From: an uncultured Algoriphagus sp.
GTDB taxonomy: Bacteria; Bacteroidota; Bacteroidia; Cytophagales; Cyclobacteriaceae
DNA length: 64,000 bases
Reading direction: 5' to 3'
Assembly (NCBI RefSeq): GCF_963974365.1
Contig: NZ_CAXBBX010000009.1
Location: forward strand, 199,274-263,273
Each line of letters opens with the position of its first letter. The first letter of the stretch is position 1. Positions 1 through 64,000 of the stretch are shown here, piece by piece. The notes beneath the pieces are model-generated. The model ran no database searches. It worked only from the letters and a program-made list of their open reading frames with translations, and was not told where the DNA came from. Position numbers and translations under genes: made by a program.

Positions 1-176
1 ACTGATGTTGTTTATTGCCACATAATGAAGTAGTTAGAAAACCACGGGGTGTAATATCAGGATAACGAATTGATAGTGGTTTATGGCACAACAAAAATTT
101 CCCTACCCTTCTACTAGAAGGTAAACTTTTCCAATAATTATTCTAACTTAAGTACACTTAACCAAATGTATCAGCT

Positions 177-764
177 ATGAAAGCTTCAAAACTCACCAAT
201 TTTCCCCTAGTAATTGTTGTGTTTATTTTCCTTTCTCAAGGGAGTACTTTCGCCCAGAATACTGTACCAGATGAAGTAGCATCTATAGTCAATATGCCTT
301 TAATGGACGGAGAGACCAAATTAGAAAGTCTAGGATATGAAATTTGTTTTTCCAGTCTATTTGGAAAGAAACAAGATTGGTACAATAAAGCTGATAATAT
401 TTGTATCACTTTACATTTTGATAAGAAATCACATGATATCACGTCCGTTGAAATAAACCCAGAGACTAGTGTCTGTAAGCAGGAAGTGGAAGCGGCAAAT
501 AAAATTTGGGAAAAATACCATGATGGCCAAGCCCCGGCTTCCTCAGCAAAGCTGGATGAAGAACGAAAGAAACTAGCAGATAAGGGCTTTAAAGTCTCTT
601 ATTGGGTAGACCAACTTTCACCAGGCAGAGCTAGTGAATACTGGGTGAATGAATCTACGCAGCAAGCCATGTATATTGTCTGGGATGTTCAGGGTTCTAA
701 GTGGAGTAAAACAGATAAAACCGACTTCCATGAAGGGACAAACCCTGCTCATGCCCATAAATAA
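177..764 (+). CDS. hypothetical secreted protein (195 aa)
   Basis: ATG ORF with signal peptide MKASKLTNFPLVIVVFIFLSQGSTFAQ. No family motif recognised. Confidence 0.5.
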   Translation: MKASKLTNFPLVIVVFIFLSQGSTFAQNTVPDEVASIVNMPLMDGETKLESLGYEICFSSLFGKKQDWYNKADNICITLHFDKKSHDITSVEINPETSVCKQEVEAANKIWEKYHDGQAPASSAKLDEERKKLADKGFKVSYWVDQLSPGRASEYWVNESTQQAMYIVWDVQGSKWSKTDKTDFHEGTNPAHAHK

Positions 765-862
765 AGGATTTTCTTTTGCTTGATCTTCCGATTTCAACGG
801 GAAGGTGATTCTACGCTTTCCTAACTATAAATAGCTAGAGCTAGCAAAAAGATCTCATAATT

Positions 863-900
863 AAGCCCACAAGCCGTACAGGTCTGTGGGCTTTTCTCTT
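863..900 (+). terminator. rho-independent terminator between convergent genes
   Basis: 9-bp stem AAGCCCACA(863-871)/TGTGGGCTT(885-893) followed by a T-rich run. Confidence 0.6.
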
Positions 901-971
901 TATTTTTTTTGCATTTATAATCTACATATGCAGTAGGTAGCAAAAGCATTTTAGCTCAAGGAATTAATCAA

Positions 972-2540
972 TCACTCCTCCACAAACCCAACCTGCTTCC
1001 ACTCCCCTTCGATTTTATCATTTTGCTGCGGAGAGCCGGGGGTGCTTCTGCCCTCTTTGATATACTTGATCAACAAGGCTTTTAGCGAAGCGACCTTCTC
1101 CTCATTTTCAGCATAGACATTTGTCGTCTCACCAGGATCAGATGCCAGATTGTACAACTGTACTTCAGGAAGATCTGCTTCAGCTGGAGTATTTGGCTTA
1201 GGGACACTCCATCCACCGGAACCCTTGGCCATAATCAATTTCCAGTCGCCTTGACGAATCGCAAAGCTCCCATTGATGGAATGTGAAACGGTGGCTTCAC
1301 GGAACTGCTCCACTTTGCTATTTGCATCAAAAAGCGAAACCAAACTGTAGCTATCCTCGCCTTCATTATCCTTGAGGGTATAGCCAGAAAGCTCTGCTCC
1401 AGTTGCCATCAAATCAGTCAAACAGATTGTTTCATTTCTAGAAGTTCCTTTTTGGATTTTAGCTGGCCACTTGGCAATAAAAGGAACCCGGTGTCCACCT
1501 TCGAAAATATCAGCTTTATGTCCACGGTAGATGTAGCTGGAGTAGTGGCCTTCTGCCTGCATCACATCCAATCCTGCAGCTGGCGAACCTCCATTGTCAC
1601 TAGTGAAGATTACCAGTGTATTTTCTTCAATGCCTGCTTCTTTGATCGCTTGATTCACCTGACCTATGTAGTCGTCAATCATCATCATGAAGTCAGCAAA
1701 TGGAGCCAAACCACTTTTGCCCTGCCACTCAGCAGGTGGCAAAATCGGAGTATGCGGTGATGGTAATGCCAAGTAAAGGAAAAACGGTTTTTCTTCTTTT
1801 GCCTGCTCTTGAATGTATGCGATAGATCGCTCAAAGAAATTCGGAGTAACTTTCTCATGGTCAAAATCCGGGGACGTTGGCCCTTCTCGCCACCAGGAGT
1901 ATTTGCCAGTATTCACAGTGACGGTATCTGGAATGGCAGTAGCTTTTCCATTTTCGACATAGACATACGGCGCCATATCAAGAGAACCGGAGTGACCATA
2001 GGCATAGTCAAAACCCAAATCATTTGGGGTATGGGTCACCGGTTTGCTGAAATCAATCTGATCAAAATCTTTCGCATCCCATCCTTCACCTCGGAGCGTG
2101 TCTCCATCTACTAAGCCCCAATCCCAACCTAGATGCCATTTGCCAATGAATGCGGTGTTGTATCCTTGGGATTTCAGCACTGACGCCATAGTACTACGAT
2201 TATCCGGAATCAGAGCTTTAGAATTACCTGTCAATACACCAGACTTCAGCGTACTTCTCCAATTATATCTACCTGTCAGAAATCCGTATCGGGTAGGTGT
2301 ACAAACTGCAGAAGGTGTATGTGCATCGGTGAAAATCATCCCTTCAGAAGCCAATTCGTCTATGAAGGGGGTTTTAATTTTTCCTTCAGGATTAAATGCT
2401 TTCACATCTCCATAGCCCAAATCATCCGCTAGAATGACGATAATGTTTGGTTGCTTGGCTTTTTCTTCAATTTTCTCAGCGCAAGAGAAGAGTGCAATAA
2501 ATGAGAGAATGACAGCAGGCAGTTTGGTGCAAATTTTCAT
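972..2540 (-). CDS. arylsulfatase (Cys-type sulfatase family), lipoprotein or secreted
   Basis: ILADDLGYGD; formylglycine motif C-T-P-T-R in SAVCTPTRYGFLTGR; GKWHLG; N-terminal LFSC lipobox-like signal. Confidence 0.9.
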   Translation of the reverse strand: MKICTKLPAVILSFIALFSCAEKIEEKAKQPNIIVILADDLGYGDVKAFNPEGKIKTPFIDELASEGMIFTDAHTPSAVCTPTRYGFLTGRYNWRSTLKSGVLTGNSKALIPDNRSTMASVLKSQGYNTAFIGKWHLGWDWGLVDGDTLRGEGWDAKDFDQIDFSKPVTHTPNDLGFDYAYGHSGSLDMAPYVYVENGKATAIPDTVTVNTGKYSWWREGPTSPDFDHEKVTPNFFERSIAYIQEQAKEEKPFFLYLALPSPHTPILPPAEWQGKSGLAPFADFMMMIDDYIGQVNQAIKEAGIEENTLVIFTSDNGGSPAAGLDVMQAEGHYSSYIYRGHKADIFEGGHRVPFIAKWPAKIQKGTSRNETICLTDLMATGAELSGYTLKDNEGEDSYSLVSLFDANSKVEQFREATVSHSINGSFAIRQGDWKLIMAKGSGGWSVPKPNTPAEADLPEVQLYNLASDPGETTNVYAENEEKVASLKALLIKYIKEGRSTPGSPQQNDKIEGEWKQVGFVEE

Positions 2541-2648
2541 AATAAGGGATAGCTGAGATTATAGCGTAATTTAGGGCAAACGACCCACTTTTAAAAGTAA
2601 AATTTAATAAGTGAAAGGGTTTGTGGAATATTACTGATTCAATTTTTT

Positions 2649-2681
2649 TAATTTACTTTTTGTAAATTACCTTTAGTAAAT
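2649..2681 (+). promoter_or_regulatory. inverted repeat TAATTTAC-N5-GTAAATTA plus a third GTAAAT half-site (candidate operator or hairpin)
   Basis: 8-bp perfect arms at 2649-2656 and 2662-2669; extra GTAAAT at 2676-2681; lies 16-48 nt upstream of the ATG at 2697. Confidence 0.3.
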
Positions 2682-2696
2682 CAATTTTGTGAAGAT

Positions 2697-3830
2697 ATGC
2701 AATTTCAAACGCCCAGCAATCCATTTCCTACGAGCAGCTACTACGGCTCTGACTATTTCTGTGATCGGGAGGATGAAAGCACGCATATAATTAAACTTCT
2801 TGAAAACGGCCAATCCTGCCTTTTGATGTGTAATAGAAGGCTAGGAAAAACTGCACTGATCCAACATATCAAGTATTTGCTGCCACCTGAATATGGGTTT
2901 ATTTACCTTGATATTTTGGCTACAGAAAATGAGCAGCAATTTCTTGATGCACTTGGCTCTGCATTGCTTCAATCTTTTCCAGAGAAAAGCTCAGTAGGAA
3001 AAAGCGTTTGGGAATTTATAAAAGGGCTTCGACCAATCATCAGCTTTGACCAACTCAGCGGAATTCCCCAGGTATCCTTTCAAGTGCAACACTCCGAAAA
3101 ACCCGTGCAGGATATTTTGTTATTTCTATCCAAACTTGATCATCCGGTGATCGTGGCGATTGATGAGTTTCAGCAAATCCAATTTTACCCAGAAAAGAAT
3201 ACAGACGCGTGGCTGCGAAGTACTATTCAACAACTACAAAATGTACGTTTCCTGTTCTCTGGAAGTAGACAGACCTTACTTTCTGACCTATTCTCCAATC
3301 CAAAAAAGCCTTTCTATAAAAGTGCGAATCCATTAAAACTGGAAAAAATCTCTCAGGAAATATATCGTGAGTTCATCATCCGGACATTTGCAAAAAAAGG
3401 AAAAACGTTAACTGAAGTTCTGGCAGAAGAGATTTTGGACTGGACAAAATGCCACACCTATTACGTACAACATCTCTGCAACCGGCTATTTCAGATGGAC
3501 AAGAAAAAATACGAGCGGGCAGATTGGCAAGACTGTGCACAAAACATCCTGAAGGAACAAGAGGTATTCTTCTTCAACTACAGGTCGCTTCTAAGTAAAC
3601 AGCAGTGGAAACTTCTGGTAGCCATCGCCAAAACAGGTGTTGTTTACGCCCCGACATCCAAAGATTTTATTGGAAAAAATAAGTTAGGAAGTTCTGCCAC
3701 CGTTTTCAAATCCATCGATTCTCTATTGGAAAAAGAGATGATTTTTAAAGAAATTAATCAAGAAGGTGCTCCCTATTACCAATCTTACGATGTGTTTTTT
3801 GAGCGATGGATTCAGGGAAAGGATTTTTGA
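2697..3830 (+). CDS. AAA-type ATP-binding protein (archaeal-ATPase/DUF234-like)
   Basis: Walker A NRRLGKTAL; Walker B VIVAIDEFQQ; C-terminal winged-helix-like tail. Confidence 0.65.
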   Translation: MQFQTPSNPFPTSSYYGSDYFCDREDESTHIIKLLENGQSCLLMCNRRLGKTALIQHIKYLLPPEYGFIYLDILATENEQQFLDALGSALLQSFPEKSSVGKSVWEFIKGLRPIISFDQLSGIPQVSFQVQHSEKPVQDILLFLSKLDHPVIVAIDEFQQIQFYPEKNTDAWLRSTIQQLQNVRFLFSGSRQTLLSDLFSNPKKPFYKSANPLKLEKISQEIYREFIIRTFAKKGKTLTEVLAEEILDWTKCHTYYVQHLCNRLFQMDKKKYERADWQDCAQNILKEQEVFFFNYRSLLSKQQWKLLVAIAKTGVVYAPTSKDFIGKNKLGSSATVFKSIDSLLEKEMIFKEINQEGAPYYQSYDVFFERWIQGKDF

Positions 3831-3893
3831 AAAAACAATTGCAATCGAATAAGGGCGAAAAATCTTTTGCCCCTTCCACCCTAAAATGAAATA

Positions 3894-3925
3894 AAAAAAC
3901 CACAACCCTTGCGAGCTGTGGTTTT
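3894..3925. terminator. bidirectional terminator (atpG / ATPase gene)
   Basis: Stem AAAACCACA(3896-3904)/TGTGGTTTT(3917-3925), flanked by an A-run on one side and a T-run on the other. Confidence 0.6.
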
Positions 3926-3946
3926 GGAAAGTAGGTCTATCGTTTA

Positions 3947-4819
3947 TTACTTACCTCCAAGTGCATTGGCACCAGAGACAATTTCAAGTATTTCATTGGT
4001 AATGGCAGCCTGACGTGTTCTGTTGTACATCAATCTTAGCTCTTTCAGCAATTCACCGGCATTATCTGTGGCCTTATCCATGGCGGTCATTCTAGCACCA
4101 TGCTCAGAAGCATTGCTTTCTAGTACAGCTTTGTAGAACTGGATTTTCAAAGACGTTGGAACCAACTCTTCGATAATATATGCTCTTGATGGTTCCAGGA
4201 TGTAATCCGTATCAGCAGTTTTCTCCTCAGCAGAATCATCTTTTGCCATAGGCAAAAACTGTTCTACACGAACTTCCTGCGTAGCTACATTCTTGAATTC
4301 ATTATAAACCAAAGCAACTTGGTCAAATTCTCCAGCTACAAAAGCATTCATCGCAAATTCTGCTGCGCTTCTAGCATTCTCAAAGCTGAGGTCCTGAAAT
4401 AACTGAGAATACTCAGAAACCATATTGAAATCACGCTTTTTGAAAGCTTCAAAAGCTTTTTTACCAATAGGAAGAATAGTTATATTCTTTCCGGCAAATT
4501 GTCCTGCAATGGCCAAATTTACCGCCTTGATGATATTTGTATTGAAAGCACCACAAAGTCCTTTGTCTGAAGTAACAGGAATGATCAGTACATTTCTTAC
4601 TTCACGCTTTTCAGCAAAAATAATATCTGCAGCTCCTTCAGAAGCAGCTGATACGTTATTCAGGATTTGAGTCAACTTCTGAGAGTACGGACGCATCTGA
4701 GTGATTTTGTCCTGCGCTCTTCTAAGTTTAGCGGCGGAAACCATTTTCATGGCCTTAGTAATCTGCTGGGTAGAGACTACTGAGGTTATCCGTTCCTTTA
4801 CTTCCTTAAGATTAGCCAT
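3947..4819 (-). CDS. atpG: F0F1 ATP synthase subunit gamma
   Basis: MANLKEVKERI...ITKAMKMVSAAKLRRAQ start and NRTRQAAITNEILEIVSGA C-terminus; operon context. Confidence 0.95.
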   Translation of the reverse strand: MANLKEVKERITSVVSTQQITKAMKMVSAAKLRRAQDKITQMRPYSQKLTQILNNVSAASEGAADIIFAEKREVRNVLIIPVTSDKGLCGAFNTNIIKAVNLAIAGQFAGKNITILPIGKKAFEAFKKRDFNMVSEYSQLFQDLSFENARSAAEFAMNAFVAGEFDQVALVYNEFKNVATQEVRVEQFLPMAKDDSAEEKTADTDYILEPSRAYIIEELVPTSLKIQFYKAVLESNASEHGARMTAMDKATDNAGELLKELRLMYNRTRQAAITNEILEIVSGANALGGK

Positions 4820-4883
4820 CTTGGTTGCGTTGTGCTAGGGTATAGATAACCGGAAGACTCTCGCCTTCCGGTGTTCAAATCAA

Positions 4884-6461
4884 TTATTTTGAATATTTAG
4901 GAGCTAATTCTGCTGCTGCCTTAGAAAGAACTTTTCCAGCCTCATCAACTTTTCCTTTTAGGATGAAGTCAAGTGCTTCTGGATAAGACGTATCCAATAG
5001 TGTGTAGAATTCTTTCTCAAATGCTCTGGCGTTTTCTACTGGAACTGTATCCATCAAGCCTTTAGTAGAAGCATAGATAATAGCTACCTGATGCGCTACA
5101 GAAACTGGAGAATACTGCGCTTGCTTCAAGATTTCCTGGTTTCTTCTACCTCTTTCGATCGTACGCTTAGTAGTCGCATCTAGATCAGAACCAAACTTAG
5201 AGAATGCTTCCAATTCACGGAAAGCTGCCTGATCCAATTTCAAGGTACCGGCGATTTTCTTCATTGATTTGATCTGCGCGTTACCACCTACTCGGGATAC
5301 GGAGATACCTACGTTGATCGCAGGACGGATACCAGAGTTGAAAAGGTTAGTCTCCAAGAAGATCTGACCATCTGTAATAGAGATTACGTTAGTCGGGATA
5401 TAAGCAGAAACGTCACCAGCTTGAGTTTCAATAATTGGAAGTGCAGTCAATGACCCGCCACCTTTTACCAAGTGCTTGATAGAATCCGGCAAATCGTTCA
5501 TTTCCTGAGCGATTTTATCAGATTTATTGATTTTCGCAGCTCTCTCAAGCAATCTTGAGTGAAGGTAGAATACGTCACCTGGATATGCTTCACGTCCCGG
5601 AGGTCTTCTCAATAGAAGAGAAACTTCACGGTAAGCTACTGCTTGCTTAGAAAGATCATCGTAAACCACCAAAGCAGGACGACCTGTATCTCTGAAGAAC
5701 TCACCGATCGATGCACCAGTAAATGGAGCAAAGAACTGCATTGGAGCTGGATCAGAAGCAGGAGCTGCTACTACAACTGTATATGGAAGAGCACCACCTT
5801 TTTCAAGGGCCGCAACTACACCAGCAACGGTAGAAGCTTTCTGACCGATTGCAACGTAGATACAGAAAACTGGCTCTCCTTTATCGTAAAATTCTTTTTG
5901 GTTCAAGATCGCATCGATAACTACCGCTGTCTTACCAGTCTGACGGTCACCAATAACTAATTCTCTTTGACCTCTACCGATTGGAATCATCGCATCGATA
6001 GATTTGATACCTGTCTGAAGCGGCTCAGTAACTGGCTGACGGTAGATTACACCTGGAGCTTTACGTTCCAAAGGCATTTCGTACAAGTCCCCAGTGATAG
6101 GACCTTTACCATCGATAGGGTTACCTAGAGTATCCACTACACGACCAAGCATTCCTTCACCTACTTGGATAGAAGCAATTCTTTTAGTTCTTTTTACAGT
6201 GTCACCTTCTTTTACAGATTTGGAGTCACCGAAAAGTACTGCTCCGACGTTGTCTTCTTCCAGGTTCAGTACCATTGCTTTCAGACCATTGTCGAATTCT
6301 AGCAATTCACCGGACTGTGCCTTAGAAAGTCCATAGATACGAGCTACACCATCCCCCACTTGAAGGACTGTACCCACTTCTTCGAGTTCAGCTTCGGTTC
6401 TTGCACCAGAGAGTTGTTCTCTTAAAATTGCCGAAACTTCATCAGGTCTTACTTCTGCCAT
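4884..6461 (-). CDS. atpA: F0F1 ATP synthase subunit alpha
   Basis: Walker A GDRQTGKT; 525 aa alpha-type sequence. The beta-type GGAGVGKT motif is absent. Confidence 0.97.
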
Positions 6462-6484
6462 GATATATAGATTAATGCTTTTTG

Positions 6485-7045
6485 TTAGATTTTACTTTCG
6501 TAATGATTTGTGATAAACTGAGTTTTCAATTGTCTCAGTTTGCTACTCAATGACTCGTCTATCTGACGGTCATTTACTTTCAAGATATATCCACCAATCA
6601 GGTCTGGATTTATATTCTCAACCAATTGTACTGATTTCTTTCCAGATACTTCTTTCACAACCTCAGCAAACTCCTTGCGAAGCGTATCATCGAGAGGAAA
6701 AGTAGTAGTCACTTCAGCCACCTGAATTGACATATGAAGATTGTATTGGTTTTCAAATTCCCTTGCTACATCAAGAAGAATCTCTTCTCTATTCTTGCGA
6801 GAAATAATCTCAAAGAATGTCATAGTAAGCGGATCAACACTTTTGGCAAACAGTGCTTTTAGCACATTCAATTTCTTATCAGAACCTACTATTGGGTTTT
6901 TCAACACCAAATTCAATTCATGATTGCTTTCTGCCAAAGCAGTCAGCCTAAGAAAATCTGTATGCACCTCCTCTAGTCTTCCTTTTTCCAAAGAAAGTTC
7001 CATGATTGACTTGGCATAGCGTGATGCTACTCTCTGGTTTGACAT
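6485..7045 (-). CDS. atpH: F0F1 ATP synthase subunit delta (OSCP)
   Basis: 186 aa; VASRYAKS start typical of delta; positioned between atpF and atpA. Confidence 0.9.
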
Positions 7046-7054
7046 GGAGGTGTA

Positions 7055-7549
7055 TTAGTTAAGCTTAAGTTCTTTGATGAATCCTTCTACCAAATCCTTT
7101 TGAGACTTGTCATCAGAAAGATTTGCTCTCAATAATTTCTCTGTTATGTCCAAAGAAAGTGAAGCAACCTGAGACTTCACATCTGCCAAAGCAGCTTTTT
7201 TCTCAGTTTCAATCACCGCCTTAGCATTCTCGATCATCAAAGCTCCAGCTTTTACAGCTTCTTCTTTGGCATCATCGATCATTTTAACAGAAGCGTCCTG
7301 AGCTTTTTTAAGAATAGTATCTCTTTCCAATCTGGCTTCAGCAAGAAGTTTTTCATTCTCAGCTTTCAAATTAGCCATTTCATTTCTAGCAGTTTCAGCT
7401 GCCTTCAATGCGTTGTTAATACTTGTTTCTCTTTCTTCAATAGCAGCAAGCATAGGCTTCCAGGCAAACTTGATTAAGATAAACAAGAGTGCTAAAAAGC
7501 CAAACAACTGCCAGAAGATCAGTCCGGAACTAGGTAAAATCAGATCCAT
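7055..7549 (-). CDS. atpF: F0F1 ATP synthase subunit b
   Basis: One N-terminal TM helix followed by a long charged coiled coil; operon position. Confidence 0.9.
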   Translation of the reverse strand: MDLILPSSGLIFWQLFGFLALLFILIKFAWKPMLAAIEERETSINNALKAAETARNEMANLKAENEKLLAEARLERDTILKKAQDASVKMIDDAKEEAVKAGALMIENAKAVIETEKKAALADVKSQVASLSLDITEKLLRANLSDDKSQKDLVEGFIKELKLN

Positions 7550-7621
7550 TAGATATATATAATTTCGTTATTGTTCAAAAAGAGGGATTGGCCCTAACGA
7601 CCAATCCCGATTCATTTGTTC

Positions 7622-7888
<267 letters not shown>

Positions 7889-7920
7889 TTATTTAATAAA
7901 TTGAACAAAGAAATTCCTAT

Positions 7921-8964
7921 TTAATGTGCCTCGTCGTGTGCATGCTCTGCTACTGCAGAACCGATGTACATCGCCGTGAACAGGGTAAATACATAAGCCT
8001 GAATCGTAGCTACCAGTAACTCGATCATATTGATAAATGTCACCATCAGCGTACTAACCACTCCAATAGTGTATGACTCAAATATGAAGACCAAAGCTAT
8101 GAAAGCCAAGATTACAATGTGACCTGCTGTGATGGCTACAAAAAGACGAACCATCAATGCAAAAGGCTTAGTAAACAAGCCGATAATCTCTACCGGAACA
8201 ATTACCAATAGTAATGGAATAGGAACACCGGGGGTCATGAAGACGTGTTTCCAGTAATCCTTATTGCCATTGACATTTACAATGATAAATGTCAATACCG
8301 CTAAAGTGGCAGTAACAGCGATGTTACCAGTCAGGTTAGCCGCACCTGGAAGCAAACCGATCAGGTTACCAATCCAGATGAAAAAGAAAAGTGTAAGTAA
8401 GTAAGGTACGAACTTCTTATACTTAGGACCGATAGCTTTATGAGCAATCTCGTCTCTAACGAATATAACTATAGGCTCTACGATTGCCGCAGCTCCCTTT
8501 GGTGCAATAGCACCGTGCTTCTTATAGTGACCAGCAGCAGAAAGAGATAGAATCAATACTACTGCTATTACCAAGAACATCATCACAACGTTTTTAGTAA
8601 TAGACAAATCAGTGAAACTTGCACCATCTACTCTACCCATGTGATCATGAGAATCGATGAAATAACCTTCATGCGCATGCTCTTCTCCAAAGGCATGAGT
8701 TTCGTGATCTTGAAAGTCCTTAGAGCTAAAAACTTCTAGGCCTCTATCTCCTGAATATACGATTACAGGCAAGGAAAGCGTTACGTGGGTATGACCAACA
8801 TTGAAAAAATGCCACTCGTGCGAGTCTTTGATGTGATGCATGATGAAGCCCGTAGGATCTTCACCTCCATCTTCAGAATCTGCTCCAGAAGCAAAAGACA
8901 CACTGGAGAAACTCAGCAAAAACGCTGACAATAAAATACTTAGGGAAAGAAATTTGCGCGTCAT
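7921..8964 (-). CDS. atpB: F0F1 ATP synthase subunit a (with N-terminal extension)
   Basis: The C-terminal two thirds is a polytopic subunit-a core (LMVRLFVAITAGH); operon position; N-terminal signal-like helix and a His-rich segment. Confidence 0.9.
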   Translation of the reverse strand: MTRKFLSLSILLSAFLLSFSSVSFASGADSEDGGEDPTGFIMHHIKDSHEWHFFNVGHTHVTLSLPVIVYSGDRGLEVFSSKDFQDHETHAFGEEHAHEGYFIDSHDHMGRVDGASFTDLSITKNVVMMFLVIAVVLILSLSAAGHYKKHGAIAPKGAAAIVEPIVIFVRDEIAHKAIGPKYKKFVPYLLTLFFFIWIGNLIGLLPGAANLTGNIAVTATLAVLTFIIVNVNGNKDYWKHVFMTPGVPIPLLLVIVPVEIIGLFTKPFALMVRLFVAITAGHIVILAFIALVFIFESYTIGVVSTLMVTFINMIELLVATIQAYVFTLFTAMYIGSAVAEHAHDEAH

Positions 8965-8982
8965 CTACTCTTTTTTTGAGGG

Positions 8983-9366
8983 CTACTTCGAAATCGGGCG
9001 CAAGTTAGCCAGAAACGTGTAGATATCAAAAACCAGATAGAACAAAAACAGAATAAAGAAATCCACCACAAACAAAAGAATATTCTCTGTTCCCATAAAA
9101 ACCATGATTCCGATGAAGGATAAGGAGGCAATTATCCTTAGTATCATTCCCACCATTTTTATTTGAAGTAGGTTTTCTGAAGAACCTTTTAGCAGCCAAA
9201 GACTCATTACACCCACCAAATAGGACGATATTGCCAGAAAAGACAGAATTTTCCAAATGTCCGCATGAATAGTGGAAGGAAGCAACCAACCCAATAAAAG
9301 GATCAGCAGACTTAATATTCCAGTGAGAAGGAAAAATTTCAGATGATAGTTAGATTTCAACAGCAT
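8983..9366 (-). CDS. small polytopic membrane protein in the atp operon leader (127 aa)
   Basis: Four hydrophobic helices; sits between the AtpZ-like gene and atpB; no motif recognised. Confidence 0.5.
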   Translation of the reverse strand: MLLKSNYHLKFFLLTGILSLLILLLGWLLPSTIHADIWKILSFLAISSYLVGVMSLWLLKGSSENLLQIKMVGMILRIIASLSFIGIMVFMGTENILLFVVDFFILFLFYLVFDIYTFLANLRPISK

Positions 9367-9412
9367 GGGTATTAATTTCTTACAAATTTATCCCAAATTT
9401 TCTTTTGTCTGA

Positions 9413-9640
9413 CTACTTATCCGATCGAATCGAATTCCACAACTGATAAAAAGCTATCCCAATCGAGGCAAAACAAAAAAGTAAGAGCCACAGAGGGAAT
9501 TTCATGTCGCTCTTTTGCTGAATCCACCAGCCCAGCCAAGTTCCTCCTCCAATAACCCCGAAAAGCTGAAACGACAAGCCTATGTATTTCACATACGCCG
9601 GGGGTCCATTTTGCTCATTTTTCTTTGACTCATTACTCAT
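9413..9640 (-). CDS. AtpZ/AtpI-family small membrane protein
   Basis: 75 aa with two TM helices; first gene of the atp cluster. Confidence 0.55.
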   Translation of the reverse strand: MSNESKKNEQNGPPAYVKYIGLSFQLFGVIGGGTWLGWWIQQKSDMKFPLWLLLFCFASIGIAFYQLWNSIRSDK

Positions 9641-9788
9641 ATCATTCAGCTTATTTATTTCTTAAAAGTATTGAAAAAATAGAGCGAATAGCCTGCCACA
9701 GTAAAATCCAGAAATAATAGACCATCTAATTCGTTCACTAAGTAAATCAAAAGACCTATTTTGCTACTTTAATTGGGCAAAACAACTC

Positions 9789-12407
9789 ATGAGGAGATTT
9801 TCCAAGCTAGCATTAATCATTTTACTTTTTAGTGGGGCATGCTCTTCCGAGCGCAACACCTTTACAAACAGGACATTTCATAATGTCACTGCGCACTTCA
9901 ATGCCTATTACCTTGCCGATGTCAAATTGAAAGAAGTAGAAACAGAGGTTTTTCAAAACTACAAAGAAGACTTTACTCAGATTTTACCGGTATTTATTCC
10001 TTTTGATTCTTCTACTATCCAATCCAATGAAGAGAAACTCCAATCCTCTCGAGAATTAGCCTCCAAAGCCATAGAATGGCACAGAATAAGTAATTGGGTA
10101 GACGATAGTTATTATATTCTGGGCAAGCTGGATTATTATCAATCCCATTTTGACAATGCAAAAAACACCTTCAAATATATCAATGTGAACTCAAAAAGTG
10201 CCGATGTAAGACATCAGACTTTAATCACTTTGCTGCGACTTTATGTAGATCAAGCGGAAGTTGAAAATGCGAATTTCACTATTGATTACCTCTCCAAGGA
10301 AACTGATATTTCAGAAGAAAACAGGTACGAACTTTATCGAACCTTAGCCTATTACTATGAGAAAAGAGGGGATAAGAGTGGAGTAATCGGTGCATTGGAT
10401 AAAGCAATAGAATATTCGCAGGACAAAAAAGAAGCTTCTAGAATCAACTTTATCCTAGCCCAACGCTACCAGCGGGAAGGTTTTGATGCATTGGCTCATG
10501 AATACTATGAAAAATCCTTAGATGGAAACCCTCCTTATGAGCGGAGTTTTTATGCGCAACTCTACGCTCAGCAGGTAGCAGAACTAAATGCATCCAAGGA
10601 TCTCAAGAAAGTCAGAAAGTACTACGACGACCTCTATGAAGATCCAAAAAACAAAGACTTAAAAGATGTGGTCATCTACGAGCGAGCACTTTTCGAAGAA
10701 AAGCAAGGTGACACAGAACTGACGCTGAATTTGCTTCATCAAGCTGCAAAAGAACCGGGTAGCAATCCACGAGTAAAGGGGTATATCTACCAAAAACTTG
10801 CCCAAATAAACCTGGGGAAGTTTAAGGACTATCGGGCAACAAAGTACTACTTGGATTCTGCCCTCACTTTTATTAATGAAAACGACCCTGTGGCCCTAGA
10901 AATCACAGGTCAAAAAGAATCATTAGATAAATACGTTTTTCATTTTGAAAGAATCCAAGGAAATGACAGCTTGTTAACCTTAGCAAAATTGTCTCCTGAG
11001 GAGCAAAAACTAGTTGCAGAGAATTATCTAAAAGTAGAAGAAGAAAGACTTCTGGCTGAAGCAGAAGCACTTCAAAAACCTCAGAGCAGTAGTATTTTTG
11101 ATAACCTATTAGCCTTTAGCGACAGAGGTGGAGGTTCATCATTTTATTTTGACAACAGTGTCGCAATGCAGCAGGGCGCTATTGATTTCCGAAGAACTTG
11201 GGGGAATCGTCCCTTGCAAGATAACTGGAGAAGAAGTGCCGTGAGCTTTCAAAGCACTGCTCCTACTATTCCTGAGCCTTCAGATGGAGATTCTACAGCA
11301 ACACAAGCCGAAAGTATTGTCAGTCAATTACCAACAGTTGATGATTTGCTAGGAGGAATCCCCAATTCTCCCGAGCAAATTGAAACGCTGAACTTTGAGT
11401 TGGAGGAGTCTTATTTTGAGCTTGGTAAACTTCTTTATTTTGATCTAAAAGAGACTGAGCAAAGCATTGATAACCTGGAAACGTTGGTTCGTGATTATCC
11501 TAATTCTTCACGAAAGCCAGAAGCATATTATTTGCTCTACTTGGCCCAAAAAGATTTGGGAGGAAATTCACAGCAATATGTCGGCCGACTGAATCGAGAG
11601 TTCCCTGAATCTCAATACACCTTTTCAGTAAACAATCCTGATGCTGCCTCGGGGAATTTGGCCTATGTAGAATCTTCCAAGAGATATGAGCAGGCGTATA
11701 ATTCCTATTATGCGGGGGAATACCAAGCAAGTAAATCCACCATCAAGTCAGCTTTGGAGGAATATCCATTAACTCGTAATACTGAACGATTACTCCTCCT
11801 CGACATCATGGTTACTGGCAAAACAGAAAGCCGTGCAAGGTATAGAGAACGATTAGAAAATTATATTCAGAATTCTCAAGATCCAAATTTGGTAGAATTG
11901 GCAAGGAATATGCTAAAACCAATGCTGTCGGCTGCAGAGCTGGCAGAACTGAATCCAAAAGAAACTCAAGCAACAGATTCTACGCAAGTTGAAAGCAAGG
12001 ATTTGTCAGGGGAAGGTGAAGAGGGGTCTTTGACAGAGTCTCCTTTTAAATACAATCAAATTGCAACGCACATCTTTGTGATTGCGATGGAACCAGGGCA
12101 GGTGAATGAGGTGAAGAACCTGTTGGCTGATTTGGATAATTTCCATTCGGCAAACTTCCCTAAGGAGCGATTGAGAACGGGAGATATGAATAAGTATGAA
12201 AATGCTATTTTCATCATAAGCCCATTTACAAATGCAGACAAGGCAAAAGTATATTATGAAAAATTTCAGAAAGAATTCAAATCAGAAGGACTGACCCAGG
12301 AGGTAAAATCTAACTCATTTGTGATCTCAATTGAAAACTTTCAAATATTGGACAAAAGGAAAAATTTAGAAGAATACAGGACTTTCTTTAAGTCCGCTTA
12401 TAAGTAA
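9789..12407 (+). CDS. sprE: TPR-repeat lipoprotein, PorW/SprE-like (type IX secretion)
   Basis: Lipobox LLFSGAC. The N-terminal NRTFHNVTAHFNAYYLA resembles the SprE/PorW start as I remember it. 872 aa, TPR-like repeats, close to the gld genes. Confidence 0.55.
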   Translation: MRRFSKLALIILLFSGACSSERNTFTNRTFHNVTAHFNAYYLADVKLKEVETEVFQNYKEDFTQILPVFIPFDSSTIQSNEEKLQSSRELASKAIEWHRISNWVDDSYYILGKLDYYQSHFDNAKNTFKYINVNSKSADVRHQTLITLLRLYVDQAEVENANFTIDYLSKETDISEENRYELYRTLAYYYEKRGDKSGVIGALDKAIEYSQDKKEASRINFILAQRYQREGFDALAHEYYEKSLDGNPPYERSFYAQLYAQQVAELNASKDLKKVRKYYDDLYEDPKNKDLKDVVIYERALFEEKQGDTELTLNLLHQAAKEPGSNPRVKGYIYQKLAQINLGKFKDYRATKYYLDSALTFINENDPVALEITGQKESLDKYVFHFERIQGNDSLLTLAKLSPEEQKLVAENYLKVEEERLLAEAEALQKPQSSSIFDNLLAFSDRGGGSSFYFDNSVAMQQGAIDFRRTWGNRPLQDNWRRSAVSFQSTAPTIPEPSDGDSTATQAESIVSQLPTVDDLLGGIPNSPEQIETLNFELEESYFELGKLLYFDLKETEQSIDNLETLVRDYPNSSRKPEAYYLLYLAQKDLGGNSQQYVGRLNREFPESQYTFSVNNPDAASGNLAYVESSKRYEQAYNSYYAGEYQASKSTIKSALEEYPLTRNTERLLLLDIMVTGKTESRARYRERLENYIQNSQDPNLVELARNMLKPMLSAAELAELNPKETQATDSTQVESKDLSGEGEEGSLTESPFKYNQIATHIFVIAMEPGQVNEVKNLLADLDNFHSANFPKERLRTGDMNKYENAIFIISPFTNADKAKVYYEKFQKEFKSEGLTQEVKSNSFVISIENFQILDKRKNLEEYRTFFKSAYK

Positions 12408-12410
12408 ACT

Positions 12411-14717
12411 ATGAGTAACAAAGCAAAACCCCAAACTTCCACTTGGGTATCCAAAACCGTAAAATTCCTCTGGATCGCATTTATTGCGGGTTTTTTCGGT
12501 TTCATTCTATTCGTATGGATGGTAAGCATCAATTTTCTAGGCCTATTTGGAACACTTCCGGATTTCAAGGCATTAGAAAATCCGGACTCTGAAATCGCTT
12601 CAGAGCTATACTCAACGGATGGCGTTTTGCTTGGCCAATATTTCCGTGAGAATAGAAGTCCGGTGAAATATGAAGACCTTTCACCGAGTTTGGTAAATGC
12701 TTTGATTTCTACTGAAGATGTGCGATTCGAGAATCATTCCGGAATCGATATGCAGGCAATGATGCGCGTTTTCGTAAAATCAATCTTGTTAGGACAAAAT
12801 GCAGGTGGTGGATCTACACTTAGTCAGCAAACTGCAAAAAACCTTTTCAAAACAAGGACGGATGCTTCTCAGGGTTTACTGAGTTCTATTCCTGGTCTAG
12901 GAATGCTTATTATCAAAACGAAAGAGTGGATCGTAGCAACTCAATTAGAAAAAGCTTACACTAAAAACGAGATTCTTACACTCTATCTCAATACTTCAGA
13001 CTTCGGTTCTAATGCATTCGGAATTAAAACAGCAGCAAAAACTTTCTTCAATAAAACCCCTGCAGATTTAGCTGTGCAAGAATCTGCAGTGTTAGTTGGC
13101 TTATTTAAAGCTCCTTCCTATTACAGCCCAGTTTACAATCCAGAAAACTCTCTTCGCAGAAGAAATACAGTACTGAGTCAAATGAGAAAGAATGATGCAC
13201 TCACCGAAAGTGAATACGATTCTCTATCAAGTCTCCCTATTGAACTTAATTATAGCGTAGCAAATCAAAATAAAGGTTTGGCTACTTATTTCAGAGAAAT
13301 CGTAAAAGCAGACTTATTAAAGTGGACAAAGGAAAACCTTAAGTCTGATGGAAGTGCTTATGATCTTTACGGAGATGGGTTGAAAATCTATGCTACCATA
13401 GATAGCAGAATGCAAACCTATGCCGAGGAAGCTGTAGCTGATCACATGGAGACTTTACAAGCTAAGTTCTACAAAGAAATGGGGAAGCGAGATCCTTGGA
13501 TAGATGAGAATCATAAGGTCATTCCTAATTTCATCGAAGATGCAGTGAGGAGAACTGAAGCTTATAGATTACTTAAAATCAGATATGGAAATGACACAGA
13601 TTCCATCAACATTAAGCTTAACGAAAAGAAGAAAATGAAGGTCTTTTCGTGGGAAAATGGTGAAGTAGACACCTTGATGAGTTCAATGGATTCTCTTAGA
13701 TATTATAAGAAATTCCTGCAAGCGGGATTTATGAGTATGGATGCCCACACTGGTCAGATTAAGGCCTGGGTAGGCGGATTGGACCATAAATACTTCAAGT
13801 TTGACCACGTCCAAAGAGCAAAGAGACAGCCTGGCTCCACCTTCAAGCCTTTCGTATATGCTGCTGCTATAGAAAATGGATACAGCCCATGCTATTCTGT
13901 CATTGATCAGCCAGTAGAAGTATATATTCCTGGTCAGCCTGCCTGGAGCCCATCAAATGCAGATGGGAAGTTTAGTTATGAAAAAATGACCATCAGGCAT
14001 GCAATGGCTGAATCAGTGAACTCTGTGACTGCCTACATGATGAAGAAATTAAGTCCGAAAATTGTGGTTGAGACAGCTCGTAGACTAGGAATCACCAGTG
14101 ATTTGGAGGAAGTTCCTGCTTTGGCCTTAGGAGTCAACGACGTTTCTATTTTTGAAATGGTGGGTGCTTTTGGAACATTCGTAAACAAAGGTGAACATAC
14201 TACGCCATTCTACATTGACAGAATTGAAGATAAAAATGGCAATGTAATCCAGCAATTCACGGCTAAGAAGAGACCCGCAATGAGTGAAGAACATGCTTAC
14301 CTTATGACATACATGTTAAGAGGAGGTTTTGAAGAGCGTGGAGGCACAAGTCAAGGAGTGGACTGGGAATTAAGACAAGACAATGAACTTGGAGGTAAAA
14401 CTGGGACTACGCAAAATGCATCTGATGGGTGGTACATGGGTATCAGTAAAGATTTAGTCAGTGGAACATGGGTAGGTGGAGATGACCGAGCCATTCACTT
14501 TAGGAGCTGGATCGATGGGCAAGGTGGTAGAACAGCGAGACCTATCTGGCAGAACTACATGAAAAAAGTATATGCAGATAAAAGCTTAGGTTACACGAAA
14601 GGTTCTTTCCCAAGACCAGATCGTCCGTTGAGTATAGAGATCAATTGTGATGTCTATGAAACGGAAAGTCAACGGTTTGCAGATTTTGACTATGATGCAA
14701 AGAAAAATGATTTCTAA
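12411..14717 (+). CDS. mrcA: penicillin-binding protein 1A (bifunctional glycosyltransferase/transpeptidase)
   Basis: GT51 motifs EDVRFENHSGID and GGSTLSQQ; transpeptidase motifs STFKP, SVN and KTGTT. Confidence 0.95.
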   Translation: MSNKAKPQTSTWVSKTVKFLWIAFIAGFFGFILFVWMVSINFLGLFGTLPDFKALENPDSEIASELYSTDGVLLGQYFRENRSPVKYEDLSPSLVNALISTEDVRFENHSGIDMQAMMRVFVKSILLGQNAGGGSTLSQQTAKNLFKTRTDASQGLLSSIPGLGMLIIKTKEWIVATQLEKAYTKNEILTLYLNTSDFGSNAFGIKTAAKTFFNKTPADLAVQESAVLVGLFKAPSYYSPVYNPENSLRRRNTVLSQMRKNDALTESEYDSLSSLPIELNYSVANQNKGLATYFREIVKADLLKWTKENLKSDGSAYDLYGDGLKIYATIDSRMQTYAEEAVADHMETLQAKFYKEMGKRDPWIDENHKVIPNFIEDAVRRTEAYRLLKIRYGNDTDSINIKLNEKKKMKVFSWENGEVDTLMSSMDSLRYYKKFLQAGFMSMDAHTGQIKAWVGGLDHKYFKFDHVQRAKRQPGSTFKPFVYAAAIENGYSPCYSVIDQPVEVYIPGQPAWSPSNADGKFSYEKMTIRHAMAESVNSVTAYMMKKLSPKIVVETARRLGITSDLEEVPALALGVNDVSIFEMVGAFGTFVNKGEHTTPFYIDRIEDKNGNVIQQFTAKKRPAMSEEHAYLMTYMLRGGFEERGGTSQGVDWELRQDNELGGKTGTTQNASDGWYMGISKDLVSGTWVGGDDRAIHFRSWIDGQGGRTARPIWQNYMKKVYADKSLGYTKGSFPRPDRPLSIEINCDVYETESQRFADFDYDAKKNDF

Positions 14718-14737
14718 CTAAATAGAATTCCTTATTT

Positions 14738-14768
14738 AAAAACAGCCTTAATCCAAGGCTGTTTTTTT
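14738..14768 (+). terminator. rho-independent terminator after the PBP1A gene
   Basis: 12-bp stem AAAAACAGCCTT/AAGGCTGTTTTT with a 5-nt loop and a T-run. Confidence 0.85.
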
Positions 14769-14779
14769 AATTTTAGACC

Positions 14780-16585
14780 ATGCAGTCATCTTCCTTTTTA
14801 CCAACTGAGCATCTCAACCTCCCGAATTCACCTGGAGTGTACAAGTATTTCAATGAGGAGAATGAATTGATTTATGTAGGCAAAGCCAAAAGCCTCAAGA
14901 AGAGAGTGAGCAGCTATTTCAACAAGAATGCCGGAGTCAATCTCAAAACCCGAAAAATGGTTAAAGAGATTCGCCGAATTGAAATAACGTTGGTCAACAC
15001 CGAATTTGATGCATTGCTGCTGGAAAATAACCTTATCAAAAAGTCACACCCTAAGTACAACATCTTACTTAGGGACGATAAAACTTATCCATACCTACTC
15101 CTTACAAAGGAAAACTTCCCGAGAATTTTCCCAACAAGGAAAATGATCCCTAAAAAAGGTACTTATTTTGGTCCTTTTGCTAGTGTCAAATCAATGAATA
15201 CGGTTCTTGATTTGATCAGAGAATTGTTCACTATCCGTACTTGCAAACTTGACTTGTCACCCTATAAAATTGCAGAGGAAAAATACAAAGTTTGCCTAGA
15301 ATACCATATTGGGAACTGTCAAGGGCCATGTGTTGGACTACAAAATGAAGCGGACTACCAAAAGGATTTGGAACAGGCAAAGCATATTTTAAAAGGGAAT
15401 TTAGCAGTCGCTAAATCCTATTTCAAGCAAGAGATGCAGACACATGCTGAAAACTTGGAATTTGAAAAGGCGCATAAAATGAAAGAGAAGCTTGAATCTT
15501 TAGAAAAGTATCAAGCCAAGTCACTAGTAGCAAGTCCTTCGATCAACAACCTAGATGTCTGTACCATAGTTTCTGATGATAAGAGTGCCTATGTAAATTA
15601 CATGCGTGTGAAAAACGGAGCTTTGGTGACTTCCAAAAATGTGGAGCTTAAAAAGAAATTGGATGAATCCGATGAGCAATTGCTTTTGACTGCAGTAATC
15701 AGCCTTCAGGATCAATTCCAAAGTGATGCAGAGGAAGTCTTGTTAAACATAGAGTTGACTGAGCAAATTGAAGGATTGAATGTATTCATGCCCAAAATTG
15801 GAGATAAGAAGAAGCTTATCGAGTTATCCTTAAAAAATGCTCTTTATTACAAAAAAGAAAAAGCATTATTAGTAGGCTTAAATCAAGACAAAAAAGACCG
15901 AGTTATCAGACAGCTCCAGCAAGACTTAAGTTTGACTGAAATCCCAGACCATATCGAATGTTTTGACAATTCAAACATTCAGGGAACAAACCCAGTAGCC
16001 AGCATGGTCTGCTTTCTTAATGGAAAGCCTGCGGTGAAAGAATACCGGCATTATCATATCAAAACTGTTGTAGGGCCGGATGACTTTGCCAGCATGAAAG
16101 AAGTAGTAGGCAGGCGCTACAAACGTTTACTAGAAGAAGAAAAGGCATTGCCTAAGCTAATTGTAATTGATGGAGGGAAAGGGCAACTATCTTCAGCTGT
16201 AGAGGCACTGAAAGAGTTAGGAGTGTATGGTCAAATGCCAATTATTGGGATTGCCAAAAGATTGGAAGAAATCTATTTCCCTGGAGATTCCTATCCTATT
16301 CATATCGATAAGAAATCAGAGAGTTTGAGGCTATTACAAAGAATCAGAGATGAAGCGCACCGATTTGCAATTACATTTCACAGAAATGTAAGAAGTAAAA
16401 ATGCCTTTGGGACACAATTGACAGCTATACCTGGAATAGGCAAAACAACAGCTGATAGCTTATTAAGCCATTTCAAGTCCGTGAAGAATATAAGCGAAGC
16501 CAGCGAAGAAGAGATTGCAAACATTATTGGTTCAAGCCGAGCAAAATCTTTGATAGCATGGAAAGAAAAAAATAAAGGGGCTTAA
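14780..16585 (+). CDS. uvrC: excinuclease ABC subunit C
   Basis: GIY-YIG start GVYKYFNEENELIYVGKA; 601 aa; C-terminal HhH region. Confidence 0.95.
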   Translation: MQSSSFLPTEHLNLPNSPGVYKYFNEENELIYVGKAKSLKKRVSSYFNKNAGVNLKTRKMVKEIRRIEITLVNTEFDALLLENNLIKKSHPKYNILLRDDKTYPYLLLTKENFPRIFPTRKMIPKKGTYFGPFASVKSMNTVLDLIRELFTIRTCKLDLSPYKIAEEKYKVCLEYHIGNCQGPCVGLQNEADYQKDLEQAKHILKGNLAVAKSYFKQEMQTHAENLEFEKAHKMKEKLESLEKYQAKSLVASPSINNLDVCTIVSDDKSAYVNYMRVKNGALVTSKNVELKKKLDESDEQLLLTAVISLQDQFQSDAEEVLLNIELTEQIEGLNVFMPKIGDKKKLIELSLKNALYYKKEKALLVGLNQDKKDRVIRQLQQDLSLTEIPDHIECFDNSNIQGTNPVASMVCFLNGKPAVKEYRHYHIKTVVGPDDFASMKEVVGRRYKRLLEEEKALPKLIVIDGGKGQLSSAVEALKELGVYGQMPIIGIAKRLEEIYFPGDSYPIHIDKKSESLRLLQRIRDEAHRFAITFHRNVRSKNAFGTQLTAIPGIGKTTADSLLSHFKSVKNISEASEEEIANIIGSSRAKSLIAWKEKNKGA

Positions 16586-16598
16586 AAAGCCCCTTTTT
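16574..16598. terminator. bidirectional terminator (uvrC / gldN)
   Basis: Stem AAAGGGGC/GCCCCTTT with the uvrC stop codon in the loop; T-runs on both strands. Confidence 0.75.
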
Positions 16599-16601
16599 AT
16601 A

Positions 16602-17420
16602 TTACCACTCCCACAGAGAGTTTTCATATTCTAGTAGTTTGTATTCAAATGCGAGTGCATCTACATAAGCTTGCATCTCAGGATTTGGATGATCTGCAGA
16701 CACCAAGTCAGCTATTAAAGCTTCTTCTGAGTTGGTAAACCTTCTTACTACAGACCTAAACAACCTAGTCTCAAATGCTTGGTCATAAGTTAAGCTCTTA
16801 GAGATATTTTGAAAGTTAAGCCATCTTGCATCAGGATGATCCTTGAAGTAGTAATAGAAGTCTTTGTATCTAATAAAACCAATAGTCTTCTGACCAGCGT
16901 TAGAATTGGTTTCAGAAGGCATTACTAACTCTATGTACTTAATATCAAAGACCATATCAGAGTGATGCTTGTCAAAAACGAAATCTTCTCTGAAATCCAA
17001 GTAGTAAAGTTGCTTTGAAAAGATACTGTCTCCAGTTGCATTCAACCAGAAATTATCTTGAAATTCAGCGATGGAAAGTGGTTGCGTAAATTCCTCATCA
17101 GCAAAGACTTCCAAAGCATTTTCTTCAACAATCGCCTTATAGATATTATTAATAATGCCATTAGACTTTGTATCACCAGCTCCATACAAAGGCTTATTAT
17201 ATTTTTCGCGAAGATCAATTCTTCTCCACACACCTATTTGATACATTTTATCATCTTCTCTAATTCTTTTTGCAGAGTAGATTGTATCCATATCAAACTG
17301 TCTATCACCGAATCCAGAAGGATTCATGCTGGTAGGGGCAATTTGAGCCTCACTTGTGAGAGGCGCCATGCCTGCTGCTATCAGCAAGGATAAGATAAAT
17401 TTTGGAAGAAACTTTTTCAT
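16602..17420 (-). CDS. gldN: gliding motility / T9SS protein GldN (PorN)
   Basis: 272 aa with a signal peptide; last gene of the gldKLMN order. Confidence 0.75.
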   Translation of the reverse strand: MKKFLPKFILSLLIAAGMAPLTSEAQIAPTSMNPSGFGDRQFDMDTIYSAKRIREDDKMYQIGVWRRIDLREKYNKPLYGAGDTKSNGIINNIYKAIVEENALEVFADEEFTQPLSIAEFQDNFWLNATGDSIFSKQLYYLDFREDFVFDKHHSDMVFDIKYIELVMPSETNSNAGQKTIGFIRYKDFYYYFKDHPDARWLNFQNISKSLTYDQAFETRLFRSVVRRFTNSEEALIADLVSADHPNPEMQAYVDALAFEYKLLEYENSLWEW

Positions 17421-17453
17421 AATCTAAGCATTAATAATATTCTATTTCAAGGA

Positions 17454-19067
17454 CTACTTCACTCCAATACGAATCACTTGATTCAATGTTGAAGGAATCT
17501 TGTTTCCTCTAAAGTTGGTTCTTGTCACTTGAGTTACTACCACAACGATATCATCACCAGCTCTTGCACTTTCAAGCAATTGACGCATTGCGATACTATT
17601 ACCGTTTGAGATCTGGATAGTTTGTCTAGGAACATCGCTTCTCAACAATCTCACCTCACCACCAGTTACTTCAAAATTGGCATCTTTAGCCATAGTACGT
17701 CCAAACGTAGGCTCAGGCTTTGCAGAGACTTTAAGACCAGTTAAGGAACCTACTGCATAAGACTGGCTAATATCAACCGCATTACCATTTGACAGCTCAG
17801 GAACAATACTAGGAGTCGGTACTGGTTTGATATCATAATCGACTGTACCAATTTTATTACCTCCACTGCTCACACCAATATTAACTTTTCCTGACGCTCC
17901 AGGTATCACAGTCAATTGACCAGGCTTATTTCCTTTAATAGATTGCCCATTACTTACTGCAAATTCCGGAGAGTAAGTATTCCCTAAAGCAGGAACTTCA
18001 ATCAATAGCTCATTAGCACAGTCCGCATAAAGTTGCTGAACAACTTCTGACGATACCTTTATTACAGGTTGAGCGACGAAATACTCATATTCTACAGGTA
18101 GAACTTTATCCTCGCCACCTACACTAGTAATAATCTCACCATTGATTACTCTTCTTGCTAGTCCTCTGTCATCGTACTCTGAAGCAGGAGTTACATTGAA
18201 TTCGATTTTACCAAAACCAGTAGCATCTACTGGCACTGAGCGACCGTCTATTGTCATAGTCGGTACGGAAGCAGTGGAACTTGAAGCGATAAACATATCT
18301 GCTTCAAATTTGGTCCCTGCAGCCACTACATTAGATAACGCCGCAATTCTAGCTTCAGTCACATCAGCCTTGAAAAAGAACGAACCAATTGTATTTTGCA
18401 CAGCAGTCAATGACTCACTTTCAATATTCAAAACCTCATTTTGATATTGGGAAATCAAAGCAATTACAGCTCCAACTGGTGACTTAACGAAGTTTAGCTT
18501 TTCCCAGCTTAAATTTTGAGCTTCTCTGTCATTAGCAAATAACTCTATATCCTTTGCGTCCTTGGCGATTGCATCGAACTTCAAATCTCCAAGACCAATT
18601 TCAGTTAATATGTTAGAGATTTCCGTTGGATAAGCATTTAGCCTATTTTTCATCTCTTCACCTTTGCCATTGTTGACAAAAATATTACCTGTGATCTCAG
18701 TATTTTTTAGATTAGCGTTAACGAAGTTACCTTCATCATTTTTAGCTCTAGCCTGAACGATCAAATCTTGTTTGATTTCCTCTAGGTACTTAACGATGTC
18801 ATCAGTAGCATCTCTAATTGCCTGCGAGGCCGCCACTTTTGGCACATCAACTTCTTTATTTCCCTGCTGATCTACTGTATAAGCAATAGACTCAACAGTT
18901 TTTGTGTTTTTATTGATAAAGTTCTGAGATGTTCTTTCCATCCCATCATTAATCAAGACGAATTTCTGGAGGATTTTATTACTTACCTGGAGAGCCAATA
19001 AGGCTGTCAAAACCAGGTACATCATACCAATCATCCGCTGTCTAGGTGTCTCTTTAGCTCCTGCCAT
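17454..19067 (-). CDS. gldM: gliding motility / T9SS protein GldM (PorM)
   Basis: N-terminus PRQRMIGMMYLVLTALLALQVS matches the conserved GldM anchor helix; 537 aa. Confidence 0.9.
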   Translation of the reverse strand: MAGAKETPRQRMIGMMYLVLTALLALQVSNKILQKFVLINDGMERTSQNFINKNTKTVESIAYTVDQQGNKEVDVPKVAASQAIRDATDDIVKYLEEIKQDLIVQARAKNDEGNFVNANLKNTEITGNIFVNNGKGEEMKNRLNAYPTEISNILTEIGLGDLKFDAIAKDAKDIELFANDREAQNLSWEKLNFVKSPVGAVIALISQYQNEVLNIESESLTAVQNTIGSFFFKADVTEARIAALSNVVAAGTKFEADMFIASSSTASVPTMTIDGRSVPVDATGFGKIEFNVTPASEYDDRGLARRVINGEIITSVGGEDKVLPVEYEYFVAQPVIKVSSEVVQQLYADCANELLIEVPALGNTYSPEFAVSNGQSIKGNKPGQLTVIPGASGKVNIGVSSGGNKIGTVDYDIKPVPTPSIVPELSNGNAVDISQSYAVGSLTGLKVSAKPEPTFGRTMAKDANFEVTGGEVRLLRSDVPRQTIQISNGNSIAMRQLLESARAGDDIVVVVTQVTRTNFRGNKIPSTLNQVIRIGVK

Positions 19068-19107
19068 TTTTAAGTTTTAATGGATTTTAAAATGAATTGA
19101 AGAGAAA

Positions 19108-19914
19108 TTAACCTTTCATAGCGGATAGCATTCCACCATAGATTTTATTCAATGAACTTACGTTCTGATTCAATTTTGATAATTCTGTTTTAAATGCTTG
19201 AGTTTCTTTACCTGCTTCAGTAAGTCCTTCCATAGCTGCAGTCATGTTAGCATAGAATTTATTCAATGTCTTCACATGACTGTTTGCATCCTGAAGCTCC
19301 ATCTCATAGACAGAATTAAGTGCAGAAAGATTTTTTGTTACAGTTACTACTTGAGTATGATAAGCTTTTGCGTCTTGAGAAGCAGAAGACATTTCAGTAA
19401 GAGCAGCAGCAGTTTTGCTATAGGAAGCATTCATATCTACCAAAGTCTTGGCAGCAGATTTAACATTCGTTGCATATTCGTTGGTAGCTACAGCTGCATC
19501 AGAAAGATTACCCATCTTCTGAGCTGAGGTTGCAAGATTTTGCATTCCTTTACCAAGGCTCTCAATTAATTCCGGACCTACTTTAGCATTCGCAAGCATT
19601 TCGTCAAGCTTTTGAGAAACCTGATCTCCTCCAGCAGGTACTACTCTTTGCGCTCTAGGAGCAGCAGGTGCATCACCTGCTAATTCTGGATATACTTTAG
19701 ACCAATCAACATCTTGATGTTGTGGCTCAAATGCTGAAAGGAAAAATATAAATGCTTCAGTACTTAGGCCAATACCAATCATCCAGTTGGCTCCAGTCCA
19801 ATCCAAGATTTTGAACATTGCACCAAGAATAACGACTGCAGCACCAATACCATAAATTTTTGGCATTATGCTGGAATAAAATTTTGCTGAAAATGAGTTG
19901 CTTTTACTAGCCAT
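19108..19914 (-). CDS. gldL: gliding motility / T9SS protein GldL (PorL)
   Basis: Two N-terminal TM helices (IYGIGAAVVILGAMFKILDW) then a coiled-coil cytoplasmic part; operon order. Confidence 0.85.
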   Translation of the reverse strand: MASKSNSFSAKFYSSIMPKIYGIGAAVVILGAMFKILDWTGANWMIGIGLSTEAFIFFLSAFEPQHQDVDWSKVYPELAGDAPAAPRAQRVVPAGGDQVSQKLDEMLANAKVGPELIESLGKGMQNLATSAQKMGNLSDAAVATNEYATNVKSAAKTLVDMNASYSKTAAALTEMSSASQDAKAYHTQVVTVTKNLSALNSVYEMELQDANSHVKTLNKFYANMTAAMEGLTEAGKETQAFKTELSKLNQNVSSLNKIYGGMLSAMKG

Positions 19915-19967
19915 GTGAAATGATATAATAAGGTGTTAGGTAGTTGTTTTTTGCTTATTGAAATAGA

Positions 19968-21083
19968 TTATCTTCTTCTTCTGGTTGAACTTTTTACATC
20001 CATGGATCCTGAACGGCCAATAAACGTCATCTTAGTTCTAAATCCTATATGTGCTTGCGCAACATCTTCATATTCGTAAGTTCTGGTACTAGTCTCTAAG
20101 TAATGCGCGATATCCTTCCAGCTACCACCCCTTACTACTTTTCTAGGTTCATTAGGATCTGTGTAAACTGGATTCAAATCCCAAGTGATTGAACTTGATG
20201 TTGTAGCATATGCATCTTGAACCCACTCTCCGACATTCCCAGACATATTATAAAGTCCGAAACCATTTGGAGCAAACGTATCAACTGGAGCTGTATATGC
20301 AAAACCATCATCAATATAATTACCTCTGCCTGGCTTGAAGTTCGCCATTAGACATCCTCTCTTATTTTTCAAATAAGGGCCACCCCAAGGGTATTTGGCG
20401 ACTTCTTTCCCGCCTTTTGCAGCATATTCCCATTCAGCTTCAGAAGGAAGTTCAAATGCAGGCCCGTCAAAATCGACCTCATCATTTGCTCTCATGTGAT
20501 ATGTTCTCCATTCACAATATTTTTTAGCTTGATCCCAAGTAACACCCACAACAGGGTAGTTGTCAAATGCAGGATGATCAAAGTAAAACTCCATTAGAGG
20601 ATCACCATAATGATAGGCAAAGCTTGTAGACCAAACAGTAGTATCTGGTCTAAGCTCATCATAGTTCAATTGCGGAGGATCTTTCAGGGTAGTTGGCGTA
20701 CCTGTCTCGTAGGTCCCACTTTTAACGGATTCCAAAAATTGACGGTACTTGTTGTTGGACACCTCGTACTTGTCCATAAAAAATTCCGAAATGGTAATTT
20801 GCTTGTTCAAAGCAGACTGGGTGTACGCGATATCTTCATCGGCTTGACCCATCCAAAAAGTACCTGCTTTCACAGGAACCATGTCGTATGGAAGGTTTTG
20901 TTGCCAATTGGAACGCTTCGGAACTCCCGTCACCTCACCTCTTCTATTCATCTTTTCGCTAGCTGAACCTTTCTTACTAAAAAGACCGCAACTCGGCAAA
21001 ATCGTCACTAGTGCCAAACCTAAGGTAATGGGCAATAAGCGAACATTAATTTTTCTATACATAAATGACGTTTTTTCGTTCAT
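19968..21083 (-). CDS. gldK: gliding motility / T9SS lipoprotein GldK (PorK), FGE-sulfatase fold
   Basis: Lipobox ILPSCG; SUMF1/FGE-like GNVGEWVQD...RGGSW. The track start at 21086 is TTG; the ATG is at 21083. Confidence 0.9.
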   Translation of the reverse strand: MNEKTSFMYRKINVRLLPITLGLALVTILPSCGLFSKKGSASEKMNRRGEVTGVPKRSNWQQNLPYDMVPVKAGTFWMGQADEDIAYTQSALNKQITISEFFMDKYEVSNNKYRQFLESVKSGTYETGTPTTLKDPPQLNYDELRPDTTVWSTSFAYHYGDPLMEFYFDHPAFDNYPVVGVTWDQAKKYCEWRTYHMRANDEVDFDGPAFELPSEAEWEYAAKGGKEVAKYPWGGPYLKNKRGCLMANFKPGRGNYIDDGFAYTAPVDTFAPNGFGLYNMSGNVGEWVQDAYATTSSSITWDLNPVYTDPNEPRKVVRGGSWKDIAHYLETSTRTYEYEDVAQAHIGFRTKMTFIGRSGSMDVKSSTRRRR

Positions 21084-21229
21084 CAAATAATTACGCTGTG
21101 TAAAGTATTTTCAAGATTCGAAATTTAGCTGAATTTGGCACAATAATGCAAATAACCTGCCAAAATATGGGACAATGATAACAAAGACTTAAAACTTATC
21201 ATAGCTAAACTATTCCAACTCAGGCCACT

Positions 21230-22213
21230 TTAAAATCTAAATCTAGGCGTCCTTTGGATTACTCTTTGGACTTCCCTACTCACATCTGTCAATGTGTAGC
21301 GAAGCATTAATTCATGACTAGTTGGAGATTTAGCTTCCACACCACCCACAACTAGGTCAAACGCGTACCCCAATTTAAGCGAATTATCTTTCAATAAACT
21401 ATATCCTAATATAAAGGAGACTGATTCTTCACCTCGATACCCTATGCCCCCACTGATCTTATTCTGATGCGTAGCAATAACGCTGACTTCATAAGAAAAA
21501 TTATTAAATGACACTGTTTTTAATAAAAGGCTAGGTTCAATTGCTAGTTGTCCCACTGGTCTAACTCGATATCCAAATAATAGATAAGAATGATTTTTTA
21601 ATTGATTAGCATAAGATCCATCACCAAAATCAAAATTCGGTTCATTTACATGCCTTGTACTTAAACCTATATAATAATCCCGTGTATCAAATAATAATCC
21701 TGCTCCAACATTGAAATTAATCTGGCTTTCCTTTCCTGAATTAGGAAGGTTTGGCTCAGGGTTAACAACAATCAATTCGCCATAATCTATAGAACTGGAA
21801 TACATACCTAAATACGCACCAAAACTCAAAGTAGACCGATTGAGCTTTTTATGATAGGCACCCTGAAGGTTGATTTCCAAATTACTTGTAGCGCCTATTT
21901 GATCATTCACTAAGGTTAGCCCATACCCAATGTTTTTTCCTTCCATTCTCCCTTGTGCTGTAACCAATTGCGTAACCGGAGCACCTCCTTGACCTGAAGT
22001 AGTGGTATAATTCAGCCATTGAGAACGGTGCAAAGCAGAAAATCTAAATCCTCCATCTTTTCCAGCAAAAGCAGGATTATAATACATGCCATTGTACATG
22101 TACTGGGTAAACTGAGGATCCTGCTGGGCCATTAGCGACGAAATCTCAAAAAAGAAAACAATCAAGAGAATAGAATACCTCAAAAAGTATTTGGAATGGC
22201 CTTTTTGAATCAT
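21230..22213 (-). CDS. porP: PorP/SprF-family T9SS outer-membrane protein
   Basis: Signature AQQDPQFTQYMYNGMYYNPAFAG after the signal peptide; beta-barrel ending in RF. Confidence 0.9.
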   Translation of the reverse strand: MIQKGHSKYFLRYSILLIVFFFEISSLMAQQDPQFTQYMYNGMYYNPAFAGKDGGFRFSALHRSQWLNYTTTSGQGGAPVTQLVTAQGRMEGKNIGYGLTLVNDQIGATSNLEINLQGAYHKKLNRSTLSFGAYLGMYSSSIDYGELIVVNPEPNLPNSGKESQINFNVGAGLLFDTRDYYIGLSTRHVNEPNFDFGDGSYANQLKNHSYLLFGYRVRPVGQLAIEPSLLLKTVSFNNFSYEVSVIATHQNKISGGIGYRGEESVSFILGYSLLKDNSLKLGYAFDLVVGGVEAKSPTSHELMLRYTLTDVSREVQRVIQRTPRFRF

Positions 22214-22289
22214 TTTATAGTGGTTTCGTTCAAAGTAATAACTATTGTAAGAATTTAAACTGAAAAACCACAGATTTAGATTCTATGTT

Positions 22290-23063
22290 TTATAAATTAT
22301 TTACTTTTTTAATATAAAGCTCAAGAGCTCCAGTCATACTAGGAGCATTTGGCATTGGAGCTTCAATATCCAATATCAAGTCCAAATCTCGTACTGCTTG
22401 CGCGGTAGTTGGCCCAAATGCGGCTAACCTAGTATTTCCTTGTTCAAAATCAGGGAAATTGATTTTCAATGACTTAATTCCGGATGGACTGAAAAACGCC
22501 AGGATATCATATTTTACATCAGCCAAATCAGACAAATCTGCTTCCAACGTGTGGTAAATAATTGCCTCAGTGAATGCAATCCCATTCTTTTCCATATAAT
22601 CTGGAATATCATCCTTTCGAATATCAGAACAAGGAAACAAATACTTCTCAGATTTATGTTTTTTGAAATAATCAAATAAATCTTGGGCTGTCTTCTGACC
22701 TACGAATAATTTCCGCTTTCGGATTACTATGTATTTCTGAAGATAATGTGCTGTTTGATCTGAAATACAGAAATATTTCATATCTGCTGGCATTTCAATT
22801 TTGAAATCCTTACAGATCGCAAAGAAATGATCAATTGCATTACGGCTTGTGAAAATCACAGCAGTATGCTTTAGTATATCTATCTTTTGCTTTCGGAATT
22901 CCTTTGGCACAACTGGCTCTACCTTAATAAACTGCCGAAAGTCTATCTTCAGGTTATATTTCTCAGCCAACTGCATGTAGGGAGAATTTGCGCCTGCTGG
23001 GGCTGGTTGAGATACTAGAATACTTTTTACTGGTCTAAACCTGTCTTTGGTAACTACGCTCAT
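22290..23063 (-). CDS. hemD: uroporphyrinogen-III synthase-like protein
   Basis: 257 aa; ILVSQP...TAVIFTSRNAIDHFF pattern typical of Bacteroidota HemD-annotated proteins. Confidence 0.65.
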   Translation of the reverse strand: MSVVTKDRFRPVKSILVSQPAPAGANSPYMQLAEKYNLKIDFRQFIKVEPVVPKEFRKQKIDILKHTAVIFTSRNAIDHFFAICKDFKIEMPADMKYFCISDQTAHYLQKYIVIRKRKLFVGQKTAQDLFDYFKKHKSEKYLFPCSDIRKDDIPDYMEKNGIAFTEAIIYHTLEADLSDLADVKYDILAFFSPSGIKSLKINFPDFEQGNTRLAAFGPTTAQAVRDLDLILDIEAPMPNAPSMTGALELYIKKVNNL

Positions 23064-23095
23064 GCTTTGATTATTCCTTTTGGTGATTATTGCTT

Positions 23096-24217
23096 TTAAT
23101 GACCCAAATCAAGCACCAATTTGGCCAAGATTAAAAAGGGCACTAATTCTGCGATGCAAAGGTAAGTAAATAAATGATATTTCTTAAAGCCCAAGCGATT
23201 CACCATTATTAGAAACAATCCTATGATTCCTAATACATATAGCCAGAAAAATCCCATAAATGAGATTTCTAAAGCACTTTTTAACATGGAGAACTCATTG
23301 AGAAGAAAAAAAGCACAAATCAATATCAAGGAGATGGTTGCAATCACAACCAATCGAAGTAAATAAAAGAAATGAGGGAATTCTAATTTACCCAAATCAA
23401 ATAAATACGATAATATTTTTATGGCAGAAAACTTAAGAATAGTAAGTACCAAAAGACCAAATGCTCCACCAAGCCACAATAAAATAAGTGTATTGAAACT
23501 CAACTCTATTCTTGCTTCAAGCCATTGCTGTCGAAATATCACCACACTAGTCACCATCGCCAAAGACAATAGCATATTTACTATAAAGACATAAAACAAA
23601 ACATCTGCGGAGAAAAACTTATGCAAACTCCCACTTTCAGAAAAATCTTCTGCATTCAACAGAGATATAGGCTTTACCATCATAGCGAAAATGAATGGAT
23701 AAGCCAATTTATAGAAGGTGACTAATAACAGGCAAATCAAGAACCCCACCACAAAAAAATCGCGGATGTTTTGCCTGTCAAAACCTCTCCTATCAGAAAG
23801 TAGGCCGGCTTCATTCACGCTTGCCTGTATGCCTTCACGTTTCAATAATTTCCTCACGCTTGCCTTATCTGTAGAAATTCCATTTTTGAAAACAGTAAGG
23901 TTTATATGATCATCTGTAAACTCTTTTTTAAATTCTCCCACCTGCTCTGTGAATGCAGTATCCTGATCGGTAAAAAACCAAAGTTTCTCTCCTACGAAAA
24001 CTACAGAATGATCAGGGAATTCGAAAGAAAAATAAGCTAACGGAAATGATTCAGCATCTAGATCAAGGATCAACCGATCATTGGAACTAAACCAAGTTTC
24101 ACGCTCACCTTCTTGCCACTTTGAGTTATAATCTTCCAACACTTGGGAGAAAGCCAGCTGCCCCAATGCAAAAAACAATAAGAAACTAAGTATAGACTTG
24201 CAGATCAATTTTTTCAT
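23096..24217 (-). CDS. polytopic membrane protein (DUF4271-like)
   Basis: Signal peptide, a soluble ~150-aa domain, then 6 or more TM helices. ATG at 24217 (track start 24223 is TTG), 2 nt after the upstream stop. Confidence 0.5.
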   Translation of the reverse strand: MKKLICKSILSFLLFFALGQLAFSQVLEDYNSKWQEGERETWFSSNDRLILDLDAESFPLAYFSFEFPDHSVVFVGEKLWFFTDQDTAFTEQVGEFKKEFTDDHINLTVFKNGISTDKASVRKLLKREGIQASVNEAGLLSDRRGFDRQNIRDFFVVGFLICLLLVTFYKLAYPFIFAMMVKPISLLNAEDFSESGSLHKFFSADVLFYVFIVNMLLSLAMVTSVVIFRQQWLEARIELSFNTLILLWLGGAFGLLVLTILKFSAIKILSYLFDLGKLEFPHFFYLLRLVVIATISLILICAFFLLNEFSMLKSALEISFMGFFWLYVLGIIGLFLIMVNRLGFKKYHLFTYLCIAELVPFLILAKLVLDLGH

Positions 24218-24219
24218 AC

Positions 24220-25923
24220 TCAAAATCTGGCCAGATAGCCAAAATGTATCCTAGAATAGGAGAATTGTAAGGGTTGTAAATTAGACTTTCCGACTCCATA
24301 GATAAAACGGAACACTCCGGAGCCTGTATCAAGGTTGATTCCCGCTCCAAATGAAACCGGTTTATCAATAGATGGTGCAAAGTACGGGTTTTCCAGAATG
24401 CCAGCGTCAGCAAAAACCATGAGAAATGAGTTTTCTCCAAAAAAAAGCCGCTGTTCCATATTGAGATAAACATATGATCTTGCAAAAAAGTAATTCTCAT
24501 TAAAACCCCGAATAGTTTTTAGCCCTCCCAGACGGAAAAGATCATTCAACAATAAATTTTGATTTTGTGTGAAACCTCCACTTCCCTTAAACCACATTCC
24601 CCAAGTCGGTCTGATAAAAACATGTTTCTCCAACACTGCTTTCCCAAAATACTGCGGACTTTTCAAATCAATTCCTACGTAAACATCCGGAGGAAATCCA
24701 GTGTTTTCTAGGATCCTTTTATTCCCCAAAGCAAATTCACCAAACATCAAAAAACCTCGTCTCGGAAAAAATGGAGAGTCTTGTTTGTCTAATGTGAAAC
24801 CAATGCCATACTGGTTCCATCTGTAATCAGCTACGTCAGGAAGTTCCGTCACATCATCATAATCTTCAGTATTTAGGACATCGCTTGCTTGCCTCCTCGT
24901 AAAAAAACGCAGATAGCTATTTTTACTCAAGTGATATCCAAAATCCAAACTCAGGTATCGGTTTAAAAAAGTGGAATCTTGCTTCAACAAATTAAAACCG
25001 ACACTTATATCCACAGCAGAATTGAACAGAAATGACTCCTTGGCGGAAATATCCAAAGATTGTGTCGCAACATTGAGGCGCTGCCAATGCACAGCTACAT
25101 CTCTACCTTTGCCTCCCAAATGATACAATTCCAGATCCAGTTGGCCCGTAATGAGCATTTTCCCAGATTCATTTGCATTCGGAAGTAAGCCAATAATTCC
25201 ATCCAACACATTGGCATTTCTATCGCGTAGCGTAAAAGTTGGCCGCGCTTTTTTGATCTGAAAGTCGACCATTGGGGCCTGAACTACCACAAAATAAGGA
25301 GAACGACTGAGCACCTCGTTTGCATATTCTAACTGCTTTTGGGAAAAGGGATCCCCTGGCCGAATACCAACTAAATTCTCCAGATACTTTTCCTGCGTTT
25401 TGGTGTCTCCAGCTACTTTCACACTATCCCAAAGGATCAGCGGACCAGCATCGAAATTAAAAACCGCAGCCAATTCATTACCATTTCGATGAATACTATC
25501 CAGCTTTACTTGAGCAAAAGGAAACCCATTGTTCTCTGCTTCCCTGATCACATTTCGCATCCAATTTGATGCAGACGCATAATCTCGGGTCAAGGGATCT
25601 GAGTCCTTTGAAAACTCAACTGGAACATTTCCTTGGGAAATTGAACTCAGGAAATATTTCTCACCAAGCACAAAATCAACAAGAAGGGAATCATTAGCTA
25701 TTTCTGTCTTTTTCGTAAAAAGCCCTAAATAGCCAATATTTTGGAAGGCACTCTGGATAGAATCTGCATAATTTTCACCAGCAGATTTGGAAGAAAAACC
25801 TTTCCACTCAGAATCATAGGAAGAATCATCGCAAGTCAATTTCACCCAATACTCATTTTGTGCTTCGCAAATCAATCCTCCGCAAAGAAAGAAAAGGAAG
25901 AATGCCAAAAGGGAGATTTTCAA
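24220..25923 (-). CDS. Omp85/BamA-TamA-family outer-membrane protein (second paralog)
   Basis: POTRA-like segment (VKVAGDTKTQEKYLENLVGIRPGDPF) and a D15-type barrel ending in ARF. TTG at 25923 gives the signal peptide (M)KISLLAFFLFFLCGGLICEAQ. The longer track ORF would overlap hemW. Confidence 0.75.
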   Translation of the reverse strand: MKISLLAFFLFFLCGGLICEAQNEYWVKLTCDDSSYDSEWKGFSSKSAGENYADSIQSAFQNIGYLGLFTKKTEIANDSLLVDFVLGEKYFLSSISQGNVPVEFSKDSDPLTRDYASASNWMRNVIREAENNGFPFAQVKLDSIHRNGNELAAVFNFDAGPLILWDSVKVAGDTKTQEKYLENLVGIRPGDPFSQKQLEYANEVLSRSPYFVVVQAPMVDFQIKKARPTFTLRDRNANVLDGIIGLLPNANESGKMLITGQLDLELYHLGGKGRDVAVHWQRLNVATQSLDISAKESFLFNSAVDISVGFNLLKQDSTFLNRYLSLDFGYHLSKNSYLRFFTRRQASDVLNTEDYDDVTELPDVADYRWNQYGIGFTLDKQDSPFFPRRGFLMFGEFALGNKRILENTGFPPDVYVGIDLKSPQYFGKAVLEKHVFIRPTWGMWFKGSGGFTQNQNLLLNDLFRLGGLKTIRGFNENYFFARSYVYLNMEQRLFFGENSFLMVFADAGILENPYFAPSIDKPVSFGAGINLDTGSGVFRFIYGVGKSNLQPLQFSYSRIHFGYLARF

Positions 25924-25968
25924 AGGGCTGGCTGGATTGATTATATTCGCAAAATAATAGAATTCACT

Positions 25969-27090
25969 TTGTCGGGCATATACATACACATTCCTTTTTG
26001 CAGGCAGGCTTGCCATTACTGCGATTTTCATTTCAGCACCAAGTTGGACAATATGGATCAGATGGCTGAAATGATTTGCAGAGAATTGGAATTGAGAGCT
26101 AACTATATTCAAAATAGACTGGTAGAAACTATCTATTTTGGAGGAGGAACTCCTTCACTTTTGCCCCCAAATTTGATCGAGAAAATCCTAGATAAGATTG
26201 CCAAGACATACAACACAAATTGGAAGGAAGTAACTCTTGAAGCAAACCCAGACGACTTGAGTGTGGAAAACCTAAGCGCTTGGAAAACCTTGGGAATCGA
26301 TCGACTGAGCCTCGGTATTCAAAGTTTTGATGAGGAAGTCCTGAAATTCTACAACCGCGCCCATACTGCAGACGAATCCAAGTCTGCAATAAATAAAGCA
26401 CGGAAAGTAGGTTTTGAAAAATTCAGCTTAGACCTGATATATGGTTTTCCACAGCCTGATCATTCGTTATGGAAACGGGATTTATTAGAAGCAATCTCAC
26501 AAAATCCAGGGCATATTTCTAGCTATGCACTTACCGTAGAACCTAAAACGGCTCTTGGGACCTGGACTTCTAAAGGCCAATTCCAGCCTGCAGATGATGA
26601 TTTTGTCGCTGAGCAATTTGAAATCCTTCAAGAAGAAACAGACAAAGCTGGCTACATTCAGTATGAGGTGTCCAACTTCGGAAAACCAGATCAATTTGCC
26701 ATACATAACACAAACTATTGGCAAAGAACCCCTTACTTAGGCGTAGGCCCTAGTGCACATTCATTTGATGGAAAAAATAGAGGGGCAAATCCTTCCAATA
26801 ATACGCGTTATCTGAAAAGCTTAACAGGCAGAAAGATCCCATTTGTTGTGGACAACCTTACTGAGGATGAGCGATTAAATGAATACATGCTTACGGGATT
26901 GAGAACGCTGTGGGGAATTGATTTTGAAGTTATCCACAAGGAATTTGGTTATGATCTTTTAAGTGCGAAGAAATCTATTTTAGCTCAGATGGATGAAGAG
27001 GGATGGCTGGTGTGGAAGGATAAAAACCTATCTTTGAGCAAAAGCGGAAAACTTTTAGCTGACAGTATTGCGGCTGCACTTTTCGTTTGA
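25969..27090 (+). CDS. hemW: radical SAM heme chaperone HemW / oxygen-independent coproporphyrinogen oxidase-like
   Basis: In-frame TTG at 25969 gives (M)SGIYIHIPFCRQACHYCDF with the CxxxCxxC cluster motif; about 374 aa. Confidence 0.9.
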   Translation: MSGIYIHIPFCRQACHYCDFHFSTKLDNMDQMAEMICRELELRANYIQNRLVETIYFGGGTPSLLPPNLIEKILDKIAKTYNTNWKEVTLEANPDDLSVENLSAWKTLGIDRLSLGIQSFDEEVLKFYNRAHTADESKSAINKARKVGFEKFSLDLIYGFPQPDHSLWKRDLLEAISQNPGHISSYALTVEPKTALGTWTSKGQFQPADDDFVAEQFEILQEETDKAGYIQYEVSNFGKPDQFAIHNTNYWQRTPYLGVGPSAHSFDGKNRGANPSNNTRYLKSLTGRKIPFVVDNLTEDERLNEYMLTGLRTLWGIDFEVIHKEFGYDLLSAKKSILAQMDEEGWLVWKDKNLSLSKSGKLLADSIAAALFV

Positions 27091-27102
27091 GAAAACTTCA
27101 TT

Positions 27103-27414
27103 ATGAGCAAAGACGGATATTTTAGTAGAAAAAAGGAAGTGGCTCCACTTGAGTCAGCATTCAATGATTTGCTCAAGGCGTACCGATTGGAGGGGAAATT
27201 CAGAGAAAAATCACTCGTCCACGATTGGCCAGAACTAGTGGGAAAAACTATCGCAGACCGAACCACTTCAGTATTCATCAAAGACAAAAAGCTATTTGTA
27301 AAACTTAACTCTGGACCGATTAAGAAAGAATTACTGATGAACAAGAGCAAGGTTCTCACGCTGATTGAAGGAAAATATGGAGCAGGAGTCATTGATGATT
27401 TGGTCTGCATGTAA
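27103..27414 (+). CDS. DUF721-like small protein
   Basis: 103 aa; pattern W..VG......T.......L.V...S......EL. Confidence 0.55.
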   Translation: MSKDGYFSRKKEVAPLESAFNDLLKAYRLEGKFREKSLVHDWPELVGKTIADRTTSVFIKDKKLFVKLNSGPIKKELLMNKSKVLTLIEGKYGAGVIDDLVCM

Positions 27415-27524
27415 CTACTAATCTGAGCCTTCTAATTTAGACTTTTTAACATCCTCACCGCTCACTTACCAATCCACTTTCACGGTTTTTCAATCCTTAT
27501 GAGTATTATTGTGGAAGCACATCC

Positions 27525-29585
27525 ATGATCAAACTACCACCAATCCATATCGGAAAGCTAAGCTTGTTGCTCGCCATCCTGGTATGGCTTGCTTTGCTGT
27601 TTGTGAATTTGGTGAGACTGGTTGGCACTCTGAACCAAATGGACTCAGGAATCGCCATTGAGTTCACCTGGATCCTGCAGACGCTGTTTTATTTGACCGT
27701 TTATGGTTTTTATAAATACTCAATCACCAAAAGCTCTCAAAGTGATTTTCTCAACCTTATTTGGAGAGGAGCGTCTACAGGGATTTTTGCAGTAGCCGTT
27801 TACATAGCTATTGATTTGTTTTACCGCTCTCTTGGCGAAAGTAAACTCGCTACAGAGCCTTTTTTGATGACATTTTTCTATCATGTCCGCTTCGGATTAC
27901 TGACTATATTTTTGATTTCGACTTCGCTTTTATGGCAACATCTCATTCTTTACCAAAAGACCAAACGAGTTGTAAAGCAGTGGCAGGCCTATGAAATAGC
28001 ACTATTGGTGTCTATGTTTTTGGTATTCTTCGATAGAGGTATTAACGAATACAGTTTCTTCTTCGGGTTGGTACTTCTTGGGATACTTGCAGCTATTCTT
28101 TCCACTAATTTGAAGTGGATTCCTTACCTGACTTTCAAGGAGAAATGGAAGTCCTTACTCTTCCTTTCTGTTATTATTGCCTCAGTAGGCTATTTCCTTT
28201 GGTACACATTTTCGGAAGAAAAAGACTATACCTATCAGGCTAATCTTACCTGGAACTTATTCATAGTTTCCATTTTTTGGTTCGTGCTGATCTACGCTGT
28301 TCTCGGGTTCCTCGTCACCCTTTTCAATCTTCCTACTTCTTCAGTTTTTGAACAAAAACTAACTGAAGCGATTAATTTCCAGCGACTCAGTCAGTCTATT
28401 CAGCCTGAGGAAAGCGAGGAAGAGGTGTTGGATATATTGATGGATTCCTGTATGAGTGCTGCTTATGCAGATGCAGCCTGGCTGGAAATGACCAGCGAAG
28501 AATTCCCTGCAGGTTTTACCCAAGAGCGTTTTATTGATAGAAAAACGAGGGAGGAAATCTCTGATCTAATCCAAAACCAGAAAGTAGTACAGGAATGGTC
28601 TTCGGAGAAAAGACCAGATAACCTAAACCCGATTACGTTGAGGCTGGACAATCCAAAGTACGAATCGGCTCTGCTGGTCCCTCTGGTGATCAACAAATCG
28701 GTAATTGGAAAAATAGTGCTTTGTAAGGAAGTGCGGGAAGGTTTCAATAAAGAAATGCTGAACATCATCAGCACTTTTGCAAGGCAAGCCTGCATCGCTG
28801 TGGAAAATCATCGATTGCTCAACCAAGCTATTCAAAATGAACGCTACCAAGAGGAATTGAAAATCGCACAGCGCGTGCAGAAATCACTTCTTCCGACGCT
28901 ATTAGATCATAACCAATCCTTTGAAATTTGCGCCTATTCCAATGCAGCGGATGAAGTAGGGGGGGATTATTACGATACGTATAAACTCGATGAAGATAGG
29001 TATGTATTGATCATCGGTGACGTTTCTGGTAAAGGAACTTCAGCGGCTTTTCACATGTCTCAGATGAAAGGTATATTTCAAAGTCTGATTCAATTGAATC
29101 TCAGCCCTGCCGATTTTATGATCAAAGCAAATGCTGCTTTGAGTAAATGTCTGGAAAGGAACCATTTCATCACCGCTTCTATTTTTATCATCAACACTAC
29201 GAAACAAACTATCTGTCATTCACGTGCAGGTCATGTCCCTACCCTAATTCATAAGTCAGGGTTGAACAAATCAGAATATTTGGAGATTGATGGATTAGGT
29301 TTGGGGATTTTAAGAAACATGCAATATGAAAATCACGTTGTGGAAAGAACCTTTACCTATCACTCAGGAGATGTATTAGTCCTATTCACAGATGGTATTG
29401 TAGAGGCAAAAAATGACAAGTCTCATCAATTTGGTTATGAGCGAATCAGAACCCTGTTGGAAGTTTATCACGAATTAAACCCACAAGAACTTCAGACCAA
29501 AATCATCAACTCACTCCATGAATTTGTAGGTGGAGATGGCTTGATAGATGACGATTATTCTATGATGGTGGTAAAATTCACTTAA
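27525..29585 (+). CDS. membrane-anchored GAF-domain PP2C/SpoIIE-family serine phosphatase (RsbU-like)
   Basis: About 8 N-terminal TM helices and a central GAF-like region; PP2C motifs GGDYYD, GDVSGKGTSAAFHMS, TDGIVEAKN and DDYSMMVVKF. Confidence 0.85.
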   Translation: MIKLPPIHIGKLSLLLAILVWLALLFVNLVRLVGTLNQMDSGIAIEFTWILQTLFYLTVYGFYKYSITKSSQSDFLNLIWRGASTGIFAVAVYIAIDLFYRSLGESKLATEPFLMTFFYHVRFGLLTIFLISTSLLWQHLILYQKTKRVVKQWQAYEIALLVSMFLVFFDRGINEYSFFFGLVLLGILAAILSTNLKWIPYLTFKEKWKSLLFLSVIIASVGYFLWYTFSEEKDYTYQANLTWNLFIVSIFWFVLIYAVLGFLVTLFNLPTSSVFEQKLTEAINFQRLSQSIQPEESEEEVLDILMDSCMSAAYADAAWLEMTSEEFPAGFTQERFIDRKTREEISDLIQNQKVVQEWSSEKRPDNLNPITLRLDNPKYESALLVPLVINKSVIGKIVLCKEVREGFNKEMLNIISTFARQACIAVENHRLLNQAIQNERYQEELKIAQRVQKSLLPTLLDHNQSFEICAYSNAADEVGGDYYDTYKLDEDRYVLIIGDVSGKGTSAAFHMSQMKGIFQSLIQLNLSPADFMIKANAALSKCLERNHFITASIFIINTTKQTICHSRAGHVPTLIHKSGLNKSEYLEIDGLGLGILRNMQYENHVVERTFTYHSGDVLVLFTDGIVEAKNDKSHQFGYERIRTLLEVYHELNPQELQTKIINSLHEFVGGDGLIDDDYSMMVVKFT

Positions 29586-29604
29586 AAATAAAGAAAGCTA
29601 GAAA

Positions 29605-29937
29605 ATGCTAACGATAGAAACCCAAGAAGAAAACGGACACGATATTTTGTTCCTAAAAGGTGAAGTAGATGCCAGTAACTCGGTCATCTTGGATGAGGCG
29701 ATTACCAAAATGATTGCTGATGGAAGCAGCTCCATCTTTGTCGATGGATCAGGACTGGAATATATTTCTTCGGCAGGTTTGGGCGTATTTATGTCCTATT
29801 TGGAAGATTTTCAAGATAATAATATAGACTTGAAAATCTACTCGCTATCAGACCGCGTATTTGAAGTGTTTAAAATTCTGGGATTAGACCAACTTATGAA
29901 CATCTATCCTGACAAAAAAACTGCTTTGAAAAGCTAA
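29605..29937 (+). CDS. STAS-domain anti-sigma-factor antagonist (RsbV/SpoIIAA-like)
   Basis: 110 aa; conserved phosphorylatable-Ser context DGSGLEYISSAGLGVF. Confidence 0.85.
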   Translation: MLTIETQEENGHDILFLKGEVDASNSVILDEAITKMIADGSSSIFVDGSGLEYISSAGLGVFMSYLEDFQDNNIDLKIYSLSDRVFEVFKILGLDQLMNIYPDKKTALKS

Positions 29938-29938
29938 A

Positions 29939-30352
29939 ATGAAGCATCAGATGAAAATATCTTGTCAAACTGCAGCTCTCTCTGCACTGCGTGTCTTCTT
30001 AAAAAAGACATTAGGAGAATTGCACCTGTCTGACATCGACCAACTCCAGATCACGCTGGCAGTCGAAGAGGTATGTGCTAATCTGATCATCCATTCCCAC
30101 AACTGTAACGCTTCTGATTACATCCAACTCAAAGTCAAACAAGTACCTGGAAAATTGATTTTTGAAATCACCGACGAAGGAAAAGCATTCAATATGCTCG
30201 ATTATGAGGTGCCAGACTTAGATAAAGTGAAAGGAGAAAAGCGAAAAGGAGGTTTAGGCATAATTTTGGTCAAGAAGATAATGGATGAAATCGAATTTGA
30301 ATCCACCAAAGGCACCAATACCTGTCGGCTGATCAAGTGGTTTCAGTCCTAA
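29939..30352 (+). CDS. RsbW/SpoIIAB-like serine kinase / anti-sigma regulatory factor (HATPase_c)
   Basis: N-box EEVCANLIIHS and G-box GGLGIILVKKIMDE; starts 1 nt after the STAS stop codon. Confidence 0.8.
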   Translation: MKHQMKISCQTAALSALRVFLKKTLGELHLSDIDQLQITLAVEEVCANLIIHSHNCNASDYIQLKVKQVPGKLIFEITDEGKAFNMLDYEVPDLDKVKGEKRKGGLGIILVKKIMDEIEFESTKGTNTCRLIKWFQS

Positions 30353-30399
30353 TTCTTGTTAAATGCTTAGTATTCGGGACATTTGACTTTAAATCCTAA

Positions 30400-30407
30400 T
30401 AAATTTG
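30400..30407 (+). promoter_or_regulatory. candidate Bacteroidota -7 promoter box TAAATTTG
   Basis: Exact TAnnTTTG match 32 nt upstream of the ATG at 30440. TTTG at 30382-30385 is only 14 nt upstream, which is suboptimal. Confidence 0.3.
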
Positions 30408-30439
30408 TAAAATTGCATTCCAATTCTGCCATTTCATAC

Positions 30440-32440
30440 ATGACAAACCGAACCATTTCGGCACTTATACTTACCCTCCTCCTAGCATTTGAGTCTTCAG
30501 TTTCAGTGATGGCTTTTGATCAGTCGCTGGGGCAGGATGACCCCTTGTTGAGCATAGGAGGCAAACCTGTGGATAAGGATGAGTTGATCTACCTTCTTTC
30601 TAAAGGCAATAAATCTGAGCCTGGCACGCCAGGTATGTCCAGAGATGAATTTGATGAGAATCTTGACCTTTTCATCAATTATAAATTAAAAGTAAGGGAG
30701 GCTGAAGCCCAAGGTCTTGACCAAAGTGAAGAGTTTCTTCAGGAATTTGAATCCTTTCGTGAAAATCTTAAGGCCCCATTTCTAATCAGAAATTCACTGG
30801 AAGAAGGTGAGTTGAGGAAGGCTTATTCCAGGATGCAGGAAATCGTTCGTGCCAGCCATATTCTTCTTCAATTTCCTCCAAATGCAACTCAGGAAGATAG
30901 TCTGATCGTCCTAAGAATGGCGTTGAAAATCGAAGATGAGATAAAAGCCGGTGGCAGCATCAATGAGCTTGCTGTAAAATATTCAGACGATCCCTCAGCA
31001 CAAGTAAATAAAGGAGATTTGGGCTATTTCACAGCCCTTCAGATGGTCCAGCCGTTTGAAGATGCTGCATTTTCACTTCAGCCGGGGCAGGTTTCGGATC
31101 CGGTGTTGACGAATTTTGGCTATCACATCATCAATGTAAAGGATCGTCAGCCTAACCCAGGCCAGGTACGTGTTTCTCATATTTTAGTACGCATAGATGA
31201 GAATTCACCGAATGGAGAAGATCTTGCTAAGCGCAAAGTGGCAGACATTTACACAGAAATTCAAAAAGAAAACACCGTTTGGGAAGAGATTGTAAAGACC
31301 TATTCCGAAGATCCTTCAAGCAGCCAAAAAAGTGGAATGCTCCCTTGGTTTAGTGTAGGAGCTATGATCCCGGAATTTGAAATGGCCGCATTTTCATTGA
31401 CTGAACTAGGGGAAGTCTCTCCTCCGATTCGCACGAGATATGGCTATCATATTCTGAGATTAGAAGACAAAAAGCCAATAGACAGCTTTGAATCAATGGA
31501 AGAAAGTATCCGCTCTAGAATATTGAGGGATTCCCGATCCACCATGATTCAATCCCAAGTAATGGCGATTCAGAAGTCTCGCTACAATTTCAAAGAGAAT
31601 GAAGCAACTATCAATAAGTTGAGAGCAGAATTAAATACTACTTCCAAATCTGAATTTGCTCAGGAGATGAAAGAAAAGGATTTGGGCACTGACCAGCTTT
31701 TCTCTCTGAATGGCAAGAGCTACATAGCTCAAGACCTCGTCGATTACATGACGGAACAAGAAATTGCGCTTAGAAGCACAGATGGAATGTTCGACGCTTG
31801 GTATGATCGCTTCGCCGCATCAGTATTGAACGATGCCGAAGAAGCAGATCTAGAGGCAACTAATAAAGAGTATCAAATGCTTTTGAAAGAATATAGAGAT
31901 GGGATCTTGTTGTTCTCACTTATGAATGAGGAAGTATGGCAGAAAGGTCTTATGGACTCTGTTGCTCAAAGAGCATTTTTCAACAAAAACATACAGGAAT
32001 ACCAGTGGAAAGGCAGAGTCAATGCATACATCGTCAAAGTCCTTGACATGACACAATTGGATGCTGCGAAAAAAATGCTGGAGGGTAAAGCACTTTCTGA
32101 GGAACTTATAGCAACTTTCGAAAATAGCTACCAGCCTAGCAATTCCTTAGCTTTTCAAACTGAAACCGGCAATTTAGAATACAGCGAGCACCCTGTATTA
32201 TCCGAAGCTGATTTGGACAAAAACTATCAGGAAATCGAAGCAAATGGACATTTGCATATCGTGATCCTCGGAGAAAAGACTAGTCCAGGCCCCAGAAAAT
32301 TTGAAGAAACACGGGGATTGGTGATAAGAGACTATCAAGAGTATTTAGATAAAAACTTGGTAGAAACTTTAAGGAAAAAGTATCCAATTAAAATTAACCC
32401 AAAAGCTAAAGAGGAAACCTTCATCGCTTTGAATCAATAA
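30440..32440 (+). CDS. PpiC-type peptidyl-prolyl isomerase (SurA/PpiD-like, two parvulin domains)
   Basis: ATG at 30440 gives the signal peptide MTNRTISALILTLLLAF; parvulin motifs FGYHIINV and YGYHILRLE. The track start 30383 is TTG, upstream of the promoter motif. Confidence 0.8.
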   Translation: MTNRTISALILTLLLAFESSVSVMAFDQSLGQDDPLLSIGGKPVDKDELIYLLSKGNKSEPGTPGMSRDEFDENLDLFINYKLKVREAEAQGLDQSEEFLQEFESFRENLKAPFLIRNSLEEGELRKAYSRMQEIVRASHILLQFPPNATQEDSLIVLRMALKIEDEIKAGGSINELAVKYSDDPSAQVNKGDLGYFTALQMVQPFEDAAFSLQPGQVSDPVLTNFGYHIINVKDRQPNPGQVRVSHILVRIDENSPNGEDLAKRKVADIYTEIQKENTVWEEIVKTYSEDPSSSQKSGMLPWFSVGAMIPEFEMAAFSLTELGEVSPPIRTRYGYHILRLEDKKPIDSFESMEESIRSRILRDSRSTMIQSQVMAIQKSRYNFKENEATINKLRAELNTTSKSEFAQEMKEKDLGTDQLFSLNGKSYIAQDLVDYMTEQEIALRSTDGMFDAWYDRFAASVLNDAEEADLEATNKEYQMLLKEYRDGILLFSLMNEEVWQKGLMDSVAQRAFFNKNIQEYQWKGRVNAYIVKVLDMTQLDAAKKMLEGKALSEELIATFENSYQPSNSLAFQTETGNLEYSEHPVLSEADLDKNYQEIEANGHLHIVILGEKTSPGPRKFEETRGLVIRDYQEYLDKNLVETLRKKYPIKINPKAKEETFIALNQ

Positions 32441-32492
32441 TAATTCAAAAAAGAAAACCATCTCATAAGTCTCAAGAGAAGGAAAAACACAT

Positions 32493-33860
32493 ATGAAATT
32501 ACTAAACCGACTAACATTTACTTTACTTGCCAGTTTGCTGATCACCGCATCATATGCACAAGAAGCCCCTCCTACAGGGCAGGTTCTTGACAAGATTGTG
32601 GCAAAAGTAGATAACTATATATTACTTGAATCAGATGTACAGAAAGCGTACATGGAAGCGCTAGCGCAGAATCAGCAAGGACAGATGGCTCCTACCCGCT
32701 GCGATGTTTTTGAATCTTTGATGATCAATAAATTGATGGCAGCAAAAGCTGAAGTCGATTCAGTAATTGTCACTGATGCGGAGGTAATGCTTCAAACAGA
32801 GCAACGATTCAGCATGGTGATGAATCAATTTGGCGGCGATGAAAGTACACTTGTAGAAGCATACGGTAAAACTTCAGACCAGCTGAAAGCGGAGATTGAG
32901 GACGTGATCAGAGAGCAGCTTATTGTACAGCGAATGAGAACCCAGATCACTGAAGGATTGACAGTTTCCCCTAATGACGTGAGAGAATTTTACAACTCCA
33001 TTCCTAAAGATTCTTTACCGTTATTCACTTCGGAAGCTACTGTAGGTCAAATCGTGGTGAAACCTAAGGTTAATCCTAAAACAAAAGATGATATTTTCAA
33101 TCAATTGAACCAATTCAAGAAAGACATTGGAGAGGGAAAGGCTGATTTTGCGGATTTAGCTAGACAGTATTCTGAAGATCCAGGATCAGGAGCTCAAGGT
33201 GGTGATTTAGGTTTTTTCAGAAGAGGTGAATTAGCTCCGGAGTTTGAAGCTACAGCTTTGGCTTTGAAGCCAGGTGAATTAAGTGACCCTGTAGAAACTG
33301 ATTTTGGCGTTCACTTAATCCAATTACTTGAGAGAAGGAATGATGGCTCATTCAATACAAGGCATATTCTAAGAATACCTAAAGCTACCACTGCAGACAT
33401 AGAAAAAGCTGAAAGATTTTTGGATAGTTTAAGGACTGAAATTGAAGCGGGAAAATTGGATTTTGCCAAAGCCGCGAAAGATTTCTCAGATGACAGAACA
33501 ACTTCTGATGCCGGTGGGTTTTTCACAGATCCTTCCAACAATTCAAATAGGCTATCCTTGAGAACTCTGGATGACCCAAGTCTATATTTCTTGTTAGATT
33601 CTATGGAAGTAGGTGACATTACTAAGCCTATGCAGTTTCAAGATCCTAGGGAAGGAACGAAAGTTCGAATCCTCTACTATAAAGCCAAATACCCGGCTCA
33701 CCGGGCGAACATGGAGGATGACTATGAAAAGCTTAAAGCTGCTGCTCTTCGCAAGAAGGAAGACGATATCTTAAGCACCTGGTTTGTGACAGCAAAAGAG
33801 GACATCTTTATTGATCTCGATCCTTCCTATGATCGATGTAACGCACTCGCAGAGAAATAA
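32493..33860 (+). CDS. surA: periplasmic chaperone/peptidyl-prolyl isomerase SurA-like
   Basis: Signal peptide; SurA N-domain-like segment; parvulin motif GGDLGFF...FGVHLIQLL. Confidence 0.8.
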   Translation: MKLLNRLTFTLLASLLITASYAQEAPPTGQVLDKIVAKVDNYILLESDVQKAYMEALAQNQQGQMAPTRCDVFESLMINKLMAAKAEVDSVIVTDAEVMLQTEQRFSMVMNQFGGDESTLVEAYGKTSDQLKAEIEDVIREQLIVQRMRTQITEGLTVSPNDVREFYNSIPKDSLPLFTSEATVGQIVVKPKVNPKTKDDIFNQLNQFKKDIGEGKADFADLARQYSEDPGSGAQGGDLGFFRRGELAPEFEATALALKPGELSDPVETDFGVHLIQLLERRNDGSFNTRHILRIPKATTADIEKAERFLDSLRTEIEAGKLDFAKAAKDFSDDRTTSDAGGFFTDPSNNSNRLSLRTLDDPSLYFLLDSMEVGDITKPMQFQDPREGTKVRILYYKAKYPAHRANMEDDYEKLKAAALRKKEDDILSTWFVTAKEDIFIDLDPSYDRCNALAEK

Positions 33861-33861
33861 C

Positions 33862-33892
33862 AAAAAATGCCCGAAGATTTCGGGCATTTTTT
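33862..33892. terminator. bidirectional terminator
   Basis: 14-bp stem AAAAAATGCCCGAA/TTCGGGCATTTTTT between convergent genes. Confidence 0.9.
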
Positions 33893-33914
33893 GTTTGTGA
33901 TGGAAACTCCAATT

Positions 33915-34235
33915 CTATTTTTGTTTACCAAAAAGTGCATGTAAAGCTAATCCTATCTGCTTTATTCCTTCTTTAAAAAAGCCCTTGGATTCTTCTAGTT
34001 TAGGCTTAAAATCATCAGTTCGCTCTTTGAACTCCCGCTCTAGAATCTCCTTGCCCTTTTTAAACTCTGCTTCTAACGAGGTCTTGTTTTCTTTTAGATC
34101 CTTGATCTTCTTGTCTATTTCCTCTTTGGCCTCGCTTCCTGCCTCGGCGCCTTTTTTGACTAGCTCTTCGATTTTATCGCCAATTTCCTTAAGTACTTTT
34201 TCTATATCCTGAGTGGTGGATTTCTTTGTTGCCAT
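33915..34235 (-). CDS. hypothetical Lys/Glu-rich helical protein (106 aa)
   Basis: ATG ORF, highly charged coiled-coil-like sequence with a short hydrophobic C-terminus (IGLALHALFG); no motif recognised. Confidence 0.5.
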   Translation of the reverse strand: MATKKSTTQDIEKVLKEIGDKIEELVKKGAEAGSEAKEEIDKKIKDLKENKTSLEAEFKKGKEILEREFKERTDDFKPKLEESKGFFKEGIKQIGLALHALFGKQK

Positions 34236-34325
34236 GACTAAAAATTATTAGATGAACTGATACTAATCAAGTTAATTACTTTTTTCTGAAAGCATCTTAA
34301 TTACCATAAAAATCAAGCAAAAACC

Positions 34326-36116
34326 CTAATTATCAATGGATTCACCTTGGGTTTGCTTTTCATAAAGCTCAGCATAGACTCCTTTTTGCTTCATCAAAGA
34401 CTCATGGTTTCCTTGCTCTATAACTTTTCCATCATCCAGCACAATAATCTGGTCAGCAAGTTTGGCAGAGGAAACACGGTGAGAGATGATGATCGAAGTA
34501 CGGTTTTTCATGATATTCTTCAAGGCCGTCAAAATCACGTTTTCAGTCTTGGTATCAACAGCGGAGAGGCAATCGTCTAAAATTAGAATCTTTGGTTCCT
34601 TTGCAATAGCTCTAGCAATAGATACCCGCTGCTTTTGCCCTCCGGAAAGTGTAATTCCTCGCTCTCCTAGCATCGTTTCAAATCCTTTGGGGAAATCAAC
34701 AATGTTCTGATACACATCAGCATCCTTCGCAGCTTGCTCTATTAGCTGTGAATTTGCATTTTCTACTCCAAATGCAATATTATTCCCTATGGTATCTGAA
34801 AACAAAAAGACATCCTGCGGAACGTAGCCAATTTGCCTTCTCAAATCTGCGATCGAGAATGCATCAATTTGCTTACCGTCAATCTTGATTACGCCCTTAC
34901 TAGGATCATACATCCGCATCAGTAGATTGGCGATGGTAGACTTTCCAGACCCAGTGGTGCCGATTATTCCAAGCGTTTGGCCTTCCTGGATTTTGAAGCT
35001 AACATCCCTCAAAGCCTTGATTCCTGAATCTGGATAGACGAATGATACATTTTCTACTTCAACAGTTCCCTTTATATCTGCCTTGATAGCATCAGTACTT
35101 ATGATGTCATTCTTCTCATCCAAAAACTCATTAATCCGAGTCTGTGAAGCTGCTGCTCGCTGCACAATACTTGTGACCCAGCCCAAAGATGTGACTGGCC
35201 ATGTCAGGATGTTCACATAAAGAATAAATTCTGCGATGACACCATAACCAATCTCTCCACTCATCACCTGCAAACCACCTACATAAACAGTAATAATGGT
35301 GGAAACCCCAACCAATCCCATGATGATCGGGAAAAACAAAGCATTTACTTTAGTCAGTCGAATGGATTTCACCTTGTAGTCTTCACTTGCTGTCGCAAAG
35401 TCATTGACACTATCACTTTCCCTGACGAAAGCTTTGAGCACTCTAATTCCCGAAAAAGCCTCTTGGACAAATGTGCTCAATCCACTGAGACTACGCTGGA
35501 TCTTTTCCGAGCGCTCATTGATCATATTATTCACATAATAGATACTTAATGAAAGTACAGGAAGTGGCAAAAGTGCATACAGCGTCAGCATAGGATTGAC
35601 TGTGATCATATACGAAATCACAAGAGGAAAAAGAATCAACAAATTCAATCCGTACATGATTGCAGGACCTAAGTACATGCGGACGCGGCTTACATCTTCG
35701 GTAATTCTGGCCATCAGATCACCTGTACTATTCTTTCTGTAAAAACTCAGCGGAAGTTTTTGGTAGTGCTCATAGATCTCATTTTTAATATCATACTCCA
35801 CTTTTCGTGACATGATGATGAGCGTCTGACGGATAAAGAATAAGAATACCCCTCTCAACAATGCCATCACTAGGATCAAAACACCAAAGACAACTACAAA
35901 TTTTAAGAAAATATCTTGGGCCTGCTCACCCATTCCGCCCTGCTCCAAAGGCTTATAAATAGAAAAACTTTCAACCACATAATCTATTGCAAGTCTGACC
36001 AGTTGCGCAGGGATAATTACGAAAATATTTGAAATCACCGTAAAAACTATCCCCAAAAGGATCAAGCCCTTGTATTTGTATAAATACTTATTGAGTCGCC
36101 AAAGTGGTTTCACCAA
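34326..36116 (-). CDS. ABC transporter permease/ATP-binding fusion (MsbA/MdlB-like exporter)
   Basis: Six TM helices plus an NBD: Walker A GTTGSGKST, signature LSGGQKQR, Walker B ILILDD. Start is TTG at 36116 or GTG at 36113. Confidence 0.9.
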   Translation of the reverse strand: MVKPLWRLNKYLYKYKGLILLGIVFTVISNIFVIIPAQLVRLAIDYVVESFSIYKPLEQGGMGEQAQDIFLKFVVVFGVLILVMALLRGVFLFFIRQTLIIMSRKVEYDIKNEIYEHYQKLPLSFYRKNSTGDLMARITEDVSRVRMYLGPAIMYGLNLLILFPLVISYMITVNPMLTLYALLPLPVLSLSIYYVNNMINERSEKIQRSLSGLSTFVQEAFSGIRVLKAFVRESDSVNDFATASEDYKVKSIRLTKVNALFFPIIMGLVGVSTIITVYVGGLQVMSGEIGYGVIAEFILYVNILTWPVTSLGWVTSIVQRAAASQTRINEFLDEKNDIISTDAIKADIKGTVEVENVSFVYPDSGIKALRDVSFKIQEGQTLGIIGTTGSGKSTIANLLMRMYDPSKGVIKIDGKQIDAFSIADLRRQIGYVPQDVFLFSDTIGNNIAFGVENANSQLIEQAAKDADVYQNIVDFPKGFETMLGERGITLSGGQKQRVSIARAIAKEPKILILDDCLSAVDTKTENVILTALKNIMKNRTSIIISHRVSSAKLADQIIVLDDGKVIEQGNHESLMKQKGVYAELYEKQTQGESIDN

Positions 36117-36169
36117 ATAAAAATTTTAATATGAAGGAAATGGATTAGGAAAACTGGGTATATTAAACC

Positions 36170-36199
36170 TTTGAAGGCCAATAAAAGTATTTAATTTTG
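36170..36199 (+). promoter_or_regulatory. candidate promoter TTTG-N18-TAATTTTG
   Basis: TTTG at 36170-36173 and an exact TAnnTTTG at 36192-36199, 60 nt upstream of the ATG at 36259. Confidence 0.4.
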
Positions 36200-36258
36200 T
36201 ATCGGCTATTTTCGCAAGGAGTACCCAAATATAACACATTCTAAAAAGCTAAGTTCAC

Positions 36259-37359
36259 ATGTTAGAGATTAAAGCTACCGAAACAGTAAGTGAAGGTTCA
36301 ATCTTTGGCCAAATCACCACGATGGATCACGAGCAATTGGTGATCTGCCATGATGAAGCTACCGGCCTTAAGGCATTGATCGGAATTCACAACACCACTC
36401 TGGGCCCAGCATTGGGCGGAACCCGTATGTGGCCTTATGCTTCTGAACAGGAAGCGATTACAGATGTCCTTCGTCTATCCAGAGGAATGACTTTCAAAAA
36501 TGCCTTGGCTGGACTTAATCTCGGCGGAGGAAAAGCGGTGATTTTGGGAGACCCAAAATTGAAAAATGAAGCTTTCCTTAGACGTTTCGGCAGATTTGTC
36601 CAGAGTTTAGGTGGCAGGTACGTGACCGCAGAGGACGTAAACATGAACACAGCAGACATGGAGTTCATCGGACTAGAAACCCGCCATGTCACTGGACTTC
36701 CTGAGATCAAAGGTGGCGGTGGAGATCCCTCTCCAGTAACTGCCTATGGCGTTTACATGGGTATGAAAGCAGCTGCGATGAAAGCCTTTGGTTCAGAATC
36801 ATTGCAAGGAAAGCGAATCGGCGTGCAAGGCGTAGGTCAAGTGGGTAAATATCTTATTGACTACCTGGTAAAAGAAGGAGCCAACGTGCTAGTCACCGAT
36901 ATTTTCGAAGACAAGCTACAGGCAGTCGCCAAAAAAACAGGTGCGCAGGTGGTCGATCCAAATGTGATCTATGATTTGGAAATGGACATCTATTCTCCAT
37001 GTGCGCTAGGTGCCACGATCAATGATCAGACGATAGATCGATTGAAATGTGCAGTAATCGCTGGTGGAGCAAACAACCAATTGAAAGACGAAACAAAGCA
37101 TGGCAAAATCCTGGTAGAAAAAGGAATCGTCTATGCACCAGACTTCCTTATCAATGCAGGCGGTGTCATAAACGTAGGCGCAGAGTACTTTGGTGGCTAC
37201 AACAGAGATACTGTATACAAGCAAACTGAAAAAATCTACGATACCTGTTTGGGTATTTTGAATAAGTCAGAAAAGGAAAACATTCCTGCTCAGCAAGCAG
37301 CTATTGAAACAGCAAAAGCTAGAATTGAAGCTATCGGAAGAGTGAAGCTGTCTTTCTAA
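36259..37359 (+). CDS. ldh: Glu/Leu/Phe/Val dehydrogenase family (leucine dehydrogenase-like)
   Basis: GGTRMWPY; catalytic-Lys box LGGGKAVI; Rossmann motif GVQGVGQVG; 366 aa. Confidence 0.85.
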   Translation: MLEIKATETVSEGSIFGQITTMDHEQLVICHDEATGLKALIGIHNTTLGPALGGTRMWPYASEQEAITDVLRLSRGMTFKNALAGLNLGGGKAVILGDPKLKNEAFLRRFGRFVQSLGGRYVTAEDVNMNTADMEFIGLETRHVTGLPEIKGGGGDPSPVTAYGVYMGMKAAAMKAFGSESLQGKRIGVQGVGQVGKYLIDYLVKEGANVLVTDIFEDKLQAVAKKTGAQVVDPNVIYDLEMDIYSPCALGATINDQTIDRLKCAVIAGGANNQLKDETKHGKILVEKGIVYAPDFLINAGGVINVGAEYFGGYNRDTVYKQTEKIYDTCLGILNKSEKENIPAQQAAIETAKARIEAIGRVKLSF

Positions 37360-37378
37360 CTAAAATTACATCCATAGT

Positions 37379-37412
37379 AAAACCACCGGGAATGGCTTCC
37401 GGTGGTTTTTTT
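37379..37412 (+). terminator. rho-independent terminator after ldh
   Basis: Stem AAAACCACCGG/CCGGTGGTTTT followed by a T-run. Confidence 0.85.
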
Positions 37413-37449
37413 GTCTCATCTATCTAGGTGATAGCCACATCAAATTGCC

Positions 37450-37457
37450 TATATTTG
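37450..37457 (+). promoter_or_regulatory. candidate -7 promoter box TATATTTG
   Basis: Exact TAnnTTTG 18 nt upstream of the nusB ATG at 37475; it lies inside the track's TTG-extended ORF. Confidence 0.35.
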
Positions 37458-37474
37458 CAACTCATTTCGAAGAC

Positions 37475-38659
37475 ATGCTAAACAGAAGAATACTACGAGT
37501 AAAGGCTTTCCAGAACCTCTATGCATACGAACAGTGCAAGGGTTCTAACCTAAATATTTCAAAAGATTTTATCCGAGCGTCATTTTTGCCAGACTTGAAT
37601 AGCATGGAAGTGCAGGATAAAACTGCATTAAGCAAAGAAGCCGAGGAAGCAATTAAGTTATTTGAACAAAACCTTACTACAAAAGACTTACTCAAATCAA
37701 GCGAAGCAAGCCGCAAAGTAAAGCAAGTGGTTTTGGAAGCATTGAAGAAGTACAATGAGGCAAACGAAAAAGATCATCAGTTTTTGCTGAAGAACATGGT
37801 CGTATCAGCGGAACGCATCCCTCAGTTATACTTATTGGCGATTGAGCTACTTCAGGCTTTTGCGAAGCATGTGGAAAAAGAAATTGAGAAGAAAAAGAAA
37901 TTCGCTGGCAATAATCCTGCTGGATTCGGGAATGAATTGAATTTCCCAAACAATAAAGTGCTTGCATCACTGCGGGAATCAGATTCGTACCGTGCAGCAA
38001 TTGCCAGAAACAACGTCAACCTCGACGATGTAGAGTTGGAAATCAGAGAATGGTTTAGGGATTACGTGAAACCATCAGAACACTATCAGGCATATCTTCA
38101 ATTGGAAGCACCAACAGTAACCGAAGATTTCGAGTTAGTGGATGATCTTTTGAAAAAAATACTTTTCAAAAATGAAGTGATGCTAAACTTCTTCTCTGAA
38201 AAAGACTTGAACTGGACTGAAGATAAATCAGTGGTAAGAAGCTTAGCTTCAAAGGTCCTGAAAAATGCGGCTAACCTAAATGAGGAAAATGAAAGCCAAA
38301 TGCCTGAGATAGCCATGAACTGGGACGAGGATAAGGAGTTTTTTCAAAATATCTTTAACTTCACCATTGAGAATGATGCCAAGAGTAAGGCACTAATTAC
38401 TCAAAAAACAAAAAACTGGGATATTGACAGACTAGCCTTTACGGATAAAGTAATTATTTCAATGGCAATCGCGGAAATGAAAAACTTTCCAAGTATTCCT
38501 GTCAAAGTAAGTATAAACGAGTATATCGACATCTCTAAAACTTACAGCACACCAAAAAGCAAGCAGTTTGTGAATGGTTTGCTAGATGTGATGGCGAAAG
38601 AGTTAACCGAAAGCGGAGAAATCCGTAAGAGCGGTAGAGGACTTCTGGACAATAAATAA
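37475..38659 (+). CDS. nusB: transcription antitermination factor NusB (long Bacteroidota form)
   Basis: Starts MLNRRILRVKAFQNLYAY; C-terminal NusB core NWDIDRLAFTDKVIISMAIAEM...INEYIDISKTYSTPKSKQFVNGLLD. Confidence 0.85.
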   Translation: MLNRRILRVKAFQNLYAYEQCKGSNLNISKDFIRASFLPDLNSMEVQDKTALSKEAEEAIKLFEQNLTTKDLLKSSEASRKVKQVVLEALKKYNEANEKDHQFLLKNMVVSAERIPQLYLLAIELLQAFAKHVEKEIEKKKKFAGNNPAGFGNELNFPNNKVLASLRESDSYRAAIARNNVNLDDVELEIREWFRDYVKPSEHYQAYLQLEAPTVTEDFELVDDLLKKILFKNEVMLNFFSEKDLNWTEDKSVVRSLASKVLKNAANLNEENESQMPEIAMNWDEDKEFFQNIFNFTIENDAKSKALITQKTKNWDIDRLAFTDKVIISMAIAEMKNFPSIPVKVSINEYIDISKTYSTPKSKQFVNGLLDVMAKELTESGEIRKSGRGLLDNK

Positions 38660-38666
38660 TACAACT

Positions 38667-38969
38667 ATGAGCAAAAGCAGCAATTCACTCATCGCATTCA
38701 TACTTGGCGCAAGCGCGGGCGCAGCAATTGGGGTACTTTTTGCACCTGACACTGGAACAAACACCCGTGATCGACTGACTTTCAAACTTTCTAAGTATAA
38801 GAAAGAGTTAGAGGAGTTAATCGATGATCTGGTAGATGGAAAAGAAATGCACCTTAACGAAGCTAAAACTGAAGGAAAGCGTGTGATTTCCGAAGCAAAA
38901 AATAAAGCAGAAAATTTACTTAGCGACGTAAATAAATTAATAGACCAAATCAATCAAGGAAATAACTAA
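38667..38969 (+). CDS. YtxH-domain protein
   Basis: GASAGAAIGVLFAPDTGTNTRDRL signature; 100 aa. Confidence 0.8.
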   Translation: MSKSSNSLIAFILGASAGAAIGVLFAPDTGTNTRDRLTFKLSKYKKELEELIDDLVDGKEMHLNEAKTEGKRVISEAKNKAENLLSDVNKLIDQINQGNN

Positions 38970-39027
38970 TAGATCTGAAATCGAGCGAGATATACCCCTA
39001 ATTATATAGGGATGATAATGTATTGAG

Positions 39028-39051
39028 CGAGATTCCTCTCGATAGCTATCG
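39028..39051 (+). promoter_or_regulatory. adjacent palindromes CGAGA-TTCC-TCTCG and CGATAGCTATCG
   Basis: Perfect 12-bp palindrome at 39040-39051, overlapping a 5-bp-arm palindrome at 39028-39041. Located 32-55 nt upstream of the ATG at 39083. Confidence 0.3.
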
Positions 39052-39082
39052 GGATATTCATTTAAAAACAAAACATAAACAG

Positions 39083-39625
39083 ATGAAAATAAACGTATTA
39101 ACTATGGCGGCATTTTCCGTCATGCTTGCACTGGGGACTTCATGTAACCAAAAATCTGAGCAAGATGCCAAGATTAAGGCTCTTGAGGATAAAATAGCTC
39201 AGTTAGAAACTGGCAGCCCTACAGTTACACCTGTAAATGCTCAAGCTACTACAGCAGCTGATCCTGCTACCCTTGGGGCTTTCGAGTTTCCGGAAATGGA
39301 ATATGACTTCGGTACCATCAACGAAGGTCAGGTGGTAGAGCACCTCTTTACTTTTACAAACAATGGCCAGGCTCCTTTGGTGATCTCTAATATCACCGCA
39401 TCCTGTGGATGTACTAGCCCGGACTGGTCCAAAGCTCCAGTGAAGCCAGGTGCAGATGGTTATGTGAAAGTAGTATTCAACTCCACTTCCAAGTCTGGCG
39501 CACAAGCTCCTACAGTAAGTATTCAAGCAAACACAAACCCTGCTGTCACCAGATTGAGATTGAAAGGTACAGTAACTCCAAAAATTGCAGGCGCAGCTAC
39601 TCCAGTAGGCCCAGTTAAACGATAA
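39083..39625 (+). CDS. DUF1573-domain lipoprotein
   Basis: ATG at 39083 gives MKINVLTMAAFSVMLALGTSC (lipobox); core YDFGTINEGQVVEHLFTFTNNGQAPLVISNITASCGCTSPDW. Confidence 0.85.
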   Translation: MKINVLTMAAFSVMLALGTSCNQKSEQDAKIKALEDKIAQLETGSPTVTPVNAQATTAADPATLGAFEFPEMEYDFGTINEGQVVEHLFTFTNNGQAPLVISNITASCGCTSPDWSKAPVKPGADGYVKVVFNSTSKSGAQAPTVSIQANTNPAVTRLRLKGTVTPKIAGAATPVGPVKR

Positions 39626-39627
39626 TT

Positions 39628-39945
39628 ATGATTTCTACAGTATTAGCGCAAGCTGCCGCAGGTGGCAGTGGAATTTTAGGACAGGTTTTTCTTTTCGGTT
39701 CTATTATTTTGATCATGTATTTCTTCATGATCAGACCACAGCAAAAAAAGCAAAAGGAAAGCAAAAAATTTATTGAAGAAATCAAAAAGGGCGACGAAGT
39801 AGTAACAATCGGCGGACTTCATGGTAAAGTAAGCTCAGTTGAAGGTGACACTGTTATCCTCGAACTTGACAGAGGCATGAAGGTCAAAGTTGAAAAATCT
39901 GCTATTTCTCTAGATTTCTCAAAGAAGACAGAAGTAAAAAAATAA
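39628..39945 (+). CDS. yajC: preprotein translocase subunit YajC
   Basis: MIRPQQKKQKE...IKKGDEVVTIGGLHGKV signature. Confidence 0.9.
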   Translation: MISTVLAQAAAGGSGILGQVFLFGSIILIMYFFMIRPQQKKQKESKKFIEEIKKGDEVVTIGGLHGKVSSVEGDTVILELDRGMKVKVEKSAISLDFSKKTEVKK

Positions 39946-39953
39946 CTTGAATT

Positions 39954-40919
39954 TTGCCGGAAACTAAAAAGTCCTCCCAAAGGATTTCTCCTAAAAAACT
40001 CTCTAATCTTAAAGTGGTAGTCCTGTGTATTGCAGCAGCTACCACTTTTTGGATTTTAAACGCCCTGAATAAGGACGACTACAATACTATTGTCGATTTC
40101 CCAGTTGAATTTGTTTACGACCAAAACCAGTTCGTTGCAGTTGCGGGGTTGCCAAAGACCTTGGAAATAGAAATCTCCGGCAATGGCTGGGACTTACTTA
40201 GAAAGTATTTCAACTTCAATAGTGATTCGTATCCTATCGAGCTCACCAATCCAGCCGCTAGAAATTACATTCTCACTGGAGACCTCAAGAGATCTTTGGG
40301 AGAATTCCTCTCTCCCACCCAGCTCGTATCCGTCCTGAAAGATTCTCTTAAATTCAATATCGATAAAATCAAAACAATTAAAGTCAAGCCTGTTCTGGAT
40401 TCTTCTAGCTTTTCTATGGCAAATAACTTCAGGATTGCAGATCAAATTACTTTTACTCCTGGGACTATTAACCTCACTGGCCCGACTTCTATTCTGGATA
40501 GCCTGGAAGAAAACTTCCCTGTCACTCTTGATGAGAATAGAATAAATAAGCCAATTAATAAAGAGATTACCCTGACTGTTCCCGAAGAATTGAGCAAACT
40601 CGTGCGCATCGAACAACCTAAGGTGACGGTGAAATTCGACGTAGTCGAATTTCTTGAAGGAAATAAACGATTAAAGATCAAGCGATTAAACTTTCCTAAA
40701 TCAGTAGCTCTAGCAGATGAGGATGTCATGATAATGATATCTTACCTGGTAGATGAGCGCAAATCAGCCGAATTGAAAGACTTGGAATTTGAAGCGGTAC
40801 TTGATTACTATAAACGAAACAAAGAAGACAGCACCATTACTGTTCAAGTGAGACCGATGCCTGATTTTCTAGAGCAGGTAGTTGCTCAGCCAGCCATTTT
40901 AAAACTTAAATATGAGTAA
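39954..40919 (+). CDS. YbbR-like domain protein
   Basis: N-terminal TM anchor and repeated beta-rich modules; conserved position between yajC and coaE. TTG start; no early ATG. Confidence 0.55.
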   Translation: MPETKKSSQRISPKKLSNLKVVVLCIAAATTFWILNALNKDDYNTIVDFPVEFVYDQNQFVAVAGLPKTLEIEISGNGWDLLRKYFNFNSDSYPIELTNPAARNYILTGDLKRSLGEFLSPTQLVSVLKDSLKFNIDKIKTIKVKPVLDSSSFSMANNFRIADQITFTPGTINLTGPTSILDSLEENFPVTLDENRINKPINKEITLTVPEELSKLVRIEQPKVTVKFDVVEFLEGNKRLKIKRLNFPKSVALADEDVMIMISYLVDERKSAELKDLEFEAVLDYYKRNKEDSTITVQVRPMPDFLEQVVAQPAILKLKYE

Positions 40920-41517
40920 AAACATTCCGCTTTTAGTAGGTATTACAGGTGGAATAGGATCAGGGAAATCCACTGTAGCAAAGATTTTTTCAATCCTCCA
41001 GATCCCCATTTATTCTGCTGATGATCGCGCCAAATGGCTTATGAGCAATGACAGTGACCTCAAAAATCAACTCACAGAAGCATTTGGGGCAGAATCTTAT
41101 AATTCTGAAGGAGAGCTAGACAGAGCCTATTTAGCTCATACTGTATTCTCAAACCCAGAGAAAGTCAAGCTTATCAATTCTCTCGTACATCCAGCCGTAG
41201 CAAAGGATTTTAAGGAGTGGGCTTCACAGCAAAGTACAGCTTATGTAGTAAAAGAAGCAGCATTGATCTATGAAACAGGAGGTGATAAAGCACTCGATTA
41301 TGTGATCAATGTAAGCTCTCCACTGAAAGTCAGAATCTCAAGAACTCTCATGAGAGATTCCCATCGCTCCGAAGAGCAAGTGAATCAGATCGTCAATCAG
41401 CAACTTCCAGATGAGCAGAAAAATGAATTGGCTGATTTTGTGATCAAGAATACAGACAATAAAATGCTTATTCCGCAGGTTTTAAAAATCCACCAACAAC
41501 TCATTTCTAAGAATTAG
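40912..41517 (+). CDS. coaE: dephospho-CoA kinase
   Basis: P-loop GITGGIGSGKST; 201 aa; 8-nt overlap with the upstream gene. Confidence 0.9.
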   Translation: MSKNIPLLVGITGGIGSGKSTVAKIFSILQIPIYSADDRAKWLMSNDSDLKNQLTEAFGAESYNSEGELDRAYLAHTVFSNPEKVKLINSLVHPAVAKDFKEWASQQSTAYVVKEAALIYETGGDKALDYVINVSSPLKVRISRTLMRDSHRSEEQVNQIVNQQLPDEQKNELADFVIKNTDNKMLIPQVLKIHQQLISKN

Positions 41518-41534
41518 TCTTTTACTTGTAGTAA

Positions 41535-41542
41535 TAGATTTG
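41535..41542 (+). promoter_or_regulatory. candidate -7 promoter box TAGATTTG
   Basis: Exact TAnnTTTG 52 nt upstream of the ATG at 41594. Confidence 0.3.
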
Positions 41543-41593
41543 GCTTAATTCTTATTTTTCTTCTTTCACTATCAAAACACTTTTCCAAACTGT

Positions 41594-42475
41594 ATGAAAG
41601 GATACAATCCAAAAGAATGGTTTCAGGTAATATTTTTAATCCAAAAATCTGACACCTTAGTTAAGCTCGGCCCATTTCTACTCCTCATTTTTGGATACTC
41701 TCTAGGGATTGCATGGCTAGAAATGGATTACCTCAACATCGGAAAAAATAGCTGGGTGCAGAACATTCCCATCATGCACAGCTTGTTGAGCTTTGTGATA
41801 TCCATGCTGCTGGTTTTTCGGACAAATACTGCTTACGACAGGTGGTGGGAAGGTCGAAAACTTTGGGGACAACTGGTAAACAATAGCCGAAACCTGGCCC
41901 TGAAGCTCGCCGGAATGCTTGAAAATTCTGATGAGGAATCAAGAAAGTTTTTCAGACGGACCATCCCAATTTATGCCTTTGCGCTGAAAGAGCATTTACA
42001 ATCCAAGGTCACCTTGTATATGCTTGACGACAAGGAAGATGAGGAAATTAAGCCAGAAATTGATCCAGAAAAACACGTCCCGAATCAAGTGGCCAAGTTA
42101 CTTTTCGCGAAGGTAAATGACCTGTACAAAGCGAAAAAAATCACTGGAGACCAATTAATCGTACTGAATCAAGAATTAATGTCCTTCACAGATATTTGCG
42201 GAGCCTGTGAACGAATAAAGAATACACCGATTCCATATTCATACAGTTCATTTATTAAGAAATTCATCTTGGCTTACGTAGTCACTTTGCCTCTTGGCTA
42301 TGTATTTTCTCTAGGGTATTATGCAGCTCCCATCGTGACGTTTATATTTTATGTATTAGCCAGTTTGGAATTGATAGCCGAAGAAATCGAAGAGCCTTTT
42401 GGCACCGATGCCAATGACCTACCTATGGGGAAATTATCTTCAAACATCCAAAAGCATGTAGAAGAACTGATCTAA
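41594..42475 (+). CDS. bestrophin-family (UPF0187/YneE-like) ion channel
   Basis: FRTNTAYDRWWEGRKLWG signature; 4 TM helices; 293 aa. Confidence 0.85.
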   Translation: MKGYNPKEWFQVIFLIQKSDTLVKLGPFLLLIFGYSLGIAWLEMDYLNIGKNSWVQNIPIMHSLLSFVISMLLVFRTNTAYDRWWEGRKLWGQLVNNSRNLALKLAGMLENSDEESRKFFRRTIPIYAFALKEHLQSKVTLYMLDDKEDEEIKPEIDPEKHVPNQVAKLLFAKVNDLYKAKKITGDQLIVLNQELMSFTDICGACERIKNTPIPYSYSSFIKKFILAYVVTLPLGYVFSLGYYAAPIVTFIFYVLASLELIAEEIEEPFGTDANDLPMGKLSSNIQKHVEELI

Positions 42476-42486
42476 ATCAGATTCTT

Positions 42487-42494
42487 TAACTTTG
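42487..42494 (+). promoter_or_regulatory. candidate -7 promoter box TAACTTTG
   Basis: Exact TAnnTTTG 12 nt after the bestrophin stop and 30 nt upstream of the ATG at 42525. It overlaps the TTG used by the ORF track. Confidence 0.35.
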
Positions 42495-42524
42495 GACAAT
42501 CAAGGCTTGCATTATAAGTATCAA

Positions 42525-43319
42525 ATGGATCAAAAATTAAGTTTACGCCACGTAAATGTGACCAGATATATTCTCCCCCTACGAGAAGGAGGATCACTGC
42601 CTGCACTTGCGGATGCGGATGATGGGTTTAAATATGTACTCAAATTCCGAGGAGCTGGTCAGCGAGAAAAAGCACTCATCGCCGAACTACTGGGCGGGGA
42701 AATTGCCAGAGCTTTAGGTTTGAAAGTCCCTGAGTTGGTGTTTGCCAACCTTGATCCTGCTTTCGGTCGATCTGAAGGCGATGAAGAAATTCAAGACCTG
42801 CTCAAAGGTAGCCAAGGCCTTAATCTAGCCCTACATTTCTTATCTGGAGCGATCAACTACGATCCCGTGGCCATGAACACAGATCCTCTGCTAGCATCGC
42901 AAATAGTCTGGCTGGACATGTTCATCACGAATGTGGATCGAACTTTTAGAAACACAAACATGCTAATTTGGAATCGAGAGCTTTGGTTAATCGATCATGG
43001 GGCTTCTTTCTTATTTCAACATGCATGGGTGAATTGGAAGAAAAATGCGGAAAGCCCTTTTCCTATAATAAAAAATCATGTGTTGCTTCCAGCGGCTTCA
43101 GAACTAGAAACTGTAAATGCAACTTTTAAAAAGGTTTTGACCTCAGAGAAAATCAGCGCAATTGTAAATACGATTCCAGAAGAATGGCTACTAGCGGGTG
43201 GCGATTCTGAACATGCAGATGAAGTGAGAAAAGTTTACCAAGACTTTCTAAATCTTCGCCTTTCCTATTCTGATCAATTCATAAAAGAAGCTCAAGATGC
43301 AAGAACAGCACTTATATGA
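42525..43319 (+). CDS. HipA-like / PI3-4-kinase-fold protein kinase (stand-alone catalytic domain)
   Basis: Gly-rich KFRGAGQREK; catalytic-loop-like NVDRTFRNTNMLI (compare DRHxxN); metal-binding-like LIDHGASF (compare DFG); about 264 aa from the ATG. Confidence 0.55.
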   Translation: MDQKLSLRHVNVTRYILPLREGGSLPALADADDGFKYVLKFRGAGQREKALIAELLGGEIARALGLKVPELVFANLDPAFGRSEGDEEIQDLLKGSQGLNLALHFLSGAINYDPVAMNTDPLLASQIVWLDMFITNVDRTFRNTNMLIWNRELWLIDHGASFLFQHAWVNWKKNAESPFPIIKNHVLLPAASELETVNATFKKVLTSEKISAIVNTIPEEWLLAGGDSEHADEVRKVYQDFLNLRLSYSDQFIKEAQDARTALI

Positions 43320-43680
43320 ATACGCGATCATCCGTGTAGTGCCGCGGGTGGAAAGGGAGGAATTCATCAATGTTGGTGTAGTGATCTGCCATTGGAAAAG
43401 AAATTTCCTTGCCTGTAAGATACATTTGAACACTCAAAAATTATTGATGCTGGATCCTCATGCTGATGTTGAAATGATTGCACTTAATTTGGCCTCTTTT
43501 GAAAAAATATGCACTGGTTCAGAAGCAGGCGGTAATATTGCATCCATGGATTTAGCCTCTAGGTTTAGATGGCTAACTGCTGTAAGAAGCTCCATTATCC
43601 AAACTTCACGTCCACATTCTGGTACTGCCGAGGACTTGGAGAAAACTTTGGAATGCCTTTTTGAGGAAAATGTAACTTAA
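43297..43680 (+). CDS. DUF3037-like protein
   Basis: The N-terminal YEYAIIRVVPRVEREEFINVGVV matches the DUF3037 signature as I remember it. Overlaps the kinase gene by 23 nt in another frame. Confidence 0.65.
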   Translation: MQEQHLYEYAIIRVVPRVEREEFINVGVVICHWKRNFLACKIHLNTQKLLMLDPHADVEMIALNLASFEKICTGSEAGGNIASMDLASRFRWLTAVRSSIIQTSRPHSGTAEDLEKTLECLFEENVT

Positions 43681-43800
43681 GTTAGATTTTTTGCTATACA
43701 GGAATTTATTAAACCAATCTCTCATTATTCTGGCTATAAGTACCCGATTTTCCATGCTAAAACAAGTTGGGGTAAATGCTCGAAAACTAATAAAATCATT

Positions 43801-43808
43801 TATTTTTG
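43801..43808 (+). promoter_or_regulatory. candidate -7 promoter box TATTTTTG
   Basis: Exact TAnnTTTG 26 nt upstream of the ATG at 43834. Confidence 0.3.
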
Positions 43809-43833
43809 ACGCAAACTCTAACAAATACCCCAT

Positions 43834-45048
43834 ATGAAAAAAGGACTTTTTCTAATTCTATTCTTTACGATTTACTTCAAGTCATTTTCTCAAATTGTAT
43901 ATGAGGAAGGATATCTAATCAACAATTCAAATGAAAAAATTGAATGTTTGATAAAAAACAACGATTGGAAAAGAAACCCTTCCTCCTTTGAATATAAGCT
44001 AACTACTGAGGGTGCTGTACAAACTGGAGACATCCAATCTGTACAAGAATTTAAAACAATAAATTCACCCAAATTCATACGAGCCGCTGTGCAGGTAGAT
44101 GAGTCTAGCCTAAGCAATCTAGACGAAGATCCTTCTCCTAAATTTGTAGCAAAACAAATTTTTCTAAAGACAATCTTAGAAGGAAAAGCATCTCTTTACT
44201 CTTTTGAAGACAAAAGTATGAAAAGGTATTTTTATGCTATCGATGACTCTGAAATTGAGCAACTAGTCTATAAAAAATATAAAAACGGAAATGCAATCAG
44301 TGAAAACGCGCAATTCAGAAATCAATTAATCAATACCCTAGTTTGTCCATCCTTTACTTTTCAAGAGTTCCAAAACATAGGTTATACTCAAAAGGAGTTA
44401 GAATCCATTTTCATTAAATACAGTGAATGCACAAACAGCACATTCACAACCAACGAAAAATCAGAAAAGTCAAATTCCTTCCATTTGACTATCAGACCAG
44501 GAATCAGTTCCCAAAATTTAGAAATTGAAAATCCCGAAAATGCTATAGAAAAGGTTGATTTTGACAACATACTAGGTTTCAGGATTGGAATAGAGGCAGA
44601 ATTCATTTTGCCTTTCAACCAAAATAAATGGGGAATTCTAGTTGAGCCAACTTTTCAAAGCTATAATGCAGATAAATCTGCGCGAACCGGAGCTGCCACA
44701 GAGGACAACTATCTTGTCTCGGTCAAATACAAATCAATTGAGTTGCCAATAGGATTCAGATATTACATGTTTTTGAATAACAACTCCAAATTATTCTTTA
44801 ACCTTTCCTACATCACTGATTTATCATTAGCTTCTAAGATTGAATTTACGAGAACGGATGGCGCCCAAATTCCAGCATTAGAAATAAAATCAGGAGGAAA
44901 CTTTGGAATAGGCGCTGGATATCGATATAAGAATAAGTTGACAGTAGAGTTAAGACATCATAGCAATCGAGAGATCCTAGGAGGGTATCATAATTGGACT
45001 TCCAATTACCGAACTACTCATCTTATTTTAGGATATACACTTTTTTAA
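43834..45048 (+). CDS. hypothetical outer-membrane protein (N-terminal soluble domain plus C-terminal beta-barrel)
   Basis: Signal peptide MKKGLFLILFFTIYFKSFSQ; C-terminal half has alternating beta-strand patterns and ends in LILGYTLF; the gene is AT-rich. Confidence 0.5.
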   Translation: MKKGLFLILFFTIYFKSFSQIVYEEGYLINNSNEKIECLIKNNDWKRNPSSFEYKLTTEGAVQTGDIQSVQEFKTINSPKFIRAAVQVDESSLSNLDEDPSPKFVAKQIFLKTILEGKASLYSFEDKSMKRYFYAIDDSEIEQLVYKKYKNGNAISENAQFRNQLINTLVCPSFTFQEFQNIGYTQKELESIFIKYSECTNSTFTTNEKSEKSNSFHLTIRPGISSQNLEIENPENAIEKVDFDNILGFRIGIEAEFILPFNQNKWGILVEPTFQSYNADKSARTGAATEDNYLVSVKYKSIELPIGFRYYMFLNNNSKLFFNLSYITDLSLASKIEFTRTDGAQIPALEIKSGGNFGIGAGYRYKNKLTVELRHHSNREILGGYHNWTSNYRTTHLILGYTLF

Positions 45049-45077
45049 AAAACACTCGTCAAAACTATTCCTAAAAG

Positions 45078-45115
45078 AAAAGGGAACCGCTTTATCATCA
45101 GAGATTCCCTTTTTA
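45078..45115. terminator. possible bidirectional terminator (OMP gene / serS)
   Basis: Stem AAAAGGGAA/TTCCCTTTT with a long 18-nt loop, between convergent genes. Confidence 0.45.
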
Positions 45116-45151
45116 AAATCTATCTCTAGAATAGTAAATATCTCCTTATCA

Positions 45152-46423
45152 TCAAATCCTATCAAATCCTAAATAAGGCTGAAGCACCTTTGGCATCATG
45201 ATACCTTCTGGAGTTTGATTGTTTTCCAAGATGGAAGCTACTATTCTAGGCAATGCCAATGCACTACCATTCAGTGAATGAGCTAATTGAGTTTTTTTAT
45301 CATCCCCACGGAATCGCAATTTCAGGCGATTCGACTGATAGGTTTCGAAGTTAGAAACAGAACTAACTTCCAACCATCTTTCCTGTGCTGCAGAGAATAC
45401 TTCCATATCATAAGTCAGCGCAGACGTAAAGCCCATATCACCTCCACAAAGTCTCAAAACACGATAAGGCAATTCCAGCTTTTGCAAAAGTCCCTGCACA
45501 TAAGCGCTCATGCTTTCTAGTGTCTCATAGGATTTATCAGGATGGGTAATCTGCACGATCTCCACTTTGTCAAATTGGTGAAGTCTATTCAATCCTCTCA
45601 CATGAGCTCCCCAGCTTCCTGCTTCTCTACGGAAACATGGAGAATGCCCCACGTTTTTGATAGGCAGATCACTTTCAGAAAGAATCACATCGCGGTAAAT
45701 GTTGGTGATTGGAACCTCACCAGTTGGAATCAAATACAAGTTATCAGCGCCTGCATAATACATTTGCCCCTCCTTATCTGGAAGTTGACCAGTTCCATAG
45801 CCTGAGTCTTCATTTACCAAGATTGGCGGTTGGATCTCATAATAACCTTGCGCGAGTGCTTCATCCAGGAAGAAATTAATCAACGCTCGCTGCAGCCTCG
45901 CCCCTTTTCCTTTATATACTGGAAATCCAGCACCAGAAATTTTATTGCCTAGATCAAAATCGATGATATCGTATTTTTTGATCAAGTCCCAGTGAGGAAG
46001 CTTGCCTTCATACAGCGTAGGAATAGCGCCATTCTCCAAGACTACTTCATTGTCCTCAGCAGATTTCCCTGCAGGAACAGAAAAATGTGGGATATTAGGA
46101 ATGGTATAAAGTAAGGCGATTAAATCAGCTTCTGCTTTTGAGTTTTGTTCTTCAAGATCCTTCACTTGAATTTTCAGCTCAGCCGTTTTCTCTTTGATCT
46201 TGACTGCTTCTTCGGCTCTTCCCTCACGCATAAGCGTTCCGATTTCTTTTGAAATAGCATTTGATTCACTTTGAATCTGATCACGCTCCGACTGAGTGGC
46301 TTTTCTCAATTCATCAAGAGCAACTGCCTGATTTAAGACAGCCTCTGCATTTGGGAAATTTCTCTTTTGAAGTCCGGCAAGTACACCGGCAAAGTTTTCA
46401 CGAATCTGATTAACTAAAAGCAT
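45152..46423 (-). CDS. serS: serine--tRNA ligase
   Basis: 423 aa; N-terminal coiled-coil arm; class II motifs FRREAGS and GSALALPR. Confidence 0.95.
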   Translation of the reverse strand: MLLVNQIRENFAGVLAGLQKRNFPNAEAVLNQAVALDELRKATQSERDQIQSESNAISKEIGTLMREGRAEEAVKIKEKTAELKIQVKDLEEQNSKAEADLIALLYTIPNIPHFSVPAGKSAEDNEVVLENGAIPTLYEGKLPHWDLIKKYDIIDFDLGNKISGAGFPVYKGKGARLQRALINFFLDEALAQGYYEIQPPILVNEDSGYGTGQLPDKEGQMYYAGADNLYLIPTGEVPITNIYRDVILSESDLPIKNVGHSPCFRREAGSWGAHVRGLNRLHQFDKVEIVQITHPDKSYETLESMSAYVQGLLQKLELPYRVLRLCGGDMGFTSALTYDMEVFSAAQERWLEVSSVSNFETYQSNRLKLRFRGDDKKTQLAHSLNGSALALPRIVASILENNQTPEGIMMPKVLQPYLGFDRI

Positions 46424-46448
46424 TTTAACTTGGTTGAAATTGAAGCCT

Positions 46449-46456
46449 CAAAGATA
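46449..46456 (-). promoter_or_regulatory. candidate -7 promoter box TATCTTTG (minus strand)
   Basis: The reverse complement of CAAAGATA is an exact TAnnTTTG, about 25 nt upstream of the serS ATG. Confidence 0.3.
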
Positions 46457-46462
46457 ACCATG

Positions 46463-47230
46463 TTAGCGAACAATGATGTCTTTACTCACACTTGAAAATG
46501 GTCCGTCAAGCTCTTTTCCATCAGAGCGGAGTAATTTCACTTTCACTTGGTAGTCACCTGGAGGTAGATTTTCGATTCTGACAGGAGCCATGTGGTCAAT
46601 TTCATAAGCCAAATCATTTACTTCAATTGCAACTTTCAATCCGTCCAACTTCATATCACCTCCTACAACCAAAAAATCAATAATTACTTCTTTTCCAGGC
46701 TCATACTCCTGTTCTGAGCGAGGAAAATTCAAAGCTAAATAAGGCTCAGCAGAATACGGGAAAGGTCTGGAATTCCCAACTTGGAAATCCCTGTCCACGT
46801 AATTCCCAAAATTCTTCAATGCTAAACCTTCTTCATCTACCAAATAAGCCACCACTCTATAGCTTCCTTCTTTTAAGTCGCGCTGGAAGATTGGAGAATA
46901 AAAACCAGCAGGATCTCCTCCATTTAAGATATTGAAAAGCTTAAAGTCCTTAGTTTCATTTAAATCAAAGGGGAAGTTTTTGACATTAAATTCGAATGGC
47001 ACTTTTCCGGGCTTAAAAATCTGATTTCCTAAAGGGGTGTATAATTCAAGAATAGCGTCGGGAAATGCTGCTTGATCCTCATATTGGAAAAATTTCACCT
47101 GTGGAGCGGAAGGCTCCAATGGATCTTGGCCTGTTGGAAGATCTACTATTTCCTCATTAACTCTTTCTTTCTCAGAAGAACAAGCCGAGAAAACACAAAT
47201 CAAAAGGAGTAAAGTCAGTATTTTATTCAT
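46463..47230 (-). CDS. hypothetical lipoprotein (255 aa)
   Basis: Lipobox LLICVFSAC; beta-rich sequence; no motif recognised. Confidence 0.55.
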   Translation of the reverse strand: MNKILTLLLLICVFSACSSEKERVNEEIVDLPTGQDPLEPSAPQVKFFQYEDQAAFPDAILELYTPLGNQIFKPGKVPFEFNVKNFPFDLNETKDFKLFNILNGGDPAGFYSPIFQRDLKEGSYRVVAYLVDEEGLALKNFGNYVDRDFQVGNSRPFPYSAEPYLALNFPRSEQEYEPGKEVIIDFLVVGGDMKLDGLKVAIEVNDLAYEIDHMAPVRIENLPPGDYQVKVKLLRSDGKELDGPFSSVSKDIIVR

Positions 47231-47304
47231 ACAGCATGTAAATTGAGATTAAAGATATTTATTTTTAAAGATAAATTAGACCTAGAACTATAATACATCC
47301 ACAC

Positions 47305-48282
47305 ATGGAAATCCTATTTGATGAGATCCCAAGCTTAGATTTAGCTGATTTTACAGCTGGCACTCCTGCCCAAAAGGCAGCATTTGTACAGAAGCTCGGA
47401 GAAGCTTACCAAAACATTGGCTTCGTAGCTATCAAAAACCATGGCTTATCGCAAGATCTCCAAGATAGACTCTACGGATCTATAATGGACTTCTTCAAAC
47501 TTCCAGATGCGGTCAAGTCCAACTACGAGAAACCAGAAATCGGTTTTCAACGCGGCTATACTGGAAAGGGAAAAGAACATGCCAAAGGCAGAAATACAGG
47601 AGATTTAAAGGAATTTTATCATGTAGGGCAAGAGCTCAGCCGAATTCCAGATTCTGATCCAATCAAATCTGAATACCCTGCTAACATATGGCCTACCGAG
47701 CTTCCTGAATTTCAAAATGACGCCAATGAGGCCTTTCGCACGCTAGAAAGTGCTGGCAAGGCCATGCTACAAGCGATTGCTCTTTCATTGGATTTGGATG
47801 AAAATTACTTCGAGGATAAAGTCGCTTACGGAAATTCTATATTAAGACAAATCCATTATTTCCCCATCGAAAACCCTGATGAAGTGCCTGCGGATGCTGT
47901 GCGAGCGGCCGAACACGGCGATATCAACCTGATCACCTTGCTAATGGGAGCAAGTGCAGATGGACTTCAAGTACTTAGAAAAGACGGAAAGTGGATCCCA
48001 ATCACTGCCCTTCCAGACCAATTGGTTGTGAATGTGGGGGATATGCTGGAGCGGTTGACTAATAAAAAATTGAAATCTACCATACACCGAGTAGTAAATC
48101 CTCCGCGAGAAAAGATGAACACGAGCAGATACTCTATTCCATTCTTTATGCATCCTCGGTCAGAAATGGATCTTACCTGCCTAGAAAGCTGTGTCGATGC
48201 CGTCCATCCTAAACAATTTGAAGATTCTACAGCTGGCGAATTCTTAGAAGAGCGTCTTCGCGAACTTGGGCTAAGAAAGTAA
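47305..48282 (+). CDS. 2-oxoglutarate/Fe(II)-dependent oxygenase (isopenicillin-N-synthase family)
   Basis: HxD in EHGDINLITLL; distal His in STIHRV; 325 aa. Confidence 0.8.
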   Translation: MEILFDEIPSLDLADFTAGTPAQKAAFVQKLGEAYQNIGFVAIKNHGLSQDLQDRLYGSIMDFFKLPDAVKSNYEKPEIGFQRGYTGKGKEHAKGRNTGDLKEFYHVGQELSRIPDSDPIKSEYPANIWPTELPEFQNDANEAFRTLESAGKAMLQAIALSLDLDENYFEDKVAYGNSILRQIHYFPIENPDEVPADAVRAAEHGDINLITLLMGASADGLQVLRKDGKWIPITALPDQLVVNVGDMLERLTNKKLKSTIHRVVNPPREKMNTSRYSIPFFMHPRSEMDLTCLESCVDAVHPKQFEDSTAGEFLEERLRELGLRK

Positions 48283-48284
48283 GG

Positions 48285-49484
48285 ATGTCGGTTAAGAAGG
48301 TCCGATATTATTTATTTTTGAAAGACATTCTTATGCTCTCTCTGACTGCCTTCGGTGGCCCGCAAGCATTTCTTGCTATGCTTCTGGAGCGAATGGTGAA
48401 GAGAAGAGCCTATATTTTGGAGGATGAGCTATGGGAGCTGAATGCACTTTGTAATATGCTGCCCGGCCCATCTTCCACCCAACTTGTGTGTGCGATTGCC
48501 TTTCGAGTAGGAGGACCAAATCTAGCCTATCTAGCGCTCTTAGTTTGGATCTTGCCAGCCACACTACTCATGATTTTTGCAGCAATGCTCATCTATTTCT
48601 TACAGGAAAATACTCCTGGAGCATTGGATTTTGCACGATTCATTCAGCCAATGGCGATTGGCTTTATCATTTTTGCTGCGCAAAAAATAATCGGAAAAAC
48701 GATCAAAACTACCGAAGCGATGGTATTGGTACTGATTTCTGCCTTCGTTTCATTCTTCTATAGCTCTCCCTATATCTTCCCCGTTCTTTTACTTATAGGT
48801 GGGCTCAGTACATCTATCAAGTACAAGCAACAGCCTAAATTAGAAAAAGACGAACCACTGAAAATAGAATGGGCAAATTTCTATCTATGGGCTGGAGTAT
48901 TGGTTGTAGCAGCGGGATTAGGTGCCATTACCAAGTATCAACCACTTATCTTATTTGAGAACTTCTATAGAAACGGAAGCCTAATCTTTGGAGGAGGTCA
49001 GGTGCTAGTTCCTTATCTATATACTGAGTTTGTCGATTTCAAACACTTCCTAAGCTCAGAGGAATTCCTTACAGGCTATGCAATTTCTCAAGGAATTCCT
49101 GGTCCTACCTTTAGTATTTCATCCTATGTGGGCGCACTTTCTATGAAAGAATTTGGAACGGCAGGATTTTTCATGGGTGGTTTTATTGCCGCAGCTGGGA
49201 TTTTCCTACCAGGGATTTTTCTCATTTTCTTTGTAATCCGGTTTTGGGATCAATTGAAAAAATATCGCCCAGTACGAGCTGCACTAGAAGGAATTAACGC
49301 CGTTTCTTGTGGGATGCTAATCGCTGCTGCCTACTTGCTTTTTGAACCCCTTGAAGCAAACGGCTTGAACATCCTGTTTATTCTAGGCACTTATGTATTG
49401 CTTCAATTTACAAAAATCTCATCCCCGGTAATCATTGCTGGAGGTGTCGTACTTGGCATTATTTACAATAATTTTTTCCTTTAA
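48285..49484 (+). CDS. chrA: chromate transporter (CHR family, duplicated domain)
   Basis: SLTAFGGPQAFLAML in the first half and IFGGGQVLVPYL in the second; polytopic; 399 aa. Confidence 0.85.
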   Translation: MSVKKVRYYLFLKDILMLSLTAFGGPQAFLAMLLERMVKRRAYILEDELWELNALCNMLPGPSSTQLVCAIAFRVGGPNLAYLALLVWILPATLLMIFAAMLIYFLQENTPGALDFARFIQPMAIGFIIFAAQKIIGKTIKTTEAMVLVLISAFVSFFYSSPYIFPVLLLIGGLSTSIKYKQQPKLEKDEPLKIEWANFYLWAGVLVVAAGLGAITKYQPLILFENFYRNGSLIFGGGQVLVPYLYTEFVDFKHFLSSEEFLTGYAISQGIPGPTFSISSYVGALSMKEFGTAGFFMGGFIAAAGIFLPGIFLIFFVIRFWDQLKKYRPVRAALEGINAVSCGMLIAAAYLLFEPLEANGLNILFILGTYVLLQFTKISSPVIIAGGVVLGIIYNNFFL

Positions 49485-49576
49485 AAAGGGAGAATATCCT
49501 GTTTATTTCGACCGAAAGGAACAAGAATAGGTAGGCCCACGTTTCATAATTTAAATTCATTCCCTATCTTTCTTCT

Positions 49577-50242
49577 ATGCACGCCTACGAATACATCAAC
49601 AATCTGATCCCACCTTTGAAGCTTTCTGATAAAACGGGAATGGCTTTGGCATGGATGGAGGAAATCAGAACTGACGTATTACCTGTAATTAACAAAGGGA
49701 TTTTTCTAGGTTTGATAAAGGAGGAAACAATTTTTGAAGTCAACAATCCCGAGACACTAATTGCTGAAATTGAACCTGCAAATCCAAGCTGCTGGGTTTA
49801 TTCTGACAAGCATATTTACGACGTGTTAAGAGTAAGTTCTGAGCAAAATTCTAGTATCGTAGCAGTATTGGACAGAGAATCAAACTACCTGGGAGTAGTG
49901 ACCATGGAGGATTCAATAGCTGCATTTGCAGATAGCCTTTCCATAAAATCCCAAGGAAGCGTCCTTATCTTATCTATGAGCATGACTGATTATAGCTTGG
50001 CGGAAATCTCCAGAATCATAGAAACAGAAAACACCAAAGTGTTGAGTTCATTTATTACGGATGATCCATTAGACGATAATAAGATCAAACTCACTTTAAA
50101 ACTCGATCAGCCCGAACTTCGACACGTCAAAGCAACGCTTGAGCGATTTGGCTATAAAATTATAGACCATTATCAGGAAGAAAGTGGCGTGAGTAGCGAA
50201 GAGGACAGAATCGGTAACTTGCTAAGATTTTTAGATATTTAG
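49577..50242 (+). CDS. CBS-domain pair protein
   Basis: LPVINKGIFLGLIKEE and IVAVLDRESNYLGVVTMEDS CBS-like repeats; conserved position upstream of nadK. Confidence 0.7.
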   Translation: MHAYEYINNLIPPLKLSDKTGMALAWMEEIRTDVLPVINKGIFLGLIKEETIFEVNNPETLIAEIEPANPSCWVYSDKHIYDVLRVSSEQNSSIVAVLDRESNYLGVVTMEDSIAAFADSLSIKSQGSVLILSMSMTDYSLAEISRIIETENTKVLSSFITDDPLDDNKIKLTLKLDQPELRHVKATLERFGYKIIDHYQEESGVSSEEDRIGNLLRFLDI

Positions 50243-50245
50243 GAC

Positions 50246-51121
50246 ATGAAAGTCGCCCTTCATGGCTTAGCGTTGAAAGCAGAATTGTTTTCAGACGTAC
50301 AGTCACTTTTCAACGAGCTTACAAAGCAGCAGTTCGAAATTTTCGCCACCGAACAATTTGATCGGCAATTACGAATGCATGGCCATAAAGCATTGAATTA
50401 TTGGGTTCTCGAAAGTCGGGAAGATATGGCTGCTATGGATTTTGTGATTTCCATAGGAGGAGATGGTACCCTGCTCGATGCTGTATGCCAAGTAGGTGAG
50501 CTAGAAGTTCCAATTCTAGGACTTAATACGGGCAGATTAGGTTTCCTGGCCACAGTTGCGACAGAAAAAATAGCCGATGCGATAGCTGACTTGGCCAATA
50601 ACAACTACCAACTAGAAACCAGGTCTTTAATATCTCTGCAAAGTCATCGAAAGCTATTTAATGGATTGAATTTCGGTTTGAATGAATTCACCATACATAA
50701 ACGGGATACCTCTTCGATGATTACAGTTCACACATACATTGACGGAAAATATTTGAACAGCTATTGGGCTGACGGATTAATTGTATCCACTCCTACAGGT
50801 TCTACGGGTTACTCACTTAGCTGTGGAGGCCCATTAATCTCACCAGAAGCTAAAAACCTAGTAATCACACCCGTTAGCCCGCATAATTTAAATGTGAGGC
50901 CTATTATAGTTTCGGACGAAAGTGAGATCAGTTTTGAAATAGAGGGAAGGGCAGAGAAATTCTTAATATCTTTGGACTCACGATCTACGTCAATTTCCTC
51001 AGAAGTGAAGTTGAGTGTGAAGAAAGAGAGCTTTTCAGCAAAATTGGTAAAGTTGCCTCATTATCATTTCTTTGATACTCTTAGACAAAAGCTGAATTGG
51101 GGTTTTGACATGAGAAACTGA
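50246..51121 (+). CDS. nadK: NAD kinase
   Basis: GGDGTLL and GSTGYSLS motifs. Confidence 0.9.
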   Translation: MKVALHGLALKAELFSDVQSLFNELTKQQFEIFATEQFDRQLRMHGHKALNYWVLESREDMAAMDFVISIGGDGTLLDAVCQVGELEVPILGLNTGRLGFLATVATEKIADAIADLANNNYQLETRSLISLQSHRKLFNGLNFGLNEFTIHKRDTSSMITVHTYIDGKYLNSYWADGLIVSTPTGSTGYSLSCGGPLISPEAKNLVITPVSPHNLNVRPIIVSDESEISFEIEGRAEKFLISLDSRSTSISSEVKLSVKKESFSAKLVKLPHYHFFDTLRQKLNWGFDMRN

Positions 51122-51183
51122 ATTAAAGTTTAATGAATTTGGCCAATTTGAGCTTAACAATTATTAACCCGCTAAATACTCAA

Positions 51184-51975
51184 ATGCGTTTTTTAAACGT
51201 TAGGTACTTCATATCTTGCATCGTCTTGAAAAAGGTCAATTTTCAGATTTCCAACTACTTACTTGTATTCTCGCTGCTTTTCTTCGGGCTTAACGGAGAA
51301 ATCAGCGCACAGAAATACGATATAGGAGGAGGCGTAGGAGTCGCTGCTTATTCAGGTGACATCATCAGGAAAATTGATCCGGGCCAATTAGGGTCCCAAG
51401 TCACGTTGTTTGGCAGGAGAAATTTTGACAATGTGTGGTCGCTTAGAGCGGGGGGAAATGCTGCGTTCCTATATGGAGCAGATAGTATTAAGCCTATAGA
51501 TCAATTAGCATACCTTAGGGACGGCAGGTTTAGAGCTGGAGTGTTGGAGTTTTCGGCGGTAATGGAATTTAACTTCCTCGATTATCTGTCGCTAAGCTCT
51601 GAGTTTCGCTTCTCACCATATGCTTTCTTTGGTGTTGGCTATACATTTGTTTTCGCAAAAGGGAATACTTTCCAATATAATGTATCCTCAAGATATAATT
51701 TGGGAACAGTAGTCATTCCTTTTGGAGGAGGAGTCAAGTACCAGATTGATGAACGATGGACATTAGCAGCAGAATTAGGCTTTCGGCCTACCTTTACAGA
51801 CTACTTAGACAAAATAGATAGTAAAGAACCAACCATTCCCAGGTTTCCTGATCCTGATAACCCAGATCAACCCTATGGAATTAACTTTGGTAATGCTTAC
51901 GACAAGGATTGGTACTATTTCTTAGGCGTAACAATCAGCTATACTATCACGACTACCAAATGCTACGCATATTAA
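51184..51975 (+). CDS. DUF6089-like outer-membrane beta-barrel protein
   Basis: Signal peptide ending in GEISAQ; beta-barrel pattern. Start is uncertain: ATG at 51184 or TTG at 51226. Confidence 0.55.
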   Translation: MRFLNVRYFISCIVLKKVNFQISNYLLVFSLLFFGLNGEISAQKYDIGGGVGVAAYSGDIIRKIDPGQLGSQVTLFGRRNFDNVWSLRAGGNAAFLYGADSIKPIDQLAYLRDGRFRAGVLEFSAVMEFNFLDYLSLSSEFRFSPYAFFGVGYTFVFAKGNTFQYNVSSRYNLGTVVIPFGGGVKYQIDERWTLAAELGFRPTFTDYLDKIDSKEPTIPRFPDPDNPDQPYGINFGNAYDKDWYYFLGVTISYTITTTKCYAY

Positions 51976-52058
51976 TAAATCGAGCCCTAGGGCTAATATT
52001 TGGAAAAGAAATGGCATTTTTGTACCTCCAAAAAAGTAAGGAACCGGAGACGGCTGGA

Positions 52059-52796
52059 ATGAAGGAAGTATCTGACAGTAATAACATCCCAAAGCATATC
52101 GCGATTATCATGGACGGCAATGGACGCTGGGCCACGAAAAAAGGTGCTATGCGTATATTTGGTCATAAAAACGCTACTAAAGCAGTTAGGGAAGCTATAG
52201 AAGGAGCTGACAGTCTAGGAGTTAAATACCTGACTTTATTCTCTTTCTCAACGGAGAATTGGTCAAGACCAAAAGCTGAAGTCGATGGATTGATGGAGCT
52301 TCTTGTGAAGACTATGTCTGACGAGATTCCGATGCTGATGAATGGCAATTTCAAATTAGAAAGTATTGGGAACGTAGAAAGCCTCCCCAAATCAGCTTAC
52401 AATACGCTGATGAGGGTAAAGGAAATTACCTCTAAAAATACTGGACTCAAAGTGATCCTGGCGTTAAGCTATAGCGGTCACTGGGAGCTCACCCATGCAG
52501 CGAAACACATTGCTCAAAAAGTCTCAGAAGGAAAATTGAATGTGGCCGACATTACAGAAAAAGTAATGGCTGACCATTTGGAAACCGTCAACTATCCTGA
52601 TCCTGAATTAATGATCAGAACGAGTGGCGAGTACCGAATAAGCAATTTTCTACTTTGGCAATTGGCTTACACAGAGATGTATTTTACACCTGTGCTATGG
52701 CCGGATTTTAGAAGAGAGCACCTCTTTGCTGCAGTATCCGATTACCAATCACGGGAAAGGAGATTCGGCAAAACGGGTGAGCAAGTTAAATCTTAA
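52059..52796 (+). CDS. uppS: isoprenyl transferase (undecaprenyl diphosphate synthase)
   Basis: HIAIIMDGNGRWA; RTSGEYRISNFLLWQ. The ATG at 52059 gives about 245 aa; ATG at 52011 is also possible. The track start 51909 is TTG and overlaps the previous gene. Confidence 0.9.
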   Translation: MKEVSDSNNIPKHIAIIMDGNGRWATKKGAMRIFGHKNATKAVREAIEGADSLGVKYLTLFSFSTENWSRPKAEVDGLMELLVKTMSDEIPMLMNGNFKLESIGNVESLPKSAYNTLMRVKEITSKNTGLKVILALSYSGHWELTHAAKHIAQKVSEGKLNVADITEKVMADHLETVNYPDPELMIRTSGEYRISNFLLWQLAYTEMYFTPVLWPDFRREHLFAAVSDYQSRERRFGKTGEQVKS

Positions 52797-52803
52797 GTAA
52801 TTA

Positions 52804-55500
52804 ATGAAAAAAAGTTTACTGATTCTGTTTTGTCTAGTTTGGGCAAGTTCAGCAATGGCGCAAATACGTTTGGGCCAAAGTCGCTATGCCTCAAGCAAGC
52901 CAATCGATATTTTGGAGCTGAATTACGCTAAGCCCCAAACCTATAGAATCGCAGAAATAAAAGCTGTGGGTCTCACCACCTTAGATGAAATCGCCATACT
53001 TTCCCTTTCCGGATTGAAAGTAGATGATAGAATCGAGGTGCCAGGAGATGCTATATCCAATGCGTTGAAAAAGCTTTGGGGCCAAGGAATCATCGGAGAT
53101 GTCAAAATCTTGGTGACCAAAATTGAAGGCGAAGATATTTCTCTTCTTCTGGATCTTACAGAAAGACCTAGATTCTCACGTGTAGAGTTCAGGGGGATGA
53201 ACAAAACTCAGGAAAGTGAACTAAAAGACAAAGTAAATATCAGAGGCCGAGTAGTGCGAGATGATGTTCTCAATAATGCCAAAAGAAATATCGAGAAATA
53301 CTATTTAGACAAAGGCTTCATGAATGCTGATGTGAAAATCAAGCAGGAAAGAGATACTACACTTCCTAATTCTGTGAAATTGATTTTCGATGTGGAGCAA
53401 AATTCCAAGGTTAAAATCAATGCAATCGAATTCTACGGCAACGAAGAACTGGATGACACCAAGCTTAAGAAGAAGCTTAAAAAGACCAAAGAATATGCTC
53501 GGGTAAGTGTTTTTAAAGATGGCTTCTCACGACTGACTAACGCTAGTGGTGAAGATATTAAAAACACAATTCTTTATACAGACTCTGCTTCTAATCAGGA
53601 TGTAAAAGATTACATCAACAAGAACTTCAAATTGAATTTCTTCAATGGCTCAAAATACATCCCTAAAGAATACAGGAATGATAAAGATAACGTCATCAAT
53701 TTCTATCAAAGCAGGGGATATCGCGATGCTAAAATCGTAGCTGACTCAGTATATAACTTTGGTAAAGATGAAATCAACATTGATATCGCTCTGGAAGAAG
53801 GCAAAAAGTACTACTACAGAAATATCACTTTTAACGGAAACTTTATCCATCCAGACCCGGTATTACAAGCTAAACTTGGAATTCAAAAAGGTGATGTCTA
53901 TAACAAAGAACAGCTTGACAAAAGGCTGAATTACGATCCGACAAAAGGTGACGATGTCAGTTCTTTGTATCAAAATGATGGATACTTATTCTTCTCTATT
54001 GATCCAGTGGAAGTGAATGTAGCTGGAGATTCAATAGATCTTGAGATGAGAATCTTTGAAGGACCACAAGTCACAGTGAACTCAGTAAACATCAAGGGTA
54101 ATGAACGTACTTCTGATCACGTAGTCATGCGTGAAATCAGAATTCTCCCAGGACAAAAATTCAACAGAGAACTTCTGGTTCGTACGATCCGTGAACTTTC
54201 TACTTTAGGGTATTTTGACCCGGAAAAAATCAATCCAGATCTAAGACCAAATTTCGAAGCAGCAACTGTAGATATTACGTTTGAGCTAGAAGAAAGACCA
54301 AATGACCAGATCGAATTGTCCGGCGGTTGGGGTGGATTCTACGGATTCGTAGGTACTGTAGGACTTTCCTTTAACAACTTCTCGATTAAAAACATCAAGG
54401 ATTTCTCCAAGTGGGATCCCCTTCCTGTAGGAGATGGGCAAAAGCTATCGCTTAGAGTTCAAGCCAATGGCCGTTCATTTCAGAACTACTCAGTATCCTT
54501 AACTGAACCATGGTTTGGTGGCAAAAAGCCGAATGCTTTGAGCTTCTCATTCAACCACTCTGTACAGCGACAAGTGGACTTCTACAATCAAGCGAGCTTT
54601 GGCGACGAGCTAGGTTTCTTCAAAATCACCGGTGTAACCTTAGGATTAGCCAAGCGTGTGACCTGGCCTGATGATAACTTTAGTATAAGTAATTCCTTAC
54701 AGTTCCAGGTTTATGAGTTTGACCAATTTGGTACTTCATTTGGATTGAGCTACCCTACCGGTACTTCAAATAGTATTACCTGGAATACCACCATTGCGAG
54801 ATACAACCTTGACAATCCAACTTATCCAAGATTTGGCTCTAATATAATCTTATCAACTGCTTTCACTCCACCTTATTCTTCTTTGAATAAGAATATAAAT
54901 GATGAGTCAACTGATCAGGAAAAATATAAGTGGCTTGAATATCACAAGTGGATGTTTGATGCATCTGTTTACACACCATTGTTTGGCTCTACAAAATTAG
55001 TAGCAAGCGCAAGGGCACACATGGGCTTCTTAGGGTCTTATAGCCAAAAAATCGGTATAATTCCTTTGGAACGATTTGTAATGGGTGGTGACGGGATGTC
55101 TATGAACAACTTCGCCTTGGGGCAGGAGATCATCGGTTTGCGAGGCTATGAAAACCAGTCTATCACACCGGGTAAACTGACCAGAGGTACGGCCAATCCA
55201 GAACCATATGGAGGTGTTGTTTACAATAAGTACGTTATGGAAGTGAGATACTTGGTATCTCCAAACCCATCGGCAACCATCTTTTTACTTGGTTTTGCTG
55301 AAGCGGGAAACAACTGGGGATCTTACAAAGATTTCAATCCTTATGATTTGAAGAAATCAGCTGGGATGGGAGCTAGAATCTTTATGCCAGCATTTGGTCT
55401 ATTAGGCATTGACTGGGGCTATGGATTCGATAGAGTTCCTGGGGAGCTTAAACGAAGCGGGTCACAATTCCACTTTACTATAGGACAGCAAATTCGATAA
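52804..55500 (+). CDS. bamA: outer-membrane protein assembly factor BamA
   Basis: 898 aa; signal peptide; five POTRA-like repeats; Omp85 barrel ending in HFTIGQQIR. Confidence 0.9.
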   Translation: MKKSLLILFCLVWASSAMAQIRLGQSRYASSKPIDILELNYAKPQTYRIAEIKAVGLTTLDEIAILSLSGLKVDDRIEVPGDAISNALKKLWGQGIIGDVKILVTKIEGEDISLLLDLTERPRFSRVEFRGMNKTQESELKDKVNIRGRVVRDDVLNNAKRNIEKYYLDKGFMNADVKIKQERDTTLPNSVKLIFDVEQNSKVKINAIEFYGNEELDDTKLKKKLKKTKEYARVSVFKDGFSRLTNASGEDIKNTILYTDSASNQDVKDYINKNFKLNFFNGSKYIPKEYRNDKDNVINFYQSRGYRDAKIVADSVYNFGKDEINIDIALEEGKKYYYRNITFNGNFIHPDPVLQAKLGIQKGDVYNKEQLDKRLNYDPTKGDDVSSLYQNDGYLFFSIDPVEVNVAGDSIDLEMRIFEGPQVTVNSVNIKGNERTSDHVVMREIRILPGQKFNRELLVRTIRELSTLGYFDPEKINPDLRPNFEAATVDITFELEERPNDQIELSGGWGGFYGFVGTVGLSFNNFSIKNIKDFSKWDPLPVGDGQKLSLRVQANGRSFQNYSVSLTEPWFGGKKPNALSFSFNHSVQRQVDFYNQASFGDELGFFKITGVTLGLAKRVTWPDDNFSISNSLQFQVYEFDQFGTSFGLSYPTGTSNSITWNTTIARYNLDNPTYPRFGSNIILSTAFTPPYSSLNKNINDESTDQEKYKWLEYHKWMFDASVYTPLFGSTKLVASARAHMGFLGSYSQKIGIIPLERFVMGGDGMSMNNFALGQEIIGLRGYENQSITPGKLTRGTANPEPYGGVVYNKYVMEVRYLVSPNPSATIFLLGFAEAGNNWGSYKDFNPYDLKKSAGMGARIFMPAFGLLGIDWGYGFDRVPGELKRSGSQFHFTIGQQIR

Positions 55501-55592
55501 GCATGGAATTAAAGTTGGGAATAGTTAATTTATGCAAAATTTGGCATTCTAAGAATGCTAAAAAATCAAGCTAATGTTAACTTCCCAAACTC

Positions 55593-56123
55593 ATGAATAA
55601 ATCATTGAAAATTGTATTTTTGCTGCTCTTTGTGCTTCAAGCAGCACCTTTGGCAGCTCAGAAGATAGGTTACATTGATTCGGAATATATTCTAAATAAA
55701 CATCCAGACTATAAAGTAATCCAACAAGAGCTGGAAAACATCAGCACGGAATGGAAGAAAGAGGCACAAAATTTGGATAAAGAGATCAAAGAACTCACCA
55801 TGCAGCTAAAGGCAGAGGAAGTTCTTCTCACAGAGGAAATGTATCAGCAACGGCTGGAACAAATAAAATTGAAACAACAAGAATCCCAAGAATTCAATAG
55901 TAGAATATTCGGAATAGACGGTCAGTACTTCCAAAAACAAGCAGAACTGATGCAACCGCTACAATCGAAAATATATGATGCTATTGAGCGAATGACAAGA
56001 AGAAATAACCTGGCTATGTTATTTGATAAAGCCGCCGAACCCTCGGCAATTATCTATACAGATCCCAGACATGATTATTCTGAATTCGTCTTGGAGGAAT
56101 TGGGAATAGAAGATAATAAATAA
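55593..56123 (+). CDS. OmpH/Skp-family periplasmic chaperone
   Basis: Signal peptide, then IGYIDSEYILNKHP and a coiled-coil body; immediately downstream of bamA. Confidence 0.85.
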   Translation: MNKSLKIVFLLLFVLQAAPLAAQKIGYIDSEYILNKHPDYKVIQQELENISTEWKKEAQNLDKEIKELTMQLKAEEVLLTEEMYQQRLEQIKLKQQESQEFNSRIFGIDGQYFQKQAELMQPLQSKIYDAIERMTRRNNLAMLFDKAAEPSAIIYTDPRHDYSEFVLEELGIEDNK

Positions 56124-56136
56124 ATAGAACACAGAA

Positions 56137-56682
56137 ATGATGAAAGTAAAAGTTATCCTTTCCGCAGTAGCCTTGCTTTGCGTAGGATTTGCAGCTCAGG
56201 CTCAAGAAGTAAAAATTGGTTACACCAATGTGGAATTTATCATGGATTTGATGCCAGAGATGGAGCAAATAGCTGCTGATATCAAAGACTATGAGACACA
56301 ACTTCAGACTACCATGCAATTAAAAGCTGAAGATTTTCAGCGTCAAGTACAAACTTACCAACAAGCTGCTCAGACAATGACTGAGGAAGCTAGAGCCGCT
56401 AAGGAAAAAGAATTGACAGACCTTCAAGGTACTTTACAAAAAATGGAATCTGATACCCAAATCAGCTACCAAAGAAAACTAGGTGAACTTCTTTCACCTG
56501 TTCAGACTAAAGTAATCAATGCGATCAATTCTGTAGCAGCCGAAAATAATTACACGCATATCTTTGCTGAGTCAGCTGGACAAGCCCCTATCCTTCTTTA
56601 CACTAAAGAAGAAGATAAGTTCACTGAGCTAGTATTGACTAAATTGGGTATTGAAATGCCAGCTGCTCCAGCAGCCAATTAA
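56137..56682 (+). CDS. OmpH/Skp-family periplasmic chaperone (second paralog)
   Basis: Signal peptide, then IGYTNVEFIMDLMPE and a coiled-coil body. Confidence 0.85.
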   Translation: MMKVKVILSAVALLCVGFAAQAQEVKIGYTNVEFIMDLMPEMEQIAADIKDYETQLQTTMQLKAEDFQRQVQTYQQAAQTMTEEARAAKEKELTDLQGTLQKMESDTQISYQRKLGELLSPVQTKVINAINSVAAENNYTHIFAESAGQAPILLYTKEEDKFTELVLTKLGIEMPAAPAAN

Positions 56683-56698
56683 TTAACCACTAGTAACT

Positions 56699-56741
56699 AG
56701 AAGCCGCTAACTCGATCTCGAATTAGCGGCTTCTTTGTTTT
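56699..56741 (+). terminator. rho-independent terminator after the skp pair
   Basis: 12-bp stem AGAAGCCGCTAA/TTAGCGGCTTCT followed by TTGTTTT. Confidence 0.8.
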
Positions 56742-56747
56742 CCAGCT

Positions 56748-57053
56748 ATGCCAAAAAAGAATCCCAAAGATATCATTAGTAGGAGTCAAGATGCAGTCCT
56801 AGTAGATTTCTATGCAGACTGGTGCGGACCCTGCCAGACAATGGATCCTATCATTCACGAAGTATTAACAGAATTGGGAGGAAAAATTAAGTTGCTGAAA
56901 ATCAATATTGATAAAAGCCCACAATTGGCTCAACAGTTCGCAGTGCGCTCCATCCCTAATTACATACTTTTCAAAAAAGGGAAAATCCTATGGAGAAAGG
57001 GAGGACTGATTACTAAAAGGGATTTGAAGCAAGCATTGAAAGGTTTTACATAA
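56748..57053 (+). CDS. trxA: thioredoxin
   Basis: WCGPC active site; 101 aa. Confidence 0.85.
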   Translation: MPKKNPKDIISRSQDAVLVDFYADWCGPCQTMDPIIHEVLTELGGKIKLLKINIDKSPQLAQQFAVRSIPNYILFKKGKILWRKGGLITKRDLKQALKGFT

Positions 57054-57081
57054 AAAAAGCTCCCGATTTGGGAGCTTTTTT
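57053..57081. terminator. bidirectional terminator (trx / rluB)
   Basis: 12-bp stem AAAAAAGCTCCC/GGGAGCTTTTTT with a 5-nt loop. Confidence 0.9.
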
Positions 57082-57084
57082 CGC

Positions 57085-58413
57085 TTATATGAAGAACTTT
57101 AATCGAATCACTTCTTGCTCAGAAAGGAATCGATAATGTCCTCGTTTCAAATCTTTTTTATCCAAGCCTGCATAGACTACTCGATCCAGCGCAGTAACTT
57201 CATAGCCCAAGTGGGCAAAGATCCTACGGACAATTCTATTTCTACCAACGTGGATCTCCAAACCTAGAATCGTACGATCCAAGGATAAAACTTGCATATC
57301 ATCTACCTCTACTTTGCCATCTTCAAGTGTTAAACCTTCGATAATTGCCTCTTCGTCTTTCTTAGTAAGTGGCTTATCCAAAGTCACCTGATAAATCTTT
57401 TTGATCTCATTGGAAGGATGGGAAAGCTTAGCCGCTAATTCGCCATCATTAGTGAATAACAAAAGCCCAGTCGTATTTCTATCCAATCTACCAACAGGAA
57501 AAATACGCTCTTCACAGGCATTTCCTACTAGGTTCATTACTGTCTTCCGATCCATAGGATCATCCGTCGTAGTGATAAAATCCTTTGGCTTATTCAGCAA
57601 CACATAAGTAGGCTTCTCAGGATTGATCTTTCTTCCTTGATAAACTACACGGTCAGTTTTCTTCACTTTACGACCTAGCTCAGTACATACCTCACCGTTC
57701 AGTGTAACGAGACCTTGACTAATCAAAGAATCTGCTTCTCTCCTACTGCAAATACCAGAATTAGCGATGTATTTATTTAGGCGAATAAGGTTGTCCTCAT
57801 TCTCCAACTTCTTCTTTTTCTGAGGAAGAGAGTCAAAGTTGTAATCCGGACGCTCTACGTTGGTATCCTGATCTACAAAACGCTTCTTACCGAAACCCTT
57901 GTTCTCTTTCTTATCAGACTTGTAGGTCGGTCTTCCAGCTGCAAAAACTGGCTTTTGGTCCTTTCCCCGACCTTTGTAGATAAGTCCTTCTGGTTTTTCA
58001 GAAGATTGCGTCTTACCTCCTTTAGAATCTCTATTGTATGGCTTTGGCCGATCGGCTTCTTCTTTTTTGGCGAAAAATTGCTTCTTGCCAGCACCAAAAT
58101 CTTTCTTTTCAGTAAAGTCAGCACCTTGGTCTTTCTTAGGTCCAAAATTCGATTTAGAACCAAATTTTTTCTCGCCTAAGGTTTTAAACCCTGATTTTTT
58201 ATTTGTTCTTGGCTTTTTATTGAAATCAGAAAAGTCATCTTCACTAGTGCTGAAGGGCTTCTTTGCTGAGCCAGACTTAGAAAATCCAGAATCTTTGGAT
58301 TTATTGAATCCTTGTGATTTCCCTTTGTATCCACCTCTTTGGCCAGAATTGGAAGAGCTGGAATCTTTTTTTCCTTCGCCGAAAAACGGCTTTTTCGAAT
58401 TGTTATCTCTCAT
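57085..58413 (-). CDS. rluB: RluB/RsuA-family pseudouridine synthase with a ~190-aa basic low-complexity N-terminal extension
   Basis: S4 domain IRLNKYIANSGICSRREADSLI; catalytic VGRLDRNTTGLLLFTNDG; N-terminus rich in K/G/S/F. Confidence 0.9.
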   Translation of the reverse strand: MRDNNSKKPFFGEGKKDSSSSNSGQRGGYKGKSQGFNKSKDSGFSKSGSAKKPFSTSEDDFSDFNKKPRTNKKSGFKTLGEKKFGSKSNFGPKKDQGADFTEKKDFGAGKKQFFAKKEEADRPKPYNRDSKGGKTQSSEKPEGLIYKGRGKDQKPVFAAGRPTYKSDKKENKGFGKKRFVDQDTNVERPDYNFDSLPQKKKKLENEDNLIRLNKYIANSGICSRREADSLISQGLVTLNGEVCTELGRKVKKTDRVVYQGRKINPEKPTYVLLNKPKDFITTTDDPMDRKTVMNLVGNACEERIFPVGRLDRNTTGLLLFTNDGELAAKLSHPSNEIKKIYQVTLDKPLTKKDEEAIIEGLTLEDGKVEVDDMQVLSLDRTILGLEIHVGRNRIVRRIFAHLGYEVTALDRVVYAGLDKKDLKRGHYRFLSEQEVIRLKFFI

Positions 58414-58448
58414 AGATTTGCAGCATCACTGCTGGATTGATTGTGTGT

Positions 58449-58479
58449 GATTAAGCGATTGGTTTTCAATCCCTTAATC
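58449..58479 (-). other. strong hairpin in the predicted rluB 5' leader
   Basis: GATTAAGCGATTG/CAATCCCTTAATC: 12 bp plus one mismatch, with a 5-nt loop. Lies between the -7 box at 58526-58533 and the ATG at 58413. Confidence 0.5.
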
Positions 58480-58525
58480 GGGCTGCAAAGATACAGCCTC
58501 TTTTGAGATATCTAATCATTGCATT

Positions 58526-58533
58526 CAAAAATA
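58526..58533 (-). promoter_or_regulatory. candidate -7 promoter box TATTTTTG (minus strand)
   Basis: The reverse complement of CAAAAATA is an exact TAnnTTTG, about 110 nt upstream of the rluB ATG. Confidence 0.35.
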
Positions 58534-58545
58534 TTCCTAATTCAT

Positions 58546-58621
58546 AAACCTTCCAGGTTTCTATAAAAGACTAAGGAATCCATAATTCATCACTACTCCA
58601 TCATGTAAACCTGGAAGGTTT
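58546..58621. repeat. pair of 15-nt near-palindromes in inverted orientation
   Basis: AAACCTTCCAGGTTT (58546-58560) and its exact reverse complement AAACCTGGAAGGTTT (58607-58621). Each is AAACCT-N3-AGGTTT; 46-nt spacer. Confidence 0.8.
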
Positions 58622-58629
58622 TCTGAAAT

Positions 58630-59442
58630 CTAGTTCAGATGCTTATAAAAATACTCAGTCGCTTTTCTCACTGACCCTTCACTAAGCAATAGTTTGTGAG
58701 CTGTTTCCTCTTCTAATCCTGTAGCTTCCATGATCATTTTGGTTCCACGCTGTACCAGTTTAGCATTGGAAAGCTGCATATCCACCATTTTATTTCCTTT
58801 CACTTTCCCTAGCTTAATCATCACAGTAGTGGAAATCATATTGAGAATCAACTTCTGCGCGGTGCCTGATTTCATTCGTGTGCTCCCTGTGATAAATTCT
58901 GGACCCACCACTGCTTCTATGGGGTGCTCTACTTCTTTTGAAAGCGGTGAATCCGGATTACAGGTAATACTCCCTGTCAAAAGACCTTTCTCCCGTGCTA
59001 TTTTTACCCCACCAATTACATAAGGAGTTGTACCAGACGCAGCTATTCCGATCACCGTATCATTTTCGTTAAAGCCGTATTCCAGAATATCATTCCAAGC
59101 CTGATCCGCATCATCTTCCGCATTTTCCACAGCTTTCCTGATTGCTTTATCTCCTCCCGCAATAAGTCCTAATACCATATCGAATGGCACACCATAGGTT
59201 GGCGGACACTCTGATGCATCCAAAACACCCAGCCTACCACTGGTCCCAGCCCCTATATAAATCAATCTTCCGCCTTTCTCCATCCTAGGCACAATCTGCT
59301 CAATCAATCCATTAATATTCGGAATAACTTTCTCAACAGCAAGGGCTACTTTTTTATCTTCTCGGTTAATATTTTGAAGAATAGAAATGACATCCATCTG
59401 TTCAAGATTGTCATATAGAGAAGTACTTTCAGTTACCTTCAT
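58630..59442 (-). CDS. murQ: N-acetylmuramic acid 6-phosphate etherase
   Basis: SIS domain GRLIYIGAGTSGRLGVLDASECPPTYG; 270 aa. Confidence 0.95.
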   Translation of the reverse strand: MKVTESTSLYDNLEQMDVISILQNINREDKKVALAVEKVIPNINGLIEQIVPRMEKGGRLIYIGAGTSGRLGVLDASECPPTYGVPFDMVLGLIAGGDKAIRKAVENAEDDADQAWNDILEYGFNENDTVIGIAASGTTPYVIGGVKIAREKGLLTGSITCNPDSPLSKEVEHPIEAVVGPEFITGSTRMKSGTAQKLILNMISTTVMIKLGKVKGNKMVDMQLSNAKLVQRGTKMIMEATGLEEETAHKLLLSEGSVRKATEYFYKHLN

Positions 59443-59528
59443 GTGTATATAATTTGACTTTTAAGGCCACATGGAATCTTCGCATGAATTAATCACCACA
59501 ATGTGTGAGGCTTGTGTCATGCTCGATT

Positions 59529-60371
59529 TCATAAGTTCTCTTGGTGGTAAAGTGTCAAGCCAGCTATGGGGCTTTCAATGATTAAATTTACATTTATCTG
59601 CACATCTGAGGCAGCTTTACGAAGGATATCACTGTTATAATAGGCTATAGAACCCACGAAATTCACTGGCTTTTCCCTGTAATCCTTATACTTCATCACA
59701 TGTTGTTTGAAGAAATCCTGAAAGGAATTGTAATAGAGCATATAGCAATAGGGATTGGATTTATGCTCAGTGATAAACCTGCAAAAGCTGGCCATGTATC
59801 GATTAGGAAATGGCTTTTGATAAACGTGTTCCTGAATCACAGTATTTGTAAGATGAAAGTTTTCTACCAGCTCTTTTTTGATTTCAGTTGGCATTTCATC
59901 ATTGATAAAATCCTTTAGAAGTTTTCTTCCTACATAGCCTCCTCCTCCTTCATCACCGAAGATGTAGCCTGGTGCTGGACGAGAGGCAACTATTTGAACA
60001 CCATCGTAGTCACAGCTGTTTGAACCAGTACCCAAAATACAAGCTATCCCAGCCAGGTGACCACATGTGGACCTAGCAGCTGCAGCAAGATCATGATCAA
60101 TACTAATTTTAGCAGTTGGAAAAACTGTCTTTAGTGCTGATGAAACTTCATTCTTCCTATCAGGACTCGAGCAGCCAGCTCCATAGAAATAAATTTCCTT
60201 TATTTCAGATTCCAGATTAACCAGAAAGTCATCTTTCATTTGAATACCTATCTCTTCGGAGGTTTGATAATAGGGGTTAAAACCTATTCCTCGATGCTGA
60301 CTAATTTTATGGTCAGAATGAATAACTCTCCAGTCCGTCTTGCTGGATCCACTATCTGCGATTAAAATCAT
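59529..60371 (-). CDS. BadF/BadG/BcrA/BcrD-type sugar kinase (GlcNAc/MurNAc kinase, MurK-like)
   Basis: MILIADSGSSKTDW phosphate-1 motif and ILGTGSNS; adjacent to murQ. Confidence 0.75.
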   Translation of the reverse strand: MILIADSGSSKTDWRVIHSDHKISQHRGIGFNPYYQTSEEIGIQMKDDFLVNLESEIKEIYFYGAGCSSPDRKNEVSSALKTVFPTAKISIDHDLAAAARSTCGHLAGIACILGTGSNSCDYDGVQIVASRPAPGYIFGDEGGGGYVGRKLLKDFINDEMPTEIKKELVENFHLTNTVIQEHVYQKPFPNRYMASFCRFITEHKSNPYCYMLYYNSFQDFFKQHVMKYKDYREKPVNFVGSIAYYNSDILRKAASDVQINVNLIIESPIAGLTLYHQENL

Positions 60372-60599
60372 TTATGCTAATTGCCCAATGGCTTCAAATT
60401 TCTCAAATACTTTTTCTGTATGGGGTGCATCTGGCAATTCCTCAGTCAAATCCTGCCCTGCCCAATGCTCGTAATGCATGCCTTTCTTCCAAAGTCTAGA
60501 ACTACTCACATCATAAATCACACCTTGATAAGCAACCCAAATTTCAGGTTTATCCTGCCCATTTCGAAGCGCTAATTGTTGCTTAGTGTAGGTCTTCAT
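60372..60599 (-). CDS. cytochrome b5-like heme/steroid-binding domain protein (75 aa)
   Basis: YTKQQLALRNGQDKPEIWVAYQGVIYDVSSSRLWKKGMH pattern. The ATG at 60599 overlaps the upstream TGA (TGATG), and the gene abuts the kinase ATG at 60371. Confidence 0.65.
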   Translation of the reverse strand: MKTYTKQQLALRNGQDKPEIWVAYQGVIYDVSSSRLWKKGMHYEHWAGQDLTEELPDAPHTEKVFEKFEAIGQLA

Positions 60600-61750
60600 C
60601 AAAGCAACTTGATTTGAGCATTGATCCAACGCTCAGGTATTTCTCCCTTTTGAGCCATCTGATAGTCCGCATAGCTACAAGGAACTGTACTCACTCGGTC
60701 AAATTTCTCTGTTTCATTATGTGGAATCTCCATCCACCATTTACCGCTTCGCTTACTTTTGTAGAAAACCAAGGTATTCGGTTTGGTATCAAGAGAAACG
60801 GTATATTTTGTATAATCACTGCTTTTAAAAGAAAGGCTATCCTTGCGCGAGTAAAACCCTTCTAAGAAATACCAAATCATAACAGAAACCACCTTGGCTG
60901 TCTTATTTGCAGCATCATCATAATATGGTTCGTAACCATATATTCCGATGGAACTTAGCTTTTCATTTGTCCCCGCAAACCAGCAAATCTGACACGCTTC
61001 TTCGGCTGTCAATCCAAATGGCTCAGCATTTACCGCTCCTGGAGCATCTGCAGACTGAATAGCACACAAATCAAAACTCAGCAAATCTGCATTTCGAATC
61101 AAAGGCTCAACTTCTTTGAACTCACTTCTTAATTCTCCCAAGCGCACGTGCTCGAAATACAACTTTTCCACCACATTGATCAGCGATGGATCTACTAGAA
61201 AGCTTTGGTAAGCAAGATGGGCAGATGAAAAAAGAAAATTAGGCTGGTGAAGAATGATCTCCTGTGTATGTTGATCCGCAAGTGGACCATCTTCTTCCAT
61301 GTCTAGTTTGGCATCTACAGTTAACAGACTGACCAGCTTTTTCATTTTTTGGTAGGACAAATACTGCCCGTAGTCCAGATCGTGCGAACCTCCAAAGTAA
61401 ATTGGCAGAATCTGATGTTTCATCAAGTAATCTCCTACCTCCTGCATTCGTTGATACGTGTCACTCAATTTCTCTCCTGAAATCAAATCTCCTAAATCAG
61501 CTACTCTATATGCCCCAAAGCCTTTTTTCAGCTCATAAAGTTTCTCACGAATCTCACTACTACCTCTATCCGCACTTTCCACTTTGCCCAAACCTCGATT
61601 TTCTTTGATTCCGACTAAAGCTATTTGTACACCTTTGAGATCAGGAAATTCCTCTCCGAAAAAATGGATTTGCTTAAAGAATGAATTGTTTTGATACTTC
61701 TTCTGCCAAAGGTATTCGGCTACTGGGTCAAAATAAGATTGGATATTCAT
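60599..61750 (-). CDS. arginase/formimidoylglutamase-fold protein with an extra C-terminal domain
   Basis: Ureohydrolase-like boxes FGGSHDLD, TVDAKLD and LSFDLCAIQSADAPG. ATG at 61750; the track start 61783 is TTG. Confidence 0.65.
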   Translation of the reverse strand: MNIQSYFDPVAEYLWQKKYQNNSFFKQIHFFGEEFPDLKGVQIALVGIKENRGLGKVESADRGSSEIREKLYELKKGFGAYRVADLGDLISGEKLSDTYQRMQEVGDYLMKHQILPIYFGGSHDLDYGQYLSYQKMKKLVSLLTVDAKLDMEEDGPLADQHTQEIILHQPNFLFSSAHLAYQSFLVDPSLINVVEKLYFEHVRLGELRSEFKEVEPLIRNADLLSFDLCAIQSADAPGAVNAEPFGLTAEEACQICWFAGTNEKLSSIGIYGYEPYYDDAANKTAKVVSVMIWYFLEGFYSRKDSLSFKSSDYTKYTVSLDTKPNTLVFYKSKRSGKWWMEIPHNETEKFDRVSTVPCSYADYQMAQKGEIPERWINAQIKLL

Positions 61751-61798
61751 AAAGGGGTGATAGTCTAAGGTAAAAATAATCAAAAATGGTTCTTAAAT

Positions 61799-61826
61799 AA
61801 AAAATCCCGCCGAAGCGGGATCTTTT
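61799..61826 (-). terminator. rho-independent terminator after nqrF
   Basis: On the minus strand: GATCCCGC-TTCG-GCGGGAT followed by TTTTTTATTT. Confidence 0.9.
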
Positions 61827-61835
61827 GTTTTTTGA

Positions 61836-63137
61836 TTAACCTCCGAAGTCGTCAAATCGGATGTTCTCCTGAGGAATTCCCAGATCATCTAGCAATTTCA
61901 ACACTGCTGAGTTCATCAAAGGAGGGCCACATAGGTAATATTCTACCTCATCTGGCTCAGGGTGATTCTTCAGGTAATTATCATATAATACTTGGTGAAT
62001 GAAACCAACGTAACCGTCGCCTTCATCTTCCGGAGTTTTCTTGATTTTCCAATTGTCTTCCGGAAGTGGCTCCGATAGACCAATGTTGAATTGGAAGTTA
62101 GGGAAGTCTTTCTCGATGTCTCTGAATTGAGGTACATAGAAAAGCTCTTTTTTAGATCTACCACCGTACCAGTAAGAAACTTTTCTGCTGGTCTTTTCAG
62201 TATGGAAAAGGTGGAAAATCTGTGCTCTCAATGGAGCCATACCTGCACCACCACCGATGTAAACCATCTCACGTTGGGTAGGATTAATATGGAATTCACC
62301 GTAAGGTCCAGAGATAGTTACTTTATCACCAGGAACTCTAGAGAATACATAAGAAGAACAAACACCAGGATTCACATCCATCCATTTGTTATTCGCTCTA
62401 TCCCAAGGTGGAGTAGCTATACGAATGGTAAGCATCACGATGTTACCTTCAGCTGGGTGATTCGCCATAGAGTAAGCTCTGAATAACTCCTCATCATTCT
62501 TCATGGTCAAATCCCAAAGGCCGAACTTATCCCAATCGCTTTGGTAAACGTCTGCTGGGTGACCTAGATCAGGATGCGGAGTGATATCCATTCCTTTGAA
62601 GTTCACTGTGATTACAGGAACGTCAATCTGAATGTATCCACCAGCTTCAAACTCAAGAGTTTCTCCTTCAGGGAGTTTCACTTTGAATTCTTTGATGAAG
62701 GTAGAAACGTTGTAGTTAGAGATAACCTCACACTCCCACTTCTTAATACCAAAGATCTCCTCAGGAACGCGGATCTTCATGTCATTTTTCACTTTCACCT
62801 GACACGCGAGGCGGACGTTACTTTGCTGCTCAGCTCTGCTCAAGTGACCGACTTCGGTAGGAAGAACTTCTCCACCACCTTCTTCGACCACGCATTTACA
62901 CATAGCGCAAGTTCCGCCACCACCGCAAGCGGATGGAAGGAAGATTTTTTGTCCTCCAAGAGTAGAAAGCAGGGTTGTACCAGCTGCAGTCACGATTGGA
63001 GAACTAGTGTCACCATTAATTACAATGTTGACATCCCCTGAGTTGACCAGTTTTGACTGGGCAAAAAGGAGAATAAATACCAGTAGCAATATGATTACTG
63101 TAAAAGCTACAATGGATGTGATAATTACTGAACCCAT
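61836..63137 (-). CDS. nqrF: Na+-translocating NADH:quinone reductase subunit F
   Basis: N-terminal TM helix; 2Fe-2S box [12 protein letters not shown]; FAD/NADH motifs RAYSMANHP and GGGAGMAP. Confidence 0.9.
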
Positions 63138-63184
63138 GAAATTTTGGTTTAATTTTTCTTATGGATTGGCCCAATACGGGAGCA

Positions 63185-63218
63185 CAAATATATTTATTAA
63201 TCACTAAAAGAGACCAAA
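63185..63218 (-). promoter_or_regulatory. candidate promoter TTTG-N22-TATATTTG (minus strand)
   Basis: Exact TAnnTTTG (reverse complement of 63185-63192) 48 nt upstream of the nqrF ATG; TTTG is the reverse complement of 63215-63218. Confidence 0.4.
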
Positions 63219-63235
63219 TCGCAGTTCAAATTTGG
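63214..63235 (-). terminator. weak hairpin after accD
   Basis: CCAAAT/ATTTGG 6-bp stem with a 10-nt loop, followed on the minus strand by TCTCTTTT. Confidence 0.35.
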
Positions 63236-63269
63236 CCGGAATAATGAAATCCTTTTAATAGTAACTCTT

Positions 63270-64000
63270 TTAGTTATTTAAAAGGTTTAGCAAGGTGGTC
63301 AATCGGCCTTTCAACTGGCGACGATCAACAATGAAATCCAAGAATCCATGCTCCAAAACGAACTCAGAACTTTGGAAACCTTTCGGCAAATCCTTACCAA
63401 TTGTCTCACGAATTACTCTAGGGCCGGCAAAACCAATTAATGCCTCTGGCTCAGCGATGTTGAAATCGCCCAGCATTGCATAAGAAGCAGTGACTCCACC
63501 AGTGGTAGGATCCGTAAGCATAGAAATGTAAGGAATCCCTGCTTGATCTAACAACGCAAGCTTGGCAGATGTTTTCGCCATTTGCATTAAAGAGAAGCCA
63601 GCTTCCATCATTCGTGCTCCACCCGACTTGGAAATCATCAAGAATGGGATTTTATTCTTTAGGGAGTGATCAATAGCACGGGCAATTTTCTCACCTACTA
63701 CAGACCCCATGGATCCTCCGATGAAATTAAAGTCCATACAAGCAATAACGATGTCCAATCCATTCATTTTACCCACAGCGGATCTCACAGCGTCGTTCAA
63801 CTCTGTTTTCTTGATCGTAGCTTCTATTCGGGAAACGTAGGGTTTGGTATCTGTGAATTTCAAAGGATCACCTGAGGTCATATTAGCATCAAGTTCCTTG
63901 AATTTATTGTTGTCAAAAAGAATTTCGAAATATTCCTTCGAACCAATTTTCACATGAAAATCATCATCTGGGCATACATAAGCGTTGTTCTTGAGCTCTC
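63270..64000 (-). CDS. accD: acetyl-CoA carboxylase carboxyltransferase subunit beta (5' end outside the window)
   Basis: [26 protein letters not shown] and GFAGPRVI motifs. The frame stays open upstream of the GTG at 63953 as far as the window edge (…[19 protein letters not shown]). Confidence 0.85.

Follow-up and report, generated by a model that had tools for sequence, protein, structure and literature searches.

Two overlapping, co-directional genes for a small HipA-like kinase (ORF1) and a DUF3037 protein (ORF2) lie on the chromosome of an uncultured marine Algoriphagus sp. The question raised by this locus is what kind of module the two genes form, and whether the kinase is a toxin held in check by its partner or a regular part of cellular regulation. 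The window, which is the whole stretch of 64,000 nucleotides that was analysed, had previously been given a sequence-only reading, in which the pair was described as an uncharacterised module and a toxin-antitoxin or abortive-infection role was guessed at. The layout given in that reading, with two co-directional ORFs and the ATG of the second (43297) located 23 nt inside the first in another frame, can be read directly from the sequence (Table 1). The coupled two-gene arrangement deduced from it is correct, and an ATG at the same overlap of 23 nt is found in most of the 78 related pairs described below.

The start of ORF1 has two candidates. An in-frame TTG at 42492, upstream of the ATG, would yield a protein of 275 aa and was chosen by the gene callers on matching Tara metagenome contigs; this TTG falls within the putative -7 box. 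The ORF1 homologues (n=30) align from the ATG at 42525, and the TTG extension is not conserved. Sequence comparison therefore supports ATG 42525 rather than TTG 42492 as the start of the kinase.

Table 1. Features of the kinase/DUF3037 locus, in window coordinates; residue numbers refer to ORF1 translated from its ATG
Feature	Position	Strand	Description
Weak hairpin	42458-42490	+	Spans the bestrophin stop codon, with a U-rich stretch behind it; folding energy -9.9 kcal/mol (z = -1.98 relative to shuffled sequences)
TAACTTTG	42487-42494	+	Agrees with TAnnTTTG, the -7 promoter consensus of Bacteroidota; 30 nt 5' of the ORF1 ATG
ORF1	42525-43319	+	264 aa, HipA_2-family protein-kinase-like enzyme; ATG at 42525, stop at 43317-43319
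ORF1/ORF2 overlap	43297-43319	+	23 nt, 3' end of ORF1 and 5' end of ORF2 in different frames; translational-coupling layout
ORF2	43297-43680	+	127 aa, stand-alone DUF3037 protein in a frame other than that of ORF1
ORF1 residues			K40, putative ATP-binding; G43-A44-G45, Gly-rich loop
ORF1 residues			D138-R139 with N143/N145, catalytic loop; D157, metal-binding

The HipA-like kinase fold that had been proposed for ORF1 is borne out by both profiles and models. ORF1 matches Pfam HipA_2 (PF20613) with 66 bits against a cut-off of 27 (E = 4e-18), and residues 18-236 align to positions 7-223 of the 240-position profile. This is the only Pfam match on the protein. Its PHROG family is phrog_3162, and NCBIfam contains no model that matches either ORF1 or ORF2. 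The AF2 model of ORF1 (pLDDT 81, pTM 0.84) has a protein-kinase-like fold, and the top Foldseek matches to it are CtkA, CotH, Fam20, and PI4KII, all with a probability of 1.0. Helicobacter pylori CtkA (PDB 3akk/3akl) is the best structural match (TM 0.5-0.58) and, like ORF1, is a small stand-alone protein-kinase-like enzyme. In contrast, CtkA shares only 12-14% identity with ORF1, is a secreted pro-inflammatory kinase, and has no DUF3037 partner.

The three stretches that had been picked out as kinase-like, KFRGAGQ, NVDRTFRNTNML, and LIDHGA, are all present in ORF1 and are invariant or nearly invariant in 30 homologues. The residues concerned are G43-A44-G45 in the first, N136, D138, R139, R142, N143, and N145 in the second, and I156-D157-H158-G159-A160 in the third. 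In an alignment of six kinases, comprising the window ORF1, the Parabacteroides, Streptomyces, and Campylobacter phage homologues, phage HipA, and the Pseudomonas plasmid homologue, the residues K40, D131, N136, D138, R139, N145, and D157 are invariant throughout. As far as residue conservation tells, the active site of ORF1 is intact, and a catalytically competent Ser/Thr-type kinase is the best explanation of the protein.

ORF2 had been taken for a DUF3037 protein, and Pfam agrees. The match to DUF3037 (PF11236) reaches 154 bits against a cut-off of 22.6 (E = 2e-45) and covers the profile over its full length (positions 1-118 of 118). The accompanying view that this family has no assigned function is contradicted by its PDC-M66 listing and by the HipA/HipD naming in GenBank PV340545. 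ORF2 aligns to positions 5-129 of the 279 in phrog_5137, which is the N-terminal half only. Among DUF3037 relatives, a stand-alone protein of ~100-160 aa is the norm and accounts for nearly all of the best 150 of 1335 clusters (50% identity level, detected at E <= 1e-3). The BFVD matches to the ORF2 model are four phage proteins of 125-287 aa (TM 0.53-0.66) that are themselves uncharacterised, and HORMA-like matches in the PDB are weak (Foldseek probability 0.06). A universally conserved Ser/Thr phospho-acceptor in DUF3037 was considered and rejected: the RSSxxQTS segment is invariant in Bacteroidota and is not kept in Parabacteroides, Streptomyces, or HipD.

The pairing of these two families belongs to a class that is already recognised under the names HipAD, DS-6, and PDC-M66, the last a phage-defence candidate in PADLOC. 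A strong association between DUF3037 and HipA-like kinases has been described, and PDC-M66 is the PADLOC name for the pairing (PMC12548924). In PADLOC-DB, ORF1 matches PDC-M66A (E = 1e-25) and ORF2 matches PDC-M66B (E = 7e-11), and neither protein matches any other model; the likeness is limited by the fact that ORF2 spans just positions 3-128 of the 281-position PDC-M66B profile. The HipA-like/DUF3037 pair of the Retron-Sda1 operon protects E. coli from phage Bas51 by itself; the defence is lost when the kinase is deleted, and deletion of DUF3037 is toxic (PMC12548924). DS-6, the DefensePredictor name for the HipAD system of E. coli prophages, has been validated in phage defence, and a catalytic mutant of the kinase loses the defence. 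Its DS-6B component consists of DUF3037 and DUF1829, and AlphaFold3 predicts a DS-6A:DS-6B complex and, more weakly, DNA binding by DS-6B (PMC13092281). GenBank PV340545 (Escherichia phage PhiR5_1) carries a 'HipA toxin' of 249 aa and a 'HipD antitoxin' of 275 aa adjoining cI. The pair is not a new kind of system, since its class is established and in part validated and both window proteins carry family names at NCBI. The description as an uncharacterised module thus has to be given up for the class, as the pair is catalogued in PADLOC and its counterpart is named HipA/HipD in PV340545.

The window pair resembles HipAD/DS-6 in its basic organisation. In both, the gene for a HipA_2 kinase comes immediately before a DUF3037 gene that overlaps it and has the same orientation, the catalytic residues are invariant, and a HipB partner is missing; the PhiR5_1 pair and the window pair also have their Pfam, PADLOC, and PHROG families in common. 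Pairwise BLASTP gives 29% identity between ORF1 and phage HipA (E = 3e-15), and 26% identity between ORF2 and HipD residues 7-125 (E = 2e-10). In this alignment, the counterpart of ORF2 is the N-terminal domain of HipD, the antitoxin. In contrast to ORF2, HipD has a C-terminal half of ~150 aa, and the ORF2-HipD alignment stops at the domain boundary. The partner encoded on the Pseudomonas plasmid is like HipD, with ~270 aa made up of DUF3037 and a C-terminal half of ~150 aa, and ORF2 is not such a two-domain partner of ~270-280 aa, in which the C-terminal domain is DUF1829 or DNA-binding-like. The kinases differ as well. The FRGAGQ Gly-rich loop of ORF1 is common to the Parabacteroides and Streptomyces homologues and is absent from phage HipA and the Pseudomonas homologue, and the latter two have a 4-residue insertion in the catalytic loop. 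HipA_2 scores 258 bits for phage HipA and only 66 for ORF1.

Differences are also seen in the gene arrangement and its surroundings. The genes of the phage pair overlap by 4 nt and those of the window pair by 23 nt. The phage pair sits in a prophage beside cI. The window pair, on the other hand, lies on the chromosome in conserved synteny, evolves slowly, and does not show the accessory or mobile distribution of the HipAD class (prophage, plasmid, retron operon, defence island). Two further components of the Retron-Sda1 operon, a retron RT/ncRNA and an HTH gene upstream, are absent from the window locus. An Rfam scan of 41000-46000 gave no match, and a retron ncRNA or other RNA partner is therefore absent there. 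The same architecture as in the window, a kinase of ~260 aa with the same Gly-rich loop and a partner of 126-131 aa, is found in short-form pairs of Bacteroidota and Streptomyces, which have 56-99% identity to the window pair in Bacteroidota and 40-43% in Actinomycetota. Among the Bacteroidota that carry the pair is Echinicola vietnamensis, whose kinase is 77% identical to ORF1. These short-form pairs are annotated just as 'HipA family kinase' and 'DUF3037 domain-containing protein', and no experimental study of such Gly-loop-bearing, vertically inherited pairs was found in the literature searched.

The HipA superfamily membership of ORF1 also invites comparison with the canonical HipBA and HipBST toxin-antitoxins, in which the kinase is likewise expected to stop growth by phosphorylating an essential target. 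Under this assignment, ORF2 would replace the N-terminal subdomain of HipA as HipS does, and the short kinase with a small separate protein of ~120 aa does recall HipT. However, it was correctly stated in the sequence-only reading that ORF1 has no HipA N-terminal domains and no HipB/HTH neighbour: HipA_N and Couple_hipA are both absent, the Pfam family is HipA_2 and not HipA_C, and the immediate neighbours of the pair are a bestrophin gene and an OMP beta-barrel protein gene rather than an upstream HipB-type HTH gene. Moreover, the kinase gene comes first at the window locus. A PDB sequence search with ORF1 and ORF2 returned nothing useful, and the ORF2 model, at pLDDT 92, has no significant PDB match by Foldseek (best E = 0.72), solved HipA and HipS structures included. 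Because a confident model finds no significant match, DUF3037 is not a look-alike of HipS or the HipA N-domain, and its fold has no solved relative in the PDB. Membership in either type is thus highly improbable.

The distribution of the pair was followed in a single pattern-limited scan of a genome collection, which returned 158 relatives, and the best 80 were analysed. The best 80 of the 158 represent 23 genus-level groups (19 named genera and 4 unplaced or mislabelled MAG bins) from Cytophagia, Flavobacteriia, and Bacteroidia, with kinase identities of 64-99%, and the kinase is intact in 80/80. Among them, a DUF3037 ORF directly follows the kinase in all 78 loci that have downstream DNA. 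Counting how often the two families are neighbours across genomes had been suggested as a check, and the result is clear-cut: they are adjacent in 78/78 readable loci, mostly with the overlap of 23 nt. No gene other than these two is co-conserved throughout the 23 sampled genus-level groups, and a conserved third gene was looked for across these genera and not found. Family membership, an intact active site, strict co-conservation, and the conserved overlap are thus matters of observation. That the ORFs arose by chance, or are the decaying remnant of a non-functional locus, has nothing in its favour except that ORF2 is small. The Pfam scores of both proteins exceed the curated cut-offs by far, each protein has >8000 clusters at 90% identity, and dN/dS is well below 1 in 20 syntenic genomes, in which dS is saturated; such an origin is next to impossible.

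The evolution of the pair points away from a typical mobile system. Algoriphagus genomes keep the gene order coaE-(bestrophin)-kinase-DUF3037-serS. Across the 20 genomes with this synteny, the kinase has a median dN of 0.079 and DUF3037 one of 0.117, compared with 0.057 for SerS and 0.168 for CoaE, and kinase dN tracks SerS dN with r = 0.84. In an NJ tree of the kinase, genera are monophyletic and the classes split roughly according to taxonomy, with Streptomyces on an intermediate branch and phage HipA on a very long one. A profile-derived scan of IMG/VR found no relative of the window clade. The neighbours in the window include an ABC transporter, Glu/Leu dehydrogenase, NusB, YajC, YbbR, and CoaE, and, besides the bestrophin and the OMP beta-barrel protein, SerS and a 2OG oxygenase. 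Of ten immediate neighbours in five other genera, all have ordinary roles in metabolism or sensing, and 0/10 match PADLOC. The flanks of the Parabacteroides and Chondrinema loci are likewise housekeeping genes.

HipA-family kinases target aminoacyl-tRNA synthetases, and the adjacency of serS could be seen as a hint that SerRS is the kinase target. This adjacency was rejected as evidence because it is confined to Algoriphagus-type synteny.

A rival explanation takes the kinase for a core regulatory enzyme in a vertically inherited housekeeping signalling module of Bacteroidota, and not for a toxin. DUF3037 would then be an obligate regulatory subunit, an activator, or the main substrate, and there would be no role in phage defence or addiction; both the explanation as a whole and this role of DUF3037 are considered less likely than not. 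It draws on the divergence of the pair in step with SerS under strong purifying selection, a kinase tree that follows taxonomy, synteny within the genus, housekeeping flanks in six genera, and the lack of PADLOC neighbours and of IMG/VR relatives of the clade. Chromosomal TA systems are reported to be frequently pseudogenised (PMC13617665), and every pair examined here is intact, in contrast to that tendency. The canonical Gly-rich loop of ORF1, missing from the validated toxin, fits the same explanation. Against it, the pair is homologous to a validated toxin/neutraliser pair, and its gene order and tight coupling match those of defence systems. A housekeeping process is not suggested by any conserved third gene, substrate, or pathway neighbour, and the term 'core' describes only the pair as seen in the sampled loci. 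The SerS-like rates, vertical inheritance, housekeeping context, and lack of decayed copies are a better fit to the core explanation than to a typical accessory TA or defence module. Since the clade is vertically inherited and slow-evolving and has a housekeeping context, the defence reading is not simply transferable to it.

Despite these features, an autonomous, translationally coupled module of a kinase and its neutraliser, HipAD-like in its working, is the preferred reading, with a probability of roughly 0.55. In this module, the two genes would be co-transcribed from their own constitutive promoter, and translational coupling would allow the DUF3037 protein to be made in step with the kinase. 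ORF2 would be the cognate binding partner of ORF1 and hold the kinase inactive. To judge from the validated relatives, the kinase would be released once the DUF3037 protein is lost or displaced, and would then phosphorylate an essential cellular target and bring about growth arrest. We infer both the trigger and the target in this scheme. Such a switch would resemble a toxin-antitoxin and could serve in abortive infection. Only in distant relatives has it been demonstrated that phage defence depends on the kinase and that deletion of the DUF3037 gene is toxic; both would extend to the window pair by analogy. The early guess of a toxin-antitoxin or abortive-infection pair accordingly stands in part: it matches the experiments on distant homologues (PMC12548924, PMC13092281), whereas the window clade is unlike a mobile TA or Abi module.

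Two further points concern the partner. The DUF3037 domain is the sole part common to all partners, so we infer that the 127-aa protein could plausibly be enough by itself to neutralise the kinase. DNA binding by DS-6B is predicted for its C-terminal domain, which ORF2 does not have, and antitoxin-mediated autoregulation is therefore probably absent from the window pair. Against the HipAD-like reading stand the identity of just 26-29% to the validated pair, the lower HipA_2 score of ORF1, a partner that has no C-terminal half of HipD, and a clade that looks core-like, with housekeeping flanks, no PADLOC match among the neighbours, and no relative in IMG/VR.

The validation of HipA-like/DUF3037 systems in 2025-2026 concerns only long-partner forms on mobile elements in Proteobacteria and one retron operon. 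What is new here is a clade that is short-partnered, Gly-loop-bearing, and vertically inherited, and that has neither the two-domain partner nor the mobile distribution of those systems. If the short form still works as toxin and neutraliser, the DUF3037 domain alone would be the neutralising unit, and the pair would provide a minimal system for studies of structure and mechanism. If it does not, a housekeeping kinase module would have its ancestry in common with a module for defence or TA, with a bearing on how far homology-based defence annotation, such as PDC-M66 calls, can be trusted in Bacteroidota. A speculative extension of the core explanation, on the doubtful side of even, sees the short-form pair as an ancient core module that Bacteroidota have passed on vertically and that has relatives in Actinomycetota. 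It would consist of a kinase and an obligate small regulatory subunit that control an essential process, and would be the ancestral or a domesticated state of mobile HipAD. In that case, a kinase module of 'toxin-antitoxin' type would evolve as fast as an aminoacyl-tRNA synthetase does and would have been kept undecayed across a phylum.

The preferred kinase and neutraliser module includes a promoter of its own, and the sequence-only reading had likewise pointed to an exact TAnnTTTG box just after the bestrophin stop and to a separate transcription unit. The box is present, and TAACTTTG begins 12 nt past the bestrophin stop codon (42473-42475), but taken alone it carries no significance: the window contains TANNTTTG 67 times and its shuffled versions 64.7 +/- 7.9 times, which is no enrichment, and the lone TAACTTTG box is statistically at chance level. 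No -33 TTTG is evident by eye upstream of TAACTTTG, and a scan for sigma-70 promoters and intrinsic terminators gave nothing that exceeds the shuffled expectation. The idea of a separate transcription unit nevertheless holds up, as the position of the box recurs: an exact TAnnTTTG lies 17-42 nt 5' of the kinase start in 28/80 related loci from several genera. These 28 loci include Flavobacteriia, Dysgonomonas, and Litoribacter with unrelated upstream sequences, and TAnnTTTA variants are found in many more of the 80. A dedicated promoter for the kinase/DUF3037 pair is regarded as likely. The hairpin over the bestrophin stop codon (Table 1) is a weak candidate for a terminator between the bestrophin gene and the pair, and its sequence is kept in the closest Algoriphagus loci.

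The window is colinear with Algoriphagus winogradskyi DSM 15360 (L001), with about 83% DNA identity. The kinase (ORF1, HipA_2), DUF3037 (ORF2) and serS tract (region 42300-46450) has 90-99% identity to L001 and dS of 0.10-0.25. In the same comparison, dS exceeds 1.5 for the genes flanking it, namely coaE, bestrophin, and a lipoprotein-like gene of 255 aa. This tract looks like the product of recent homologous recombination between Algoriphagus lineages. Neither L001 nor L005 has the segment carrying the OMP beta-barrel gene, and almost every other Algoriphagus locus lacks it too; among those compared, it is otherwise found only in L009, with 62% amino acid identity. The segment is an indel within the putative recombination tract.

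Positions of the features discussed (window positions unless a locus is named)
Feature	Position	Length	Remark
HipA_2 kinase (ORF1, PF20613)	42525-43319 (+)	264 aa	
DUF3037 protein (ORF2, PF11236)	43297-43680 (+)	127 aa	23-nt overlap with ORF1
OMP beta-barrel segment	43675-45155	~1.48 kb	between DUF3037 and serS
OMP beta-barrel protein (PF13568)	43834-45048	404 aa	within the segment
NusB homologue	37445-38659	404 aa	NusB domain confined to residues 265-385
Campylobacter phage pair	L083 2962-4090		
Streptomyces plasmid pair	L084 4028-5169		

Metagenome gene callers begin ORF1 at TTG 42492, which gives a protein of 275 aa. This codon falls inside the TAACTTTG box, and the N-terminal extension encoded by 42492-42524 has no conservation among the homologues; ATG 42525 is the better start. 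Elsewhere in the window, the NusB homologue has zero Pfam matches in its N-terminal ~260 aa.

The temperate Campylobacter phage vB_CJ12660_3PH123 (L083) has a divergent HipA_2 kinase of 262 aa, whose gene lies directly after the putative repressor of the phage. The protein encoded next has 117 aa and matches DUF3037 only weakly, at its N-terminus. The two form a phage-borne, short-partner version of the kinase/DUF3037 pair. Their moron-like position is the same as that of HipAD, the distant validated phage-defence pair, which lies beside cI in Escherichia phage PhiR5_1.

Plasmid NZ_CP095012 of Streptomyces sp. 2P-4 (L084) carries a short-form HipA_2 kinase with 40% identity to ORF1, and its gene overlaps that of a 131-aa DUF3037 protein by 4 nt. 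The pair is located within a polyketide cluster, between a PPTase and a crotonyl-CoA carboxylase/reductase, and adjoins a TetR regulator and the elfamycin efflux pump facT; it is therefore embedded in an EF-Tu-targeting antibiotic cluster. This placement may be a coincidence. The arrangement in S. globosus (H7) is likely identical.

Several NCBI records of the ORF1 homologues P0136, P0145, P0146, P0152, P0196, and P0204 are titled 'aminotransferase class I and II', a legacy misannotation of the kinase that has spread through Algoriphagus, Echinicola, and Belliella. The label 'aminotransferase' has also been given to a homologue from a Sulfurimonas phage. The MAG contigs L026, L029, and L073 are labelled Planctomycetota, Limnohabitans, and Hyphomicrobiales. 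Their kinases nest within Algoriphagus or Leeuwenhoekiella, and the Algoriphagus-type coaE/serS synteny is seen as well in L026 and L029. All three are probably mis-binned Bacteroidota contigs. The pair is also present in a PLSDB entry, the 278-kb 'plasmid 45' of Parabacteroides distasonis (L085, NZ_OY725790). It is surrounded there by argH, pyrE, gltA, recX, and groES, and the record looks like a piece of chromosome instead of a plasmid, as the Bacteroides finegoldii record (H2) probably is too.
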